This document shows, piece after piece, positions 1 through 64,000 of a DNA stretch of 64,000 bases. The position numbers were made by a program, and so were the translations under genes. Origin of the DNA: Patellaria atrata CBS 101060 (Eukaryota); contig MU006107.1 of NCBI GenBank assembly GCA_010093705.1, forward strand, positions 108,031 through 172,030, read 5' to 3'. Under the pieces are notes generated by a model. It did no database searches. It was not told where the DNA came from and worked only from the letters and a program-made list of their open reading frames with translations. The stretch's first letter is position 1; each line of letters begins with the position of its first letter.

Positions 1-40
1 GAGGGGGCCGGGGGATGACTCTGGCAGTGTTCGTATTGGG

Positions 41-68
41 TGACTTGACTTGACTTGACTTGACTTGA
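41..68. repeat. (TGACT)5 pentanucleotide microsatellite
   Basis: tgact x5 at 41-65 plus a partial unit, read directly. Confidence 0.9.
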
Positions 69-815
69 GGTTGACTTGCGGAAGATCGACAGTGAGAGTT
101 TACGTATGGGCTTCCAGGATTTGGGAAGACGACTGGAACTATATCTCTCCCATCGTGACTGGGCTGGACTGGACTTGCGTCGATAGAGTCCTTTCAGTCT
201 CATTTATACACAACGGAGAGAGGTGTACCGCTTTTATTTATTCATATCCTTCAAACCATCCGTCATACCCTCCCCTCCCAATATCTCCTGTAAGGCTGTT
301 TGCGCCCAGTGGCGTGGCTTACCCTAAATTTATTATTTTTTTTGGGGCAAACTGGGCTTGTATCACCAGTCTCGCTGTCAAGCAAACAAGGTTTAGATAG
401 TGAGGCAGACGCAATCGATAAGTATTCTACCTAATGGCGGGTATAGAACTCCTAATACAGAACTTGCCGCCTACAGATGGAGACATCTGTATGATACCTT
501 GCTGGATGAAGTGGGTTACAGAGAGAATTTTACGCGATGATTCAGATCTAGACAAGTCATACCTACCCAATGTGTCAGAGCCAGATATGTCCTACCCAAT
601 GATCCAGACGAGTGACAGTCCAACATTTGGACATCCAATCAGGAGTGCACACACTCCAAGAACAACGTCATTACTCGGTCAAGCTCGACCACGAAAAAAC
701 ATTTTAAAACTCCAAGAATACCGTCGCTGATGCAATTACTGCTCATTCCATCGACATCACAGTTGATACCTAACATATAGCGTATGAATCCCAGAAAACA
801 CCATTCCCCATGCTA

Positions 816-3800
816 TTACTCACTCAGATCCATAGGGTCAACGAGAGCCGTCTCGGTATAATGCTGAGAAAACGACATCAATGATGAAAACGTCCTCAAC
901 TCATCCACGCTCTCCACGCCGAACTTGGCGAGATGATCCGACTTTTCGAGATAAGATCGAGGAACGAGACCATACCGGCCCTTCTTATCTTGGACAAGGC
1001 GTACTTTCTCTGCTTTTGGTCCCTTTTCAGCGGACTCGTCCTCGATGTCTGCTTTGGCTGTCGACTCAAAGTCACTCCTTTTATGCTGCCAGAGAGCGTT
1101 GCGTCGTCTCTCCCTCTGCTCTAGGATGTCGACTTCGACCGTGTTCAAGGTTGCTAATCGGTAGATATAGACCGTCTTTTCCTGACCGTAACGTCGAGCG
1201 CGACCGATCGCTTGCGTCATCGAAGCGTCGTACTTTTGCTGTGTTGTTGCCAACAGCGGGGAGAAGAAGATGACGTGGTTCGCCTTGTAAAGGTTACTGA
1301 ATACGATTAGCAAGGTGGTCGTCACGAATCCATGTTTGGTTAACTTACTGTCCAGCAGCGGAGACATCAGCCATATTTAGAACGATGACTTTCTTCCGTT
1401 TCTTCTTATCCTCGTTCTCTTGAAAATCTTTGACAAGTGTTGAACTCTTCGAGTCGTCGTAAATTGCGTGATACTTTATTTCGCGAGAGTCTAGTGACCT
1501 CTCGATAATCCTCATGATCTCGTAGTTCTGGACGAATAATATAATCTGATCGTTCTCCGGCGTGCTTGAGATCAGCTCTAGAACTTTATCGATCTTCTTG
1601 CCCTGGCTCGTATCGCTTTCCTTCATGTCTGCCGTCAAAAGTAGATCAGCGGAGACGAAGTGATGGTCCTCAATTCCTCGGTTGCATTCTGATACAACAC
1701 ACTTTGTGTCGGTTGTGCGCTTGTAGAAGCAAAAGCGGCATACAATATGGCCACAGGGTGAGAGTACACCAATCTCGCTAGCCTTGAACTTTCCTTTCGA
1801 ACATACCTCTGAATCACATGTCATTGACTGCGTATTCCCGGTTGTTGCGAACAAATTTCTAAATTTCAGAATCGAATCGATGTATCTAAGAGACCTTGTA
1901 CCTTTGGCAAACTCTTGTGACATTGGTCGAAGCTTTTCACTAACAAGACTTCGTAACTGTTGCGCGGCCTTCTTAGCATCGAGTTTTACAATACCTCTTT
2001 CCCTGGTCGCATCTTTCTGGCACATCTTAATCAAAGAATGCATCGTTCTGTGGGCCGAATCGTCTCCAAGAAGTTTATGAGCGACAACACTTTGCTTCCA
2101 TTCCTGATAGTGAGTGTCAAGTGCTTTGCAGATTACCTTCAGCTTTTCTGCTTCTAGGATTCGCCGGCGTAATTCCACTTGCAAACCGTTCAGCTCCTCT
2201 TTGCGTTTTGTTTGTATCGCTTCACAGGAGGAGCTATTGGAATTAGATGCTCTAATAAGAGCGTCTTCTGGAGTAATTGCATTGACGAGGTGTCGTACGA
2301 TTCCTCTCGAGCGATCAAGGCGGTTCTCCTCTCTCTTCTCGAATTTCATGTCGGCTGGGTTTAAATAGTGATAGAGTTCCGTATATGTTGCCAATTGACC
2401 AAGGGTTAGATTAACGGGCAAGAACGACTCTACGCACTTGATATTCCGAGTCTCCGCCAAATTTTGGCGAACAAACATCTCCAGAAACCTCAACGCAAGC
2501 GCATGTCGCTGTTCATGCCATGAAGAGGACTTCTTTTCCGCATAAGACAAGAATTTCTCAGCATTTGTCAGTTGTCTTTGAATAGCTCTGACATTAGACT
2601 TGCTGAGGTACTCCAAAGAATCGTTATCGTTCCCCAGATCAACACCTATCAGAGCAGCCGTACGCCTTATATCGGCAAAATCACCCAACTCTGGTGTTCC
2701 TGATAGAACCCATCGTTTCTCGGCTTTCAGGGACTGTATGGTGTCGGAGTGGTTCCTGTCGAGGTAAGTATACTCATCCACTACTAGTCTGTTAAAGTGG
2801 AAACAATGAAGAGGTGGGAATGCTAAATCCTTCCAGCCGTCTTTTGCAGTCAGATTTATTCCTTTCGTCGTCCCACATATGTTGCTACGAGGTTTTGAAA
2901 CTGTCGAAAGCCCTGACTTTCGCCGGTCCTCTTCATACTTTTTCCCACGAAGTCTTTGTAACGTGGGGACCTTACTATGAAATTCGCTGTTCTGGATGTT
3001 TTTAGTATACTTGTCTAACATTCTTGACTTGAATTTCTGGACACCACTTTCTTGGAGCAGTTCAAGATGGGCGGGAAATGTCTTCAAGCAGTAATCCAAC
3101 CAAGTCGAAAAGGGTCTGCCTTTAGTGGTCGAGGGATCTGGTATTGCCCCAAGTTGAGAGAGCTGAGAGATATATGCTTCCGAGGTGAGTACATTCCAAG
3201 AGGCAACCACTATCCTCGCCTGCAAGAAATCGTTGATGCTTAATTTCTTCAAATCCGCAGTTGTCCTTATAACCAACACTTCAGGAGATGAGTATCCCAG
3301 AAACTTAGATATTTCGCCCGGCCACTGGTTGACCATGTCGGGAGGACACACAATTAGAGTAGCCGGAAGATGGATCAGCCCGGTATCTAATCGCAGCTGT
3401 CGAGATGAGTCCCGGATACTTGATGCTGACCGCTCATCGTTCTCTGCTTGCATCAATGCCAGGATGGTCACGGTCTTCCCATACGAAACTTCATCCGCAA
3501 GGACACCACCTTTGACATGTATCGTTGCTTGGGCGCGAGCTTCAGCTCTCCATCCTAATTGAGGGAGTACTGCTTCTTCGACTGCCTCAACAAGAAATGC
3601 GTCATTTCCACTTTCCCGCTGTCTCATCCACGTGAGGGAGCGCATTTGAGACTGTCGTAAAGGCAACTTCATAGAAAGATGGCCATCATACGGCATGTCC
3701 TTAGTGTTACTAGCTAGCCGAAATGGTTGTAACTGTGGCATATCTACAGCGCTGTATTTACTGGACAGCCGCCATGATAATCGAATATCATTGACAGTTT

Positions 3801-6800
3801 TTAACTTAGAGGTAGCTCTATGTACGAGAGACCATACATTCACACCAACGCGAATTGATGCAACATTATTGTGATCGACACTTGTATCGACTTTAAACAC
3901 GTCGGGGCGGCTTTTTAGTGCTAATTCAAAAGCTACAGCTTCTTTGGCGTCCTCGTACGGATAAAGATTCTTTGTATTACCGGAGCCTTCTTTGATTTCC
4001 CATTTGATGTGTGGCGTCTGTGGTGCACACATCCTACATTTCGATTGATTATCGCTTCCGAAAGTGTGCCATACATCTAAACCAGGGATTTTAGGGATAC
4101 GGTTGACGGCCCAACCGAAAATACGCTGGTAATCAGGGCTGACTAGGGTCGGATTTAGAAGCGGCGAATGCAGAGGAATTGTATCTTCAGGGACGCTAAA
4201 CCGACATTCGAAAATCGGTTTTGCTGAGAGGCAATCACTGTCTAAGAATGAAAACCTCGACTCTTGACACATTCGGGAAAAGATTGGTACATCAGCCGAC
4301 ACCAGTCGCGTTTGCTGTGGTACATCACTTGTCCACATCCAGTCTAGTCCGACTTGTGTCTTCCGTTCGCTGACATGCTCAGGGAGCCAGTTTGGGCTCA
4401 AGCGACCCAGGATTTCGCTGTTGGGTCTATCTACATCACGTTCGCAGGTCGTGGTGAAGATAAAAGAGTCCTTTTCTGGATTTCCAATGGGATCTGGATC
4501 GTGACGTAGATACACAGGGAGGATATCTAAATTTTCCCGGTCATGAGGCTCCCTTCGATACAAGCTCGCCCGCGACGTCCCACAATCTGGTAAGTAATTG
4601 TACTTTCCGGCCATCTTCTCGAAATACGGAAATGTTTTTTCTGTGAATTTTACCGTCAGGATTGAATGAACAGTTTGCTCTTTGAAGTGTAATAAACCCA
4701 ACCGGTTTTGCCACGAAGGACTCTTCTGACCGGACCCTAAGATGGAAATTGCTTCTTGTATCTGGGAGGGGACCCTCCATTCCCAACGGCCCGATAAAAG
4801 TCCCTGTTTGATTGGAGACTTTCCTATATGAAACCGCTCCAAAGAATTTCTCAAGAAAGATTCCCCTGGAAGGTCAGGCGGTGGTATAAGGAAGAACCTC
4901 CATTCAGGCATGTTCGACAAGAGCAACTCCAGCTTCGCAAAGTCTGATTCGTACATAATTGACCATGTTCTTCCTCTCTTGAAACGTGCTAAAGTGAAAT
5001 ATTGTTTCATAGCAGTAGTATAGATACCTTTGAAGGTCTCCCACATGTCGGAGCCAGCCTTCGATTCAGACTTTGATTTGAGACTGTCTAATCCTGCTAC
5101 GTCTTGAAATTCGAGACGCGAAGGGAAAAGGAATTTCCACCGATCTTCGAATTCTGATGGCTTGATACGGCGATCAAAGCAGGCAGACGCCAGTCGATAG
5201 TTATGAACCGGGTTACCTGCACACTTCAAACAGCTGGTATGACCACAATCATGACATATCCGGATATTGTCTACCACTCCGTTCAGTCCTTCGCAATCAC
5301 AGTATTGCTGACTACGGCGTGCATCATTAAGAAGATCTTCTATGTTGATGCCCCGTTTGTCTTGCATAATAGTGGATTCTTTCATTTTCAGATCCTTTAA
5401 AAGACGAACCTGTACCCTTGATTGCTCCATGATACTAGAAACGACTTGTCTTTCATGCTTCGACAGGCCTTGGTAAGCAACAATAAGCCCTGATAGAATT
5501 GCAGACCCAACGACCGTCGAAGACATTGCATTGCCGGCAAGATCGCGTATGTCTTCATCCGACTCCTTTGTGAATGTGATTCTATCAACCGGAATGCCTT
5601 GTAACCGTAAGGTCTCGTATCCGGTCAACGGCCGAGCCCTATCCGAGCAGTATGCCGATCCCCTAGGAGTAATACACCCTGCGATCCCAAAATGGCCGCT
5701 ATCAATAAATAAGTCAATGTTCTGGGTAGTATCCCAGATTCGAGTTTTGTATTGGGTGTCGTAACCGATGCCAGTCTCAGGCCCGGCCTTCCGTAGATGG
5801 GCTATCTCAATGAAGTCGTGAACCCGATGCGTCTGTTTTCGTAACCACGTTTTATCGGCATACTCTAGCGGCCTTAATGAACCATTGTCAGTCCAATTAG
5901 TAATGGGTCGGCCGAATCCAAGACGATTCTTGACCCTGAAACGTTCATGTCTGCCTCGACACGTCTCCCAATTTGATTCTTTCTTGAGAATGCTATCATC
6001 ATTCCGGTTTGCCGAATTTTTCTTCGCAAGTTGGATTCTTGGATCATTTTCTGGGAGAATAAACGACGTCACTGGGCTGCTCGCTTGTCTCTGGAAGCTT
6101 TCGAAAACAGTGAACCATGACTGTCCCAGCTTCGAGAGTCTATTGATCATCTGTCGCCTATCAACACATACCATATAGCCACGCTCTCGAGTTTGTGGGA
6201 GGTAAAAGTTCTTCGTGTCCACTTTCGCGGCTTGACTCTCGTATTCGATCTCATCGAAAAGTTCTTGAAACTGAGGCCAAGGCGCTTTAGAAACATTCTC
6301 AACAATTATGATCGTAGGTCTGCGGATCCGTGCATAGTTCAAAACACCATGAAAGGTATCCCGAGACTCACCCAATTGATCAATCGTTTTGCGTTTCCCA
6401 TTTAGCGCGGAATAGTCTACGCATGAGGGGCCGACAACTAATAGATCACAGGATGGCACTTCGATCAATGATCCGTAGGCAGTAGTAGCTTCGAATTTCT
6501 TCTTCTTGCTACCTAGGGGATCAACATCCTGCAAAGTAACACTCGAAAACTCTCGAATATCACGAAATAGTCTTTCCGGATGAAAGTTTCGTTCGATGTA
6601 TGCTTGCTTGAACTCCACGAGTTCTGCACTGAACACGTGCTCAACGTGGAAATTATCGATTCCTGTTCTCTTTAAACTATCTTGGACCATCTGTAGAGCT
6701 AGAAGAGGACTTTCTGTCCCGGAACACATTGTAGCAACTTTTAACGGGTTACCGTCCAGGTGTTTAATCACGTTACGAAGACCATGATCAAGAGCATTCT

Positions 6801-7626
6801 TCGTTATGCTATCAAACATCTTGCTTATATCGAAAAGAGGTGGCAGAGTGGTATCAATCTCTTTCGCGTTCTTGTGTCGAGCTAGGAAACGCGGTTTCTT
6901 GAAACGGTTTGAAAAAGTAGCAGGTTCGCTCTGCTGCCTTATCTCATCACCCATTTTCATAGATTGTATAGCCGGCTTTCTTTGATTCTTCGGTAGAGTG
7001 TCAACATCCTCTTCCGTAACCTCACTTTCACTACTTGAATATACTTCCGAGGGTGATGACACTTCATCCTCAACATCTTCCACCTGCTCATATTGTGATG
7101 AAACGGAAGAATCATCAGAGACGTCGCTCTCATCAGAGGGAGTTATGGGTGAAAGTATGTAGGATTTCCGCGCTGACCTTTGTGGGCGTGAACGTTTGGT
7201 AGTAGTAGAATCATATTCATTGTCTTTACGATTGGATATAAGCTCAATAGCTGGATCCGTCATTAGCTTAGGTATACTATTTAGATGGTGTGAGGAGGGT
7301 TTTGTAAGCGCATCTATCAGTGTTGTACTAAATGGTCGACGTTTAACAACTATATCTAAGTCAGTCACATCATCATAGGGGAAAAAAAGCGTTACTGCTG
7401 TAAGTCAGCGGAGGACAAGATCCATACTCTCAACATGGGACAAAATGCGCCTCTTTCGAGCTGGCATTTCCTGTGAGGATCCATTGGGGAGTAAACATCT
7501 GGTTTTCAAAGGAGAACGGTTGCTCGCAATGGTAAATATTCGAGAGGCTGGTTTGACTGCAATTATATTGCATTCGCTGTCCGAGTTCTCTGGTGAGTGA
7601 TAGGATGCCGCCCGTTTTCGAACCAT
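816..7626 (-). CDS. DNMT5: DNMT5-type C5 cytosine DNA methyltransferase fused to SNF2 ATPase/helicase and RING finger (~2226 aa)
   Basis: Exons ~7626-7428, ~7349-1349, 1296-816 (intron 1348-1297 is GTAAGT..GCTAAT..CAG). MTase motifs: ATMCSGTESP (I), GPSCVDYS (IV, catalytic Cys), IVENV (VI), LPQTRERGY (VIII), DLAGNAMS (X). SNF2 motifs: GGVLADEVSYGKT, VVDEYTY, LSGTP, QAIGRARRYGQ. RING-like C..C..PCGHIVCRFC..C..C. Confidence 0.93.
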
Positions 7627-7776
7627 CGTGGCGGCGGAGAGAACTCCGAAAGCCCTTTAGAGGCGTTCGAATTAATACTGCTACTGCCTGAGACTGATCA
7701 AATATTGAGTAAAAGAGATCGTATAATGCTGGTATTTGTAGACAGCAACAAATATGTTTCGCAGCCTTTGACCGGG

Positions 7777-7795
7777 AAGACGCGTAGCGCGTCTT
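7777..7795. promoter_or_regulatory. Inverted pair of MCB-like (ACGCG) elements upstream of DNMT5
   Basis: AAGACGCG-tag-CGCGTCTT, an 8-bp perfect inverted repeat containing ACGCGT, ~150 bp upstream of the DNMT5 ATG. Confidence 0.55.
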
Positions 7796-8494
7796 GTTGC
7801 TTGGCAGTCTAGATACGCTAAAAATGAACGTGATATTAGATCAGACCTTGGTCCATCATTTGATAGAGAGTATCATGCAGTCTCCTTCTAGGACATGATT
7901 GAATACCATGCTGACACGATCTGATCTATCCCGTGAGAAAACTGACTTGATAATCGGATTAACGTCGAAGCCAAGTTCCAATGCACAATGGTTGAGCATT
8001 TGTGTATAGTACCGTGCCTCTTGTGATACAAGTAGGTAAGAAATGAGCGAGTGAGGAAGAACAGAATATCAGACAGTAAGATCATATAAAAAAGCCAGTA
8101 GCGACATGGCCTTTGATTAGTTCTATGAGTCAAGTAGAGAAACATTTTTGTTCAATTCCTCCTCACTTCCAAGGTTGAAGTGGTTGAGACGAAACGGACA
8201 CCTTATCAAACGAAGTGTGGCGGTTTCACGTGATGAGTTGTGGCTCCGCTCGGACCCCTCGCCTTGGAAGGCGTAGCCCCAACGGGCATGACGCCGAAGA
8301 AAGGATCACGTCAAAGGTTACGAGTTTGCGAGGCTCAGCTTGCGTACTGCACAGTATCACAATAACACCTGAAGTGCTGCTGTTTAGGCATCAGGAATTC
8401 TTATCCAGTCGCTGCGGCGACTTTTTATCTATAAGATTATCTGTACGAAACTTACATTCAGTGCATCCTCAGGTTCCAGCTCAGTGACCCCGCT

Positions 8495-10610
8495 ATGAAT
8501 GTAATCAAGCTACAGAGGTCGGTCTTCATACTAATAAAGCTTCAGACGTCAGTGCAAGTTTGCTTACGATTATTAGGAAATATCCTCAGTTCCAGCAACA
8601 AGAGATCTTCGGCCTTCAAGATGCATTTCGCAAGTTAGACCTTGATGATAAAGGCTATCTTGACGAGGCAACGGTAATCAAGGCCACCCAGAATTCAGAA
8701 AGGCAGCCCTACGATGTGGTGCGACAAGCTTTGAAAGAAGTAGAGTTGGATAGTTCTCGGCGTGTCGAACTGGAAGATTATGTCGATGTACGTGTCGCCT
8801 CAGGGTATAAAGGAGAACGAAGGCTGACTTCTGCGTACTTTAGCTCATCGCTAAACTCCGGGAATCTTCGCCGGCCCAGCAACGTATGTCTACGGGACCT
8901 TCACGTCCAAGAGGGTTGAGTGGTGCTGCTCCGGCACCTTCATCTCCTGGTCATGCTTCGAAGAGCAGTCACGGTGGAGGAAGAATTCATGTTCAGGGCT
9001 CTTCCGCAAATGTCACTCATACGATCAACGAGGATGAGCGCACTGAGTTTACGAGACACATCAACGCCGTACTAGCGGGAGATCTTGACATCGGTGACCG
9101 TCTACCGTTCCCTACGGATACATTCGAGATGTTCGATGAATGCAAGGACGGATTGGTTTTGGCCAAGTTGATCAATGACAGTGTGCCAGATACTATCGAT
9201 GAGCGTGTTATGAATAGACCAGGGAAGAAAATCAAGACACTAAACGCTTTCCACATGACTGAGAACAACAACATTGTTATCGAGTCTGCCAAAGGTATTG
9301 GTTGCTCTGTTGTCAATATTGGTAGTGGAGACATCATTGAAGCCCGGGAACATCTTATCCTAGGATTGATCTGGCAAATTATTCGTCGGGGTCTCTTAGG
9401 CAAGATTGATATTAAGCTACATCCTGAATTGTACCGCCTGCTAGAGGAAGATGAAACACTAGAGCAATTCCTTAGACTCCCTCCCGAGCAAATTCTAATA
9501 CGATGGTTCAATTATCACCTGAAGAATGCTAAATGGCATCGCACGTAAGCAAATCCATCCCCCATACGGAATCGAATTGACACATCTACCAGTGTAACGA
9601 ACTTTTCTACCGATGTCAAGGATGGAGAGAACTATACGGTGCTATTGAATCAACTAAAGCCCGAGATATGCTCGAGAGCACCGCTTCAAACTCGAGATCT
9701 CCTTCAGCGAGCTGAACAGGTCCTAGATAATGCGGACAAACTGGAATGCCGTAAATTCTTGACTCCTACATCCTTGGTCGCCGGAAACCCCAAACTCAAC
9801 CTTGCTTTCGTTGCTAACCTTTTCAATACTCATCCTGGTCTTGATCCCATCACCGAGGAGGAGAAGGCCGACATCGAAGATTTTGATGCGGAAGGCGAAC
9901 GAGAAGCTCGCGTTTTCACACTATGGCTCAATTCGTTGGATGTCAAACCGGTGGTGCAATCATTTTTCGATGATTTACGTGACGGAACCGTCATATTGCA
10001 AGCTTATGATAAAGTCATTCCTGGAAGTGTAAACTTCCGCCATGTCAACAAGCCTCCTCCATCTGGTGGCGAGATGATGCGTTTCAAGGCGGTCGAAAAC
10101 ACCAATTATGCAGTGGAGATTGGGAAGCAAAATCACTTTTCTCTAGTTGGTATCCAGGGCGCAGATATCACAGATGGCCAAAGAACCCTAACTCTAGGAT
10201 TGGTTTGGCAGCTCATGCGTAGAGACATTGTCTCTACGCTCTCTGCGTTAGCCCAGCGTCTCGGCAAACGAGAAATTACGGATGCTGACATGGTCAAATG
10301 GGCGAACGACATGTCTCGGAAGGGTGGCAAGTCTTCAGCGATCCGTAGTTTCAAGGACCAGTCGTTAGGTAATGGCATATTCTTATTAGACGTGCTAAAT
10401 GGGATGAAGAGCTCGTACGTCGACTACGACCTTGTTGCTCCAGGGAGGACGCAAGAGGAAGGCTACATGAACGCCAAGTTAGCCATCAGTATCGCCCGAA
10501 AGATGGGTGCTACAATATGGCTTGTGCCAGAAGATATCACTGCTTTGAGAAGTCGGCTGATCACAACCTTTATTGGCAGTTTGATGGCAACAGCCGAGAA
10601 AATGGGCTGA
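8495..10610 (+). CDS. SAC6: Fimbrin (actin-bundling protein, EF-hand-like N-terminus plus four CH domains), 650 aa
   Basis: Exons 8495-8517, 8577-8787, 8844-9544, 9593-10610. Starts MNVIKLQRKYPQF; CH-domain motifs DGLVLAKLINDSVPDTIDER, HLILGLIWQIIRRGLL, EREARVFTLWLNSL. Confidence 0.97.
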
Positions 10611-12775
10611 AAATTCTTTTGTTAATGGCTGTGGCATGGCTGCCATATGGGTGACGGCTGTCAAAATTTTATCTGTTCTACCTTTATAGTCTGTTCGTGT
10701 ATCCGATCCGACTGTTAAGCGATCATGTTCTACTCCAAAATGGCTTTCTGAAACTCAGTATAAGGTAGAGTCTTACCTTACATCCAATGAGAAGATATAT
10801 CCTGCGTACTTGTGCTACTTCTTAAGAGCACTAATCCGGATATAGCCAATGTTTCTCGTCCTTAATGAATGAGTTCACCGGAGAATTAACGTATTTACCT
10901 TGCCCTGTACCACGTGGTGAAAATGATTGCCTTTGATGAAAATGTTGTGTACGGTACTTAGTCCATAAGAAGTCTAAATTTGTATGAGAAGGATATAGCA
11001 GTTACATCCTTGGTGGTGATTATGTGCTACACGGGGCGTTTGCTCGAACCCATAGTTCCCGTCTAGTTATTAAAAGACGAACGTTGTACCCGAACGGTAG
11101 CATGGCCTTAGCAAAAACGGCACAGCACCAAGGACCACCAGGACTCCAGGAGTTTCTGACTGCACGTCTTCATACTTGGCGATTGGCTAGTACTCCCGCC
11201 TATGCATGAATATGTTTGTCGATTAAACGTCTTTATTAGGTTCATTCTATGAGAATTGGGAATGTGGAGTCTTCAGCTCTGAGTTTACCTTTCAAAGAAA
11301 AGCGAAGTAACCACAATATCGGGTTTCTCTCTGTCTATTGCCCCGGGGGCCTTGTAAGTCCAAGCAATCATTCAGCCAAACCCACAAGGAAAGATGGAAA
11401 TAACGAGTGAACAGGATTGGATAAGTCAGTGTGGCGTCTACCATCCCGCTTCTGCACTCGTTTGCGCACAACATGGTGGGCTGTCCTTATGGACTGATAG
11501 GCCTTTCCATCTTACGAGATGCATGTTCAAGGTTCAATCACGCTGTTCCAATGTACAAACTGGGCCGAAATCCCCATCATGTCCGTATCTTTTTACGATC
11601 CTACTAAGACTCGTCAATAATTCTTTATGGCTAATATAGATTAAGAAGCGTTGAAACCAACTTCGCGGCGGGAAGATCACCGAGATCGATCGTCATTTTC
11701 CCGTTTGGCGTCGCTAGAGCGTAGGACCAAGAGGACGCTTGTTGCGCCTCAACATGTCCCAGTATCAACTTCATCCCGTGCCACGGAAGTTGTTGGATAT
11801 ATCAGGTTCTCCTTGAGCAATTTTGTCCAGTACCGTATTCATACAGTGGTGGAGTACATGTCCAGCTCTCTCATCAGTGGCGGTATGGTGTCCCATGTCA
11901 TTTACGGCTACAGTATTGTTGCGTTGTACAACATATACTGTACACATCCACAACCGGATGGTACGGCCCAGCCTTGGGTTCCTAATGAGACATCCAATCT
12001 TCTTACAGTAAACCAGGTGTGTTTGTTCAAACGAAGTTCAAGTATGGGCCGTAGGTCATTATCTCTTCTCTGCTTCTAGTTCGTTAGTCCTAAACGCAAC
12101 ACAATTGGACAAGTTAGAGAGGACGCACGTAAAAGCCGCACATTACTGATATTCCTTGTAGCGATCTATCAGACATTAGAAGCTATGAGAGGTTTATCAG
12201 GAAGGAGGCTTGTTTTCGATATCGACTTCCTCGGCAGCCGCAAATCAACACTATGTGTGGGAAACCATCCAAGAATTCACAGGGGAGCCATGTTTTATCG
12301 GTTCTGCAGCAATTGACAGTCTCTGCATCTCTGCCATAAGTTTCTGTACGTGTCTTATTTTAGATGTTGACTACGGCCAAAGCTATTGCGTTCTGTCAAA
12401 GCTTTACTGCGAACTACTCTCCTAGCTGGTTCATTATTCCCCATTGGCACTATCTGGCATTGAATTATGGCGCTCTGGATGCATCTAAGCTTCATTATAG
12501 TCTGTACTGCACTGACTAAGTTCTTCAACTAGCCGTATTCTTGGTAAGAGGCTGCAAAACTGTAGCACAATTTCGACGCGACAAGATCTTGTGAGATGGG
12601 GTGGACCCACAGCTTTGAGTCGATAGCTGTAAGGCTTTGTAGTAGCTTACATTTATTCATTCATCTCGTCCCTATGGCATTGATATAGGCATTCACAGTA
12701 CCTTCGCTTACTCTTCACGAGTAACAATCTCGAGCAGTTTGTGAACTGCTATCCATTCGTTTTGGAGGCTCTATA

Positions 12776-15700
12776 ATGCCATCCATACACCCTATCTTAT
12801 TGCCCTCTGTGGCCTTTACTTTCTTTGTATCATTTTTCACTATTGTTAGCTATGTCACTGCGCTCGGAGCCACGGATACGATCACCTGGGGTGGTGACAA
12901 CTCTCGCTCGGGATATCAAGAGTGAGTCTTCCTCGAACGTGCTTTCAGGGTCGGATCCCCTTACATATATTAACACTATCTAGTAATCATAATTTAGATC
13001 CGTCCATTGTTGGAAGTGCCAACTTCGGCCAAATATTTAGGACCCCACTACCAGGGAACTACAAGGGGATTGGACCAGAACAAGTCTTCTCTCAGCCCCT
13101 TGTCTTTACCGGTGGTGATGGAATTCAGCACGTGTATATTGCTACAACACAGAATAACATCTATAAGCTAGATGTAAAGACTGGAGAGATCCTACTTCAA
13201 CGTAACCTTCATGTTCCGTTCCTAACAGCCGACTTAGATGGTAAGTTCTATTCCGAACAGATCTCTACTATCATGCTTTAGCAACATACAATATCAGATT
13301 GCTTACAGTTTCACACATCAGGCTGCGTCGACATCAACCCTGCTGTGGGTGTTACTGCTACTGGCGTCATCGATCCGGCGACAGGTATTTGGTATGTCCT
13401 AGCGAAGACTTACTCGGAGGCGTATCAGAATAATGTTCTAAATCCTGCCCAACCCCCCGGACGCTTGAAGGGACGGTATTACTTCCATGCTATCCATACG
13501 GAAACCTTAGCTGAGGTTCAGGGGTTCCCAATCAACCTTGAGGGTCTACTCTTCAGAAACAATAAGAATCGTATGTTTCTAGGTGGAAATCAGCATGCTC
13601 GTCCCGGGTTTCTTCAAATGGGCGACTTCATATATACTGGGTTTGCTTCGCATTGTGTCCAGTATAATTTTACCGGAGCGATCATCGGATTCAATAAGAA
13701 CACCGGAGCTATTGTCGAAGCGTTCGCAACACAAGGGGGTATTGAGCCTAATAGCATTCCAGGTGGCGGTGTATGGATGAGCGGTGGTGGTATAGCATCC
13801 GACGGTCAGGGCAGTATGTTCTTCAGTACTGGCAATGGATATGCATCCCAGCTCAAAGAAGATGGTGCACCTGTTCCGGGAAGGCAACCTCCTACAGCAC
13901 TGGAAGAAGCCGCTGTCAATGCCAAAGTCAATGACGATGGCACTATCACCATAGTGGATTTCTTCATGCCTTGGGAAAAGGTTCAATTGGACGGTGCGGA
14001 TAAGGATTTAGGCACCACACCTCTGCAACTTCTTCCCAGTCAATTTGCTTGTCCGAACGTGCGCCGTATGGGCGTTGTCACAGGGAAGTCAGGAAAGACG
14101 TACTGGCTAGACATCAACAATCTTGGCGGTTATCAAATGGGACCGAATAAACAGGATGCTGTTCCGCAGGTTTACCAAAACGAAAACTCGGTATATGCTG
14201 GCGCAGGTATCTACCCCCTTGATGGAGGTTATGTCTATGTCAATGTTATTCAGTTCCAGACTCATGTCTTCAAGTTCAGTTGTAATAGTCAGGGCAACCC
14301 GCAGTTTTCCTTGGTCGCGAATACACCAGAGAAGAACGCTTATGTCCTTGGTACCGGTCACGGCACGACCACATCCCTCAATGGTCAGCCGGGAACTGGG
14401 TTGTTATGGGTCTCAGATGTTGAGGGAATCAACCTTCGCATCTATAAAGCAGTTCCGGATGGAGGTTCTATGACACTCATTAAAGGGTTCGACATACCTG
14501 GTGTAGTCAAGTTCACCCGTCCAGTGTTTGGTGATGGGAGAGTCTATATCGGTAAGCATCTATAGTTCCTTCGCTATACTTCTCGCCGCTGAAATCAACC
14601 CAGGTACTCAAGGTTATGTCTATGGGTTTGGATCACCCGTAAACCTTCCTCTCAATTGCTCTTCCCCTTACGATTTCGGTACGACGCCTGTCGATGGCGC
14701 ATCTACACCCCGTACAATTCGATGTATTGCAAACATCGCGACGCAAGTTATTGGCATCGGTTTAACGAGCGGCAGGGATTTCGTGCTTTCCGGTCTTCCA
14801 ACGGTACCGTTTCAGTTAGCTCAAGGAGCTGCCTTGACTTTCCAAGCTGCATTCACCCCTAAATCGGTGGGTCCTCTGGCTGGTCAGGTACTGGTCAACA
14901 CAACAAATCCAATTGCGGGATATTCAATATTTACACCTATAACGCTAAAGGGTACTGCGAACTCCCCAAGACCTGTTCTTTCTATCAGTCCAAAACAGGT
15001 CAATTTCACTACCATCGTTGGTGAGAATCCAAATGGAGTTGTGGGTTCTACGATATTCTCCAATTTAGGTGACTCTCCTCTAACAATCAATAACATTACA
15101 TACTCTCTAGTTAGTGAAAGAGGACCATGGGTTACCCCTGTCGTCACCGGTGGCGGTGTCCAAGTTGGACCATTCACGTTTAGTGATCTTCCAACGACTA
15201 TATCTGGCGGTTCATCTGTTACTGTCGAGATTAATTACAATCCAAAGACCGCGGGGAACAATGTAGTCTACGCTCAAATCAACACCGATGGAGGTAGCGC
15301 ATTCCTCGACGTATTCGGAACCGCCAGCACCTATCCTGGTGCTCTTGTCGAATTTGAAAACGCGGACGGTTCTGGGTGGACCAGGTATCAGGAAGGCGTA
15401 CCATTCTCGTTTGGCAGCGTATTGAGGAGTCAAACCAAAACATTGAGACTACGAGTGACAAACAGTGGTACAGCCAGTGCGGCTCCTCTTTCGATCACTG
15501 TGTCCAAACCTCCTTTCGGCGTGGGTGGCATCATTGGAGCTGTCAACAACATCGATTTAGCAGAAGGTGCTAGTATTCCGGCCGGACAAAGTGCCACAGC
15601 TAGTCTTTTCTGCTCCGTTCCCGGTTCGCAGGTTAATCTACCAAGCTACGGGGGTTCGGCTTCATGGACAATGAATACAGGTGATCCTAACCTTGGGAAA

Positions 15701-18700
15701 CTTTTCATGAGTTTCACATGTACCGCTGTGACGGAGCAACTTGGTCCTCGTCTCCAAAACGGAACTGCTCAATATGGCTACGTTGGATGCTTCAAAGAGA
15801 ACAATCCCGAGCGTCAACTTGCAATTATGGCATATGGAGATCAAGGGAACGAGAACGGCCGCTGTATAAACGCATGCTTTAGTCTCAACTACAGATTTGC
15901 CGCCACCCAGTATCAGTCAGAATGTTGGTGTGGTAACGCCATCCCCAATGATCTAGACCCCGAAGAAGACTGCAATTACCTATGCAGTGGTAACAGAACT
16001 CAAACTTGCGGCGGCGACGGCTACTTCCATAACCAAGCACATATGTCTCTCTTTGCTGATAAGCTGAGGTTTGATGGGAATACTACTGCGGAACCCATTC
16101 ATATCGTCCAGTCAGTCGGGCGCTATAATTATCTTGGATGCTATTCCGAGAACAATGGCAAGGCATTCAACCAGAAGGTCACAGCTACAGATGCCATGAC
16201 AACCCAATTCTGTGCTGACTTCTGTGGTGCTTATGATTACTTTGGGCTGGAGTACGCGAGTGAGTGTTACTGTGGAACAACACTAAATGCAGCTGTGGCG
16301 ACCAAAGTCACCGATGGCCAATGCAATATGGCATGTAAAGGTACTAACAGCGAATACTGCGGAGCTGGAAGCAGGATGCAGGTATACAAAGCAAATGGCA
16401 CCGCACCGACAACCTCTACAAGCGTTACATCCGCACCCACGTCTAATCCCACAGGAGTCGGCCCTCTTGCAAACTACACCTATATGGGCTGCTACAGTGA
16501 AACCTCAGATAGGAGGGCATTACTTAGTCCTAAGGGCTTGGGCGGTGGTCCTACGAACACCCGTGAATCTTGTGCCCAGTTTTGTCTTGGATACAATTAC
16601 TTCGGTGTTGAGTATGGCTCCGAGTGCTACTGTGGAAACGAGATCTACTCAAAATCAGCGAAGCAACAAAATGAAGATGGATGCAATGTTCCCTGCGCTG
16701 GTAACCCAAATCAAATGTGCGGAGGAGGAAATTTCTTGAACATCTTCTTCATCAATGCCACTGGAACGAGCCCCTCATCGACAAGTGCTGGACCAACCCC
16801 TACTGAGACTGGACCTGCTACTGTCCCGTCAGCTGGCGTCTTCAGGTCCCTTGGATGTTACAATGAGATCCCTGGACGCGCTCTGACTGGACCGAGCTTC
16901 TCTAACAGCTCCAACTCCATCCAGTTCTGTGCCTCGTTCTGTACCAGCTACCAATTCTTTGGAGTCGAGTATGGCTCAGAGTGCTACTGCGGTAATTCTC
17001 TGGGATCTGGATCTTTGCCAGCTACCGGTTGTACAGTCACTTGTGCGGCCAATCCTCTCCAGTATTGTGGTGGAGGAGATCGCCTCAATTTGTATATAAA
17101 GAACTCTACCACAGTCGGTGGAACTTTCTCAAGCTCTTCTGCTGCCACCGCCTCTCCAATCCCGACAGGCCCAAGTGTAGTTCCGCGAGCTGGCAACTAT
17201 GTGTCCATGGGTTGCTACAATGAGAAGCCTAATGGCCGTTCGTTGGGAGTACTATATCCCGATGACCAGATGACGATACAACTATGTGCCTCTCAAGCTA
17301 CTTCAGGCAAATGGAACTATTTCGGTGTCGAATTCGGTCGAGAATGTTGGATGGGCAATACAACGGACCCTTTGAGCCTGCTGAAACCCCAGAACAACTG
17401 CAACATGGTCTGTCCAGGAAACTCTTCACAATGGTGTGGAGCTGGAAATTATCTTCAAATGTACAATCTTACTACAGCAACAGTACTTCCACTTGCGGCT
17501 ACTATACCTTCCTCTCCTTCACCTACGGTTACGCCAACTCGATCTTCAAGTGTGAGCTCAACATCGGGACTGATGAGTGCCAGTGCCTCTTTAGCAGCAA
17601 GCAGTTCCTTGACAAGTCTTCCAGTAAGTAGTCGGTCAACTAGCTCCAGGAGTTCCACGATCTCTTCGACCGTCCCATCAACCAGCTCTAGAAGTACTAC
17701 GGTCTCTTCGAGCAGTCGCTCAGGAAGCTCAAGTTCAAGCACAATTCCCTCAAGCAGTCCGACTACAAGCAGTATCCTTTCAAGCAATCATCTAAGTAGC
17801 TTAAGTACCAGCTCCATCCCGCTGATTTTACGAGAATCCTCTACTAGTAGCACCAGTCCTTCCAGCTCAGCTCTCCGTCCTACTACCAGTAGTCTTCCCC
17901 CAAGCTCCAGTCTCCGCTTAACCACCACCAGCGTTCCCTCAAGCTCAAGTGTACGCACAACAGCCAGCAGTGCACCCGGCACAACATCCTCTTCTACGCG
18001 TCCTGCTTCAATCCGCTCTACAACTTCATCTACACCCCTCACATCATCCCGCCCAACAACCTCATCCACGCCCCTAACCTCCGCTCGTACAGCATCCACC
18101 TCTACATCATCAGCTCGCCCAGTCGCTTTAGCCACAGTCTCTTCCTATACCCACCAAGGCTGCTACACCGAAGGAACGTCCGGTCGTGCTCTTCCCGCTC
18201 TCAGTTATACGAACACCACCGCAATGAGTCCCACATCCTGTGCCTCCTTCTGCACACAATACGCCTGGTTTGGGGTCGAAAACGGAAAGGAGTGCTACTG
18301 TGGACCTTATGTCAAAAACGGAGCTCAGAACCTCACCATGGCACGACAGGGAGAGTGCTCGTATCCCTGCTCCGGGAACAAGGGCTTCCTTTGTGGTGGG
18401 AACAGTAGGATCAACATGTACTACTCGAGTAGTAGCAGTAAGGTAGACACAGATCCGGTGACGGTGCAAAGAGAGGGAAGATACACATTCTACTCCTGCG
18501 TTACTGATAGCAGGGATCGTAGGGCGCTGACAACGAGGGTGCTGGGCGATGATATGACGGTACAGAAGTGTATGGGTATCGCGGAGAGGGGGGATTATTC
18601 GTGGGCCGGCGTGGAGGTGGGGAGAGAGTGTTGGATGGGAAATATTCTCGATGCGGGAAGTAGGAATGTTACGAAAAGTTCTACTGAGAGTGGGTGTAGT

Positions 18701-18772
18701 ACTGGTTGTAGGGGAGATCCGAGGCAAGCGTGTGGTGGTGGGGATAGGATTAGTCTTTATAAGAGGGTTTAG
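12776..18772 (+). CDS. Large secreted protein: PQQ-like beta-propeller region, Ig-like (ASH-type) modules, seven WSC domains and a Ser/Thr linker (~1933 aa)
   Basis: Exons 12776-12921, 12984-13240, 13322-14551, 14604-18772. Hydrophobic signal-like N-terminus MPSIHPILLPSVAFTFFVSFFTIVSYVTA. Seven Y/FxxxGCY..C..FC..YxYFGVEYxxECYCG..C...C.G....CGG WSC repeats. ~230-aa Ser/Thr tract between WSC5 and WSC6. Confidence 0.88.
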
Positions 18773-21700
18773 GGGTCATAGGGTGTTAAAGAGATGGGTT
18801 TGGGTAATTTGAGAGTGCCGGAAGACGGTCATTGACTTGGTTCCCTAAAGGGGGTGTTTGGTCTCATTTTCACTTTCACTTCATCGTTACCGTCTCCTTT
18901 TTCATCTTCTTCTTTCTTGCATATAATATCACTCCTTTGACGCATATTGATACGAGGATTTTGCTTCCTGAGGCGTAGACAGAATTCAATGGCCTTAGTA
19001 TATAGTCTTTGAGATTTAACATTATATGCCTATGATGCCATTGTGATATCCATTCCTAGATTTGAGTTTTAGACTTTGTCCTGGATATTTTCACGGACCT
19101 GGTCAAATCCGTTATTTAGCTAGTGCCCTCTGAGGATACGGGAGAGAATAGGAGAAGGAGTGCAGTGTACACTGTACCGTACAACTTACCTGAGCTATCC
19201 CGTGCCATGATTATATATACACACAATGAGATATGCTGGCCAAATGTACCTAGGTTTCAAAGTAGCAAACGATTTTGCACTCATTTATATACTGATGGAG
19301 CATGGAAAGCTTCGTTCATCTAGATGACATAGCAGTATATTATATTAGTTCAATGATCATCCCTTACTAGTTGGTGAACAATCACCCCCTACACTTAGAT
19401 CTAGTGAATTGCCAGTAGAATTTCACTATTCAAAATCCGGGTACCTTCCTTACAACGCGCGTTCAGCGTACTGATTTCTTTCTTCCCAGCGCGCCTTCCT
19501 TTCTCACGATGAAGTTGTACTGCCCATTTTTGGACCTTCCTTCAGGTTCCTTCCTCCTTCCTTCCTTTTCTGATATCAACGGACAACGCGGGCCGTATCT
19601 AAGATTTAACCTGAACTCCAACCTTAATTGCACATTTGCCTTCTAACCTTAATTCAACCTTTGTCTTTTAACCTTAACCCAACCTTCGTCTTCGTACTAT
19701 ATTGCATACCTGATAGGTGCAACACCTTTATCACAACCTACCTCAACTTCCTTTGAGCTCTATCGATGGGTTTTAAATATGGGTATTCTCTATACATATA
19801 GGTAGTACTGTGCTTGTAAAGGGGTAAGGAATTTAGCTTGGATAGGAGAATGTAGGAGGGGTTTTGGTGGTGATTGAGACAGATGGGCGGAGTGATGTGT
19901 GGAGAAGTGTGAGTTTAAAGAGTGTTTTGAATGGATTTTTGTTAGCTTCTTGGATATGATAGCACCCATTCGAAATATACTTAAGTTTCCATAATGAGAT
20001 AGATAGAACTGATGGTTTGGTTCATAGACTGAAGACTCTATATCATCGTCTGGTTGTACAGTACAGTACGCCAGTATACAAGAGTAAGTGAAATATATCT
20101 TTTAGATATAAGAGCTCTATAGCGTTGATCCTTAACTCACTTTTGCGGATCATTTGGCTTTTACATAGGGATTCTTAGACATAGAGGAGAATATGAGAGA
20201 ATGGATTGGAATTTAAACTAATTGAAGCTCGATATCGTTCCCACAACCGTACAAGTGAGATGTATCACAACGCAAAGTACAGTGCATGTAAAAGTATAAC
20301 ACCTACCATAACTTTTAAAGACTCGGAGACCAAGTTTAGATTATGTCCATAAGGTCCTATACAAGTATTTCTGCCCTGGCAGCACTAGAGACCCCATGTA
20401 ACATCATCCTACAGCGCTCAATCAAGGATTTATCAAAGACCTATAAAAATTGACTTTCCAAGTTGCCGATATCTCATCATCTAACATGAACTGGAACACA
20501 CCTACCTCACACCACCACCACCATACCATGAGTAGAATGTAGTCGGTAGTCAAAAATACACTGATGGTTCCCCCCGGGCCCGGCATCGAGGCCCGATCAA
20601 CCTGATTGCCCGCTATCCCCGACCCACAAAAGCTCGAAAGTGAAGAAAGTTCAAAAAGACTCAGGGTGTCACACCGTTCGAGGATCGTGCGCTCCCCGGG
20701 TTCCCCCAAAATATCTTTAAAAGCAGATCATGACATGTTGAACTACCGAGGCTGCCGGTTCGCGAGCTTTCGGCGCCGTGAGACATGAGGACATAGTGGT
20801 CGCTGCGAGAGCACCTTTAGGAGCAGCGTGGGTGCTTGTTTCACCATATATTGAGTGCTGGAATCGGGATCCCTTTGGGATCTCGAGAATATTGTGTTGG
20901 GAGAAGAATTGTGTGGTGAGGTTTTTGACGGATGTCCGATAAGGCCGTGGGGTCGAAAGAACTTCCTATCCTTCCACGTCTTCCCGAGGACCTCTGGTCT
21001 GGGAAGATGTTTTCTTGTTGCCTTTCATTGTACAAGTGCCGGAACTGTGGTGTATTAGGAAGGAGCTCGGAGTCGGCGAGGATGAAGGGGAAACGAAAAC
21101 GATACTCAGCCTTTTGCCACACCCTGGGCAGAAGAGACGGGCCGAAAGGTGTTTCTATCACTTGAATCGAAGGTGACATTTAGCAGACCTTTCGTCGTCT
21201 GATTAGATATCCGGATGAAGTAGATACAAGCGAGTATTGCCATTATCATGATAAGAGTTCACGAAGTTGTTGTTATTCTATACCTTTGGCTGGAAAGTCG
21301 ACGCTGAGACCATGACTCTATACTTCTGACGATTACCTATAAGCTGTAAACAAGAATAGGTCATTGCTCATCTACTTCCACAAGTAGACCTCTCTTAAAC
21401 TCATTATTGCCATTCTGTACAAGACCGTCTGGCAGACGCAAAGCTCTGACACTTGCAGATTGACAGCTTACAGTTCGATGCAAGATGCTGTATGCACACA
21501 GCGGGAGGGCGAATGCGGGCACTGCTTGACTGTAATCTACAATATAGCGGTTTGCAGCGCCAACCTTACCGGCGACCAGGCGAGTAGAGGAGAGAGACAG
21601 ACGGTCGACAGTGCCGTTGACGCGTCGTGTCGATTTCCCTCGCAGAGATGCGCGAGTCCGTTGGGTAAGGTAGATCTGGGAAGAGGGATAGCTGCATATC

Positions 21701-24700
21701 TACAATGTGCATCGCGGGAGGTGCTACATAACGCTTGACGCATGTACATATGTCGTACATAGAAGCCTATGCAAGTTCTAGCAAAGCGGGGAAAAGTAAG
21801 TCTCTGACTCTGTCGTCAGGCGAGGTGGTTTAGGTTCACGATGTCTCAAAGGCATATTACTCTGTCTCGAAGGCTCGTGAGCATTCGGAATGTGTACGGG
21901 CTTTTGAAGTTTAGTAGTCAGATTACTGCTGTGGTCCGTGGGAAGGGGTTATTATTGGGTTGGGTGTTGAGGGGGATGGTGCTCTGATGGGAGTGGAGTC
22001 AAGGTTATGTTATCGGCGGGGTAAGTGCTGTGTGGCATGGATCCATGTTTGACAAAGGTCAGAGTGTCATTTTGACTTTTATATGGAACCTTTTCATCAC
22101 CAGATATCGGGATAGAAGTAGTAGGAATTGAACTGGCGGTGAGTCCAAAGTAGAGATACTCTGGTGCGGTAGATACGGTGGAAAGGATCCGTTTGGCGGT
22201 TGATGAGATAGGAAAAACGGGACGATCGATATGATTGCGAGTAGGTATGGTAAATCGGGGGAATAATAGCTATAGGGGATTATTAGGGATGTTGTTGATT
22301 GACCATTTCGCGCTAGAGAATCGAGTGAGGAAAGATGTCGCACCAACAACCATCCATGAGGTGAGATGGACAGAAAGTCAAAGCAGGAAGAAAAGTCTCC
22401 AGTGGTCCATACTCCATAACTTTCAACTCACCTAGAACTAGCCTCTTCTAGCCCCCTCCCTTGTGGCCTCCCTTGGCTCAAGAGCACGGCGCAGACATCT
22501 GGCAACCTGTTCCCAGCCATGTCGTGCATTTTAGCCAATGATGAAGCAATTATGGTAGAGTAGCGCTGGCCCCACTACTGCTTTTCTTGTAAACTTTTGT
22601 CCCATCTGGTCAATGATGTCCATCACGCCCACGAACCTCAGGGTTAGGCGAAAAAGCTGCAAGGGAGATGGTCTGTGTCGCCTTACAGCATCCAAAAGCG
22701 GTTATCCCGGCTGGATATGCCCACCGATAACGGCTCTCTTTTGGTGTCTTCAGACGTGGCTGACAATGATTGGAAGAACAGTTCGCTCTCTATCCTCCGC
22801 TCGTAATCGACGACCACCTACTTTGAGAACTTCGTCACAGTCCTGTCTTAAATCAATCTTTGATACGATCACGGTGCGACTTGTTCAAACATGCGGCGAC
22901 CTCATAGACGTTACGCATGCTGAATGGAAATTGGCAAAACCCAAATTGAGTACCTTGCCTTGCCTGTATCTGTTCTGCGGCAAAGGCTGTATGTACTGTA
23001 GGTTCTAAGGTAACTGCAAAAGCTGTTCGGGGAGAAGCCGCCCCAGCCTGTTCAGTCAACATCCACCAATGATCCAATCCACCTCAACGCTCACGGTCCT
23101 CCCTGTCCGGCGGCATTGTCCGTCGAAACAAGGATCTTGCAGAAACATCACATGCATCATGCAAGTGCGGGAGGAAGACAAATGAACCTATCCAATAGGT
23201 ACCAAAGCCAGATTCAACGCGGAGCTGCAGGAACGATGTGCCGGCGTTCGATGCGTGGAGGAGGAATTTGGGGGAATCCTCTTTCAGCCTTCTCGAACAA
23301 CTTCATCCTCACTTTCTTAGAATCCTGATGTGCTGATCTCTGTATCTTGCAGCGTTTTTTGCCTCCCGGCTTCACGCCGAACGATTTCGCCGTCCCGAAG
23401 CGAGATGATGCACAGTTGTGACGGCCTGTACAGTACGTTTCCCCCATTTTTGAACGGTTGTTTTAACCAGTATGAGATAGTCTCCAGACTTTCGTTTATT
23501 TTTGACATGTTCGTACTTGTACGGAACGTATCGATCAGCTACCGGAATATAAACTGATCGTCTACCGGTATCCGTCTTGCTTGTATCGTAAGCGCTGAGG
23601 CAATCAACTATGCCTCTGCTGGTTAATTGAGATTGTTTGAGGTTTTTTGTTCCGTCCGACTGAAGTGAATACCTGCTGTACCAAAAAGCCAAAGATATCT
23701 GTGAGGCCAATGCGTCGCTGCTGCACTGCACGTTTATTTTCTCTTTGCATGCCGTCCATGTACATGATCCACGCGAATGTTGTATTACTTGCCCTTGCCT
23801 TGTTCAAGACTCTCGCTTGTCCAGCGTTGAAGGACACGGTTGAGCGCCACAGTCTTACAATACTGACTGAAACTTTGAAAGACGAAACATTTGCGGAACT
23901 GTAAACTGCAGTTGTTGGGGACATTCCAAGCATGATTTCTGTCATCCCGTTGTACAGCTTCTCGACCTGGTAAAGACACGCAGTGATCGGGTGGCTTTTG
24001 AGCCACACGTCTCAAGTCAAAAGCCCCGTGCACACTGATCGCTCCGGAGGGGACGAAGACTCATGTGGTGGCTGACATGCGGCGGTCTGATTGACTGATT
24101 CGAGCTTTTCGAGTTCCTCAAGATCGTCAAATATAAAAGAGGAACGCGCGGTAACCTTTCTCTCCATCGGACGAGCTGGATGTGTGATAATTGCTGACAG
24201 TTGTGACAGGCTCCTGATTTGACCCGTAGACGTTCGTTAGCTGACAACATTTTCAAATTTAGAAAGGAAAATCGCTAAGCGGCGCTTGAAAGTCAAAAAT
24301 AGCCGCCGACTCGGCGTGAGATTGGTCAAGGCGTCTTTAGAGACCCCGTTATGGAATCACAGTACGGAGGTACGTACAGTACGAGCACCGGGTAATTGAC
24401 AGGATGCCTATTAACGGCGAGGTAGAGTTCGTATGATAACACGGAATGTATACAGTCAATGCTCGATATCTGAATCTCGCACATTTTTGACATCTATCCA
24501 AGGTACTGGAAGTCGGACAGCATCTGAAGCTTAGCGTTTCATAGAAATCCAGTCGTGCCAGTCTTGCCAGTCTTGTCAGTATCATTGAAAAAGGCTCGTT
24601 TGTCATCAGTAGGTAGGCATGTCCAGTTGAAGGTGGAACGCAGTTGGACCACAATCCGCCAACGCATAACTTTCGCACACCGCAACATAGACCTATCAGA

Positions 24701-27295
24701 AGTCATTCCACTACGCCCTCAGAATCCAAGTTTGTGAAACGGGGATATAAGTCCAAGAGAGACCAAGACAGCTTTTGCAGATCGTTGTTACGAAAATCCG
24801 AAGAGAATTCCCGAGACTGTGGACAGCCGACAGAACTTCGTTAAATGGTCTATTTCGGCAACTGTTGAAGTTTCCTCTTCTCTCTTGTGGGTCGTAGTTA
24901 TCGGGTCTTTGTAATCGTATCTCTATTGTACCTCTCTATGTTCTTCGCAGCACCAACTGTCTAGAAGGATTAGCAATTAGCAAAGGTTGATGTACCCAGG
25001 ATTTAGCTTAGGAACTGAACAATAATGCTATCTTACTTTTCCTCGTTGCGCACGCGCACTTGTGAATCATCATTTTTTAGTACTTAGAATATCTACTACG
25101 GGGAAAGAAAAGAGATTGCTGGTTGTAACAATAATGGTGATCAGTGCTTTGAGGTGATGGGTCCTTACGCTCTGGCCCGCAGTCCAATCAGTTCGACTCC
25201 CATCAGTGCGAAGCCTCAAGGCAATCCTGGACCAACCGTCTTTGCCCCATGCTTCTAAAGTATACTTCCATGTTGGCCAATTGTTGTATACTTTGAAGCC
25301 AGTTGACCGATTGTAACTTTGTAGTTTAGCCTGAGCAAGCAAATCAATATAGAGAAACCATATTGACGAATCTCCCGTTTTCCCATCCGATATCACGGCG
25401 CCTAAGCTGTGGTCCTGGGATCTGAAGTCGCCATTTCTGCTAAACAGTGCTATCGCTTCCCTGGCAGATAAGTGTGAGATACTAGATACGGTAGAACAAG
25501 TTTCGTCTATGGATCTCCCAGACTCCCGCCGTTGCTAGCGGATCGTCGTCTTGCTTTTTTTACATCGTGACTCGCAGCAGGGGACTAGTTGAAATACGCA
25601 ATCAGCAAGATCATTATTGCCGAATTTCAGTGGTATCGGTCTGCCAGCTGTGTAGACAAACGGCGGCCGTGCCAACCTTTTGCTTGTCCCGACCATGTTG
25701 AGCAGATACACGCCGTACTAACAGGGGAAGACGTGTCGGACATCTAACAAACTGTCCGAGTTCTCTCTAGGGCCCCTTCGGAGAAGTTGACCCACAGTTA
25801 GCCCTCTCCGCATCCTTCGTTCCAGCTTAATAAGGGAAAGGTTGAGGTCGAGGGTGAAAAGAAAAAGCCTCGCTATCAAGTCTCGCTAGCCATGCTCTCC
25901 GGCGACTACAAAGGGCTGGGGGGTTAGGATTCACCCGTGATGTTTTTCCTCAGATCCCAGCCTGTGGTCCTGTGCGCACTTTTATTAAAAGTGTGCAATC
26001 CAAACACTCGGTCCGGGCATCAAGCGTGGAAAACGTAAGGTAGGGCGTCTTCTGAAGCCTGTTCCTCGCAAGCTGATATATCGTTATTCCAAAGCCATAC
26101 TGGGTTAATGTGTTCGAACCGGCAGTGGCTTATGGGGGTAGCAGGTTCAGTGGGGTTAGAGGACAGTACAGTAGTCTGATCGTCTTATATTTCTCAGTTC
26201 GTCAGAGCAACAACGGGAGAGGTAAGAGGGCCGGGAGTGGTAGAGAGCCGTCAGCTTCAAACCTTTGTGTCTCTTCCGTAGAACTACACAGGAAAGCAAA
26301 TCCAGCAGAGACAGGCATGCAAAAGCTTCCCGTTCGTGGGGTTGACCATGTCCTGATTGACCAAGCGAGCGCTCTGGGGCTAGGTTCTGCTGCCCTCAGG
26401 AAGGCTAGGATGCCATCCCATCAATGAACTTTTTTTTCCCTTGCTCCACACCAGGCCCATTTGAATTAGATTGAGCATCGGGCGGCTTGTTGGCTTGGTT
26501 GGATAACGCTTTGACTTGATCTCCAATTCTCCACCGAGCTTGCCTGCACTCCTCCCGAGCGAGAAAGCTCTACTACTGTAGTAATTATTTGTGAGTTACA
26601 GCAGCAGCAGCAGGAGCAGCAGCAGTACGGTGCGGTCCTTTTTTGGTTCCTCCAGACTGAGAAAATCCCTGAATCCTTGAATGGAAGTTTGATTTGTTGT
26701 AGGCGGGTGTACAGTCAGCACAGAGCCAGAGCGAATAGACAAAGACAATACTGTTCTAGCCTTCTAGCCTTTTCTTGCCTCGCTCTGTTCCTGTTGCTGC
26801 AGACAATCGTTCTCTGCAGAAAACGATCTCCGCCAAAAGAAAAAGAGGAAAAGAGAGAGAAAGGAAACGAGAAGAGAGAGACCAGTGGTTCTTGTTGAAT
26901 TTCTTCAAGTTGCTTTCGCGGTGTCTCCCCAGGACGACTGCTGATCGATCCATTATTGTTTCGCCGTTCCGTGACCAACCAACCATCCAACATCCCGTCT
27001 TTGGTGTTATTGTCGTTGTTCAACATCCCGCACATCATCGACGCTCTCGACCTCAAGGAACGTTTCAATTAACTCTCCAAAAGGTATTTTCTCTTTTCTT
27101 CTCTCTTCTTGCCGGGCCCTCTTGCAAAAAGTTGTTACTACTTTCCCGCCTTCGCCTATCTTTGGGCTGGTTTGTTCAATAGCGCCAGCCCGTCACATCC
27201 CAGCCTCCGCTTCTAAACCGCCGTCCATCCCCACTGCTTTCTACCAACCACTCTCTTTTTTTACACCTTTTGTTTTCTTACTGAACGTTGACTCT

Positions 27296-27387
27296 GTATG
27301 TTCCGCAGACGCCTCCTCCTCAATTATCCTTACCCTTACCATATGACGATCTTGTTGACCTTGTTCCACTGACCTCCTGCGCTACAG
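27296..27387 (+). other. Probable 5'-UTR intron of stuA
   Basis: GTATGT donor at 27296, CTGAC branch site and CTACAG acceptor at 27387. An alternative donor AAG|GTATTT lies at 27084. Confidence 0.55.
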
Positions 27388-27623
27388 TTGTTTATCGACC
27401 TTTCGGAAGATACTCCAACGAGCCATCCTCCTAGATACAACAAAACTTCGAGCCGAAAGGACAAGGCATTGAGCTTTACCCTCAAGTCACCGACTCATCT
27501 CCTCTGTCAAACATTGCGGTCTCTCATCCCTTCCGCCCATCCATCAACAAATCGATTGGACTTGTCAAAGAGCGAAGAAACATTTCCTTGCGAGCATTGA
27601 GACGAAGATTTTAAGAGTAGTTT

Positions 27624-27653
27624 ATGACGACCCGAGACGACTTTACGACGTGA
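27624..27653 (+). promoter_or_regulatory. uORF (MTTRDDFTT*) in the stuA leader
   Basis: The only ATG between 27388 and 28523. Confidence 0.5.
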
Positions 27654-28523
27654 TTTCTTGTGCTTCAGCATTGTAGCGTTCCTGTTTTCTCTGCTCGAAT
27701 TCCCTGAGGCACTGCGCCGCATTCTTTGGACCTCCCTCTGGACTGGACGGATTCCTCGGCGCTGTAGCACTCCCATTCGTACAACACTAGGACCTTCGCC
27801 AAGTCACAGGTTCCGCTCCATAGGTCACGAAGAGTACATCCGATAATCGCGCTTCAAACGAGTAGTCCGAATACCGTGGTCGCTTGTTTGCGCCTGGCAA
27901 AAGTCAGCCGCTACTTTTGGCTTCAAACATTATTACACCTGCATTCCTGAGCAAACTTTGACTACTCAAAGTATTTTTTCGGTTAGACTGTTCTTCGGTC
28001 GCCATCATCAAAGTGTCATCGCTTCTGGATTCACCGGTTACGTGCGTTAATCCTACCGCAAAGAAGAGCGTATCTCTGCCCTTTCGGATTCAGTAATTGG
28101 TGATTTGGACTTGGAAGATCTTCTCACTTGCAAAGGTGAATTGATCTTGAGTCGAAGTCGAGGAAGGCGGATCACTCACCCTTCCGTGACTCGTGAAAAC
28201 CGGAAAGCTGGAGCTGCCACCGCTCAATAACGAATTTCCCCCCCGAGGCCCCAACGATCCATCTTATACTTCGAGTTACGGACCACGTTCTTCTGCGCAC
28301 GGTGAGAGGTTACCAAATCTCACTCATATCCGAGCGCAACCAAGCACGTCTTCGAACTCATCTTCGCCTCGGGGTGGTTCATTCAGCGCTTCATCTGTCG
28401 CAAATTCCACGGCAAGCTCTAACACCTCCTATTCTTCATCCGTAAACGGTGTTCAGGCAGGGTATAAAACGCCCTCTCCGGAACAGACTCCGCAATCACT
28501 TGGTAGAAACGGCCAAGGTTTGA

Positions 28524-28610
28524 ATGTGCAATCGCAACAAGAATCTCCATACGGTACTCAGCATAGTGTTCAAGGTTACGGCTACAGCGCAGATTCGTAC
28601 GGCAGCATGA
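28524..28610 (+). promoter_or_regulatory. Out-of-frame uORF (28 aa) whose stop overlaps the stuA ATG (ATGA)
   Basis: ATG at 28524 reads [31 protein letters not shown] 28608-28610 overlaps ATG 28607-28609. Confidence 0.5.
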
Positions 28611-30721
28611 ACCACATGCAGCCCTATCAAGATGTGCATCAGAACCACATTTCTGCAGCCCCAACGCATGCAGCCTCATCTGGGCCCCCAACAGGCATGA
28701 CTCATTATCCGCCGTATCAACAACCATCTGTACTTCAATCTGCTCCACCGAACTATTCATCTGCGCCGAGTACTTATAGTCAGTATGCTTATGGTGGCGG
28801 TATGCCGCCTGTATCTGCAGCTCATGCTGTATCATCATCTATGTCGAATGCCCTTGTCCCCGGAGCTTTGCCGTTACCTGGTGAGTTGATCCAGATCCTT
28901 GCAATTCTCTTTAACTAACGCCTGCAGCAATGACCGCTGGAGCACCTGGAGCTGGTTCCCTTTCAGGATCCCAGAATTACCCACATACGTTCGATACCAC
29001 TGGCCAAGTCGCTCCGCCAGGGATGAAACCTAGGGTCACAGCTACATTATGGGAAGACGAAGGCAGTCTATGTTTCCAAGTTGAAGCAAAAGGGGTTTGC
29101 GTTGCTCGTAGAGAAGGTCAGAATTATGTATGTCATTTTATGAATTTTTACTAACCCCAACAGACAATCATATGATCAACGGTACGAAGCTGCTCAATGT
29201 TGCAGGGATGACCAGAGGAAGACGTGACGGTATCTTAAAGAGCGAGAAAACGAGACATGTAGTAAAAATTGGACCGATGCACCTCAAAGGCGTCTGGTAG
29301 GTCTCAAAAAGCAGAAGTTTTGCTTTTCAGCTAACCTTTGTAGGATTCCCTTTGATCGCGCACTTGATTTCGCCAATAAGGAGAAAATTACGGAACAACT
29401 ATATCCCTTGTTCGTCCATGATATAGGTGCACTTCTTTACCATCCTTCGAACAGCCAGACACGTGCTGGTATTGGAGGTATGGCGGCAGTTGCGGATCGT
29501 CGTCGACAAGATCAACGATATATTGGGACCACCCAGCCGCCCCAACCCCCATCCTTACACCATCACCATTCGATGAGCAATCCTGTGGGCACCCATATGA
29601 ACCAGCAACAGCCTCATTCGATAGCTCCCCATCCATCTGCTGGACGTCCCGGTTTAGATCGAGCCCACACTTTCCCAACTCCGCCAACGAGTGCTTCTAG
29701 TATCATTGGAATGGGCAACCAGGGCAGTTCTTATGAGTGGAACGGCGCCGCAGTCTCAAATTTGCAAAGTAACCAGCCATTGTCCATTGATACTGGATTG
29801 AGCAATGCTCGATCAGTTCCTACTACTCCGGCCACGACTCCACCTGGTGCAATGCAAAACATGCAGTATCAGACAAGTCAAGCTTATGATAGTCAGCGTC
29901 AAATGTATACTGCGCCGCCTACACAACAACAACCGAGCCAATACGGCTCCCAGACTAATAATATGGTACGCTACGGTCAACCTTTACAACCTAGTCCCTA
30001 TCAAAAGAACGAAATGGCACCTCCAGCAAGAACCGCGGAAGGCGACCAGCAATCTGAAGTAAAGCCCCATGATCCGCTAATGAACCAACAGCCAGAACAG
30101 CCAGGTCACGCTCAAGATGAGAATGAAGCTGATCATGAGCACGAGCCTGACTACACGCACTCTGCTGCACCATACACTGCGAATCGGTCATATACATACC
30201 CAAATGCGACAGCCACCTCGCTTCATGCCGAGCATCCCCATCTTTCTCCAGAAATGACGGGCTCACCGCATCAGAATGGCTCGGGCCGAGCTACTCCTCG
30301 AACGACGGTGACAGCAGGTGGTCAATGGTCTACAGGTTATAGCACTCCTCAGCGTGGTCAACAACCGCCATCCAGCAATCTCTATAGCGTCATGAGCGAT
30401 AACCGAGGCGCTACCACAAATGGAAATGCGGCACCGGATAGTTATTCGGCACCACCTGTTCAAAGCGCATACCCAAGCCAAGCATACCCTACGCCTAACG
30501 GATTACCACCCTCGAACAAGAGAGTTCGCGAGCTTGACGACGATGAAGACCCATATGGACGCAGTGGTGGTCGAGGACCGGCTGGTGAAGATATCGAAGG
30601 TCTAAAGCGCCGAAAGACTATCCGCGAGGGTAGCGTAGGAGGCGCTGTGGGTGTTAACTCCTTCAATAACGACCAATCTCTGCAAAGGGCGAAGTCGACA
30701 ATCTCGCAGCGACGCAGATAG
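28607..30721 (+). CDS. stuA: APSES-domain developmental transcription factor StuA/Asm-1 (657 aa from the first ATG; possible non-AUG extension from ~28193/28208)
   Basis: Exons 28607-28880, 28928-29116, 29164-29296, 29344-30721. APSES domain [80 protein letters not shown]; also [20 protein letters not shown] and [22 protein letters not shown]. Confidence 0.97.
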
Positions 30722-31584
30722 CCAAGATCTATTTCTTCTGGTGACTTTGATGGGTGTGAAATCCTGATTCGGATATTGCAAACATAGACGGTTGGGTGCA
30801 AGATTTGCGGTTTCAGACATTTTACTTACAGGCGCTATCGTCCGATCCCTAAATCAGGACACGAATTCGATTTGGCTCCTTCTAATGACATTTAACACGA
30901 CTACCTCTCTTCGGACAAGAAATTCCTTTTCCATATGTCAACAACTCTACATCACCCTTACGATTGTGTCTCTATATCACTAAAATCTTCCCCTCACTAC
31001 AGATTTCCTTACGGCTTTCAATCTCCTTTGTTCGGGCACTGACGACCGATTACGACTTTCTTCTTGCCTTGTTTTGATTACTTCATGACCACGCATTCTA
31101 AGTGGGTGGACGAATATCCCAAACCGGGTGACGACTTGTATTCTGCCCCGGACGGTATTACCGACCTCACGCTGACACGAGAAAAACGGACGACAACACA
31201 TAAAACTATCCATACACCTACCTCCTAGGCTCACATCAAGGACAACAATGCTCACATACCGATCCGGGTCCCCCCCCCCTTTTTTTTTTTTTAATTTCTA
31301 TTATTACAACTTTCGATTCACACCGATTCTGAGAGCAGCGTAGAACCTGAAAACGGCCGACATACACAACTACACAACACACAGCAGCTGAACATTCTTA
31401 TCTCGAGAGACGAATACATGTGATGGCTTAACCTTCCCCAAACTTACCGGGCGGAAAATGAGAGACGGGCTTCATGTGGATATGAATGTGATGATGCGTG
31501 GTTAACTTTTCTTCTAGATTGGTAACTTCTTTGTTCGCTGGGAATTACCTGTTTGTGAATTTGGTGGGATGATTCTTCTTATTT

Positions 31585-31639
31585 TGACTGACTGATTGAT
31601 TGATTGATGGATTGATGGATGGATTGATTGATTGATTGA
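31585..31639. repeat. Compound TGAT/TGAC/GGAT tetranucleotide microsatellite
   Basis: tgactgactgattgattgattgatggattgatggatggattgattgattgattga. Confidence 0.85.
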
Positions 31640-31912
31640 AAGTGACACGACTTGTGTGTGGAGGGAAACTTTATCCTTTTTCTGAGAATTCGATTCTTTT
31701 GTGGTGGAACCGGGCCTTTTTTTTATGTAACCTGGGGTTGGGGTTGATTTACGATAATGAGGAATCTAAAAGCTTGTTCTCATATCTAATATCGTCCGCT
31801 TATGCTTTGACTTGATATATTTCCAATGTGTGAACATGACCCATATAAATCACCTCAGAATTACGTCTAAAGTCAAGGTATAGCTGGAAAGCTCCTTCTA
31901 GATCCCCTCCCC

Positions 31913-33000
31913 TTAAATGTCCAAGTCGTCCAATAAATCACTCCCCCTAAATACCTTCGGCGCATCCCGTGTTCCCCCAAACGCCGCAACCCCCATCCTC
32001 TGCCGTTCCTCCTCCTCCTCCCTTTCCGTCTTCCGTCTCTCCAACTCTTCCTCCTCCCTCTTCCTCTCCGCCTCCTGCTCCTCCTTGCTCAAGACCGACG
32101 AAGGATCCCGCCCGCCCTCGAGCATGATTTGGATGTCCGCGAGAGCTCCCTCGCGCATTTGACTGTCGGAAGGCCACGGCACGAAGGGAGCTCGGGAGAC
32201 GGAGTCGAGCCATTCGCGCTCCTGCGGGGTCAGGGAGTGCAGGGCGCGGTTTAGGTCATCCTCACCTCCTTCCTTGCCCTCGGCTGGTGTTCCCTCTACC
32301 GCCCCCGATGGGGACGGCGCAGCTGTCCCGTTTGCCTGCTGTGTGGAAGGGTCTCCTGAGGGGTGAGGGGGCGCAACTTTGAAACCGGGCGGGGCGGTAA
32401 AGCGTGATATACGGTTTGCGTAGCTCAGGAGCTCTTGGAGGCGGATGGGGCGGGCGGATGATGGAAGGGTGGTCGTGGGGCGAGAGGTGAGGTCACGTCG
32501 GGTGCTGGCGAGGACGGAGAGGTGGGATTTCAGTTGTGCGTCGAGCGTGAGGGCGTGTGAGCGGAGGGCGAGGATGGTATGGTGATTGGTTTGGTGCGTG
32601 GAGACTGGGAAGGGGTTAGTGATGAGCTTAGTCTCATAGGAGATTGTAAGAAATGTAGGACTATGGGGGAGGAAACTGTAGGCTATTGGGTAACAATGTG
32701 CTCGGTAAGGAATGGAATTGAGTAGCTTTGCTGAGGATAAAGCGGCTGAGGGGATAAGAGAGGGATGAGATGAGGGTTTCAGCCCTATGCGCTTCTGAAC
32801 AGCTTCATAGCTCTCGGTGATGTTGATTTGGAATGATATTGGGGGGCCTCACGCTTCTCCAAACCCTTGCTCAGCTCATCGTCCGCGCTCACGAGATCCA
32901 GTGCCGCACTCGGGGAGGGATTGTAGGACGAGATCGATTCGATAAGCGTGTCCAGTGCTGTTTCGACGCGGTGGAATTGTTCGTTCAGGACGATGTCCAT
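31913..33000 (-). CDS. MED4: Mediator complex subunit 4 (279 aa)
   Basis: Exons 33000-32853, 32604-31913. MDIVLNEQFHRVETALDTLIESISSYNPSP..DELSKGLEKLSTHQTNH; ELLSYANRISRFT; PFVPWPSDSQMREGAL; acidic C-terminus LLDDLDI. Confidence 0.85.
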
Positions 33001-33819
33001 GATGTACAATTGCGGAGTGGATTGTAGAATGTGGAAGCTCTTTACTCCGTATAGAGGTGACGTTTGGAGCTAGCGGTTGGGCACGTGTGGAGAGCTTCGT
33101 ATGGCTAGATAGAATACTGTACGCGAAGCGTCAAAATGTCAAAGGCGATGATTGTTTTGAAATCTTGAACAGCGTCATACTTCAGCCGCACGTACTATTC
33201 AGAATATAGAAATGTTTTCCCTTGGATCCATGAAAGCCTCTGTCTAGGATGGGACGAATATCAGTAAGACCAACATACATAAGGTGTCAAATTATAATCG
33301 CGAGCCACCAAAAGGCCATGGGATAAGAGCCGGAACGACCGGGCGTCATTACGATTGACGATTCAATTTCTCGGATTACTTTCTAATCATCAAAAGCTTT
33401 CTCAGCAGAGCCAAAATTGGGAATATGTCATTGAACATTGGACCATCATCATCTTCACTTGCTTGTTCATCATTGGTTGGACCCATCATTTGAACAAAAA
33501 CATACCACAAGTGTTGAAGTCTCTTTGTCAGCATACTAGCATTAATGCAGTGGAGAAACCGGAATCTCCTACTCGTATTGCCTTCTATAACATGTCTGAT
33601 CTTCAAACTAACCAGGAATAAGGAAGTAGGGCGCTTGAGATATCTAGATTCCGGCAAAGTAGGTCGGGATACAGTCCAACGCACATAGAAGATAGGTAAG
33701 ATATTCACCTCTGTGAAACGAACTCTTTGGAAGTTATGGAGTGTATCGTTTCCTTAATTCTTAGTCTTCCCAGGGGTCTCCTATTGGAGTAGGTGTATAC
33801 GTTCTTATATTGATTAGCT

Positions 33820-36388
33820 ATGCCGGCTTCTAGTCCTCTATTTTCCAAATTTGAAGTTACTGTCAATCCTAGATCAGGAGGAAGTCATTCCCCCACAAAT
33901 TCAGCAAGAATTCGACATATCAACTCTTGTCTAAATTGTCGACGCCGGAAAGTACGCTGTGATCACAAGAAACCCACCTGTTCTTCCTGTCAACGGGGAA
34001 ATCACACGTGCTCCTATGCAACGAGTACTGCTGAAAGTTCGTCATCCAGTATCCAAGCCACCGCGAGTGATAGGACTAGCAGTCGCCCCTCAGACATCAA
34101 AAGGAGACTCCAGCGTCTCGAAAATCTCGTTCAAGATGTTGTTAAAGGACATGCTTCTGTTGTTTTACAGAAAAGTCCTGATAACACAGCTACCTGCAGA
34201 CCTCGCAGAGTTGGAGATATCTCCCCTGTAACAGAACGACATGAATTCGATATAGAACATATACTCTCGGAACAGACCCAAGTTAATCATACTTCTTCTA
34301 CTAAAGATGAGACGTTGAGCATTGAAGATGGAGAATTTCGCTTCAACTCATCTTTATATAGGGATTTTCTCACTAATGAGGTACGTTCTACCATTGATAT
34401 CCTCTCCTAGCGTTTAGCTCAGTGTCTATAGGAAGGCACTCTCCGATACGAGATTTTGACTGTAGACTGATGACTCCAGACTTCCAATACCAGAAGGTCA
34501 TTTGGTCACCTACGAAGTGAGGAGAGAGATACATCGTCATTTTTCAACCAGAACCTTAGAACAAATAGTTCTTTTACCGACAGCCAACCAGGCTGTGCCA
34601 ATTATCCCATGGACCTTTTCAGATCGAGCTGTGAGATAGGGGATCTCTCATCGTACTATCCAAAGGACAGAGAAGAGTGCTACATGCTCTTTGACGTATT
34701 TCTAAATACTGTAGAGCCCGAAATAAAGATTCTTCATCTACCAACATTCCGCAAATCCTTCGATTTTTACGTTTCTTATATCAAACCAACTCCTTATGAA
34801 ACTACTAGACCTGATGCACCCCAGGCGATCGAGGATGAGCAGTTTATCCGTCACCTTGAACCTTTGGCATTTTCAGTCTTCTTCTGTGCTGCATCGTTTA
34901 TGAAGTCAAGCACGATATACGACTACGTCAGTATTGGGAAGGCTTCTTATGTTGCTAAGTATGAGCGGGGAACGCAGTTAGCAATGACAAGAGCAGACTT
35001 AATGAAGACCCGACATATAGAAGTTTTGCAAGCATTCCTATTGTATATGGTCTGATAACTCTCCTCCTTTACGCTATCTCCTCTACTAACACGTGTTTTT
35101 GGATAGAGCTGTTGCTATCGAGCAAACGACATGGAATATGTATGGTCCCTTGTGGGGTTAGCACACAGAATAGCTCTTTCACAAGGGCTACATAAAGATC
35201 CCTCCACTCTCCCCATGGCTACTATCGATGATGTAACCGCAGAGGTCCGCCGTAGGATGTGGGCCCATCTTTGCTATCTTGATATTATCTCAGCAGAAAC
35301 ACAAGGACAAGAACCTACAATATGGTTCGGATCATCCACTACAACGCCACCGCACAATATCGACGACGAAACACTCTGCGAAGGTGTAATCACGCCTGGT
35401 GGCGTGGAAGATGTACCAACCTTTACCGACATGACTTTACCGTGTATACGAGTTAGCGGAAATATATGTCTCCGCAGGATCGTGCAATATACCTCGCGGG
35501 TCGAGCAAAGCGTAAACGGCATGGATCGACGAGCACAGCTTGTGACCGTGCAGGAGCTATATCTTCATGTATGGTCACTGATACAGGAAACAGTGAAACA
35601 TAACACCATGCAATATACCAGGTTCTGCGACCCTTCGGTCCCCGCACAGAAAGCTGCTCTCCAAGTTCAGACGTTGCTGGAGTCGAAAGCGTGGGTTACA
35701 TTCTGGTCATGCCTCCCTCGACCCCTAAGGGAGGAGTTGCTCCCAAGGGAAGTACGATTCAAGTATGTGAGCCACCGCCGTTCCACATCGAGCGAAGCAC
35801 TAACGCGTCAGCAGCATCTTGGAGCGAGCAATTCATCTGATCGAAGTCTCGAATTCCCTGTCTCCAGATGTGCAACGCGAAGACTCGACCTGGCACCCAC
35901 ACAGGTTCTCGGCAATTCAAGCAATCACCCACGTCCTTTCCGAGATGCGCTTACCCGCTTTCCAAGGGCTGGGAGCAGCTGCCTTCAAACTACGCGCGTT
36001 AAAGGCGATTTGGGATTGTGACCACATCCACTCCGACAGCCAGTTCGAGACCATAGAAGTGACAGAACCCCCATCGAACTCACACTTCCGACCCCAAGAT
36101 CCTCTATTCGATTCGAGCAGTCTGCCGCACTCGGGCTACAGAATGGCGCAGACCATGTCCGCAAGCGCCGAGCAGATCCACTACAGCTCGCAGGACATAC
36201 CGCCCGATTACGTCTCTACGCGCGACTATCAACCAATCACGGATGACCTTGTGCATCTCAACTGGGTAAGCTTCCCCATTTTCGATATAAACCTTCTCTC
36301 ACATGACTGGCACTCCTTTTCCCTGCCAGCTTTAGACGATGATAGAAGACTAACGAGGATTACAGGATACATGGGGCGGAAATGGTAA
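33820..36388 (+). CDS. Zn(II)2Cys6 transcription factor with fungal middle-homology region (3' end uncertain)
   Basis: SCLNCRRRKVRCDHKKPTCSSCQRGNHTCSY cluster; WSLVGLAHRIALSQGLHKDP..EVRRRMWAHL. Introns 34381-34479, 35050-35106, 35763-35811/14 and possibly one starting at 36266. Confidence 0.85.
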
Positions 36389-36999
36389 TGGTAATCTGTT
36401 TTCCTCGAATGCGTGAGGGTATGTAAGACGCTGGTGATAGCAGTGGGGGAAGGGAGGTGGGTGCACATAATAGTACTGCGTGAGAAGCTGCACAGGATCG
36501 ATGGTTGCGATGCGGTGTGCAGGTGGAGCGCGTGGAGGAGCATACGGGGGACGGGATCGGACTCTGTGATAGCTGCTGGAGAGACCCAGAAACCCCTCGA
36601 AGATGTTTGGGGACGCCTCTGTCTCGGAAGCTCCCAGATACTGTTTCACAAAACACGACAAGCAACCCCATAGCGTATGATACCCCAAGATTGTCTGTAA
36701 TATTCAAACACATATACATAAACATACAACCGCTAACAATTCAAACCGCCGCGCCCCTTTCTTACTAAGATGGTAGATCCGACAAACGCTTTTCCCACAC
36801 CTATTTTCGACGCCGAGGGGAACGTTTATGCAGAAGGTGAAAATAAAGCATGACAGAACGGCTTGTGAATGGCTATCCCTATACCGCAATGCCGATATGT
36901 TATGCGCTACACTGGGACTATGAAAGTGTGAATGATCTCGCCGTTCTACATTGTCTTTCCCGGTCCTTTGCGCTAATCAACCTTCCACCTCCCGTCCCT

Positions 37000-39051
37000 T
37001 TAATCTACCTTGATGGAGCCATAGATCTTTAGGACGAACAACCACGAGGCGAAGAACCCAATCGTACCTGTTACAATGTTAGCGGGTCCCCTTCATTTAG
37101 ACCTCCTTTCTCGAGGGGATATCACTAACCAGTCAAAACACCCACCAAGCCCGCCACTAGCGCCGAATACCCCAGATAAAGCACGGCGCCCGTGACACCG
37201 GCGAACCTAATCCCCTGTGCCCATCCCAGCAAACAATACGCAAAGACGTAGACGCCGGACATGGCAGCGGTGGCAAAAGCGCGCCACTGCCAGTGGTAGT
37301 TTTCGGAGCAGAGGAGGAAGTAGATCATGAGGACTGTGACAGCGGCGGCGGTCATGATCATGAGGCCGTAGCAGACGAAGAGGAAGCCGAACATATAATA
37401 GATCTTGGAGTGCCAGATGGAGCGCATGACGAAGTAGAGCTCGACGAAGATGGCGCCGAAGGGGAGCACGCCGACGAGGAGCATGCTCGGGAGCGGTCGG
37501 AGGTACCCGCTCGCGGGCGGTATCTGGCGCGGGATCTGGTTCGTCCTCACTGGCTCCTCGACTGCTTTCGCCTTGAACCCGAGCCATGACCCGGCCACGC
37601 TCAGCGGAACGCTTATGAGGAACCATATACATACCAGCACGAGCATGGTGGTGAAGGGCACGGCGCCTGACGCTTGTCGGGCCCAGACGAAAAAGTTCAA
37701 CAGGAAGAAGACGGCGAAGACGGTGCCGGGAATAGCGAGGGGGGTTAGGACGATGTTTTGTTTCCATTTTTCGCCGTGGAAGAATTTATAGACGCGAGCG
37801 GAGACGTAGCCGCCGATGAAGGAGAGGAAGGTGTAGAGGAGGACGACTGCAGTACCTAGAGAACCACGAGAGGAAGGGGAGAGGAAACCGAGGAGGGCAA
37901 AAGCTGTGAGGGATGTTAGTAAAGTTGTTGCGAAAGGGATAGGGGTTAGTACCGATAGTGAAGCCAGTCATCATGAACAGCTGTGCACCGTTTCCTAGGA
38001 GCACGCTGAGAAGGAGAGGGTTCTTAGGTGGTCTGAAGACGTCGCCGTGGACGAGTTTCCAGCCTGAGTCTTCCTGAACACCGTCCTCGACTGCACTGGT
38101 GCCGGACAGATCATCCAGGGCCAGTTGATCGAGACGGTTGTACCTTGCGATATCTTTCCTCAGTGTCCGTAGCAGAATAGTCGAAACCATTGTGATCAGC
38201 ACAACGACAATAACAGCCGAGTTGATCAGTGAAAACCAATGGATCCGCGGGTCATAGACGTGCAAGTACTTGTCCCACCTCGTCGCGAACGGTGTCTTCG
38301 ACGGCCTCCAATAAGTGCTATACGTATACACCACCTTCGTCTTCTCTTTCTCCGACAGATGAAGCGGGTTCGAAGTGTCACCACATTCACCTTTCCCCTT
38401 TTCCAAGAATTTGGAATCCCTCATCGAAGATGGCTCGACTAATATCCCGACCACCCTGAACTGATCCTTGCTCGCCTGGTGGTAATCAATGATAATATCA
38501 TAATGGTTATTCAGCACAACTTTATCGTCTTTGATATCTCCAAGTGGAAATCCAGGGAGGTAAAATTCGCTATTTGTATTCGCATCGAACCGCAATGACC
38601 CAGCCGGTAACCCGTCAACCAACCAATTCAAATTGTAGTTCTGCCATATCCTCCTATTGACCCACTTCGCGTCTCTCGCGTCTAGTTCTTGTGCCTCACA
38701 TACCGCTTTACAAGTCTCATTGATACCCATCTTTAACTCATAAGGACTCGTCTGTATTCGATCCCCAAATAGTATGCTCCCCAACGACTCAGAGATATAT
38801 TTCGCGCCGCCCTCCGGGGCGCAGAAGTGGAACGAATGGTGATAGTAATCGAACGAAAATACAGATCGGACTTCCTGATCCTGCTGTGATTCGGCAGGTG
38901 TGAGGTGATTGACATTTAAAGGGACCAGGTCCCCCTTTTTGTATGATGTAGGCGCAACGCCTGGAAGGTAAAACGCGGATGTCGAGGAGGCTAGTAGAAG
39001 AAGGGATGATAAAGCAGCGGCTCCATGGTTGCGATGAGTATGTAGTCGCAT
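37000..39051 (-). CDS. EMP70: Transmembrane 9 superfamily (nonaspanin, EMP70/TMN) protein, 646 aa
   Basis: Exons 39051-37953, 37903-37130, 37067-37000. FYLPGVAPTSY, IHWFSLINS, EDSGWKLVHGDVFRPP, PVRTNQIPRQIP; C-terminal KIYGSIKVD. Confidence 0.95.
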
Positions 39052-39828
39052 GATGAAGAGTTAAGGTATTCGTGTCAGCATCAAAGAGGAAGAGTAGGCT
39101 CAAGGAGAGAGTGTATAGAGCTCGTAGTTATGCCCCTCGGGGGCCCGGAAGGATTTTGGTGCAACTCGGTGGATGAAGTTTGCTAATCTGTGGGTTCTAC
39201 TTTCAAGAATGGTCTGAGTTTGAGGTCGTAGGTGATAACTAGGTGGGTAGGAGTGGTTCAAGGAAAAAAAAGTTCGTAGTACGTGGTTTCAAAGAAAGCT
39301 CACCAAATTCGGCTCTCAGCAGCTGCGCCATCACAGGATCGCGTGTGGCGTCCAAGACAAACACCTTATGCATCCATCCAGGGGCCTCCTGAGTTGAGCA
39401 TCGTTTCGAGATATTAACGATGACGAACCCATTTTATACTCATTCGAACCATCAGTTGGACTACCAGTAGCATATTGTCAATACCCTCAATTCTACTATA
39501 TATAATCGCCGGATAGTACAAAGAATCCGCGACTTATTCTATACTGTACGAGACGCTTTGAGAGGACAGACGTGGCAGTCCATCAATACTTCAAATGTTG
39601 GAATTACACCTCAGTATGTACATCGGACGTACGTCAACCCAAGGATCATTGAACACTTCAACGACAGAGATAATCATAATATCTTTGATTTGAATTTGCT
39701 ACTCAGAACCCCTAGAACGACCATGATGCTCATTGAAGACGGCCTGTGATATCAGAACGCAAGGAAAGCCCAAGGAGAGAGACCAAGATCAGAACCAGCA
39801 CGAGTACTAGCACACCAAATCTGTGCTA

Positions 39829-41065
39829 TCAAACAAGGCCATCGTAGAGAGATAGGGCAGACACGATCGTTTCATCCCTCTTGGAGCCCTCCTTGAACTC
39901 GGCCATATCCAAGCTACCATTCTCGTCCTTGTCCATCATGCGGAAGATCTTGCGGACACGCTTCTCTGGCGTATCCTCATCTTCGGGGAGCTTGACCATC
40001 GAACCGACCTAGAGTTAAACTTTCAGTATCTAATATTCCTATAACCGTCTGAAACTCGGACAACGCACCATTTTGTATATTGCCTCGACGATCGCTAACA
40101 TCTCCTCGTAGCTAATTTTGCCGTCTCCGTCGATATCGTACAGCTGAAATGCCCAGTCCAATTTGTCCTCCATCTTCCCTCTGCTGGTGACGCTTAGAGC
40201 GCAGATGAATTCCTTGAAATCGATTGTTCCTGATTTGTCCGCATCGAATACATTGAAGACGTAATCCGCAAAGGAGGAAGGATCGCCGAAGGGGAAGAAT
40301 TGCTTGTATATCTTCTGGAACTCTTCTTTTGTGAGCATGCCCGATGGGCAGTCCTTCAAGAAGCCTATTGGCGCAGGTGGTCAGATTATCGAGACACTCT
40401 GGGACCGTTACCATGTTAGATGTACGTACCCTTATACCATTGTTGCAATTCTTTCTTGTCAAAGTGCGTGGCTTTCTGAAGGTCGGCCAATTCTTGTTGC
40501 GACAGTTTGCTCTGGCTATGTAAGTTCACAATCAGCTCTTCATTATTCTGAACTATGATATATTCAAAACAACTATGAGTGGCCATTTCGTGCTCCATGG
40601 TTCTCACGGCTGCGAAGAGTGCTTTATCTCGGTTTTTCTTATATTGCTCGTATCCATCTTCGTGAGGCTGAGGAACATGCTGATGATGAAGACGGGCAAA
40701 GTTGTTCGACTGATTCGGAGATGGATGCGCGAGTAGAGGAACCGACCTATCTGAAGCCATAGAGTTGCTCCGATCCGAGCGAGTATGCGGTTTCCCGTCG
40801 TCTTCCATTTCGGTTGTTGTACGAGCTGAGCGTTGTAGATTTGGTGTACGCCAGAAGGCGTCATAGCGGGGAGCATAATGTTTTTATGGCATAAACCTTC
40901 GTTTGTCCACGCGCCAACGCGCTTTCCATCCACGTAAAGTTCACCTCATATGATGAAGGCGCGCAATGTGGTGACGGAGAGAACGAGTTTCGGCGGGGTA
41001 TAAAGCGCGAGGATGATGCGCAACCAGGAGAGTATGAAAAGCATGTGTACTCACGACTTTCCCAT
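39829..41065 (-). CDS. NCS1: Neuronal calcium sensor-1 / frequenin, 190 aa
   Basis: Exons 41065-41055, 40515-40430, 40364-40069, 40008-39829. MGKSQSKLS myristoylation start; EF-hands [39 protein letters not shown]; ends YDGLV. Confidence 0.97.
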
Positions 41066-41995
41066 CTTGTCTCACAGTCTGCGCTAACACTTTCAAACTA
41101 TTTGTACACGGTAGAGAGGTTTGTATTAATTTTTTGAGGTGTAGGAACCCAAGTCGTGGAGGGCCTCGAGTAGGTTACTGCGGGAGGGGAGTAAGGTATG
41201 GAGGCAGCTTGTGGCTGAAGAGGGGCGAGAGGTTCGAGGCGGTGCAATTCGTTGATTAAGAGGTACTGTACGGCGATCAATAAGGTACTGTAATGTGACA
41301 GTGTCGATTACAGAGTAGTCGGCTTTCCGTTTGGTGGGCTGCTGTGAAGGGGTTCTGAGGTATGTGGTGTGAGAAAGAGTCAAGGTCTGAATCGTAGTAG
41401 TAGGAAAGAATACCTACCTTATTAGCTATACATGTTCACAGGGCTAATTTTAGGGCTCATAAACTTAATAAGGTACCCAAAAGCAAAGAAAAGCTCCAGG
41501 CTACCACAAATTAATGGGCGCTTCTACCCGCGGGAACAGAAGTTCGCTCACCACATCCCTAGAAACTCCATACCAACAAGCCTTTTGGTCAAGCTCGTGC
41601 AGCAATTTGGCATACAGTGATTCGAGAGAGTATGAAGGCAAACACTTTATCGCACCTCATTTGTCAGGCACAGTTCTCGCTTCCATTGCAGCCTGCATGC
41701 ATGTCGCAGTATTTACCGCAGCTGGTTTTCACACCATTAGTTGCATACCAAAATTGATGATCTCTTTAGCAGATTAGAGCCATTTCGAACTACTATCTCG
41801 CTGCTGAGAATCGCATGTTAAGAGTTTATTGTCTTGCTTTATGATCTACTACCATCATGAAGTCCTCCTATCTAATTTACAAACGCAAGGCATAACTACT
41901 TCATCGAAAAATCCCCATAAGATGAGGAAATTCGTCTGAGATCAAAGAACTATGGTCCATGGACGTTCGACCACTTCAACATGTCCCCGGAGTTC

Positions 41996-43724
41996 TCACT
42001 CATCAACCTGATCCGTCTCGGCCTTCTGCGCTGCCGTACCCTCAATCAACGCCTTCACGTCCCTAATACCAGCCGTATTTCCCTCCTGAATTCTCTTCAA
42101 CGTCAGCGCCGCAATCAGCGCCGCCCCAACACCGCTACCATCTTCAGCCGGGTTGATCACAATCGGATCCTTCATCCCCTTCTTCCATTCGAAGATCTCG
42201 CGTAAAGCTTGTGCACCGCGAGCCTTAAAATGCGGGTATTTATTGAAGACGGTACCGTCGGCGCCGACATGACACTCGGTCCATCCCTTCTTCTTGCAAA
42301 TAGCGGCGACGCCGCAGGCAGAGAGTCGGGCGGCGCGAGTGCCAATGAGCTCGGCGAGTCGACGACAGAGCTCGAGCTCAGGCTTCGTGGCTGTTATGGA
42401 AAGATGTTTTTGAAAGAGGTCTTCGGTCTCGGACAAGTTCTCGAATGGGTCTCTGTAGATAGGGGTCAGTATGCTGCTTGAAGTTCGGAATAGAAGAAAT
42501 AGAGGCTTGGGGACGACTTACTCCTCAATAGCGGACAGAAATGAAGAGTCGAGGGAATACGGCTTTTGGAGCTTGCCAATGTCTTGGCCTTCGAATATGA
42601 GGCACTCCTGAGTCTGATGAAGGTCTACGAGGACTAGACGAAAGATCTCTCCGAGATAGAGACCTGCGACCATCTTTTCGAACGTCTGTTGACCTGGACG
42701 GGGTGAATCCTTATCGATGAGGATGTCGTATTGAGTCCTGGGGAGAACCTTGTGCTGATTGTCGAAAGCACCCCATTCGCAATTGATAGCCATTGGCGTA
42801 TCAGGATCCAACTTCATATGCGCAAGCTTGGGGATGCTACCGCAATTTTCCATATATGCTGCATTGCAACCAGTTCCGAAGATGCATCCAATCTTTGTCT
42901 TTTCGTCCGTATACGCGGATGCGATTAAAGTTCCGGTCGTGTCGTTGATAAGAGCAGCAAGCTTGATCGGTAGACCCTAATCACCCCAAATTAGCAAAGT
43001 ATTCCGTACCTTCGGGACAACAATCATACTCTCTCTTGTAGCGCCGCCTCGAAAGGAGGAACGACATCCGTACCCTCAACGCCTTTGATATCAAAACCCT
43101 TGGTCCACCTCTGGAGAACACCGTGGTCGATGTACTCCTGCGTTGCCGGATACGAAAACGTAAATCCTAGAGGAAGTGTCTCCAGGTCCTGCTCGTCCTC
43201 ATGATGATACTCCACGAACTGGTGGATACAATCCGCGATGTACCCCCATAGTTCTTCGCCAGTGCCGGTCTTGAGATCCTCCGGCATGCGGTATTTGGAT
43301 TGAATGATTTGGAACTCCCCCTTTTCCTCGGGCAACGAAACTTCGCATACTCGAAGGTTGGTTCCGCCCATGTCTAAAGCAAGGTATGTCCCCTTTTCGT
43401 AGCCTGTAGGAAATCCCATGCACCAAGTAGGGTTCATAGGCTTGAATGGTTAGTGTGAAATTATATAGATGTCGTACACTAGAAGACTCACGATGTCTCC
43501 ACCCTCGACAGTCAGACCTTTGGTGAGTTCTCCAACGAAATGGTCTGTGATTTCCTTCAGTTTGTCTGTCTTCACCATGAAGATTTCTTCTAGTCGCTCA
43601 ATTTGTTTAAGAAGGTCCTTTGGGACATCGGATAAAGATCCTAAATTATTTAGTATTCTGCGCTTTTTGTGTGGGAATCGTAGAACTAACCCCTGCGGGA
43701 TGGTGGTTTCTTTCCAAACGGCAT
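41996..43724 (-). CDS. HXK: Hexokinase, 501 aa
   Basis: Exons 43724-43691, 43640-43492, 43440-43030, 42976-42522, 42452-41996. YLALDMGGTNLRV, LGFTFSYP, WTKGF, INDTTGT, INCEWGAFD, FEKMVAGLYLGE, AEDGSGVGAA. Confidence 0.97.
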
Positions 43725-45579
43725 AGTTTGAGTTAACTTATGATCCGCGTAGCTAATATCTGTCTGAGTTGCCTTGTCTACTTTCGACTCTTCCTCTTCT
43801 CTTTGTTGCCTGTAGCAAGAGTATAAGTTTTGGAAGAGGGTTGGGATACAAGGCGATGTCAGCCTTTAAGGTCCTTGTGAGTTTCTCGGAAGACCGTGAA
43901 ATATCGTGCTTCTCCGGAAAGTTCGTCAGATGGTAGGCAGGCCTTGCCGCCGCTGATGGACCAAGCGCGAATTGAGATATTTCAGTGTCAATTGAAAGTC
44001 AGGGGTATCGAAATGTCGCGGAGGAGTTCAGCGCTAGGCGACGTGTTTGAAGTAGAAGTTCTTTTAGTGGATGACAACAGATTACCAAAGCTGTTGGCGT
44101 AATCCGTTGATCGTTGAAGCTTCCTTTCCCCACACCGGAAGAAACAAAAATAGTTGAGTCAAGATCTCTGAGATTATTGGGAGCAATTGATATATTTTAA
44201 CTATGCAGTGTACTGTATAGGGTGGGTGGACGTGAGTCCAGATGGGTATAGAGCGAACTTACCTTTCGAGTGGATCTAAGCGGTCGTGAAGTACCCACAT
44301 CACCATATTTGGATCCATTTCTGCTGGAGCTGTTCTTGCTATTCAATCGGAACTTTTTGGTTGTTGAGATGGTTCGGAGATGCCCCGCGCGTCCACATAA
44401 TAAGGTAATCCCCCACCACCCCACACTTGCCGGATCAACAAATCTCCGAGAGTTAAGTAAAGCTTCACCCCCGGCGCCCCGCCAAACCGTCTCCCTTACC
44501 TTAATTCACTTCCTTATTCTCCACTACTCAAGACAGTTATCTCGGTTCTACATTCATGCTTACCTTAATGCTACATATTGTTTTGAAGCAGCCCGGGAGC
44601 TAGATCGACAAGGATTCGGCACGTGTAGTAGTTATAGTCCTACCTATAGATACCAGAAGTTTACCTTTTAGTGCAAGACCGTATGTACTTCACGTCTCCA
44701 TTAACTAACAGATGCTTTCATGCCATATTGAGCATGTAGGACGAAGGTTTCGCCTAAATTCGTCCGAGATGTTCTGTGAACAAAATCATAAGGAGAATTC
44801 TTATATATACACCCTGGTGTATCCTCGGCGTAAGCCTAATTTAACGGCCCTTCAAATCCTATTTCTAGCTTTCTTGATGGGATCTCTAGAAGTGATAGGA
44901 ACCCCTTACACGGGAATAATATGCCTCTAATAATGGCACACGAGCACGGTTTTATGTCTTCAATTGACATCAACCCATTCATAAAGAAAAGGTGCTTCAG
45001 TCTATCGGCTAGCAGCTTGATATCAACCTTTTGACGGGTACCGTGTACAGTCTCATCACGTGCTCGGTAACAATGAGTCAAGTCGGTCAACTGAATTCCG
45101 TACAGAGCGAGCAAGGAAGTGGAGCTGATGCCGTATATGCTCCATCACTCTCGTCTTGTACTGTACTTGTAATGAACCAGTTCTGCGGGTTTCCGAGGTA
45201 GAACTAGCTTAAGCCCCGCCGTCTACGACATGCAGAGTAATAAGTACCTAGCATGCGAATTGTAAGAGCGACTATTACATTTTCTAACTTTGTAGGTTGT
45301 TATTCTACATCGGGTCTCCTCTCGGGTTAGCTGGCGTCGGCGGTTCGCAGATGCCGACGTTGATCTCGTAACTTGTTTCGTGAATTACCATCTATGGCAT
45401 CCCGGATATTGATTAAGATCGGACATTCAGGTACAAAAAGTAGTGAAGTTGTAGTGAGTGCGGATATAAATACTGTAGATTCGGCCATGACACACATACG
45501 TCAATCATTCTGTAAAATTCTTGAAATTTTGTTTCCTCCCTAAACAGTTCCCCTGATTCAAACTTGTAATATCGCAAAT

Positions 45580-47159
45580 ATGGCCGCTCCAAACGGTGAA
45601 TTCTTCATTCAAAAGAACATTAAGAAGACTGCTGCCCATCATGAGTCCTTCAAGCAGCTTTGGGAGACGAAGTGGAGAATGCCCGTAGGTGAATCGAGCA
45701 GAGTAATGGAAACTACTCCCTGATGCGTTCATAGGCCACAATGGGTGTTTACCCCTTCATGTTCGGTACAGCAAAGGATTTCGAACCTATTGTGGAAGAG
45801 ATGGAAAGGGTATAACTCCAATGAGACCCTCCAAGGCAGCACTTATTAGATCTAACTCAACCCATAGGTCGATATGCGAGAACCTTACGACTGGGATGCA
45901 TATGCTGAAATGTTCAGACCTCAGGCTCAAAAGCTAGCTCGAATTGCGGAGGAGGCAGAAGCAGCGGGTGAGACTGAGAAAGCGTCGGAATATTACGGGT
46001 AGGATACCTCGCGCTGGGTGAATCTACCTTTTCTGAGATTTGTTAGACGGTCGTCAGCCGTATGGAGGATCTCGCGTTTCCCAGCTCCAAGGTCACCAAA
46101 ACAGAAGCACGCATGGGAAATGAGCAAGAAATATTCCCTAAAGGGTCTGAGGTAGAGACACTCCCATGGAAACAGTTGGAATCCTGCTCATAGTTACTAC
46201 AGCCTAAGAGAATATCCAATACAGGAAATCCTGGTTCCTCACACACATAAGGAAGAGGGCGAGGGTGATGTAATCCCAATCTACTATCAACTCCCGTCCG
46301 AAGCCTCTAAGGAGAGCCCGGTCCCCGTTGTGATAATCTTCACTGGTCTTGACGGGTACAGAACTGAGCTGGCAGTGTGGCAGGAGGGATGGAGGAGAAA
46401 TAATGTCGGGACAGTTGTGGTAGAGATTCCCGGAACTGGAGACTCACCAGCTGCGGCAAACGACCCCCTGAGTCCAGATCGGTTATGGTCAAGTTTGTTG
46501 GATTGGTTAGATGCGCAGGAGGGCGTCGATAACAAGAAGTTGTGCGTCTGGGCCTTCTCAACAGGTGGATACTATGCCATAAGACTAGCACATACGCATC
46601 CAGACCGTCTAGCAGGTGTCGTAGCGTTAGGGGGTGGTACACACCATATGTTTGATCGGGCCTGGTTGGACGAAGTGAACCATCTTGAGTACCCATTTGA
46701 GTGAGTAGCTCTCTTGTTACGGACGATTGTATTAGTTTGCTAACTGTTCTTCCATTAGTCTTGCAAATACGCTGGCTTACAAATGGGGTTACGGTGACGA
46801 CGTGGAGAAGTTTAAGCAAGAGGCGTCGGACAAGTTCTCTCTACTCAAAGATGGAACGCTCGATAAGCATGTCTGCGCCAGACTTCTGCTCGTCAACGGT
46901 ACTGAGGACGAAATTTTCCCCATAGACGACTATTATCTTGCTCTACAACACGGCGCGCCGAAAGAAGCAAGGTAAGAATTAAGCGTGAATTCCTTGATCT
47001 AGATCATGTTAACACAGTTGCAGGTTCGTGCCTGGGATAAAACATATGGGAGAACCAGAATCGTTTTTCATTATCTTGAAGTGGATCTACAAACTCTTCG
47101 GTATCGAGGCCAATCCGGGAGCTCAGATGTCTACCATGCCGTTCAGACCCAAATACTAA
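45580..47159 (+). CDS. Ayg1/YG1-like alpha/beta hydrolase (polyketide-shortening family), 420 aa
   Basis: Seven exons: 45580-45684, 45735-45809, 45868-45998, 46047-46151, 46203-46700, 46759-46971, 47024-47159. HHESFKQLWETKW, GVYPF, TGLDGYRT, VEIPGTGDSP, WAFSTGGYYA nucleophile, HLEYPF, DEIFPIDD, HMGEP. Confidence 0.85.
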
Positions 47160-47550
47160 GGTGCTACATTAGGAGACTGTATGAGTAACTACCGATAAGT
47201 TCGGCGAAAATGAGTATCACTGTTTGTTACGTAATCAGCATTAGGATATCTAGTGTATGACAATGAATCTTATAATGATATCAATATTTAAGGGAAGAAT
47301 CTCACTCTGTACTCCATCGAAGCTGTAGATAATGCTAGGGAATACTGATAGGAGATTTTTTATTGATGTCCATTTATTACCGAGCCTACCAAATATCCTA
47401 CAATAATCACTCCAGAATTAGAGCTTTCGGGGATTTTAGTCCTATATCTAGCACATGTCTTCCGGATATCATATATACAGGGCATAATTGCAATCGTTCA
47501 ACATAAGGTGTAGAGACTTGAAAAAAGAGTGTCCTTGCAACTGATGTCTA

Positions 47551-48850
47551 CTGTGGTAGCCGGCATAAGTTTCGATAGTACGATGCCACCAAGCTTTTGT
47601 ACATACTAACCATATTCATAGAATTATTTCTTACTCAGCGTCTTATTTAGTATCCTATTCACTCCTCGCGTCCGCGTGTTATTACCTTAGTGTTGTATAT
47701 CTATCTATATCTGAAGTACTGAATATGCCTCCCTCAACGCCTCCACGACGCCATCATCTTACTCGCGATCAACGAATCCAAGTCCAAACATTACGAGGAA
47801 TTGGCCTTACATATGAAGCAATTGTCAAGCATCTTGGATTCTCATACCAGCAAGATCAGCGAGCAGGTCAAGCCGAGCAAGTCACACCAAAGAAGCGTAG
47901 CGGGCGCCCACCACAGTTATCACAAGAGCAGGTTGAAGAATTGATTGCGTATATACGTCAATCACGAGAGACACGTCGTATGAGCTATCAGAGACTCGCA
48001 ACTGAGATATTTGCACACTGGGGTGTTGGTGAATATGCAATCCGATCCTCATTACGTCGCGCTGGATATCGAAGGTACGTTGCCTTAGCCAAATCTCCAT
48101 TAACTGAGGCTAATCGTTTGAAGAGATTAGCCTGGGCAGAGGAGCATGTGGAGTGGACATACAACCAGTGGTGCACAATACTTTGGAGTGACGAGACCTG
48201 GGTCAATGGTACAAGGCATCGAAAGACTTGGGTTACAAGACAACAAGGTGAAGAGCTAGAAGATACATGTCTGGTTACAAAGAGACGTTGTAACCGTGGC
48301 TGGATGTTTCGGGCATCATTCAACGGTACAACAAAAGGGCCATGTCTCTTTTGCGAGAAGGAATGGGGCAGTATCAATCAAGATACATACTGCAATCGTA
48401 TCGTACCGATTGTACATGGGTGGATAATGATGAATTCAGGTTTAATCTTTATACAAGATAATGCTCCTGGGCATGCAGCGGTAGCGACGATTCAAGAGCT
48501 ACAAGAACGTGGTATCAACACCATGACATGGCCTCCATTCTCACCAGATCTCAATCCTATTGAGACAGTATGGAACTGGATGAAGGACTACATACAGCAT
48601 AAGTATGGGGCTCTTGACAATCCAACATACGATACATTACGTACTATCGTGAAGGAAGCATGGGAGGTAATTACAACTGAGCAGCTTCATGAACTGATTG
48701 AGAATATACAACAACGCTGTAAGGGCGTCGTTACAGCAGAAGGCAGATTCACAAAGTGGTAGGATTAGATAATCAAAAATATATTTACATTACAACCTTA
48801 TTTTGTGGCTTGGCGGCGCGTACTATCGAAACTTATGCCGGCTACCACAG
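47551..48850 (+). mobile_element. Complete Tc1/mariner DNA transposon (1300 bp)
   Basis: Perfect 32-bp TIRs CTGTGGTAGCCGGCATAAGTTTCGATAGTACG (47551-47582 and 48819-48850), flanked by TA at 47549-50 and 48851-52, enclosing a transposase ORF. Confidence 0.96.
47725..48762 (+). CDS. Tc1-family DD34E transposase, 345 aa
   Basis: N-terminal HTH with GRPP; WSDET; QDNAPGH followed by exactly 34 residues to the E of SPDLNPIE. Confidence 0.95.
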   Translation: MPPSTPPRRHHLTRDQRIQVQTLRGIGLTYEAIVKHLGFSYQQDQRAGQAEQVTPKKRSGRPPQLSQEQVEELIAYIRQSRETRRMSYQRLATEIFAHWGVGEYAIRSSLRRAGYRRYVALAKSPLTEANRLKRLAWAEEHVEWTYNQWCTILWSDETWVNGTRHRKTWVTRQQGEELEDTCLVTKRRCNRGWMFRASFNGTTKGPCLFCEKEWGSINQDTYCNRIVPIVHGWIMMNSGLIFIQDNAPGHAAVATIQELQERGINTMTWPPFSPDLNPIETVWNWMKDYIQHKYGALDNPTYDTLRTIVKEAWEVITTEQLHELIENIQQRCKGVVTAEGRFTKW

Positions 48851-49241
48851 TAGGTTTCCCCTTTCTCGCTTACAGTATCGCATCGGTACCTGTGACGTCG
48901 GTTGTAGCTGCCTCGTGGGTAATCGGGGATAAACGCGACGTGATAAGAGTTCAATTCTTAGATCTTCCAACACTTATTGGCATCCATATTTCGTATACAT
49001 TGTTGGACTGCTCTTTCTGTCCTCAGTCGTCCTGTAAACATCCCTAAGCGTTGATAGTCAGCTTCAACTGGGATCTTCCAGGTTGTCTATATCGTGTCCT
49101 ACAGCAGTGTTCTGTTACGAGTGTTTTTTTTTGTCACAGCAGCAGGTTTCACGGATTATACAAAAGAACAGGCGTCGAATCCGTGACGTTTTACCGACGA
49201 GGAAATGAATAACCTTATCTTCTACGCAGTTCACAAATCCT

Positions 49242-50492
49242 CTACTTCCAAAACATCTTCTCTATCGCTCCAGGCGCACGATCATCCACGTCAGACCTTT
49301 TATCTGTACCTTCACGGATAGGGCCGTCCGATGTACTTCTCAGTTCGCTAATCAGGGGCCCGAGAGGAGTGCTTCCGATCCCAAAGGAGAATCCGAAGTT
49401 AAAGCCAGAGTCAATCCCTGGGAGAACCGGCATCTCTAATACGGACTCAAGGGTCGTTGACTTTGTCTCTCTCTTCTCACTCCTGCTTTCACCAGCGATG
49501 ACATCCCGTAATCCGGGGGGGATAAACGGAGCCAGACCGGCGAGAATGTCACCTTCTGATTTGTCTTTTCCTTTCGTTTCCGCTTTGGTCTCCGTTGATG
49601 TAAGGTCGACATCTTCCATCTCAATGTCTTCTCCTTCAGGCTCTTCAATTACCGGATGCACAGCCAATGGGCTCGTAACTTTCACACTCTTCCTCCTACT
49701 TGCACTTGCCAAGAATCCAGTCCAGAATTTCTCTTTCTCTTCCACTTTCTCTTCCACTTTCTCTTCCACTTTCTCTTCCACTTTCTCTTCCACTTTCTCT
49801 TCCACTTTCTCTTCGATCCTTTTGCCTTTCACTTTCTCTTCTACTTTGTTCTCGCCTAGGATACCCACAAATGTCGTCTGCGGTCGTGATTCTTCCTTCT
49901 TATGTTCCCTTTTCGCATCAGATTTCGTTGATGTCTGTACTCCATACTGCGATCCCCAACGACACTCACTGGGATAGTCACACCGACCCCAGCAGTCCTT
50001 TCCTTTAGCAAACCTCGTGTCGAATACTTCAGCCCTTGATGCACCCTTTCTCACCATGGAGACGGAAGACTGGTATTCAAGTTCCTCTCTACGCCAGTCA
50101 CCCCAAGCTTTCCAACCAGCATAGTCGAACTCGCTAGCACATGCTTTATGCTTCTTCGTTCGACGTCGTTTACTTTTTCGCCAAGACTTAACCGTAGTCT
50201 GACCTGCGCAGAAATAGTGGCCATCGTCTAGACAGCGTCGGGTGACCCCAAGGCTGTACGAGGAATGGCACTGGTGGCATTGCCAAAGCCAGCGGAGTGG
50301 TATAGCCGGAGGCGGATTACCAGAAGCGGAGAGAGGAGAGAAGGTGGACTCTTTACGACTAAAGATTGACTTTGTTTTACGTGCCGGGGGCGAAGGAGAC
50401 GGTGTGAGTGGGTATCGTGGTGAAAATGGAGAGGGAGGGATCGAAAGGTGGGACGGTTTGAAGGGAGTAACGGGTATTGTGAGTGAAACCAT
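49242..50492 (-). CDS. Uncharacterised fungal protein with a Cys/His putative zinc-ribbon region, 416 aa
   Basis: Single-exon ORF; WLWQCHQC..YSLGVTRRCLDDGHYFC, CASEFDYAGW, CWGRCDYPSECRW; Pro/Ser-rich N-terminus. Confidence 0.75.
   Translation of the reverse strand: MVSLTIPVTPFKPSHLSIPPSPFSPRYPLTPSPSPPARKTKSIFSRKESTFSPLSASGNPPPAIPLRWLWQCHQCHSSYSLGVTRRCLDDGHYFCAGQTTVKSWRKSKRRRTKKHKACASEFDYAGWKAWGDWRREELEYQSSVSMVRKGASRAEVFDTRFAKGKDCWGRCDYPSECRWGSQYGVQTSTKSDAKREHKKEESRPQTTFVGILGENKVEEKVKGKRIEEKVEEKVEEKVEEKVEEKVEEKVEEKEKFWTGFLASASRRKSVKVTSPLAVHPVIEEPEGEDIEMEDVDLTSTETKAETKGKDKSEGDILAGLAPFIPPGLRDVIAGESRSEKRETKSTTLESVLEMPVLPGIDSGFNFGFSFGIGSTPLGPLISELRSTSDGPIREGTDKRSDVDDRAPGAIEKMFWK
49734..49814. repeat. 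Coding 12-bp minisatellite (TTTCTCTTCCAC)6+ encoding an EEKV repeat
   Basis: Six perfect units plus a partial unit. Confidence 0.92.
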
Positions 50493-52572
50493 TGTGATAT
50501 GTCTTGCAGAATTTACATTGGTAGGAGAGTCGAAATCGGGTAATTGAGAAGACTAGCTTCAGTAAGTTCACATTGACTCTGACAAGATTGACTTTCTTGG
50601 GTTGAGTAGGGAGCGATCTTCCTCCATGTAAATGTTGGAGTATTTGGTTGCTAGTTTGTCTCATTCAAGATTGTTTATAATCCATGTTTGTAGGACAAAG
50701 ACTTTTCCTCCACATTTCATTTCGCACGTGGTACTATTTTCATTTCAGTTTTTTGTTCCTTATCCAAGTGCTTTGTCGTCTCCACGCCTCATCTCTAAAT
50801 CCGTCTGCATTGTATTTGTAATTCATATTCTTACACCATTTGTGCTTCCCCTGATTTTCATAGAGATAATCTCCATTATTCATCAATAAACCTTGGTGAC
50901 TAATATTATACAAGAGTCCTCTAGATCTCTAAATAGCTGATAACTTTAAGATCCCATATGGCCTTCTTTCTTACTCAATTTGATATGAGAATGGCATATA
51001 GAAAAAGGAGGAATCAGTGCAATAAACGTCGATCAACAACTGCTCCAGTGGTATTAACACGGCTGCGTTGAGAAAACAAAGATTGGAATTATCATAAAGA
51101 TCGACAATTGAGAAGAGACCTTCATTGATAAACAAAGCTAACTCTAACTCTTTGACCTCAAGCTCAGGAAGATGAAGCGAAAATCACATTCGATATCTTG
51201 GGACTATTCATGCACACTCCACCAATGACGTCCGAGACACTGCCCTGGAATCTGCACGCGGTTTCCTGCAGGATAAAACCACAAACCCATATCCACCCGT
51301 AAAACCCCCTACCGAAACAAAGGGATCACGGGATTTCGTGTCAAAGAACTTTAAGTACTGTATGCAAGTAGAAGCTATGACAACCCTGCCTTACAGTAAC
51401 CCTTCTCAGTTCCTCCACCCACGCCCAACCGCCCATAGAGCAGATCTCCCTCACATGCCAGCCGTTCCCTCCGCGGCCCCTCCCAGCGAGCGTATAATAG
51501 CCTCTAACGCTATCGTCACGATCGTCGACCCTCGCTTCCTTCACTTCCTGCCTGTGATTCCTTAATAAGGAGTGGACCAATTGTATGCGTTAGATGAACT
51601 GCTTCTTATCAAACCCTACAAGTCTGCCCCATCTGGAATTACGATTCTAGATTTCAATGGTCGAAGTATCAGAGTGTCGGATTGTCGATCGCAGTTGCAG
51701 GTATTGACATCACGATCTCCCCCAGTATGTAGTAGTTATCTGAGTACATACAGGTATCTACCGTTTTAAGTGCGCACCCCTTCGCCCTATCAATTGATCG
51801 CCATCATCCAAGATGTTGAAGCTGACAATCACTTACAATTTTCATAAGCACGACAAGTAATCCTTCCAATACCCACTATAATATGTATGTCTTCAAAGTG
51901 GGAACTACAAAGTAACTACAAATGGACTCATCGACGCCATCTCAGCCTTGGCAGATAAGAAGCAACAGAAACGCTAGAGTTCGCCCGCGTTAGCAGGGTC
52001 TTGGCAAGATGGGGTGGCAGGTGTGGAGATTTGGAGTATTTTTATCACGATGTGGAGATTGCCGTATTGGATGAGAATTGGGGCAGGTGGCCGTGCCACT
52101 TTTTTGCTGGGTGGAAAGGGGTAGGCTTTTAGGAGGAGAGGTCTGAGTTTGCATGGTGAGATTGCTGGGAAAAACGTATGTCTTGGTTCATTATAAACTC
52201 TCGACGTGGATTAAAATGGTTCTGCGGGGCACGGTGTACTGTACAGACGTATCTCGAATAAGGAAAAAGAGGGTGGTAATGTCGCGTGAGGGCGTTCAAC
52301 CGTCGGACATGTCAATGGGGGCAAATAGTTATCGCTTCAAATGCTCATCAAACGTATTTGCAGTAAAAGGAGACAACGAGAGTGAGAATGATGGGAAAAA
52401 ATGGTAGTTTATACACAAAGATATTGCAATTTGCAAAAGCCCGGGATGAAGAATTGTGGTATCGAGAGAAAGAATTACAAAAGGCTCGCTAAGAAAGCAC
52501 TCCCTCACAGACAAACAAAAAAACGATTAATTCGCCGTAATGGGAATCCAAAGCTGCCCCCCTTTTATAAAC

Positions 52573-53818
52573 CTATTGATGATCGACCTTCTCCGCCGCG
52601 ACACCGTGACGGTCGCCGCCGACACCGGTGTGCTCGTGGCCGCTGTCTTCGCTGGGCTCCTTGCCCTCGAGCATCTGGCTGTGTTGGGGGATGCCGTGGC
52701 GCTCGCCCTGGGGAACGTTGTGTTCGGTTGATGAGGGCTCGGCCTTGGCGGGTGTCCAGGCGAGGTAGTCGCGACGGACCTCGACGTAGTCGTATGCGAA
52801 TTCGCCAAGTTGATCATCGTCAGTACCGAGGAGCTCGGCCTCTTCAGAAACGCGGAGGTGAAGGCCTGGAATCTTGTCGATGGCGAAGGCGATGAGGGCG
52901 GAGACGACGAATGCGTAGGCGGTGGCGGCGATGATATAGGCAAATTGTATGTAGAGTTGCTTCCAGTTGTGCTGGATCCAGCCACCGGAGTAAAGACCGG
53001 TATTGACACCGTCAAGACCGATGATGTAGTCGGCGGTGAAGATACCGTTGAACAGAAGACCAACCATTCCAGCGACACCGTGCTCAGCGAACACGTCCAT
53101 GGAGTCATCAATTCTGATCCAGAACTTGACTGTAGAAAAGTTAGCAGATCATCGCGTAATGATGAGTGCGGTTGAAAACGTACTCTTGGTTGCAAAATTG
53201 GCAACAACACCAGTGGTGATACCGAGAATAACACTACCCCAGGGAGTAAGGTAACCGGAAGCGGGAGTAGCAGCAACAAGTCCGGAGATGGTACCAGAGC
53301 ACCAACCGACCATGGACCACTTTCTTGCGAGCCTCCAATCGAGAACAACCCAAGTCATCGCTGCGAACATAGCAGTCAAGTTGGAATTCCAGCAAGCCAT
53401 AACAGCGCGGAGATTGGCGCCGAAGGAGGATCCACCATTGAAGCCCAACCAGCCGAACCAGAGGAAAACGGTTCCAAGAGTGATAAGGGAGACATTGTGA
53501 GGACGGAAGTTGAGCATCATCTTCTCCTGACGTCTTCCAAGCACCATTGAGTAGGCAAGAGCGCTCAAACCGGAACCGATCTCGACAGGCCCACCACCAG
53601 CATAGTCGAGGACACCCCAGGTATAACCCCAACCATTGACATTCCAGGGCCAGCAAGCAAGTGGACAGTAGACAATTGTAGCCCAAATGAAGATGAAGAT
53701 CATTGCTGGAATCACACGGCCGCGCTCAGCGACGGCTCCCATAATGATAGCAGCTGTGACGGCGCAGAATTGCATCTGTAAGGTATTTTAGATCAAAATC
53801 TGGGTAATACTTCATTTT

Positions 53819-53849
<31 letters not shown>

Positions 53850-54431
53850 GATAATTCTTACCTGGTAGAAGGCATATAGAAGGTCAGGAATGAGAGGACT
53901 ACCCGGGCTTGGCGCACCGAGAGTCTTCATGAGACCAAACTTCTGAAGATCACCGATAAAACCGTTCGTAGCATACTGGCTGAAAGCCAATGAATAACCC
54001 CAGAAATACCATTGGAACGTAATTACAGAGTAGGACATCAAGCAAGCCCAGATCATCGTAAGCGCGGACTTTCTGCGGGCAAGACCAGAGTAGAGGAATC
54101 CTAGACCGGGTACCATGACCAACACCATGGCTGATGCCACAATGATGTAGGCCTGATCTCCAGATTGGAACCATTGATTCAAGTTTTCGGCATCTGAGAG
54201 GAAATGTCAGTAATTCATGGTTCACGGGGTTCATGCTTTGACTGTGAGAAGCTATTTCCTGTTGCTGTTGTTTGCTGCTACTCGCCGCTTTCGGGAATTT
54301 GGCGGAAGAAAGACAGCAGAGCAGACAGTATGATAAAGCTCTAGAGAGGACAAATACTTACTGGAATCACCACCAAGGTCCGCATCGGTACCATTGAAGG
54401 CGGTGGGAGGTCCAACCCAAGAGTAGGACAT
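52573..54431 (-). CDS. mep: Amt/Mep ammonium transporter, 516 aa
   Basis: Exons 54431-54362, 54193-53862, 53775-53184, 53129-52573. MVPGLGFLYSGLARRKSAL, GAVAERGR, DYAGGGPVE, LWFGWLGFNGGS, DDSMDVFAEHG, EEAELLGTDDDQLGEFAYDY. Confidence 0.97.
53815..53850. repeat. Adjacent T14 and G22 homopolymers inside mep intron 2
   Basis: T 53815-53828 and G 53829-53850. Confidence 0.9.
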
Positions 54432-57400
54432 ATTGAAGAATTACTCGTCGGCACGAGCTGTTTAGTAAGTGCTCGTGTGTATTAAACAAAAAGCTAAGGT
54501 AAAGGGAAGAAATGGTCCGCCTGGGAGTGGAATGCTGTATTCAAAGGAGTGGGCGAGAGAGGGGCACCACCAATTCAAATATAAACTGGTGAGCAAAAAA
54601 AGGTGCGATAATCTCTCGATGATCACTCTCTTCAGAAATACGCAGGTAGGGGTACGGGGATGGGATTTTTAAAGGCTCTTTTGGCTCTTTGCTTTCCACG
54701 GCTTCCACGACGTCAAGGCCAGACCCCAAACAACCTCCGAGCATAAACTCTGCTTATCTCCCCCTGCTCGACAAATGATCCAGCCAGTCGGGGCAAAATA
54801 GACGAGTCGGCCAGGTCAACTCGTTCCATCAAAGTCGTGGGGTCGCGGCGTGGCGCATCAGACTTTCAAACCCATCGTAACTGTACAGTGCGGTACCAAC
54901 AGTCGAGCACCAGTTTGGGTAGAGTTGGTGCGCCTTGCTTTTTTGGGCACATCCAACCTCGTTACTGTACAGTAACTTCCAATCTCTTCTCGAATGATCG
55001 TACGCTCTCTGCTCTGTTACACTTGTATCATGCAGCCAAACCCGGTGCTTGGTATTTTCCGTCATTTCAATCATCCAATTCGATGAGAGTTCAGTCCACT
55101 TTTTCCCTTATCAGACCCTTGAAGAAAACGAGCCGGAATACTGAAAGGAGATAAACGAAGCACATATATGCACTACAAATACCGTCACTCTCCATGACGA
55201 TGCGGTATCTGTGCTACACCCTTCCTTCGTTCCACAATAATAAAGGTACTGCGAATAGTACATCTTAAGAAACTGTATAATACGGTATTATGGCTAAAGT
55301 TGATGTTATTTTCGCAGTAGGAGTTTGATATGCTCCTTTGGATGAGACGCGCTATAGTAGCACTTGGCACGGGATGCCGTTGGCCGTCGTTTTCCTTATC
55401 TTTCGCCTTTTTCTCTTTGTTCACGTCCTTACGCAAAACACTCCCGCAACCCATTAGTCTCGGATCCGCTTATTGGTCGGATCCCAATAGTCCTCCTTTT
55501 CAGCCGAATCTCGCATCCTTCCATCTCGACTCCTAGCAAAGCGAGCGGCAAACTGTATAAATTCAATTACTTTGGATCGCATGCCAAGCGAGAGCTTGTA
55601 GATGAACTGTTAGTATCAAGCCCCTTATTGGCCATATCGGGATGTCAAAAGATAAGGGCTTAAAGTCTCTTTGTTGTTACTCTTGGCTGACAAGTTCCTT
55701 CGTGAAGATGGAATGAACAATCTCGCTTTCCTACACGAATCACATCCCCGAGTTCTAAAAGAGAGAGATGGTTCAAGATCTGGCAAGGAAGCTTGTACAG
55801 CTTCCATTATGCTTTGTTTCGACCGATTCTCCACACTCTGTGAAACTCTTCCGAAGCGTTTAGAAATATGGTGACAAGAACCTCTGTGTCCGCATGTGCT
55901 GCTGTTCTATATTCGGTAGAGTATGCTTTCCCTTAAAGAGCTCCACGTTGTCTCCCGTGTTACGGCGCGGAGGCTGAAATTTTTGGTGGGAAATCCATGA
56001 GGTCGGTTGAAGGTTGAGATATTTTCTCAGCCCACCATACCGGCCCGTCTTTTTCAGGGACAAACATGATGGAGCTCGTGAACAAGTACAGTACTGTAGA
56101 TAAACAAGCCACTCACCAGTCACACCACCTGTCAGCCCTGAATTCTCGCATTCTTTAAAGAAATAGGGATACGAATTCGAAGCCTCCCTTCGTGGGGTTC
56201 AGGTCGCCCACCAAAATATTCAAACGCCCTCTGCTGCAAGTAATCCTCCCGTCGGATCCCCCAGATTTGGATTCCCTGAGGCCTGAATGGTTGCGTAACT
56301 TTAAGAGAGATCTCCCGTACCGAGAAATGGGAGTGGGATCCCGCTGGGTGAGCTGTTAAATCACGTCGAATCTTGGAATGTTCCACGCGCTCCTTCAGCA
56401 CGTCCGAATCAGGTTCGCGTTTGTGCTGTGGGAGAACAGAGCGTCGGGCTCCTCTATTTTCTCACCTCCACGACGACCCTGAATTTTTGAGCGGGGGTCT
56501 GCCGGATTACGGCCTTCTTCTGTGAAGATGTTTTTCATAAAGAGTGGGATTCTTAAATCTCACAAAGGTCAAATAGTCAAATAGTCAAATTAGGGCTCCC
56601 GTCCTTATGTGGTGGTTTGGGTGGATTGTGTGGTTTCAGCCCTTTTCAGCAGCAGCCATCCACGCTCAAGGCTCATCTTCTTCCACACGGCTTTCCCACC
56701 CCCGCCGGAACGTCCACGATTTCAACTCTCCGATATTCGGGAGCGGCGGGAGCTCTGACTAAGCCTCGGAAACTGCCCTATCTTGAAGGAAAGTCTCGAC
56801 TTCTTCTTTAATCGCATCACGGCACCCTTAAAGAGGAACAGAAAGCGAGACTCGACCGAATGTCATGTAGTTCCATCGAACAGCTCCTGACTTTTCAAGT
56901 CCGTAAGACCTCCAATCACTCCGAACTATTCCTACATTTTCCGAGATAGAACGCTACGAATGAAAACCGTTGAGTTACCTGTCTGGCTCCGACTTTACAG
57001 TAGAAGCCGGTTCCGCCGAGCCGGGCTCGAGAAATAATTACTGTAAAGGCATACAGTAGCGAGCGGGTAGATATCAGTTAGCAGTCAAACTATTTCAAAT
57101 CCCCAAGTCACCACTCACTAGAAATATTCCGCGGATGCACTAATACAAAGTTAGCTTGGACCCTTGCATATGCGTAAAGCTCTCGAGAACGTCACCTGCA
57201 AGGAGCGGTATTCAAATTTTCAACCTCAGAAGAGCTAACAAGTTTGCTTGCACCGTTTGATGATTATAGATCGATCCATTGAGATCTGAGAAACACCGGC
57301 CGGTTTGAGTACCTTACAGAAACACTGCACAACTTAGAGAGAAAGACAAAATACCGCCTCCGATATGTGCAATGGGGAACTCATCAAGACACATGCTGCA

Positions 57401-59667
57401 CTGTTCCTACATATGTCTCAAGCGTACAGCATCGAGTTTACGTTTTGGTACGACAAGGAACCGGTATACAACTCATCTATCCAAAGTCGTACCTCGAATC
57501 CCTTTCACCGACTTCCACAGCCGCATGCACCTTTACCCTTACGATTGCGCTGTGTAACTTTCACTATGTCTCGCGATAAATGAAACGTAAACTGTTTTCT
57601 AGGTTTCACCCTATCGAAGCGCGAAGTGTTATACCTACTTTGCTGAGAGCAAGAGCGGTCAGTAAGGAAATTCGATATCGCTTTCACGTCAATTTACCAG
57701 TGGAAACGCATCCTACCACAGTAAGGTCTGATAATAAAATTAAGCCCAACTGGAAAAGTTGCGAGGAGCTAGGGGTCGTAAGCCGTTATCAATACTTGGT
57801 TCTAATAATCAAGGAGAGTAGTCCTCCTGTAAGTGCTTATGTCAATGGCGAGCACCACAACTTTTGTCACTGAATACCATCTGCAAACAGATCATGCTCT
57901 AGTTTCGTCTACACCGTCACAAATGAAAATCTGATCTTCAATGTTAAATTGTCACAACTTTCATACCGACTTCCCAATCAGCTACTGTATTTGATGACTA
58001 CTCGTGTCATTACTTTATTTTCTCGTTGCCATCCATGGTTCCGCTCTCTGCAAATGTCTATCTCTCTGATGGTTGAGAATCCTTCTTGCCTTTTGTCGAT
58101 TTTCTTTCCCTATTTACTTGACGTTTACGCCTAGTAAGAATGGGGTACCAGCTTCGGTTGTATTCGAATCTGTTAGGTCTTAGGGCTTAATTATAAATAA
58201 GATCGCAGACTATTCTGTATTTGATCCTGAGCCCGAGGATAGTGTAGGGTATTTATTGTAGCGTGGCTGTTTATGTGACCTTCAGTCTGCTTTCCATCCA
58301 TTCAAGCGTTGTGTTCATCGGGAGGAAAAAAAATGAGAATTGTTAATATCAGGGTCGACCACACTTTGCCCCCAAGTTGGGGCCATCACCGGACGTAACG
58401 TTACGATACAAACATCTCGAGTCTTTCCACATATCCAGCGCATCATCAGCGCGGATTCACCCCCCGATAGAGTGCAATTTCACCAAATTCTCAACAACCA
58501 TAGACGTTGAAGAGAGATGGAAGCGCGATTTACATAGTCTTAGCAGATATGAAGGCCTCGTGATCACATGTGGTCCCAAAGGGAAGCAAATACCGAAGTC
58601 AAATCGGTCTTGACTCACCATATCATTTCCAATTACTGTTGTCCAGCCTCGAGAGAGATTTCCGCTGCAAGTCTAGGCCTCGCATTCCCCTACGCCATCT
58701 TTAGAGGCACCACCGGTAAGGCTCTAGGGGATAGACATATGTACGATAATCCGGTAGCTACCTCGACAATACTTGACAATATCGGGATACTATAGGAACT
58801 TAAAGGCAACTTCTGATAATAGATTCCTTAATCAGCCCCTCGGTCTACATAGATTAGTAGCTTCGCTTTTGATTGCACGGAGTGGACATACCGGCGAGGC
58901 CGGTCAACGATCCTCTTCCGGTCAATATCAACACATGTTCAAATAATACCAGCGGTCAAGCGATGTTTATCGGTCAATATTTCTCAACTTTTACGGCTAA
59001 CCCTCCTAGGGTATCAAATTATTTCTATGCTGTACTGATTTGTAGTTTTACAATACATACAAGGCATACAAGTCCCGAATATCCACTCACCAGCTTAAGT
59101 TAGCATAGACCATGCATTCATACGAATGGGCGCTGCTTGTACAGTGGGGTCCGATTTCTGCTAAAAACCAACCGTTTGGAATACCACGAATGCCTAGGCA
59201 AGGGAGTGAATACATACCAGTGTTCATAATACCCAATATCTTGTTTCGATTATGTTTGTGCTGCAGGATAGCTACCGCAGTAGTCGATAGCTATCCTCGC
59301 TCATGCAGGCGTTTTTCCTATTTACATATACTCCGTAGCGTCTTTCTATTCGTCCTTATGCAACTGGCAGGGCAAGCTTTGGAAAAGTACCAATTTAAGG
59401 TGGGGGCGGGGAGGATATGCATGCTATGTCATTCTGCAAGAGGACGATGAAATGATTCCAACGCGACCCCCACAATTGACTCACATTCAATTCTTCATAA
59501 TTATCTTCTTTGCACATACAATTATAGCATTTCTAAGAATCTACGAAGGAGTCTTGTCTCATGATTTAAAACAACAAGCTTGTCCATCAGTTTGAGACCA
59601 TCTTGCGTCCGGCATCTTCCCTTTGGAAAATATCCACATATCTCGAGTTTTGAGAAGGCGATCGATT

Positions 59668-62600
59668 ATGGCTACCAGGAGTCAGCGTGGGATACGCATT
59701 GCGATTGATGTGAGTCAAAAGCACCCTTCTACTCCCTAATACTAAAAGGTATCACAGAGGGGTGGTACATTTACCGATTGTGTCGGGAACCCAGGTACAG
59801 GGAAAATGGAAGATGATGTTATTATAAAACTTCTTTCAGAGGATCCCTCGAACTATGAAGATGCGCCCCTCGAAGGGATTCGTCGGCTCCTTTCTAAATT
59901 TACGGGCAAGGAAATACCTCGCGGCGAAGCATTGGATACCTCCAAGATTGAAAGTATAAGGATGGGTACAACAGTCGCAACCAATGCCTTACTAGAAAGA
60001 AAAGGAGAAGAAATTGTAATGGTCGTCACCAAGGGATTTAAGGACTGCCTAGAGATAGGCAACCAATCTCGACCAAACATCTTCGACCTTGCGATCAAAA
60101 AGCCGGATGTTCTGTACGAAAAGGTTATCGAGGTAGACGAGCGCGTCACATTGGAGGATTATGCGGAAGATCCATACAGGAATGAAACGGAAGCAGAGTC
60201 TTATGAGTCAGCGGGACAAGATACAGAACTTGTAAGAGGCCTATCAGGAGAGACAGTTCGTATATTACGGAGACCTTCAGAAGATACCATCAGATCGCAA
60301 CTTAAGAAAGTCTATGATGAAGGCATCAGGAGCATTGCGGTATGTCTCATGCATGGTTATACCTATCCAGCACACGAAGCCCTGGTGGGCAAACTGGCCA
60401 AGGACATTGGATTCTCACATGTGAGCTTAAGCCATGAGTTGATGCCAATGATCAAACTGGTCCCAAGAGCAACCTCAGCATGTGCAGATGCTTATTTAAC
60501 CCCTGCTATAAAGAAGTACATCTCTGGTTTCGAAGCAGGTTTCGAAGGAGGACTAGGTTCGGAAAGTGTCAAGCGTCAAGGAGAAGAGAAAGGCGCAAGG
60601 TGCGAATTCATGCAATCCGACGGCGGTTTGGTGGATGTGGACAAGTTCTCCGGTCTTCGAGCTATCCTATCGGGACCTGCTGGTGGTGTCGTAGGATATG
60701 CGTTAACTTCGTACGATTCGGAAACCAAAATACCAGTCATTGGCTTCGATATGGGCGGTACCAGTACAGATGTCAGCAGATACGGATCCGGAAGATACGA
60801 CCATGTCTTCGAAACGACAACTGCTGGCGTCACAATTCAATCTCCCCAACTGGACATCAACACAGTCGCGGCTGGTGGTGGCTCACGTCTCTTCTTCAAG
60901 AACGGTTTATTTGTTGTTGGACCCGAATCTGCTGGTGCTCATCCTGGACCTACTTGTTACCGAAAAGGAGGACCCCTTGCTATCACCGATGCTAATCTAT
61001 TTCTCGGACGTCTACTACCAGACTTTTTCCCTAAAATATTCGGGAAGAACGAGGATCAAGGATTGGACGCCGAAGCAAGCGAAAAAATGTTTAAGGAGCT
61101 GACTGACCGCATCAACAAAGAAGTTGCCAGTGAGAAGAAAGATAGCGAGATGTCAATCGACGAGGTAGCTTATGGTTTTATCAAAATTGCGAATGAAACT
61201 ATGACAAGGCCGATTAGATCACTAACCGAAGCAAGAGGTCATGATACTTCGAAGCATCGGCTTGCTACTTTTGGAGGAGCGGGTGGACAACATGCAGTAG
61301 CTATCGCACAAGCTCTTGGTATATCGCAAGTTCTAATTCATAGATACTCATCCGTTCTGTCGGCATACGGTATGGCCTTAGCTGATGTCGTTGATGAGAA
61401 GCAAGAGCCGGACTCAAAAGTTTGGAACGACGATGATGATGAAGTTAAGAAGTATCTGAGGGGTAAAATGGAAGACCTGAAGGCTAAATCAACTGCAACT
61501 CTCAAGGATCAAGGATTTAATGATGAACAAATTCACTTCGAGGAGTACCTAAACTTGCGTTATCGTGGTACTGAAACTGGCTTGATGGTTGTAAAGCCAT
61601 CCAAGGAAGAAGCCGATAAAGACTATAATGGTGATCAGTGGAACTTTGGTAAAGCATTTGTGAAGCAGCACGAGCAAGAGTTCGGTTTCACTCTACCAGA
61701 TAGAGATATTATCGTGGACGACGTTCGTGCTCGCGGTATCGGAAAGACATTCGAGGGCCTTGAACAGACCGTAGATCAACAACTGAAGGAACTCAAACCA
61801 AAAGATCTCGGTGGGGAGGAGAAACGATACGCTACACGACAAGTTTACTTCGAAGGCGGCCGTCACGAGACCCCGATATATAAACTTGAAGACCTTGATG
61901 TTGGTGACCGCATAAAAGGCCCTGCAGTTCTAGCGGACGGGACACAGACTATTGTGGTAACCCCTGAGACAACCGCTCTCATTATCAAGACGCACGTGGT
62001 TATCAATATTGGCGAGAACGGGGGACAAGACAATAAGAAAGTGGATACTAGCACTGTTGATCCCATTATGTTGAGTATATTCGCCCACAGATTCATGGCA
62101 ATCGCAGAGCAGATGGGAAGAGCTTTGCAAAAGACTAGTGTTAGCACGAATGTGAAGGAGAGGCTTGACTATTCTTGCGCGCTCTTTGATGCGGATGGTG
62201 GTCTTGTTGCGAACGGTAATTAAGCTCCCCTATGCTGCTACTGAACCTTACTAACAATATTTACAATAGCTCCTCATTTACCTGTCCATCTCGGCAGCAT
62301 GTCGACATGTGTCAGGAAACAGGCAGAAATCTGGAAAGGAAAATTGAAGAAAGGAGACGTCCTCGTCTCTAATCATCCTATGTTTGGTGGGACGCATCTG
62401 CCCGACATTACCGTTATCACACCCGCTTTCAGTGGTGATAAAATCGTGTTCTATGTAGCCTCAAGAGCACACCACGCTGATATAGGGGGTATCCTTCCAG
62501 GATCAATGCCACCCAATTCTCGAGAGCTATTCCAGGAGGGCGCCGCAATCAAATCGGAAAAGCTTGTCTCCGAGGGCAAATTCAATGAGAAACGGATGAT

Positions 62601-63992
62601 CGAGCTGTTGCTTCACGAACCCGCGCAATGGCCCGGGTGTAGCGGTACCAGATGTCTAGCAGACAATATCAACGATCTGAAAGCACAGATCGCGGCGAAC
62701 CAGAAAGGCATAAACCTGATCAGTACACTCATAGAGGATTATGGGGAAGATGTTGTTCAATTTTATATGCATAATATCCAGGACAATGCTGAGTTAAGCG
62801 TAAGGAATTTACTAAAGGACGTCAGTAAACGATTTGGAAGCGACAATCTGTCGGCGATCGATTATATGGACGATGGTAGTCCGATTAAGTTGAAGATTAC
62901 CATCGACGCCGAGAAAGGAGAAGCTGATTTCGACTTCACTGGGACAGGAGCTGAAGTATATGGTATGATAAGTTATCATTACCTCGATAGATTATGGTCT
63001 AACCGTGACAACTAGGAAATATCAACGCACCCGAAGCAGTTTCTTACTCTGCGATCATCTACTGTTTACGGTGCTTGATATCACAAGACATTCCTCTGAA
63101 TCAGGGTTGTCTGAAACCAATTAACGTCAAAATACCGAAAAGATCTTTCCTTTCTCCTTCAGATAAGGCTGCTGTCGTTGGTGGTAATGTTCTTACGGTG
63201 AGTCTTATCTGGGTTATGATCAGTCCACCCAGTTAATTAGATACTAATATACCCTAGAGCCAACGTGTTACCGATGTAGTACTGAAAGCTTTTCGAGCAT
63301 GCGCTGCTTCGCAAGGCGACTGTAACAATCTGACATTTGGATTCGGAGGGAATCAATCAGGCGAGGAAGAAGTGAAAGGTTTCGGATATTATGAAACCAT
63401 TGCCGGAGGTAGCGGGGCAGGTCCTACATGGGACGGCACTTCTGGTGTGCACGTACACATGACGAACACTCGCATTACAGATTCAGAGATATTCGAGCGA
63501 AGATACCCGGTGATTCTAAGGGAGTTCAGTCTACGTGCTGGTAGCGCTGGGAAGGGGCAACATCCGGGCGGAGACGGAGTGATTCGAGATATAGAATTCC
63601 GAATCCCGGTACAGGTCTCCATACTTAGTGAGCGGCGGGTATACCACCCTTACGGTTTAGAAGGAGGTGAAGACGCAGAATGCGGGATAAATTATTGGGT
63701 GCGGAAGGTCGAGGATCTGGATCCGAACGCTGATAGCGCAGCGCCGGACGAAGGTGATCAAAAGGTAATGAAGACTGGAGCAAAGGCACCGGATGTCGAG
63801 TATGTCAACTTAGGAGGGAAGAATACGGCTAGCATGCGGCCCGGAGAGCGGATCATAGTTATGACCCCGGGTGGAGGTGGATGGGGTAAGGTTGGGGAAA
63901 AGAGTCAGGCTGTGAAAGGCAAAGAGCCAACGCATGCCTGGAGAAAGGGTAGCATAGCGGAACGCCAGGCGATGGCCGAAGCTTCGGCTTGA
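59668..63992 (+). CDS. OXP1: 5-oxoprolinase (ATP-hydrolysing; hydantoinase A+B fusion), 1369 aa
   Basis: Exons 59668-59709, 59758-62215, 62270-62962, 63016-63197, 63258-63992. [87 protein letters not shown]. Confidence 0.97.
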
Positions 63993-64000
63993 GTATGCCT

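Follow-up and report, generated by a model that had tools for sequence, protein, structure and literature searches.

The closest described counterpart of the arrangement reported here is found in cpc-1. In Neurospora crassa and other Pezizomycotina, this gene has a long leader, upstream open reading frames (uORFs), and a conserved N-terminal extension initiated at near-cognate codons (Ivanov et al. 2017, mBio, PMC5487733). According to that study, several near-cognate codons are used, and they vary among lineages. Its discussion cites a second fungal case, the bZIP protein IDI-4 of Podospora anserina, for which a start was proposed at a CUG whose conservation extends to N. crassa. It also covers C/EBP-beta and similar mammalian factors, in which leaky scanning of a single mRNA yields isoforms with different N termini. 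Neither stuA, asm-1, nor APSES is mentioned in the cpc-1 study or in a study on fungal start-codon context (PMC7049704). Outside subscription journals, our literature searches found no paper describing a non-AUG start for StuA or another APSES protein.

StuA, a textbook developmental regulator, has been studied for decades in Aspergillus and Penicillium. In many moulds, this protein or its orthologue acts as a master regulator that governs sporulation, sexual development, secondary metabolism, and virulence. Wu and Miller, writing in Mol Cell Biol in 1997, reportedly found that a micro-ORF in the long leader of Aspergillus nidulans stuA controls its translation. In that work, the AUG is said to have been taken as the only stuA start, with no CUG-started long form. 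The locus that we describe belongs to the same gene family and likewise combines a presumed long leader with a short candidate uORF (19 to 25 codons in the relatives analyzed here). It lies in a 64-kb stretch of DNA (the window) from the Dothideomycete Patellaria atrata CBS 101060; all coordinates below refer to the + strand of this window, while labels of the P0001 type denote public protein models and labels of the L001 type denote loci on metagenome contigs. We propose that StuA is, quite likely, produced as a CUG-initiated form of 790 residues, and that a 657-residue form initiated at the AUG probably coexists with it. A CUG-started StuA is a newly proposed case of an already known phenomenon, as seen in cpc-1.

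Measured against the cpc-1 study (PMC5487733), the resemblance is close. Both genes encode transcription factors with a long leader and a uORF, and both have an in-frame extension that lacks ATG, exceeds 100 codons, is conserved across Pezizomycotina, and begins, in the case of StuA by proposal, at a conserved near-cognate codon in good context. In contrast to cpc-1, which encodes a bZIP protein and uses several near-cognate codons that vary by lineage, StuA belongs to the APSES family and has a single invariant CUG as its proposed start. IDI-4 is likewise a fungal transcription factor with a conserved CUG proposed as its start, although the two proteins are unrelated. The likeness to C/EBP-beta, as described in the cpc-1 study (PMC5487733), lies in three features: good context around a start that is non-AUG or weak, a short ORF that is out of frame and separates the two starts, and isoforms that differ at their N termini through leaky scanning of one mRNA. 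However, C/EBP-beta is an animal bZIP factor whose isoform function has been shown, whereas for StuA we infer it.

The annotated stuA coding region (28607 to 30721) contains three 47-nt introns. Its exons (28607-28880, 28928-29116, 29164-29296, and 29344-30721), when joined, translate exactly into the 657 residues of P0007, the public model for the cell pattern formation-associated protein stuA of P. atrata CBS 101060 (100% identity). Mapped through this exon model, the KilA-N/APSES DNA-binding domain (Pfam PF04383; E = 7e-10; score of 39.2 bits, cut-off 23.8) covers P0007 residues 147 to 226, corresponding to positions 29092 to 29425, and crosses two introns. Downstream of the gene, a C-run is followed by a T-run (31262 to 31306).

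Upstream of the annotated AUG (28607 to 28609), the StuA frame continues to an in-frame TGA at 28187 to 28189. From stop to stop, the frame extends from 28190 to 28918, and up to the ATG it reads LVKTGKLELPPLNNEF...SYGS. There are 139 codons between the stop and the annotated ATG and 133 between the CTG at 28208 and that ATG, with the TGA closing the frame 7 codons 5' of the CTG. No in-frame ATG occurs between the TGA at 28187 and the ATG at 28607. Such an open, ATG-less frame is rarely expected by chance: among 20,000 mononucleotide shuffles of positions 28190 to 28606, the frame was stop-free in 60 and both stop-free and devoid of in-frame ATGs in only 8. The original prediction, which was made from the sequence and described a StuA frame that stays open without an in-frame ATG upstream of 28607, is thus borne out, and its coordinates (TGA at 28187, GTG at 28193, AAG-CTG-G at 28205-28211, and first in-frame ATG at 28607) proved exact on re-reading. 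DNA contigs from two sequencing runs span the stretch without joints, which has no bearing on its expression.

To characterize the conservation of this frame, we searched public proteins with its 230 N-terminal residues and matched 17 StuA proteins. A clear counterpart of the extension was present in 15 of them; the other two, P0007 and P0017, are short models whose first residue is the MN.. methionine. Over the N-terminal 230 residues, the StuA of the window shared 45 to 58% identity with 13 of the 16 other matches. We then used aligned extension sequences to query metagenome contigs and obtained 46 loci. In every one, the frame was open and lacked an in-frame ATG from the upstream stop (or the contig end) to the MNQ methionine. 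Three loci stop short of this methionine and one (L018) begins inside the extension, leaving 42 complete loci. Together with the window, these provide 43 complete extensions, 29 of them distinct and 363 to 402 nt long. All length changes among the 29 are in frame, and neither stops nor frameshifts, which had been named as findings that would speak against a longer protein, were found in the orthologous stretch of the 46 loci or the window.

Substitution patterns point in the same direction. Across the 29 distinct sequences, synonymous differences (mean pS = 0.63; Nei-Gojobori) far outnumbered nonsynonymous ones (mean pN = 0.225) in proportion to their sites, and dN/dS had a median of 0.17 and a maximum of 0.39 once saturated pairs were set aside (374 of 406 pairs kept). 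The low ratio, combined with synonymous sites near saturation, indicates that the extension evolves as a protein under purifying selection. On these comparisons, we conclude that positions 28208 to 28606 are coding. In the window, the 133 codons read LELPPLNNEF...DSYGS; across the aligned sequences, the conserved pieces of the extension are short motifs (LELPSIS.VH.RGPVD.WY, with LELPS/P-I/L at the very N terminus, ERLP.LPQIQ, SSSPRGGS, NTSY, and KTPSPEQTP). A Pfam search of the extension returned no family, and AlphaFold2, run with 25 sequences, gave a mean pLDDT of 51.8 and no secondary structure, so that the extension is predicted to be a disordered, Ser/Pro-rich region. Its motifs probably add sites for interaction or phosphorylation upstream of the APSES domain.

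Despite this protein-like signature, the stretch could in principle be an untranslated leader that is conserved as an RNA or DNA element. Some features would suit such an element: the first ~15 codons after the CTG (28211 to 28255) show less synonymous variation than the rest (for instance, 25 of 28 have TCG at one codon, and as many have GTC at another), and 12 nt upstream of the CTG are conserved as nucleotides. However, a dN/dS of 0.17 with near-saturated synonymous sites holds across all 133 codons, the frame is open in 29 distinct sequences that range from 363 to 402 nt, and the motif at the start of the extension recurs within other ORFs (described below). RNAalifold (25 sequences, positions -15 to +74) was also used to look for a hairpin conserved in the RNA 3' of the CUG. 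The consensus had an energy of -1.34 kcal/mol and 7 pairs, with 0 compensatory changes, and we rejected the hairpin as unsupported; no conserved RNA structure was found. We therefore regard an untranslated element as extremely improbable and favor the reading that the stretch is translated as the N terminus of StuA.

The proposed start is the CUG at 28208 to 28210. Its codon, the first leucine of LELP, reads CTG in the window and in each of the 45 loci, all of them Dothideomycete-like, that extend far enough to include it. To gauge how unusual this is, we took the 28 alignment columns where a residue with 4- or 6-fold degeneracy is present in 90% or more of the 29 distinct sequences. Only at the first leucine was one codon used throughout; each of the remaining 27 columns showed two to five codons, although the 29 sequences are related to one another, so that the invariant CTG does not represent 29 independent events. 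The second leucine of LELP, for example, is encoded by CTG, CTC, CTA, or TTG, with CTG in 19 of 29.

The sequence around this codon is constrained as well. The original prediction had singled out AAG-CTG-G as lying in an optimal context, and this is exactly the invariant codon: CTG 28208 is flanked by A at -3 and G at +4, both of which are conserved. In the window, the conserved initiation context is AAA ACC GGA AAG (28196 to 28207). Among the 29 distinct sequences, the consensus is AAT ACC GTA AAG CTG G, with conservation of nucleotides from -12 to -1 that disappears farther upstream. At the codon before AAG, the residue varies (V, E, G, or A) while the third base is constant, which argues that the constraint on these 12 nt acts on nucleotides rather than on residues. 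Twelve conserved nucleotides are also more than a usual start context needs. At the protein level, conservation begins at (N-T-x-K)-L-E-L-P, upstream of which the public models have nothing in common. An in-frame stop lies a short distance upstream in other loci, too: 8 codons from the CTG in L017 and L032, 10 in L042 to L044, and 12 in L003/L021, L013/L014, and L025. In the Venturia nashicola model P0015, which starts MELPSIS, the position of the first leucine is occupied by Met, as judged at the protein level. Together, the invariance and the context make initiation at CUG 28208 in this fungus a likely event.

Other non-AUG codons, such as GTG 28193, CTG 28214, or several weak sites together, could do the same job, leaving CTG 28208 as nothing but a conserved leucine. 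GTG 28193 and CTG 28214 are both in frame, and the cpc-1 study reports the use of several near-cognate codons (PMC5487733). Yet the GTG has C at -3, a poor context, and no counterpart in other loci, and we rejected it as the main start. The CUG/GUG pair that had been put forward for a conservation check divides: the CUG is conserved in 45 of 45 loci and the window, while the GTG is not conserved. The second leucine is CTG in only 19 of 29 distinct sequences, as opposed to 29 of 29 for the first, which is alone in showing no synonymous change. Furthermore, L017 and L032 have no near-cognate codon of any kind between the stop and the CTG. It is unlikely, then, that another codon takes the place of CUG 28208, although GTG 28193 and CTG 28214 could add minor starts to it.

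A different explanation requires no unusual initiation at all. The extension might be translated from the ordinary AUG of an upstream exon that is spliced in after 28190, in which case the present gene model would simply be mis-annotated. Many models of relatives are built in this manner, including those from Pyrenophora (P0011, MPM joined to LELP) and Penicillium (P0120, M joined to LELP), and the AG of the AAG before the CTG, which such ATG-exon models take as their acceptor, is a possible splice site. However, the upstream part is different in every model, and in loci L028 to L030, whose extension matches P0011, the sequence reads continuously as HINTVKLELP.

Evidence on this point also came from contigs that resemble spliced transcripts. 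Ten loci (L002, L005, L006, L008, L017, L019, L020, L022, L023, and L024) are intronless through the APSES domain. Three of them (L005, L006, and L008) are 99 to 100% identical to the genomic contigs L007 and L010, and they lack two leader introns (~309 and ~209 nt) along with the coding introns of L007/L010; the absence of these introns shows the three to be spliced RNA copies. In these copies, the CTG lies 225 nt into the exon that follows the last leader intron, and an in-frame stop lies 44 codons upstream of the CTG in that same exon. With the stop and the CTG in one exon, no ATG exon can be joined into the frame in these transcripts. More generally, the region 5' of the CTG is retained in the spliced contigs of relatives and contains in-frame stops but no in-frame AUG, so that the upstream ATG exon, whose detection had been named as grounds for abandoning the idea of a non-AUG start, is absent from them.

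For the window itself, we combined every ATG between 26000 and 28190 with each GT inside its short ORF and each frame-keeping AG between 28150 and 28330. None of the 59 frame-compatible ATG/GT..AG combinations had a canonical-like donor, and all would require introns of ~560 to 2100 nt. An upstream ATG exon thus seems very improbable. The central proposal of the original prediction, a StuA that is ~133 residues longer through a non-AUG start, gains support from the invariant CUG, the purifying selection on the extension, and the AUG-less spliced mRNAs of relatives. One further difference was seen among the spliced copies. Of L005 and L006, one retains a 57-nt in-frame coding intron (L007:6256-6312) that is spliced out in the other, giving ORFs of 817 and 798 residues, respectively, which is a case of intron retention or alternative splicing in the StuA of a relative.

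Initiation at a CUG by scanning ribosomes would be favored by a leader with few AUGs. The presumed stuA leader, with a putative extent of 26682 to 28207, contains ATGs only at 27298, 27343, and 27624. On the + strand of the window, no ATG-free stretch is longer than the one from 27624 to 28524 (900 nt), which includes the CTG, and the third longest lies between 26681 and 27298 (617 nt); the mean spacing of ATGs in the window is 58 nt. Spliced leaders of relatives, which are 690 to 1030 nt long, have zero to two ATGs, with none at all in L002 (975 nt), L019, and L020. In genomic sequence, the 1 kb upstream of the CTG holds zero to two ATGs in 9 of the 10 loci checked and three in the window. 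Depletion continues inside the extension. Counting all frames, a single ATG is present in 20 of the 29 distinct sequences and two ATGs in 1, while the other 8 lack any, compared with 3.0 to 4.7 in shuffled sequences. Every one of these ATGs is in the +1 frame. The depletion of ATGs in both the leaders and the extension fits scanning and leaky scanning, as would be expected if ribosomes had to arrive at the CUG by scanning and if those bypassing it had to remain able to find the AUG. This indirect pattern is the reason why we propose two isoforms. A CAG-repeat tract (26592 to 26630) precedes the presumed leader.

The first ATG of the leader opens a candidate uORF of 24 codons (MFRRR...; 27298 to 27372). 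The leaders of relatives hold a similar uORF (at L005:408, L006:516, L008:556, L016:216, L024:284, and L017:266), which is a single one of 19 to 25 codons that starts with MF or ML and in several cases ends in ..SS..AFVN. By analogy, this uORF may be the counterpart of the micro-ORF of A. nidulans stuA.

A second short ORF lies between the two proposed starts. Counting all frames, the extension of the window contains a single ATG. Located at 28524, it has T at -3 and opens a +1-frame ORF of 28 codons (28524 to 28610), the TGA of which overlaps the annotated ATG (ATGA). This arrangement is found in 20 of the 29 distinct sequences, with 25 to 28 codons and an end that is always at +4. The annotated AUG, where P0007 begins, is the likely start of the short isoform; its Met is invariant, and its ATG is followed by A at +4 in all 29 distinct sequences and preceded by A at -3 in all but one of them.

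We hypothesize that these elements act in sequence. Scanning ribosomes would cross a long leader that is kept almost free of AUGs, perhaps with one short uORF. A fraction of them would initiate at CUG 28208, in its strong context, and produce the 790-residue StuA. The remaining ribosomes would scan ~400 nt that contain no in-frame AUG and one out-of-frame AUG in poor context, and those that arrive at AUG 28607 would make the 657-residue form. The out-of-frame ATG at 28524 would divert some of the ribosomes that have passed the CUG, leaving the yield of the short form uncertain. The +1 ORF could lower this yield; alternatively, termination of its translation could be coupled to re-initiation at the AUG.

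The extension also occurs beyond the Dothideomycetes. A profile search with the extension found weaker relatives in addition to those above. One of them, P0092, was closest to a Penicillium StuA (78% identity to a named model). Among the 56 proteins of the search that revealed this match, the L.LPSIS motif was present in 40, with two more beginning inside the extension. These proteins carried the names of Penicillium, Aspergillus, Paracoccidioides, Polytolypa, Onygenales sp., and Sarcosagium. Conservation extends from (T-E-K)-LELPSISQVHTRGP.D.PWYNHH onward, while all preceding parts differ. In the 36 models in which both ends could be located, no Met occurs inside the extension. Another 14 models are short and start with M(AS)MNQ.QPYMDVH or a close variant. 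At the level of protein sequence, the extension is thus present in Eurotiomycetes, too, and the idea that it looks like protein now draws on conservation in both classes. Some of the relatives we take to be StuA/ASM-1 proteins of Sordariomycetes and Leotiomycetes, from their appearance. An ESM Atlas look-up of P0066 and P0085 returned only low-scoring, low-complexity look-alikes from animals.

Up to the K-LELP point, public models all differ from one another, but beyond it they agree, which is the pattern expected if gene callers invent ATG exons. Many public StuA gene models therefore seem to have wrong N termini. Several models of 870 to 1357 residues (P0002, P0003, P0045, P0147, and others) carry long unrelated N-terminal parts, and P0147 is fused to a PF00459 domain. 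These parts look like artefacts of callers that seek an ATG upstream of an ATG-less extension.

If CUG initiation is correct, the annotated stuA start in this genome is wrong or incomplete, and dozens of public models (680 to 1357 residues, all with differing beginnings) have invented N termini. StuA would be a clean example of a start that gene callers cannot find. Experiments in which StuA is expressed or tagged from the AUG may then cover only the short isoform. A second layer of translational control, composed of the uORF, the CUG, and leaky scanning, would act on a developmental switch in parallel to cpc-1, and the conserved Ser/Pro-rich motifs would be candidates for regulatory phosphorylation or partner binding. 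A broader scenario, which we offer with some reserve, is that the CUG-started long proteoform is made throughout the Pezizomycotina, Aspergillus and Penicillium included, either as the main product or in a regulated fashion. The balance between CUG and AUG would then serve as a developmental switch that is set by the uORF, start-codon stringency factors, and the overlapping +1 ORF, and StuA and a GATA factor would have a portable docking module in common, namely a 45-residue motif at the start of the extension. Should this wider scenario hold, constructs and models that start at the AUG omit a functional part of the protein.

That motif, the first ~45 residues of the extension (LELPSIS..H.R.PVD.WY...ERLP), was also found inside two other proteins, at residues ~179 to 237 of P0079 and ~340 to 391 of P0080. 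Its occurrence within these ORFs argues that it works as a peptide. One of the two proteins has a C-terminal GATA zinc finger (Pfam E = 3.9e-11); the other has 584 residues, matches no Pfam family, and belongs to a cluster of 15 members. The motif in P0080 opens with Met.
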